Part shown: in pieces, positions 1 through 24,422 of the stretch
Position numbering within the stretch: position 1 is the first letter of the stretch
Layout: every line of letters begins with the position of its first letter
NCBI GenBank assembly: GCA_964557505.1
Contig: CAZLBS010000002.1
Location: forward strand, 1 to 24,422
Origin: an uncultured Nitrospiraceae bacterium
GTDB taxonomy: Bacteria > Hydrogenedentota > Hydrogenedentia > Hydrogenedentales > CAZLBS01
DNA length: 24,422 nucleotides
Direction: 5' to 3'
The notes under the pieces: generated by a model
Told to the model about the DNA's origin: nothing
What the model saw: the letters and a program-made list of their open reading frames with translations, nothing else
The model's database searches: none
Translations under genes and position numbers: made by a program

Positions 1-8817: not shown

Positions 8818-9765
8818 ATGAAGAAGTGGGCCGCACGAATCGCCGGGGCCGTTGGCGCAACCGCTCTCATGCTCGCCGTCACCTTCGTGGCAGGTTGCTT
8901 GAGCATTCGGGTTCCTCTCGAACAGCGCGCGCTCGCCGCCGGCGACGTCGAGAGCACGTATGGCGTCTTTCTGCCAAGCACCTACAACGGCGAAGAGCCC
9001 ATGCCCCTCGTCATCGCCTTGCACCGCTTCACGGGCTCCGGGCAGACCATGGCCTACACGTCCGAATTCAACGAAGCCGCCGAACGCGAAGGCTTCATCG
9101 CCGCTTATCCCGATGGCATCGGACGCCGCTGGAACACAGAACCCGGAGGCAGCCCCGACGACATTGCCTTCATCCTTGCCATGCTCGATGCCCTCGAGCA
9201 GGAATTCGCGATTGACAGCACGCGCGTCTACTTGACGGGCGCCTCGAATGGCGGCTTCATGTCCTACCTCATGGCCTGCGAGGCAGGGGATCGCTTCGCC
9301 GCCTTCGCTCCCGTCATGGCCACCATGCCCAAAGCCATCGCGGACAACTGCTCCCGAGAAAAGCCCATGCCCGTCGTCTTCTTGCATGGCACCGAGGACC
9401 CGGTGGTTCCCTACGATGGCTTCGAACTGCAAGGCGGCCCAAGCGAAACGCGCAGCGTCTTGCCCATTCCTGACGCCGCCGCCTTTTGGGCGGAGATCAA
9501 TGGTTGCGCCGAGGAACCTGTCGAAGAACTCACGCTCGACGCCGACATCGACGATGGGGCCGTCACCACGCTCGTGCGCTATCTCGATTGCGAAAACGGC
9601 GCGGAGGTCCTCATTTACCGAATCGAGGGCGGCGGCCATACCTGGCCAGGCGGCAGAGAAATCTGGCCCTCATTCATCGTTGGCGGCCAAACCCAGGATT
9701 ACGACGGCGCTACCCAAATCTGGCGCTTCTTCGAGCAACACCAACTGCACGAGGCAGAAGAATAG
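8818..9765 (+). CDS. PHB depolymerase-like (LpqC-type) alpha/beta-hydrolase esterase, probable lipoprotein
   Basis: Nucleophile elbow GASNGG, HGTED and GGGHTWPGG give a Ser-Asp-His triad. Lipobox-like VAGC; SD GGAG. Confidence 0.88.
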   Translation: MKKWAARIAGAVGATALMLAVTFVAGCLSIRVPLEQRALAAGDVESTYGVFLPSTYNGEEPMPLVIALHRFTGSGQTMAYTSEFNEAAEREGFIAAYPDGIGRRWNTEPGGSPDDIAFILAMLDALEQEFAIDSTRVYLTGASNGGFMSYLMACEAGDRFAAFAPVMATMPKAIADNCSREKPMPVVFLHGTEDPVVPYDGFELQGGPSETRSVLPIPDAAAFWAEINGCAEEPVEELTLDADIDDGAVTTLVRYLDCENGAEVLIYRIEGGGHTWPGGREIWPSFIVGGQTQDYDGATQIWRFFEQHQLHEAEE

Positions 9766-9776
9766 AAAGAGTCCGC

Positions 9777-10601
9777 ATGCAAGGCTGCCGGATTGGCGCC
9801 GCCCTGCTGCTCGCAGCAGCGCTTCATGTGCTCACGCTCCCAGCGCGGGCAGGAGAGGATCATTTCAGCAAGACGTTCCCCTTGAAGGATGCCACGCTGT
9901 CTGCGCCGCTATTTCCGTTTACCCTCGCTGGACAGCCCAGCGATAGCCTCGAGCCCGTCAATTCCACCCGCAGCACCACAAGCATGGGGGCTAACCTCAT
10001 AGAAACCGAGCAGAAACATTTTCAACTGCCGGCCTATGGGACCGTGCTGACGACAGAAGCGCAGTATGCAAGCGAGCCGTCAACGCACGCGTTCAGCGTC
10101 AGCTTCAATAGCAGAGCATCGGCCCCCGTTCAGGTTGAACTCGAAAAGCAGCGCTGGCAAGCCCTGCGGATCGCCGGTGAGAACAGCAACATTCGGCGGG
10201 CATATCTGCTGTCGCCAACGCCGCCTGGCAGCAGTCAGCCACAAGAAATGACGGCGCAAGAAGCCGCTTGGACGCAGGCCGCCGGGAGTCAAATCGCCTT
10301 GGCCGTCATGCTCGGCGAAGAGGGCCGGGAACCGTTCACCATCGCCGCATGTTTCGCCATGCCCGGCAGCTTTCTCAGCCCGGCGCTGCAAATGCGTTGG
10401 GTGCGTACTGACGCGTCCATATGCGTCCAATTCCGGCATAAGGCCGGCGTCTGGGAACTCCGCCCTAACCGCACCGAAACATTCCAGTGGCACGCCCGTA
10501 CCAAGCACGGGCATGACCTCGCATGGGCTGAGGCCGTCTGCCGCCGGTTCGCGGAAACGATTCCGAATGAGTGGGACCGCCACGAAAACGCCGATGATTG
10601 A
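9777..10601 (+). CDS. Secreted hypothetical protein, beta-rich
   Basis: ATG 9777, 11 nt after the esterase stop; signal peptide MQGCRIGAALLLAAALHVLTLPARA. No family recognised. Confidence 0.6.
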   Translation: MQGCRIGAALLLAAALHVLTLPARAGEDHFSKTFPLKDATLSAPLFPFTLAGQPSDSLEPVNSTRSTTSMGANLIETEQKHFQLPAYGTVLTTEAQYASEPSTHAFSVSFNSRASAPVQVELEKQRWQALRIAGENSNIRRAYLLSPTPPGSSQPQEMTAQEAAWTQAAGSQIALAVMLGEEGREPFTIAACFAMPGSFLSPALQMRWVRTDASICVQFRHKAGVWELRPNRTETFQWHARTKHGHDLAWAEAVCRRFAETIPNEWDRHENADD

Positions 10602-10661
10602 CCCCGCGCGGCGCCGTATGCATGCTGAGGGATTGTGCGGCATACGCTGAGCCCGCAACCG

Positions 10662-10670
10662 TGCTATCAT
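10662..10670 (+). promoter_or_regulatory. Extended -10 promoter (TGcTATCAT) for the MBL hydrolase
   Basis: TG-n-TATCAT about 30 nt upstream of TTG 10700, followed by SD GGAGGA at 10685-10690. Confidence 0.55.
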
Positions 10671-10699
10671 CGCCCCGGCCATCCGGAGGATTACGACGC

Positions 10700-11536
10700 T
10701 TGGAAAGCAACGGCTCCAAAACACCCGAAAACTACATCCAGTTTCTAGGTACCGCCGGCGCCCGTTTCGCCATGGCAACCCAAGTCCGCTCGACAGCGGG
10801 CACATTCCTGCGGCTGAATGGCAAAAACGTGCTGCTCGATTGCGGTCCGGGCACCCTCGTCAAATGCGCGCACGCCAAGCCGGCTGTCGACGTGTTTGCC
10901 CTCGATGCCATCATCTTGACGCACAGTCACATGGACCACAGCAGCGACGTCAACTGCCTCATTGATGCCATGACGGCCGGCGGCATCTGGCGCCGCGGAT
11001 GGCTCTTCACCCCGCGCGAATGCCTCGACGGCGAGCACCGCGTCGTCGTCAACTATTCGCGCCCCTTCCTCGAGGGCATCGAACCGCTCGAACCCAACCG
11101 CCGCTACGAATTGGACAAGCTGCAATTCGAAAGCTCCATGCCCCACGACCACGGCGTCGAAACGTACGGCGTGCGCTTCAACGTAGCGGGCAAGAAACTC
11201 TCGTTTCTTATCGACACGCGCTTCATGCCCGGACTCATTGATGATTACAAAGACAGCGATTGGCTCGTCGTCAATGTCGTCCGCCGCGATGTCCATGACT
11301 CGCCGAGGGCCAAGCACCTCTGCATCGAAGAGGTTCGGGAAATCGTCGACGCCATCAGGCCCCAAAAAACCATTCTGACCCACTTCGGCATGCGCCTGCT
11401 CGAGAGCGGTCCCGAACGCCACGCCGCCGAAATGGCCGACGCCCTCGGCCTAAATGTCATCGCCGCCGAAGACGGCATGGTCGTGCCCTTGCCCGCCGCG
11501 GCAACGCTGGAACAACCCCGCAAACTCGCGGGTTAA
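10700..11536 (+). CDS. Metallo-beta-lactamase-fold hydrolase (RNase Z/PhnP-like phosphodiesterase group)
   Basis: FLGTAG, LLDCGPG, THSHMDH, HDHG, DTR, KHL and THFG motifs. The in-frame TTG at 10700 has a strong SD 9 nt upstream, so it is preferred over 10598. Confidence 0.88.
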   Translation: MESNGSKTPENYIQFLGTAGARFAMATQVRSTAGTFLRLNGKNVLLDCGPGTLVKCAHAKPAVDVFALDAIILTHSHMDHSSDVNCLIDAMTAGGIWRRGWLFTPRECLDGEHRVVVNYSRPFLEGIEPLEPNRRYELDKLQFESSMPHDHGVETYGVRFNVAGKKLSFLIDTRFMPGLIDDYKDSDWLVVNVVRRDVHDSPRAKHLCIEEVREIVDAIRPQKTILTHFGMRLLESGPERHAAEMADALGLNVIAAEDGMVVPLPAAATLEQPRKLAG

Positions 11537-11588
11537 CCCTCCCAGAACACACGGCCACATTATCCAACCGCAAGCGGCGCCCCTCGCA

Positions 11589-12431
11589 ATGCTCGATTTT
11601 CTGCCTCAGGTCAGCGAAGCCACCATCCGAATGGTGATCTTCTTCGGCGTCTTTACCCTGCTCGCTGGACTTGAATTGCTCGCACCGCGCCGAAAGGCCA
11701 CAGCGCCAAAGGGCTGGCGTTGGCTCGGCAACTGGGGCTTGGTCATCCTCGACACCGCACTCCTCCGCATGGTCTTCCCCATGGCAGCCGTCGGCATGGC
11801 CGCATACACCGACGCCAATAACTGGGGCCTTCTCAATGCATTCGAACTGCCCTATGCCCTGCAATTCGCTATCGCGCTGCTCGTACTCGACTTCGCCATC
11901 TGGCTGCAACACGTGATCTTCCATGCCGTCCCCTTGCTCTGGCGCTTCCACATGGTCCATCACGCCGACCTCGACCTCGACGTTTCCTCAGGATTCCGCT
12001 TTCATCCGGGCGAAATCCTGCTGAGCATGGGCTATAAGTTTGCCGTCATCGCCGCCCTGGGGCCGCCTGCCGCCGCTGTCCTCGTATTCGAAGTCGTGCT
12101 CAATGCCATGGCCATGTTCAACCACAGCAATTTAAATCTCCCCCAGCCCCTCGACCGCATTCTGCGCATGCTTGTCGTTACGCCCGATATGCACCGCGTA
12201 CACCATTCCATCGATGCGCGCGAGACCAACAGCAACTTCGGATTCAATCTCTCCTGGTGGGACAGGCTCTTCGGCACGTATGTGCCCCAACCCAAGCTTG
12301 GCCACGATGGCATGACGCTCGGACTCGAACAGCACCAAGCGCCCAAAAAACAGACCCTCTGGTCGTTGTTGATCATGCCGATTGCCGGAAAGCTCGGCGC
12401 ATACCCGATCAACCGCCGCTCCTTCGACTGA
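11589..12431 (+). CDS. Sterol desaturase / fatty acid hydroxylase family membrane di-iron enzyme
   Basis: His boxes QHVIFH, FHMVHH, FRFH, FNH and MHRVHH, then SNFGFNLSWWDRLFGT; several TM segments. Start ATG 11589 (MLDFLPQ). Confidence 0.93.
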   Translation: MLDFLPQVSEATIRMVIFFGVFTLLAGLELLAPRRKATAPKGWRWLGNWGLVILDTALLRMVFPMAAVGMAAYTDANNWGLLNAFELPYALQFAIALLVLDFAIWLQHVIFHAVPLLWRFHMVHHADLDLDVSSGFRFHPGEILLSMGYKFAVIAALGPPAAAVLVFEVVLNAMAMFNHSNLNLPQPLDRILRMLVVTPDMHRVHHSIDARETNSNFGFNLSWWDRLFGTYVPQPKLGHDGMTLGLEQHQAPKKQTLWSLLIMPIAGKLGAYPINRRSFD

Positions 12432-12482
12432 CCCAGCGCACCTAACATGCTCTCGCAAAACAGGTTAAGTCATCCTCACAAG

Positions 12483-12512
12483 TTGTCTTTTGCCCGCTCC
12501 ATATGCTAGCTT
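12483..12512 (+). promoter_or_regulatory. Putative sigma70 promoter (TTGTCT-18-TAGCTT with extended TG)
   Basis: TTGTCT at 12483-12488, TG at 12504-12505, TAGCTT at 12507-12512, within a lower-GC intergenic region. Confidence 0.4.
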
Positions 12513-12752
12513 GTTGCTGTATCGAGGATTTGCTTGTCCGGCGGGATTTGCGGACTTTCCAGCCATGAAATGAATGGGTATGCGTTTATGTTGCGAATCA
12601 ACAGAACGGGAAGTTGATCGCAGTCGTGAATCCGTTGAGTGGCAAAGCATGTTGCATTACAAGTTTCCGCTAGGTGGGAATGTCATGCTGCGGAATGCTG
12701 TACGAGCAAATATCAAATGCATGGACTGGAAAGCCGGAAGGATAGCGTTGCT

Positions 12753-13511
12753 GTGAATACCAAGAACAACTGGCGCGAGATTTACGAAAGCTCCAATCCG
12801 CTCAAATTGCCGAAGGCAATCAGGCGGCAATTGCGCCCAGGCGTTGCCCCTCAGATACCCGAGGGCGTGAAGCACCTCTGGATCGTCATCTCCCGCGAAG
12901 GCGTGCAACTGGGCAAGCAGTTTGCCGAAGGCGGGGCCATGAACGAAGAAGCGTGGCTCAACCTGATTGATGAAGCTGCCGGCATTGGCGTCAACAGCAT
13001 TGTCGTGAGCGTTGGCACAGAACTCTCCTCGCGCCCGGAAGTGTGGGCAATCTGTCAGTGGGCCCAAGAAACCTACGACATGCTCGTCGGTTTGCATCTC
13101 ACCGTCCCCAACGTCACCCCCGCCGACGAAGAGCACCTCCGCAAGCTCAAGCCAGAAAACACCTTCGTCTTCGCGCATTCCTCCGTTGCCGGCAATTTCC
13201 GTCATCTACAGAACGTCGGCATTCGAGTATTCGAAGCAGATGGGCTTGAAGATGGCGCCGAACAAGGCCTTTGCACCTTGCCCGGCGAGATGGTTTGCGT
13301 CGGCGGCGAAGGCACCATGTACACCTGCGGGCTTGTCGTAGAAGAAAAAGAATTCGAAATGGGCGATGTACGCGGCGACCGCGTCGACAAAGCCCTGGCC
13401 GACGAGAACTTGCCGCACCGGGTACCCGCCGGACACTCCAATGCGACGCATCGCTGCGACGGCTGTCCGCCTCTCCTCGAGCGCCGCATGCGCCGCGCCG
13501 CTGGACGGTAA
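12753..13511 (+). CDS. Degenerate radical SAM-like protein lacking CxxxCxxC, with a SPASM/Twitch-like Cys-rich C-terminus
   Basis: HLWIVIS...MNEEAWLNLIDEAAGIGVNSIVVSVGTELSSRPEVWAICQWA resembles the rSAM core. The C-terminus has C-x12-G-x4-C, EFEMGDV and CDGC. Start GTG 12753 with SD AAGGA; ATG 12720 is an alternative. Confidence 0.65.
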   Translation: MNTKNNWREIYESSNPLKLPKAIRRQLRPGVAPQIPEGVKHLWIVISREGVQLGKQFAEGGAMNEEAWLNLIDEAAGIGVNSIVVSVGTELSSRPEVWAICQWAQETYDMLVGLHLTVPNVTPADEEHLRKLKPENTFVFAHSSVAGNFRHLQNVGIRVFEADGLEDGAEQGLCTLPGEMVCVGGEGTMYTCGLVVEEKEFEMGDVRGDRVDKALADENLPHRVPAGHSNATHRCDGCPPLLERRMRRAAGR

Positions 13512-13558
13512 CGTCCACAACTACTCCCCAGCACCTGCGCCGTCCGCCGCCGGGCTTC

Positions 13559-13587
13559 GTGACATTGCCGGCGGCATCCGCTACACT
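13559..13587 (+). promoter_or_regulatory. Putative sigma70 promoter (GTGACA-17-TACACT) for the MBL-rsmE pair
   Basis: -35 at 13559-13564, 17-nt spacer, -10 at 13582-13587. Confidence 0.55.
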
Positions 13588-13684
13588 CGGGCGAGTCAGC
13601 CGCTTTTTCCGTTGGGGTCCGTGTGATGATTTGCCTCGCACGATCGGAGAGAGCGCCAACGGGGCCGAAGAGAAGAGATAGCGC

Positions 13685-14437
13685 ATGGCGGGTGTGCAAT
13701 TCCATTGGATTGGTTCAGGATCGGGGCTCAATCCCATTCTGGGCAATACGAGCTTTCGCGTTCTCACCGAAGGCGGTCCGGCCCTTGTAGTCGATTGCGG
13801 CTTTACCGTCGGTCTCAAGCTCATCGAACATGGACTCATCGATGGCGCCAACGACATCCTCGTGACCCATTGCCATGCCGACCACATAGGCGGGCTTGAA
13901 ACGCTCGCGCTGTACCACTACTTCGTGCGCCGCAACCGGGGAAGCGCCCGCCCCCGTCTCTACGTCGCCACCGATGACTTTGCACACAACCTCTGGCAGC
14001 ATTCGCTTCGTGGCGGCATGGACATCATCATCGACGAAGACGGCGCCGTGCGAGAAGGACGGCTCACCGATTACTTTGACGTGCGCACGGGACGCGTCGT
14101 CCAAATAGACGGCCTTCCAGCTGCCGAATTCGTGCCTACCCGCCACGTCGCCGCCATGGAGAATTACGCCGTACGCTTCGGCAACGGCGTCTACTACTCC
14201 GGCGACACCGTGGAGCTTCCCCCGCATGACGCCGTCGCCATCTTTCAAGATTGCCAGTTCTTCGACGGCGGCCCGTCTGAAGTCCACATATCCTACGAGC
14301 GGCTCGCACGGGAACTCCCGCCCGGCGTGAAGGCGCGCACCTATCTGGTCCATCTCGGCATGGGCTACGCCGATCGAGACCCGCAGGCCGATGGCTTCAA
14401 AGGCTTCGTGTTGCCTGGCGACACCTTTACCTTTTAG
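13685..14437 (+). CDS. Metallo-beta-lactamase-fold hydrolase (RNase Z/cyclic-nucleotide phosphodiesterase-like)
   Basis: IGSGSG, VVDCG, THCHADHIGG, TRHV, YYSGDT, EVH and LVHL motifs. Confidence 0.88.
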   Translation: MAGVQFHWIGSGSGLNPILGNTSFRVLTEGGPALVVDCGFTVGLKLIEHGLIDGANDILVTHCHADHIGGLETLALYHYFVRRNRGSARPRLYVATDDFAHNLWQHSLRGGMDIIIDEDGAVREGRLTDYFDVRTGRVVQIDGLPAAEFVPTRHVAAMENYAVRFGNGVYYSGDTVELPPHDAVAIFQDCQFFDGGPSEVHISYERLARELPPGVKARTYLVHLGMGYADRDPQADGFKGFVLPGDTFTF

Positions 14438-14448
14438 CCCGTCTTGCA

Positions 14449-15168
14449 ATGCCCCATCGATTTCGCTTTTACGCAGCACCGAATCACTTCATGAATGCCA
14501 ATGAAGTGACATTGCAGGGTCAAGAAGCGCATCACGCCCTGCATGTTGTCCGGCTCCAGCAGGGGCAGGCCGTTGAACTGTTCAACGGACAAGGCGCTGC
14601 CTGGGAGGCCCTTGTTCGCCACACCTCGCGAAAGGAAGTCATCCTCGACTTGCAGCGGCAATGCGCCCATCCCGAATCCGGTCTGCCGCTCGTGCTCGCG
14701 CCGGCATGGATTCAACGTGACAAAGCCCTCGAAGAACTTATCCGGCGCGGAACCGAACTGGGCGTCGCAGAGTTTCGCTTCTTCGAGGCCGGTCGCTCGG
14801 GACGCCCTCCCAAACTGAACGATAAGATGCGTCAGTGGGCCATCGACTCCTGCAAACAATGCGGCCGAAACGACCTCCCCCGCTTTGAGAGCGCCGCTTG
14901 CATGCGGTCCATATGCGAAGATCATGCAGGCACGCTCCTTATCGCCACGCCCTCGCCAAGCGCAATGCCGCTTCGAGAAGCCGCCCTAAAGACGCCGGTC
15001 TGCTGCATCATCGGGCCGGAAGGAGATTTCACTGAGGACGAAGTGCAGGCCGCGCTGGACCATGGCGCCGTCCCGGTGAGTCTCGGTCCCTTGACGTACC
15101 GCGCCGAAGTCGCCGCAATCATCATGGCAACCCTCATTCAATACGAACGGGGAGAACTCGGACCGTAA
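14449..15168 (+). CDS. rsmE: 16S rRNA m3U1498 methyltransferase RsmE (SPOUT)
   Basis: HHALHVVRL, LFNGQG, ELGV, SCKQCGR, IIGPEGDF and SLGPLTYRAEVAA are RsmE hallmarks. Confidence 0.93.
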   Translation: MPHRFRFYAAPNHFMNANEVTLQGQEAHHALHVVRLQQGQAVELFNGQGAAWEALVRHTSRKEVILDLQRQCAHPESGLPLVLAPAWIQRDKALEELIRRGTELGVAEFRFFEAGRSGRPPKLNDKMRQWAIDSCKQCGRNDLPRFESAACMRSICEDHAGTLLIATPSPSAMPLREAALKTPVCCIIGPEGDFTEDEVQAALDHGAVPVSLGPLTYRAEVAAIIMATLIQYERGELGP

Positions 15169-15228
15169 GCCTTTTCGTATTGCCCCGCGCTGCTTAGGGC
15201 CCGAAAAAGTGCATTCAAAACCGCGACG

Positions 15229-15257
15229 TTGTTTCGCCGCGCCCCGCTGGCTACGAT
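15229..15257 (+). promoter_or_regulatory. Putative sigma70 promoter (TTGTTT-17-TACGAT) placing the TSS at the ruvB ATG
   Basis: -35 at 15229-15234, -10 at 15252-15257, then 6 nt to ATG 15264; no SD. Confidence 0.5.
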
Positions 15258-15263
15258 GAGACC

Positions 15264-16286
15264 ATGAGTAGAAACGAAGTTTACGATCCATCTCCGCGGC
15301 CTGAAGAAGCACTGCAAGACGAACAGCTTCGCCCACAACGCCTGGATGAATTTCCGGGACAGGAAGCAATCAAGGAGAAGCTGCGCATCGCTATCGAGGC
15401 ATCTCGTCAGCGCGGCGAGCCGCTCGACCATATCCTGCTCTGCGGCCCCCCCGGCCTCGGCAAGACCACCCTCGCGCGCATTCTCGCCAATGAGATGGGC
15501 GTGGATTTCAAAAGCACCAGCGGCCCCGTCATCGAGCGGCAGGCCGACTTATCTGCCATGCTCACCAGTCTCGAAGAGCACGACGTCCTGTTTATCGATG
15601 AAATCCACCGGCTCAATCACGCGGTCGAAGAGACCCTCTACTCGGCAATGGAAGACTTCGAGGTCGACATCATGCTCGGCAAAGGCCCCACCGCGCGGTC
15701 CATGAAGATTGGGCTGAAGCCCTTTACGCTCATTGGCGCCACGACCCGGGCCGGCCTGCTCACGCCCCCGCTCCGCGCGCGCTTCGGCGATACCTGCCGA
15801 ATGAGCTTCTATTCGCCGCAAGAACTCAGCCGCATCATCCTGCGCACCGCGCGCATTAGCGGCGTGGCCATTGACCCGGACGGCAGCCTCGAAATCGCGG
15901 GACGCTCGCGCGGCACGGCCCGTATCGCCAACCGCCTCTTTCGCCGCTGCCGCGATTACGCGCAGGTGAAGGGCGACGGCGCCATCACCCAGGCCATGGC
16001 CGACAGCGCATTGTCCTTGCTCGGCACCGATGCCTTGGGCCTCGACGACATGGACCGCGCCATCATCACCGCCGTCATCGAGAAGTTCAGTGGCGGCCCC
16101 GTCGGACTGTCTAGCCTCGCCGTCGCCATCGGCGAAGAAGCTGCCACGCTGGAAGAAGTCCACGAGCCCTACCTCATCCAGATCGGCTTCCTCAAGCGCA
16201 CGCCCCAAGGCCGCGTCGCCACGCCATCCGCCTACAAGCACTTTGGCCTCGACAACCAAGCACGGGGGCAGACTTCCTTCGCCTGA
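15264..16286 (+). CDS. ruvB: Holliday junction branch migration helicase RuvB
   Basis: LRPQRLDEF, Walker [10 protein letters not shown], Walker [27 protein letters not shown] and RTPQGR. Confidence 0.98.
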
Positions 16287-16312
16287 CGAAAACGCCTCCA
16301 CGTCTAGGCCTG

Positions 16313-16340
16313 CTTGACAAACATGATAAGCCTTGACAAA
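16313..16340 (+). repeat. Direct repeat CTTGACAAA x2, period 19 nt, second copy is the promoter -35
   Basis: Exact copies at 16313-16321 and 16332-16340. Confidence 0.6.
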
Positions 16341-16362
16341 AGAGTTTAACGCCAGTTAACAT
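16333..16362 (+). promoter_or_regulatory. sigma70 promoter (TTGACA-18-TAACAT) for the uORF-DUF1559 unit
   Basis: Consensus -35 at 16333-16338, -10 TAACAT at 16357-16362, AT-rich context. Confidence 0.65.
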
Positions 16363-16423
16363 TTCGGCGTTGCCTCCTCATGCCGGTATGCAAAAACGGT
16401 GAAGCGGTGTTCAGGCACGCGTC

Positions 16424-16804
16424 ATGAAGCGGACCATTTCAAACACAAAACGGCAGCGCTCTGCAGGCCCACTCGGGTGGTCCATGATGCTGACCGCGAG
16501 CCTTGCCCTATTGTTCCTCTATGGGTTGGGCGTGTCGCATAAAGCACTGGGCCTCTGCGAGCATTCGTGCCCGCAAACCACACACCATGACGTTCATGAA
16601 CCGGCGCAGCGGGAGCACTCCCAAGGCCCCGATACCTGCGCCCTTTGCATCCTCATTCACACGCCAGGGGTGTTGGCGCAGTCCAACCCTGTTCAAATGG
16701 CGCTTGAACAAATTACTTGCCGGCCAGTTGCCTTAAGCAGCATTGCCGAGAATCGCGTCAATCTCCTCCCGCTAGGGCGCGCCCCGCCTCGAGCCTTGAG
16801 CTAA
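16424..16804 (+). CDS. DUF2946-like (CruR/CutF-type) regulatory upstream ORF with CxxC and a C-terminal RAPP ribosome-arrest motif
   Basis: N-terminal hydrophobic helix (MMLTASLALLFLYGLGVS), His-rich linker CEHSCPQTTHHDVHE...EH, CALC, and C-terminal GRAPPRALS. This layout matches the DUF2946 family. Confidence 0.8.
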   Translation: MKRTISNTKRQRSAGPLGWSMMLTASLALLFLYGLGVSHKALGLCEHSCPQTTHHDVHEPAQREHSQGPDTCALCILIHTPGVLAQSNPVQMALEQITCRPVALSSIAENRVNLLPLGRAPPRALS

Positions 16805-16924
16805 GGCTCTTCACACCTCTCAGACCACGTAACTCATCCTCCGCGCTTCCGTGTGTGTGAAGCGCGCAGTGCGCTCACAGGAACCTGACCGCGCCTGATG
16901 CACAGGCGCATTGGGAGAGATCCG

Positions 16925-17863
16925 TTGAAACGTAAAGGCTTTACACTGATCGAACTGCTGGTGGTCATCGCGATCATCGGGATCCTCGCCGCGATTCTCT
17001 TGCCCGCCTTGGCCAGGGCGCGCGAGGCGGCCCGGCGCGCCAGTTGCCAAAACAACCTCAAGCAACTCGGCCTTGTGATGAAGATGTACGCAAATGAATC
17101 CAGGGGCGAAAACTTCCCCTCTCAGAAGACGCAGAACTGTCTCAATCAAATTCATAACATGGAACAAATCTTCGAGGGCTACAGCGTGTTTCCCGAATAT
17201 CTCACCGACTGGAACGTGCTGATTTGCCCGAGCGCCTCGTTCGGCGGCGATGCCCTAACCGTATTCGATGAGGGCAACACCGAAAGCTTGTGGTTTCGCG
17301 AATGGGCTGGTTCCGGCGACGGCATCATTCAGCCGTGCGAAGTGAGCGACCATCCCTACACCTACTTCGCATGGGCGGTCACCGATACGCTTCTCGATAC
17401 CCGAGAAGAACTCGAGATCTTCGAAGAGAACATCTACCGCGAATCTGCCCCGCTCGGTCTCGGACCCGCCATCCTTGCTGACCCCAGCTTGGTGAACGAC
17501 GACTGGCAGGTGGCCCCGGGGACAGGCGTCGGCGGCGGCGACAGCATCTTCCGCTTGCGCGAAGGCATCGAGCGCTTCTTCATTACCGACATCAACAATC
17601 CAGCTGCCAGCGTCGAGGCCCAATCGACCGTGCCCGTGTGGTGGGACAACATCTCCGATGAGCCGACCCATTACAATCACGTGCCCGGCGGCGCCAACGT
17701 TGCCTACCTCGACGGTCACGTCGAATTCCTCAAGTGGACTCCTTCGAACTTCTTCACCAACGAAGAAGGCGAAGACATCCCCGTCGATCCCGAATTCCCG
17801 CTCGATGGCGGCGGCCTCATCCTCCATGAAGCCACCGACCTCTTCGGAGAACTCGCCCAATAA
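16925..17863 (+). CDS. DUF1559 type IV pilin-like protein (prepilin N-terminal cleavage/methylation domain plus H-X9-DG C-terminal motif)
   Basis: KRKG|[42 protein letters not shown]; LICPS; [19 protein letters not shown] start at 16925 with SD GGGAG at 16913-16917. Confidence 0.93.
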
Positions 17864-17904
17864 GGCTGGTAGCATTTACATCTCTCGAAGCGAACCATAC
17901 AAGC

Positions 17905-17948
17905 CGCAGCCACGTCCGGAAACGCCGGGCGTGGCTGCGTTGTCTTCT
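17905..17948 (+). terminator. Intrinsic terminator after the DUF1559 gene
   Basis: 15-bp stem CGCAGCCACGTCCGG / CCGGGCGTGGCTGCG (one G-U), 5-nt loop, then TTGTCTTCT. Confidence 0.8.
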
Positions 17949-18102
17949 GCGTCATCGAAGCATCCTTCTGCAAAGGCGGCAGGTCTTGCAGGTCGCCCGC
18001 CATGACGCCGCCGCACCGAAGGCCTCCGTCACGGCCTTAGCGTCTCCCGGCTTTGAGGGAGACCTTCAACTGGGGGCCGTGACACAAACGAAGGGATTGT
18101 TG

Positions 18103-18251
18103 GGAGGGACGAGTTCCGTCTCCTCCGCAGGGTGTTGCCGCTCGCGCGCTGCGTCACCATACCCGGACAGCATCACGGCACGCTCCTGTCCTAATGCATC
18201 GCCCTTTAGAACGAGACGAAACTCGTCGCACGCAGATCGGCGCGTCCGATC
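18103..18251. repeat. Inverted pair of REP-like palindromes plus a third small hairpin
   Basis: GGAGGGACGAGTTCCGTCTCCTCC (18103-18126) matches the reverse complement of 18209-18232 at 18/24 positions (14/15 in the core). GATCGG-N5-CCGATC at 18235-18251. Confidence 0.55.
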
Positions 18252-18340
18252 CTAAAACTCGGGCGGATCTCCTGAACCGTGTACCACGCTCAACACCGCG
18301 GCGCATTCTCTGTGGCTTTGGCGCCTCTGCCTTGGGCCGC

Positions 18341-18898
18341 TTAACTTGTTGGATCGTTGTCCGTTTTTAGGGCGCTGTCGATCGTTTCGACGACGTGCCG
18401 CCAGGCCGTTTCGTTTGCGCCTTCACCCTCTGGCTCGAGATAGGCGGCCTTGTGCAGCAGCACTTCCCCATCGGGAGCCATAACGTAAACGTTCGGCGAA
18501 TGCCGTTCGAAGTGCAGCGTGTTCTCAAGCGTGTCGTGCTCGAAGATGAGCAGGATGTCGTAGCCGTATTGGTCGGCGCGCTTCTTCACTTTGTTGTACG
18601 CAATGCCGTGGCCAAAGGGAATGTCCGCGCGGCGGCAGTCGCCAATGGCATAGACGTCCACTTCGCCCGCGTACTTCTTCATCAGGCGCTTGGTCCATTT
18701 GGGGGCGTCGTACTGGCTGGTCTGGTCGCCGCCGACAAACACTACCGGCTTGTCGTTCGGGAAGGAGATGGTGACCTCTTCCCGGTCCTGGTTCGTCCAC
18801 GTGAAGGAATCGAACACGCGCGCCCCGGCTGCATGCGCGGCGCTCGAAAGCAGCAGCGCGGCGAGCCAGCCCGCTATGGCGCGCGCAGGCATCAGCAC
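18341..18898 (-). CDS. Secreted hypothetical protein, possibly a thioredoxin-like fold without CxxC
   Basis: Signal peptide (AIAGWLAALLLSSAAHA). FTWTNQDREEV...PVVFV and PNVYVMAPDGEV resemble redoxin strands. GTG start overlaps the upstream stop by 1 nt; ATG 18892 is an alternative. Confidence 0.65.
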   Translation of the reverse strand: MLMPARAIAGWLAALLLSSAAHAAGARVFDSFTWTNQDREEVTISFPNDKPVVFVGGDQTSQYDAPKWTKRLMKKYAGEVDVYAIGDCRRADIPFGHGIAYNKVKKRADQYGYDILLIFEHDTLENTLHFERHSPNVYVMAPDGEVLLHKAAYLEPEGEGANETAWRHVVETIDSALKTDNDPTS

Positions 18899-20214
18899 TA
18901 GGCCGTCGTCCAGGGCTCGCGCTGCTCGCGCTCCAAATAGCTGTTGGCGTCTTCATCGTCAATGAAGCGCTCGGCCTTTGGATCCCACTTCAGCGGCCGC
19001 TCGCACCAGCGCGCGATGTTGCCCAGGTGGCACAGCACGCCGCTCGAATGCCCTACCGCAATATCGGCGATGGGCGTCTCGCGCGTGCGGATGCAATGGC
19101 ACCAATTGCCCAGGTGCATTTCCGTGTCGCCCCCGCGGCGCCGCAAATTCTGGTCCTCGCTGATGTAGAGGTGCACCCCGTCTTCGGGTATCTCGCTCGT
19201 GTCCACCCCATCGCTCGCTTCCCACTTGCCGCGTTCGATGTTGATGCGGCCTCCTTCTCCTTCGAAGAGTCCGCCGCCACCGGAGCCCTTGTCATCACAC
19301 ACGATTTCCGTGCCGTCCGCATAGCGGTAGCGCACCTGACAGCGCGGCCCCATGTGAATGCCGTCTTCAGGCGGAGCCTTATCCAATTCGGGCCACACCT
19401 CGACAGGGCCGTCCCCATCTTTCCCCAGCGCCCACTGAATCTGGTCAAAGCCATGCGCGCCCCAGCCCGTCATCTCGCCGCCGCTATATGCCACATACGA
19501 TATCCACCCAGCTTCATGTCCGCGCACGCGGGGCGGGTACAGTTCCTCGTGATACCCGCGCGGCTCCGTCTGTCCGCACCACATATCCCAGTCAATATAG
19601 TCTGGCGCCTCCTGCTCCGGCAGCGGACATTCCCAAGGGCTCGGGTAATTGGCCGCATGCACCAACTGCACCTTGCCGATGCGGCCGTTCCGAACGAGTT
19701 CGCAGGCGAATCGGTTGCGGGGATCGCTGCGCTGCTGGCTGCCCAGCTGCACGATGCGTTCATGCTTCTGGGCTGCGGTCACCATCTGACGCCCTTCCTT
19801 GATCGTCAGGCTGTGCGGCTTCTCGACATAGACATCTTTCCCCGCGCGGCAGGCGTCGATGGTGTGCTTGGCATGCCAATGATCGGGCGAGGCCACGACC
19901 ACCGCGTCGATCTCATCCCACGCAAGCATCTCCCGGTAATCCTGAAAGATGCGGGCATCTTTGCCGCGGCGCTGCCACTCTTCAAGCCGGCGCATGTTCA
20001 CATCGGCAAAGCCAACGATGCGCGCCTCCCGGGGAAGATTCATGAGCTGGCCTGCACGGCGGCCACACCCGATGTAGCCGATATTCAGCCGGCTATTCGG
20101 GGCTGCGTCGCCGGCCCAGGCGGCGCGCCCTGTGAGTATGAGAGGCCCGGCAGTTGCGGCAGAGGCGAGAAACGAGCGGCGCGACACCCGGTTCCGGTGA
20201 GCATGGTTGGACAT
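18898..20214 (-). CDS. Tat-exported Gfo/Idh/MocA family NAD(P)-dependent oxidoreductase
   Basis: Twin-arginine SRRSFL, IGCGRRA, VVVASPDHWH, YVEKP, QLGSQQRS and WGAHGFD; SD AAAGGGAG. Confidence 0.93.
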   Translation of the reverse strand: MSNHAHRNRVSRRSFLASAATAGPLILTGRAAWAGDAAPNSRLNIGYIGCGRRAGQLMNLPREARIVGFADVNMRRLEEWQRRGKDARIFQDYREMLAWDEIDAVVVASPDHWHAKHTIDACRAGKDVYVEKPHSLTIKEGRQMVTAAQKHERIVQLGSQQRSDPRNRFACELVRNGRIGKVQLVHAANYPSPWECPLPEQEAPDYIDWDMWCGQTEPRGYHEELYPPRVRGHEAGWISYVAYSGGEMTGWGAHGFDQIQWALGKDGDGPVEVWPELDKAPPEDGIHMGPRCQVRYRYADGTEIVCDDKGSGGGGLFEGEGGRINIERGKWEASDGVDTSEIPEDGVHLYISEDQNLRRRGGDTEMHLGNWCHCIRTRETPIADIAVGHSSGVLCHLGNIARWCERPLKWDPKAERFIDDEDANSYLEREQREPWTTA

Positions 20215-20271
20215 CGATAGGGCTCCCTTTCATTTCGCCGCGCGAGTCCCCTTCGCACTCTGCGCGGACCG

Positions 20272-21171
20272 CTAGCGCAACTGATGCGCCAATGCGTCAT
20301 ACAAGTCGGGATAACTGAAAACGAAGCCGGAGTCAAGCAGGCGCTTGGGCACCGCGCGAATCGAGGACAACAACAAGGACTCCCCCATTTCCCCAAACGT
20401 CAGCTTGACGATCGAGGCCGGCAAGGGCACCACCGTCGGCCGCTCGAGCACAGTGCCCAGCGTCTTGGTGAAATGGCGGTTGGTCACTGGCGCCGGCGAC
20501 ACCAGGTTCAACGCACCATGAATCTCCTCGCCATGGAGAATGTGCATCATGGCATTCAACAGGTCGGTCCGGTCGATCCAACTCATGTATTGATCGCCCG
20601 AGCCAATCACGCCGCCACCGCCCAATCGGAACGGCGGCAGCAGCTTTCCGAGCGCGCCTCCCTCAGGACTCAGCACCACGCCGATGCGCATTCGGACCGT
20701 CCGCACCCCAGCATCAGCCACGCTTTCCGCCGCCGCTTCCCAGTCCTGGCAGACACGAGCGAGGAAGTCATCGCCGACGGGGCTGTCCTCATCCACGAAT
20801 TCATCGCCCCGCCCCCCGTAGTACCCGATCGCCGAGGCGCACATAAAAACCTTCGGCTTGGCCTCGAGCCCCTGAATCGTCTCGGCGAGCAATTGCGTGC
20901 TTGCGACCCGGCTTCGGTAGATCTCTTGCTTCAATTCCGACGACCAGCGCCCAGTTGCCACATTCTCGCCCGCCAGATGAATCACCGCATCCGCGTGCTC
21001 CAGCCGGCCCGCGTCGATTGTGTTTTCCTCCAGGTCATACTCGATCATGTCCGAGCCGCCCGGAGCCGTACCACGCCGGATCAAGCGCACGACCTTGTGG
21101 CCTTCAGACTGCAGGCGCTCGACGAGCGGACTCCCGATAAGACCGGTAGATCCGCTCACCAATATCCTCAT
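20272..21171 (-). CDS. TIGR01777 family NAD-dependent epimerase/SDR-like protein
   Basis: MRILVSGSTGLIG, HLAGENV, SASAIGYYG, FLARVCQDWE, RIGVVL, GSGDQYMSWI and SIRAVPKRL. Confidence 0.93.
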   Translation of the reverse strand: MRILVSGSTGLIGSPLVERLQSEGHKVVRLIRRGTAPGGSDMIEYDLEENTIDAGRLEHADAVIHLAGENVATGRWSSELKQEIYRSRVASTQLLAETIQGLEAKPKVFMCASAIGYYGGRGDEFVDEDSPVGDDFLARVCQDWEAAAESVADAGVRTVRMRIGVVLSPEGGALGKLLPPFRLGGGGVIGSGDQYMSWIDRTDLLNAMMHILHGEEIHGALNLVSPAPVTNRHFTKTLGTVLERPTVVPLPASIVKLTFGEMGESLLLSSIRAVPKRLLDSGFVFSYPDLYDALAHQLR

Positions 21172-21347
21172 CGCGGTTCCAATCTAGCGCAACTTCGTCT
21201 AGGATCGTGATGCCGTGCGGCGAGTAGCGTGTTGCGCGGCGCTACGGCCCTCATTCCTCCCGCTGGTCCCCACAAACAGGGACTACCAGCGTACTCTACC
21301 ATGCAATCTCATGGAACGAAAATCAGGGGATGGGTATGGATCGAATA

Positions 21348-21380
21348 TGTTTGCCCTTAAACAATAAGCGCGTGTACAAT
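21348..21380 (+). promoter_or_regulatory. Promoter (TTGCCC-18-TACAAT) with an overlapping inverted repeat TGTTT-N6-AAACA, a candidate MarR operator
   Basis: -35 at 21351-21356, -10 at 21375-21380; inverted repeat arms at 21348-21352 and 21359-21363. Confidence 0.55.
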
Positions 21381-21446
21381 TACAAAGAACGAGGTGAGCA
21401 GGAAGGCCGCTCCTGGGAACGGCAGCTGTCGAGGAGGATTACGCGA

Positions 21447-21980
21447 GTGAATACGGTACGGTCGATTAACGAGGAATTGGACCTCGATCAGCCCATGCAA
21501 GATGTTCGGCATGAAGCCGTACTCAACATCATTCACACAGCGGGCTACCTCGCCCAAGCGGGGGCCGCACTGTTCCGGCAGTATGGACTGACCGAGGCCC
21601 AGTTCAATGTGTTGTTCGCCCTCCACTATGCCGACCATCCGCTCACGCAAACCGAACTTGGGCGGCGGCTTGTCGTCACACGCGCGAGCATCACCTCATT
21701 GATCGACAAACTGCAGGAAAAGGGGCTCGTCGAACGGAGAGCCGTCGAAGGCAACCGGCGCATCTATCATTTGGTCCGCACGGAAGCCGGCCAAGCATTG
21801 TTCGAAAAAGTGGAGCCCGTGTACCGTGAGCGCATCCATGCCGCACTGAATCACTTAGGCAAGGATGAGCAGCACGCGCTCATCCGCATGCTGGAGCGGG
21901 TCCGCGCCGGGGTAGCAGCGCTCGAAGAATCGCACCAAACTCACGCGGGCAATCACAACGGGGTCAATGCCCTGACATAA
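21447..21980 (+). CDS. MarR family transcriptional regulator
   Basis: YGLTEAQFNVL, LTQTELGRRL, RASITSLIDKLQEKGLVER, NRRIYHLVRTEAG. GTG 21447 follows a strong SD GAGGAGG. Confidence 0.92.
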   Translation: MNTVRSINEELDLDQPMQDVRHEAVLNIIHTAGYLAQAGAALFRQYGLTEAQFNVLFALHYADHPLTQTELGRRLVVTRASITSLIDKLQEKGLVERRAVEGNRRIYHLVRTEAGQALFEKVEPVYRERIHAALNHLGKDEQHALIRMLERVRAGVAALEESHQTHAGNHNGVNALT

Positions 21981-22023
21981 CCAAGCAGCGGACGTTAACG
22001 CGTCCGGGCTGAGGAACCAACAC

Positions 22024-24422
22024 ATGGCATCGCTTGTCAACCGGCCTTTCCGGGAGGACGACCAACTGGGCTTCTGGTCCTACATCTATACGATGTTCCA
22101 GGGCTCCTTCAGCGATAACGTCTTCCGCTACGTGATTATCTTTCTGGCGACCGCGCTCTGGTATACGCAAGACGGCGCCGTCGACGAATCCGGATCCCAA
22201 ATGCTGGTCTCCGCCGGCCTCGTCATATTCAGCCTGCCCTTCATTCTCTTCGCCGGCCTCTTCGGGGCCCTGTCCGACCGCTTCAGCAAACAGCAGGTCA
22301 TGCTGTATTCGAAGTACTCCGAAGTCCTTATCATGTTGCTGGGCGCCGCTGCCCTCTATCTGCAAAACATCTACATTCTCGCCATTCTGCTCTTTTTCAT
22401 GGGCGCCCAGAGCGCCCTGTTCGGGCCAAGCAAATACGGCATCATCCCCGAGATGGTCTCCGAAAAGCGTTTGTCGGTCTCCAATGGCTACGTGCAGATG
22501 TTCACGATGGTCTCCGTCATCGCCGGCATGGCAGCCGCAGGCTGGCTATTCGAATCGCTTGGCGGCGTTGATGGCCCTCAATACCTCGGGGGCCTTTTCA
22601 TGGCCGCGCTCTCCCTAACCGGCGCGGTGACAGCGGTCTTCATCTCCCGGCCGGCCGCTGCCAATCCAGCCCGCAACATCACCATGAATCCCTTTCAAGG
22701 CATGGGCGGCTATTACAAGCAAATCTGGTCGGACCCGTGGCAATTCGTGGCGGTGTTCAATTACACCTACTTCTGGTTTGCCGCCGCGCTCATGCAACTC
22801 ATCGTCATTACCTATGGTCAAAGTACGCTCGGCCTCGATGAATTCGAGACAAGCGTCTTGACCGCAGTCCTGTCGATTGGCATCGCCTTGGGTTCCGTCC
22901 TTGCAGGATACTTGTCCCGCAACAAGATCGAAATTGGGCTGGTGCCCGTGGGCATCATGGGCATGTTCGCATGCCTTATGCTCTTGGCGGCGCCCGGCTT
23001 TGGCGTGATTCCGCCTTGGAGCGCCGTGGCGTCTGGCGTCATCCTCGCGTTCCTCGGCTTCGCCGGCGGCCTGTACGACGTGCCGCTGGCCGCAACCATT
23101 CAAAAGCGCGCCCCGCATAACACAAAGGGCGGCACCTTCGCCGCGGTGAACCTACTCACCTGGATTGGCATCTTAGGATCGGGCGCGCTCAACCTCGGAT
23201 TAGGGAGTATTGGCGTGGGAGTTTATGGCGTATTCGCAATTACGGCAGGGCTGTGCCTCATGATCGCCCTGTTCACCACCGTCTTTTACCCAATCTATCT
23301 GTTGCGCACTGGCTTGTGGATCCTGCAGAGCACGCTGTACCGCGTGCGGGTCATCGGCCGCGACAACATTCCAGAAGAAGGCCCCGTGCTCTTCGTGTCC
23401 AATCACAGTTCCCTCCTGGACACGCTCACCATTCTGGCCTCCTGCGACCGGCAGATCCGCTTTGTCATCTCGCCCGACATGCTCAACACCGGCTGGGCCA
23501 AATGGCTGGCCAAAACCTCACGGGCCATCGTGCTCGCGGAGGGCAACGCCACCACCATGCTCCAGTCGCTGCAACAGGCCAAAGACGCTCTGAGCCGGGG
23601 CGAGGCGGTCTGCGTTTTCTGCGAAGGCATGCTCGACCAGGGCGGCGAACGCCTGCATTTCGACAAGGTCTACGACCGCATACGTCACGGGCTCGACATC
23701 CCCGTTACGCCCGTGCATGTCGACCGGCTCATGGGCCGCCTCTTCATGGTGAAGAACGGCGAAGTGAAACGCATGAAAAACAAGCCGCTTCGCCACGAAC
23801 TCGTCGTCAATTACGGCGAACCCCTTCCCATCGAAACCGAACCCGTCGTCGTGCGGGCAACCGTGCAAGAGTTGAGCGCGGAAGCGGCGAAGACCAAAAA
23901 GGCCGCCATGCCCCTCATTCACCGGGCCTTCGTCAAAGCAGCGCGCAAACGCCTTGGAAAAGAAGCGCTGTCCGACGAACGCACCGGCAGCATCAATTGG
24001 TTCAAAGCGCTGGTCGGCAGCATTGCCCTCGCCCGCGCCCTCAAGAAACATATCGGCGATGACAAAATGGTCGGTCTCCTCGTGCCGCCCAGCGTCGGGG
24101 GAGCCTTGACCAACGTCGCTGTGCAGCTCATGGGCAAGACGCCGGTGAACCTCAATTACACGGCATCGGCTGCCGCGCTGAAATCCTCCGCCGAGCAATG
24201 CGAACTCAAGCACGTGCTCACGTCGACGCTCTTCCTGGAAAAGCTGCAAGCACAGCGCATGAAGGTCGACGTCCCCGCCGAGCCCATCTATTTGGAAGAC
24301 ATTCGCGAAAGCATCAAGAGTAAAGACCGCATCGTGGCCATGCTCATGGCGCTGCTCCTTCCGGTCACGCTGATCGAGAAATTGCTGGGCGCGCCCTCGG
24401 GCCGCGGACCCGGCGACCTTGC
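22024..24422 (+). CDS. aas: 3'-truncated LplT-like MFS transporter + PlsC-type acyltransferase + acyl-ACP synthetase (AMP-binding) fusion, Aas-like
   Basis: Absent from the ORF track because there is no stop in the window. ATG 22024 with SD GAGGA. The same frame gives FQGSFSDN, ALSDRFSK and LFGPSKYGIIPE (MFS), NHSSLLD at 23401 (HxxxxD acyltransferase), and VGLLVPPSVGG...VNLNYT (adenylation domain). Confidence 0.9.
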   Translation, partial: MASLVNRPFREDDQLGFWSYIYTMFQGSFSDNVFRYVIIFLATALWYTQDGAVDESGSQMLVSAGLVIFSLPFILFAGLFGALSDRFSKQQVMLYSKYSEVLIMLLGAAALYLQNIYILAILLFFMGAQSALFGPSKYGIIPEMVSEKRLSVSNGYVQMFTMVSVIAGMAAAGWLFESLGGVDGPQYLGGLFMAALSLTGAVTAVFISRPAAANPARNITMNPFQGMGGYYKQIWSDPWQFVAVFNYTYFWFAAALMQLIVITYGQSTLGLDEFETSVLTAVLSIGIALGSVLAGYLSRNKIEIGLVPVGIMGMFACLMLLAAPGFGVIPPWSAVASGVILAFLGFAGGLYDVPLAATIQKRAPHNTKGGTFAAVNLLTWIGILGSGALNLGLGSIGVGVYGVFAITAGLCLMIALFTTVFYPIYLLRTGLWILQSTLYRVRVIGRDNIPEEGPVLFVSNHSSLLDTLTILASCDRQIRFVISPDMLNTGWAKWLAKTSRAIVLAEGNATTMLQSLQQAKDALSRGEAVCVFCEGMLDQGGERLHFDKVYDRIRHGLDIPVTPVHVDRLMGRLFMVKNGEVKRMKNKPLRHELVVNYGEPLPIETEPVVVRATVQELSAEAAKTKKAAMPLIHRAFVKAARKRLGKEALSDERTGSINWFKALVGSIALARALKKHIGDDKMVGLLVPPSVGGALTNVAVQLMGKTPVNLNYTASAAALKSSAEQCELKHVLTSTLFLEKLQAQRMKVDVPAEPIYLEDIRESIKSKDRIVAMLMALLLPVTLIEKLLGAPSGRGPGDL

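Follow-up and report, generated by a model that had tools for sequence, protein, structure and literature searches.

A putative DUF2946-like arrest-peptide leader precedes a DUF1559 prepilin-type gene in an uncultured Hydrogenedentota bacterium

The window analyzed here is a stretch of 24,422 nucleotides from an uncultured bacterium of the phylum Hydrogenedentota. It contains a compact unit of two genes, in which a short leader ORF is the first gene, downstream of a promoter beginning at 16333, and is separated by a 120-nt gap from a DUF1559 prepilin-type gene with a terminator after it. The elements of this unit are as follows.

16333..16362, + strand: sigma-70-like promoter, TTGACA-18 nt-TAACAT (10 of 12 consensus matches)
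16346..16359, + strand: inverted repeat TTAAC-N4-GTTAA between the -35 and -10 hexamers, candidate operator
16424..16804, + strand: leader ORF, 126 codons plus stop, DUF2946-like arrest-peptide candidate (PF11162 match; family of 57 leaders)
16472..16543, + strand: codons of the signal-anchor/TM helix (residues ~17 to 40), preceded by a Lys/Arg-rich N-region (hydropathy and AF2)
16556..16570, + strand: CEHSC codons (Cys45-x3-Cys49), followed by a His-rich linker (read from the sequence)
16637..16648, + strand: CALC codons (Cys72-x2-Cys75), the invariant CxxC (57-leader alignment)
16761..16771, + strand: pyrimidine-rich anti-Shine-Dalgarno-like segment (AUCUCCUCCC) directly 5' of the Gly-Arg-Ala-Pro-Pro codons (prediction only)
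16778..16789, + strand: RAPP codons (Arg119-Ala-Pro-Pro122), predicted stall site, with the Pro codons at 16784-16789
16805..16924, + strand: intergenic region of 120 nt with two GC hairpins and a second CCUCC element (~16839-16846)
16913..16919, + strand: Shine-Dalgarno (SD) sequence GGGAGAG of the DUF1559 gene, 5 nt before TTG 16925
16925..17863, + strand: DUF1559/H-X9-DG prepilin-type (pseudopilin-like) gene, 312 codons plus stop (family profile matches)
17905..17949, + strand: intrinsic terminator with a 15-bp stem (12 G-C pairs; stem 17905-17939), a 5-nt loop, and a T-rich tail

All of the elements named in the original prediction, from the promoter through the 126-aa ORF with its TM helix, CxxxC, CALC, and RAPP to the 120-nt gap, the DUF1559 gene, and the terminator, are present at these coordinates. 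The promoter is the only promoter-like site in 16150-18400 (shuffled sequences average 0.5), and the leader's own ribosome-binding site is weak. A repeat of the form TTAAS-N4-STTAA lies 78 or 79 nt 5' of the leader start both here and at the paralogous locus C501 (L025) and was absent from the 54 other leader loci checked; we only infer a possible operator role for it. An Rfam scan of 16250-18000 returned just two sub-threshold, irrelevant matches, and this region therefore contains no known riboswitch. The gap length of 120 nt presumes that the DUF1559 gene starts at TTG 16925, a start that lies behind the SD GGGAGAG and yields the usual short prepilin leader, MKRKG/FTLIELL (slash at the cleavage site).

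The downstream protein matches the prepilin N-terminal models N_methyl PF07963 (E = 2.3e-9) and TIGR02532 (E = 2.7e-9) and has the prepilin cleavage/methylation motif G/FTLIELL with Glu at +5. It also scores above the cut-offs of DUF1559 PF07596 (51.3 bits versus 23.3, with just the N-terminal part of the model aligned) and H-X9-DG TIGR04294 (25.9 bits versus 19). Across 67 DUF1559 sequences, His252, Asp263, Gly264, and His265 are invariant; Cys41 and Cys101 are invariant in these proteins as well, and Cys72 is nearly so. The AF2 model of the protein is confident (pLDDT 92.7, pTM 0.87), but a Foldseek search of the PDB with this model gave a best E of 4.4 and a sequence search of the PDB matched only the N-terminal pilin helix, so that neither search found a solved relative of the globular domain. 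The assembly carries ~46 DUF1559/H-X9-DG genes. A search for a prepilin peptidase succeeded in 30 of 30 complete relatives but gave no match in the assembly itself, which is 84% complete.

The leader begins with the features of an export signal, namely, an N-region rich in Lys/Arg and, after it, a hydrophobic stretch 19 or more residues long (residues 17 to 40; maximum Kyte-Doolittle hydropathy of 1.68 over 19 residues), and in its AF2 model (pLDDT 67, pTM 0.38) a helix at residues 16 to 42 is the sole confidently predicted part. CEHSC occupies residues 45 to 49, with five His after it, and CALC occupies residues 72 to 75. RAPP, at residues 119 to 122, lies 43 residues from CALC and four residues from the C terminus.

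The ORF had been proposed to be a DUF2946-like CxxC/RAPP leader, to be checked by an HMM search of 16424..16804 against that family. PF11162 is the only Pfam family that the leader matches, with an alignment spanning model positions 8 to 117 of 117 (E = 3.7e-4); the similarity runs along the whole model, but the score of 21.7 bits is below the gathering cut-off of 23.7 bits. Among the 57 leader relatives, 24 match PF11162 at E ≤ 0.01 (best E = 1.2e-6), and one homologue, P0002, exceeds the cut-off with 24.6 bits. Judged by profile similarity, the ORF appears to be a divergent relative of DUF2946, the family of CruR and CutF.

The leader family is detectable only by a profile built from the genome's own paralogues. 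A word-indexed protein search with the leader gave no matches, an exhaustive phmmer search of 1.8 billion representatives gave only two remote ones, and a single-sequence search of 60 relatives returned noise apart from one paralogue in the same genome. The alignment of 57 leaders (A3) has a mean column identity of 18%, and its only invariant residues are Cys72, Cys75, Arg119, Pro121, and Pro122. These are the CxxC and the R-x-P-P, the very motifs whose conservation the original prediction had made its check; Cys45 is invariant in a 9-member alignment (A2) but not in A3. In the 49 leaders of other genomes, CxxC and RxPP are separated by 44 residues in 36 cases, 45 in 7, 43 in 4, 42 in 1, and 47 in 1, and the tail after RxPP is 1 to 9 residues long. 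The search pattern permitted any residue after Arg, and the residue found in these 49 leaders was A (19), G (17), D (8), S (3), or P (2), which are exactly the residues reported to keep the arrest activity of ApdA/ApdP (PMC12992588). This comparison shows that the ORF is conserved as a peptide, with constraint on the motifs and their spacing only.

The leaders recur in front of DUF1559 genes, as had been predicted. The genome holds seven, six of which precede a DUF1559 gene, as do 46 of the 49 leaders in other Hydrogenedentota genomes and both remote metagenomic homologues; two family members precede an ABC transporter gene instead. The gap between leader and gene has a median of 123 nt (38 loci). 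A six-frame scan of the 4.28-Mb assembly for CxxC-(42-47 aa)-R[AGSDP]PP-(≤12 aa)-stop gave 8 matches, 6 of them no more than 750 nt upstream of a prepilin-type gene. With [AKQEL] replacing Arg, the control pattern also gave 8 matches, and none lies before a prepilin-type gene; the pairing of leader and pilin-type gene is therefore far above chance. The eighth match to the leader pattern, on contig C136, was rejected as an off-frame, low-complexity artefact. On a tree of 150 DUF1559 proteins, leader presence requires 14 to 16 changes, compared with ~37 when labels are shuffled, and the DUF1559 protein of this locus falls within a clade of 45 members, 35 of which carry the leader. Residues specific to the clade are Cys68, Asp111, Glu135, and His297, counted from the Gly of GFTLIELL. 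The comparison shows the leader to accompany a single clade of DUF1559 genes.

These results also bear on whether the ORF is real. The empty word-indexed search would suit a chance ORF or annotation artefact in GC-rich DNA, as would the base composition of the genome, since at 61% G+C long spurious ORFs are common. Seven paralogues in the genome and ~50 homologues elsewhere nevertheless share identical motif geometry, the codons of the invariant residues vary synonymously, and the control pattern was never linked to pilin-type genes. The homologues, the recurrent pairing, and the control pattern together refute this reading.

The constant adjacency of leader and DUF1559 genes, together with the Cys- and His-rich segments and signal anchor of the leader, could instead mean that the leader acts in trans, as a small secreted or membrane-anchored Cys/His metal-binding partner or chaperone of the DUF1559 protein, with RxPP having no regulatory role. 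A protein of this kind is hard to reconcile with only five invariant residues, 18% mean identity, and no predicted fold past the TM helix. Divergence is much faster among the leaders than among the genes they accompany, such that in the paralogue pair C2/C91 the DUF1559 proteins are 78% identical and the leaders just 27%. CxxC keeps a fixed distance from the C-terminal RxPP, Arg is followed only by residues of the arrest-permissive set, and ordinary proteins strongly avoid RxPP motifs (PMC12992588). CruR and CutF, moreover, are cis-acting only, and their mature proteins are undetectable. We consider a partner in trans highly improbable.

We favor the reading that 16424-16804 is a translated, cis-acting arrest-peptide leader of the DUF2946 (CruR/CutF) class that controls the DUF1559 gene, and we give it a probability of about 0.75. 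The signal anchor at the N terminus would direct the nascent chain to the membrane, and the ribosome would stall on Arg-Ala-Pro-Pro when Pro121 occupies the P site and Pro122 the A site, an assignment borrowed from the CruR toeprint (PMC12992588). At the stall, the invariant CxxC, 43 to 44 residues back, would be newly out of the exit tunnel. A thiophilic metal that binds there, or a different shift in the state of the two Cys, might then alter the duration of the stall. Stall duration would in turn determine expression of the DUF1559 gene 120 nt downstream, either because the stalled ribosome alters the pairing of a strongly sequestered SD, as in CutF, or because, as in CruR, it keeps Rho off the C-rich intergenic RNA. 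Four parts of this scheme are inferred, namely, that the ribosome stalls, which ligand acts, in which direction expression responds, and how the stall is coupled to expression.

Both couplings can be considered against the RNA of the gap. The SD at 16913..16919 is predicted to be 97% paired in free mRNA, with 16761..16771 as its predicted partner (pair probabilities of 0.6 to 1.0), and across loci ~40% of SD pairing partners fall 0 to +30 nt from the P-site Pro codon. Duplexes between the SD and the RxPP region average -12.4 kcal/mol for cognate pairs versus -10.9 kcal/mol for non-cognate pairs (0 of 5,000 permutations), a difference that is confounded by lineage base composition. When the stall footprint was forced open in folding, the SD was still 86 to 88% paired, via the second CCUCC element in the gap; the first such element is at 16763-16770. 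Over 42 loci, the stall footprint lowered mean SD pairing from 0.64 to 0.58, compared with 0.62 for a control footprint elsewhere in the leader, and pairing fell by at least 0.3 at one locus only (Wilcoxon P = 0.09). Footprint-constrained folding of this locus and of the 42 loci therefore did not demonstrate unmasking of the SD on stalling, and we retain it as one of two possible couplings. With regard to Rho, the gap (16805..16924) is 34% C and 27.5% G, with 22 C and 13 G in its first 60 nt; the C>G bias of these gaps is modest (median C/G of 1.23). Genes for Rho and EF-P are both present in the genome.

Homology, the invariant CxxC, and, by context, only two paralogous loci suggest that the leader may sense metal. 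One of these loci (C626) has a Fur-family gene and cobW as neighbors, and the other (C501) has DUF4198 and an FmdE-like gene. In 14 other genomes, the flanking genes of the unit are heterogeneous, with no recurring family and none related to metals, and we therefore dropped genomic context as a means of naming a metal. The missing metal theme in those genomes would also suit an arrest-peptide leader that senses something other than metal, namely, oxidative folding in the envelope (disulfide at CxxC, Cys45) or the force of Sec/SRP translocation, which would tie output of a pilin-like, Cys-containing protein to export or folding capacity (compare SecM, VemP, and ApdA/ApdP). Consistent with such sensing, the leader bears a signal anchor, RAPP leaders, known above all for monitoring Sec/YidC, were also found upstream of DsbA and thioredoxin genes in a 2025 survey (PMC12992588), and the DUF1559 proteins have conserved Cys residues (Cys41, Cys101, and nearly Cys72). 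The sequence kinship of the leader, however, is to DUF2946 and not to the Sec monitors, and its invariant CxxC lies at a fixed 43 to 45 residues, as in CruR, where changing CxxC to SxxS impairs the copper response (PMC9426467). Because the CxxC is 44 residues from the peptidyl-transferase center, and so barely past the tunnel, it cannot yet be in the periplasm, the site of DsbA action; there is, in addition, no sec, yidC, or dsb gene downstream. We thus regard non-metal sensing as quite unlikely.

DUF1559/H-X9-DG is among the largest families of unknown function in the Planctomycetota, Verrucomicrobiota, Hydrogenedentota, and related phyla, whose genomes each hold dozens of its members, and TonB-dependent receptors are scarce in the Hydrogenedentota. 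A CruR/CutF-type leader before one DUF1559 clade offers a concrete route to the signal that switches these genes on, and the inducing signal of the leader-bearing genes would hint at the role of the protein. On a speculative view that we think on balance unlikely, the clade would be a metal-regulated envelope device, possibly a pseudopilus-borne component for metal capture or handling that works with the phylum's many T2SS-type ATPases and secretins and fills the slot that TonB-dependent receptors hold behind CruR in Proteobacteria. If true, this would be the first functional assignment for part of a very large family. The leader family also adds to the outputs documented for RAPP-type arrest leaders and suggests that RDPP, RSPP, and RPPP cores are used in nature; motif surveys restricted to RAPP/RGPP miss these cores. 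The locus would be a further example of a known mechanism class and may offer a handle on the DUF1559 family; since that class has precedents and a 2025 data table (PMC12992588) already lists the pairing, its value is that of a testable lead and not of a new principle.

The pairing had been thought undescribed, and this claim of novelty fails because the source data of Fujiwara et al. 2025 (EMBO J, PMC12992588) list a "DUF1559 domain-containing protein" class as enriched downstream of RAPP/RGPP small ORFs. The class follows 112 RAPP versus 68 AAPP ORFs (6.5-fold, adjusted P ~1e-31) and 116 RGPP versus 24 AGPP ORFs (8.7-fold), and most of the small ORFs preceding it have signal peptides (PMC12992588). 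It appears in the data tables only, as the main text of the survey mentions neither DUF1559 nor pilins, and DUF1559 or pilin-type neighbors are likewise unmentioned in the supplements of two mBio papers. The survey did not cover CxxC, spacing, DUF2946, clade, or RNA and included no experiment on the DUF1559 class, and the RDPP, RSPP, and RPPP members found here (13 of 49) fall outside its RAPP/RGPP criteria.

With ApdA/ApdP and SecM, the leader shares a C-terminal R-A/G-P-P core, at which those peptides stall the ribosome, a localization signal, and control of a downstream gene, the last being predicted here; the conserved CxxC and the similarity to DUF2946 set it apart from them. A sec or yidC gene directly downstream, the hallmark of Sec/YidC monitors, was not found, and the DUF1559 gene occupies that position. 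CutF-cutO of Rhodobacter capsulatus (Ozturk et al. 2023, PMC9973294; bioRxiv 10.1101/2025.02.05.636593) resembles the unit in having a small exported Cys-motif leader with a C-terminal Pro-rich stall site that acts on the adjacent gene (both stalling and action being predicted here); the ribosome-binding site of that gene is, here too, predicted to be sequestered in RNA structure. CutF differs in that its motif is CxxxC, its gap is short, and stalling melts a single stem-loop, whereas stall modeling of our locus leaves the SD unfreed, and the output of the CutF system is a multicopper oxidase.

The DUF2946 prototype is CruR (Bp2923)-bfrG of Bordetella pertussis (Roy et al. 2022, PMC9426467), for which arrest and a toeprint have been demonstrated (PMC12992588). 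The leader described here resembles CruR in its N-terminal export signal, in being a poorly structured peptide (here by prediction), in an invariant CxxC at a fixed distance from RAPP (45 residues in CruR, reported as conserved within 1 to 2 residues [PMC9426467], and 43 to 44 here), in placing RAPP 3 to 4 residues before the stop, and in being the first gene of its unit, ahead of a long gap richer in C than G (162 nt for CruR and 120 nt here). The output of CruR is a TonB-dependent transporter and a PepSY_TM protein, whereas the gene behind our leader encodes a DUF1559 prepilin-type protein; a Plug domain was not found in this genome, which is 84% complete. The PF11162 score here is below the Pfam cut-off, and, unlike CruR, the leader carries an extra CxxxC with a His-rich linker and belongs to the phylum Hydrogenedentota, in which a single genome holds seven copies.

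Reading of the sequence confirmed the layout described in the original prediction (a promoter, a 126-residue ORF carrying the motifs, a 120-nt gap, a DUF1559 gene, and a terminator) and placed the two Pro codons of the RAPP motif where it had put them. The features of this unit are as follows.

16333-16362: promoter-like site TTGACA-18 nt-TAACAT, the sole such site in 16150-18400
16424-16804: leader ORF of 126 residues, as read from the sequence
Leader residues 45-49: CEHSC, followed by a His-rich linker
Leader residues 72-75: CALC
Leader residues 119-122: RAPP, four residues ahead of the stop
16784-16789: Pro codons of RAPP
16925-17863: DUF1559 gene, from its most plausible start
17905-17939: 15-bp terminator, 3' of the DUF1559 gene

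The N terminus of the leader is rich in Lys and Arg, and residues ~17 to 40 are hydrophobic (hydropathy maximum, 1.68), with a helix at 16-42 in the AF2 model. TTG 16925 is the most plausible start codon for the DUF1559 gene: it is preceded by GGGAGAG (16913-16919) and yields a short prepilin leader (MKRKG/FTLIELL), as in homologues; the gap between leader and gene is therefore 120 nt. In profile searches, the downstream product matches the N_methyl and DUF1559 profiles and the H-X9-DG model. The neighbors, ruvB on the 5' side and a convergent unknown gene and a Gfo/Idh/MocA oxidoreductase on the 3' side, are all unrelated; together with the promoter and terminator, this marks the leader and DUF1559 gene as the self-contained two-gene unit that had been proposed. 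An inverted repeat, TTAAS-N4-STTAA, lies between the -35 and -10 elements in the window (16346-16359) and at L025, a locus on contig C501 of the same genome (about 36-49). It sits 78 or 79 nt 5' of the leader start at these two of the seven own-genome leader loci, was absent from all other 54 leader loci checked, and may be an operator common to the two loci for some regulator.

Elsewhere in the window, a metallo-beta-lactamase-fold protein (13685-14437, + strand) exceeds the Pfam cutoff for the anti-Pycsar Apyc1 family (70.1 bits against 50); its surroundings are chromosomal housekeeping genes, with an unknown gene on one side and rsmE on the other. A secreted protein of 185 residues with no Pfam match (18341-18898, - strand) shares one base with the start of the Gfo/Idh/MocA oxidoreductase gene (18898-20214), whose product has a Tat signal; a similar Gfo/Idh/MocA-like ORF with a Tat signal, judged from its N-terminal sequence only, adjoins the leader unit at L069, a locus from our leader survey. 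A long ORF that runs past the window end (22024-24420, + strand) joins an MFS transporter to an acyltransferase and an AMP-binding domain, resembling the LplT-Aas lysophospholipid-recycling fusion, and has a MarR-family regulator (21330-21980) directly 5' of it.

We put at roughly three in four the probability that the window ORF acts in cis, as an arrest-peptide leader of the DUF1559 gene; both the metal and the mechanism are what we infer for it. The only Pfam family matched by the leader is DUF2946 (PF11162; E 3.7e-4, 21.7 bits, below the cutoff of 23.7), with model positions 8-117 of 117 aligned. When the entire assembly (4.28 Mb in 813 contigs, 84% complete) was scanned in six-frame translation, the pattern CxxC-(42-47)-R[AGSDP]PP-(<=12)-stop occurred eight times, six of them within 750 nt 5' of a prepilin-type gene and one before an ABC ATPase gene. 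A control pattern with the Arg swapped for another residue also occurred eight times, never ahead of a pilin-type gene, so the linkage exceeds what chance would give. The remaining occurrence of the CxxC/RxPP pattern was rejected as an off-frame artefact. In a separate pattern scan of this genome, five leaders were found ahead of DUF1559 genes: that of the window, on contig C2, and one each on C91, C219, C501, and C626. A profile made from these five brought in another two, on C517 (RDPP, before a DUF1559 gene) and C584 (RAPP, before an ABC ATPase gene). A word-indexed single-sequence search with the window leader returned no matches; an exhaustive search of 1.8 billion representatives returned two proteins, both retaining CxxC and GRAPP, with a GFTLIELL prepilin-type gene 81 and 111 nt 3'. 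A nine-member leader profile matched 34 of 135 Hydrogenedentota genomes; a CxxC...RxPP ORF was present in 28 of the 29 loci fetched from these matches, and a DUF1559-type gene came next in 26 of the 28. The pairing thus recurs, at six own-genome loci and, counting all leaders at fetched loci from other Candidatus Hydrogenedentota genomes, with a pilin-type gene within 750 nt downstream in 46 of 49. Two leaders of the family are followed not by a DUF1559 gene but by ABC transporter genes: an ABC ATPase gene at L029 (C584, 353-757) and a MacB/LolD-like ATPase with an FtsX-type permease at L041. At three surveyed loci (L039, L043, and L053), two leaders stand in tandem ahead of one DUF1559 gene.

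CxxC and R-x-PP are conserved throughout the family, as the arrest-peptide reading had supposed: mean column identity among 57 aligned leaders is 18%, and only Cys72, Cys75, Arg119, Pro121, and Pro122 are invariant. Synonymous codons alternate at these positions (both TGC and TGT for Cys, four different codons for Arg, and all four for Pro), and selection therefore acts on the peptide. With a search pattern permitting 38 to 52 residues between CxxC and RxPP, the spacing in the 49 leaders elsewhere was 44 in 36, 45 in 7, 43 in 4, and 42 and 47 in one each; in CruR, a copper-linked leader of the DUF2946 type, it is 45 and kept within 1 to 2 residues, and altering it disturbs regulation (Roy et al., PMC9426467). 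The residue after Arg, for which any was permitted, was Ala in 19, Gly in 17, Asp in 8, Ser in 3, and Pro in 2. In ApdA/ApdP arrest, Gly at this position is fully permissive and Ser, Asp, and Pro partly retain arrest, and in the CruR stall the P and A sites are occupied by the two Pro codons (Fujiwara et al., PMC12992588). In the AF2 model of the leader, made from the 57-sequence alignment, the TM helix alone is confident (pLDDT 67, pTM 0.38), and between the window unit and its C91 paralogue the DUF1559 proteins are 78% identical and the leaders only 27%. To judge from these comparisons, the constraint is on the nascent peptide and not on a folded protein. With the ribosome on Pro-Pro, the Cys pair, 43 to 44 residues back, would have just left the exit tunnel, which would explain the fixed spacing; given the known tunnel length, this geometry would speak against periplasmic sensing at the moment of the stall.

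The assembly holds about 46 DUF1559-like genes, nearly all in one subfamily. The DUF1559 genes elsewhere that are most similar to that of the window have leaders, which are almost always missing from the less similar genes. In a tree of 150 proteins, the window gene falls in a supported clade of 45 members (SH-like 96), 35 of which have a leader; leader presence requires 14 to 16 changes versus about 37 with shuffled labels, on a tree where relatives share labels and half of the loci were gathered by leader search. Some "leader-less" clade members are tandem copies adjoining a leader-bearing unit, and at L069 (2061-2363) a leader-like ORF without CxxC stands at the first of two tandem units. 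The AF2 model of the window DUF1559 protein (pLDDT 92.7, pTM 0.87) has a long N-terminal pilin helix and an alpha/beta domain. Foldseek found no match to it in the PDB (best E, 4.4), and PDB sequence matches were confined to the pilin helix; although the family is very large, no structure related to its globular domain appears to have been solved. Cys68, Asp111, Glu135, and His297 (positions counted from the GFTLIELL Gly) are among the residues that are conserved within the leader-linked group but not outside it, and are candidate binding-site residues.

How a stall might be coupled to the downstream gene was addressed by RNA folding. Several results favor an RNA switch. The window SD is predicted to be 97% paired, its main partner being CUCCUCCC (16763-16770), which lies immediately 5' of the GRAPP codons, and SD pairing is 0.66 behind leaders versus 0.56 at leader-less DUF1559 genes (p about 9e-4, the loci being non-independent). 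Across loci, ~40% of the SD partner probability lies 0 to +30 nt from the P-site Pro codon, and cognate SD/RxPP-region duplexes are stronger than non-cognate ones in a test confounded by base-composition differences. Two results speak against such a switch: with the stall footprint forced open, the window SD was still 86 to 88% paired, via a second CCUCC element in the gap, and modelled SD release on stalling at 42 loci was small and not significantly different from that with a control footprint. An alternative coupling, by analogy with CruR, would be shielding from Rho, with which the long gaps (median, 123 nt), their modest bias of C over G (30% versus 24.5%; genome ratio, 1.0), and the rho gene carried by this genome are compatible.

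The metal link is supported mainly by homology, with help from gene context at two paralogous own-genome loci. The leader-DUF1559 unit with the clearest metal-type context is L025 (C501, 73-3152), where a CAFC/RSPP leader and DUF1559 gene are followed on the same strand by DUF4198 (E 1.4e-29) and His-rich FmdE-like (E 1e-5) genes. At L028 (C626, 253-2404), genes for a Fur-family regulator (PF01475, E 7.5e-12) and for a GTPase of the cobW/COG0523 type (E 1.2e-55) are divergent from a CFTC, RAPP leader with a spacing of 47 and its DUF1559 gene, a neighborhood like that of a zinc regulon; the shared intergenic region holds a palindrome, TGCAAG-N3-CTTGCA. No common theme emerged among genes flanking the unit in 14 other genomes. 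Only 41 of the 135 Hydrogenedentota genomes have any TonB-receptor Plug domain, and none was found in the 84% complete own assembly. T2SS-type ATPases and secretins are numerous in the own genome, with at least 17 T2SSE-type and 7 secretin matches above cutoffs. A prepilin peptidase, which 30 of 30 complete relatives have, was not found in its assembly, probably because the assembly is incomplete.

The interpretation stands in that the leader is real and recurrent, and falls in its novelty: the pairing had been thought undescribed, and "DUF1559 domain-containing protein" is already a class enriched downstream of small ORFs in the source data of Fujiwara et al. (EMBO J 2025, PMC12992588). There, RAPP numbers 112 versus 68 for AAPP (6.5-fold) and RGPP 116 versus 24 for AGPP (8.7-fold), and the small ORFs mostly have signal peptides. 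The main text of that paper never mentions the class, and neither mBio paper, on CruR or on the DUF2946-type leader CutF, refers to DUF1559 or to pilin-type outputs, whether in the text or in the supplements. What the window adds is a Hydrogenedentota leader family with seven copies in one genome, its DUF2946 relationship and 43-45 spacing, the limitation of the residue after Arg to A, G, D, S, or P, the confinement of the leader to one DUF1559 clade, and a negative result on simple SD unmasking. In anatomy the leader is closest to CruR, which it resembles in its CxxC, spacing, RAPP position, and long gap, and matches CutF less well; CruR is reported to be poorly structured, and the window leader likewise has no confident fold beyond its TM helix.
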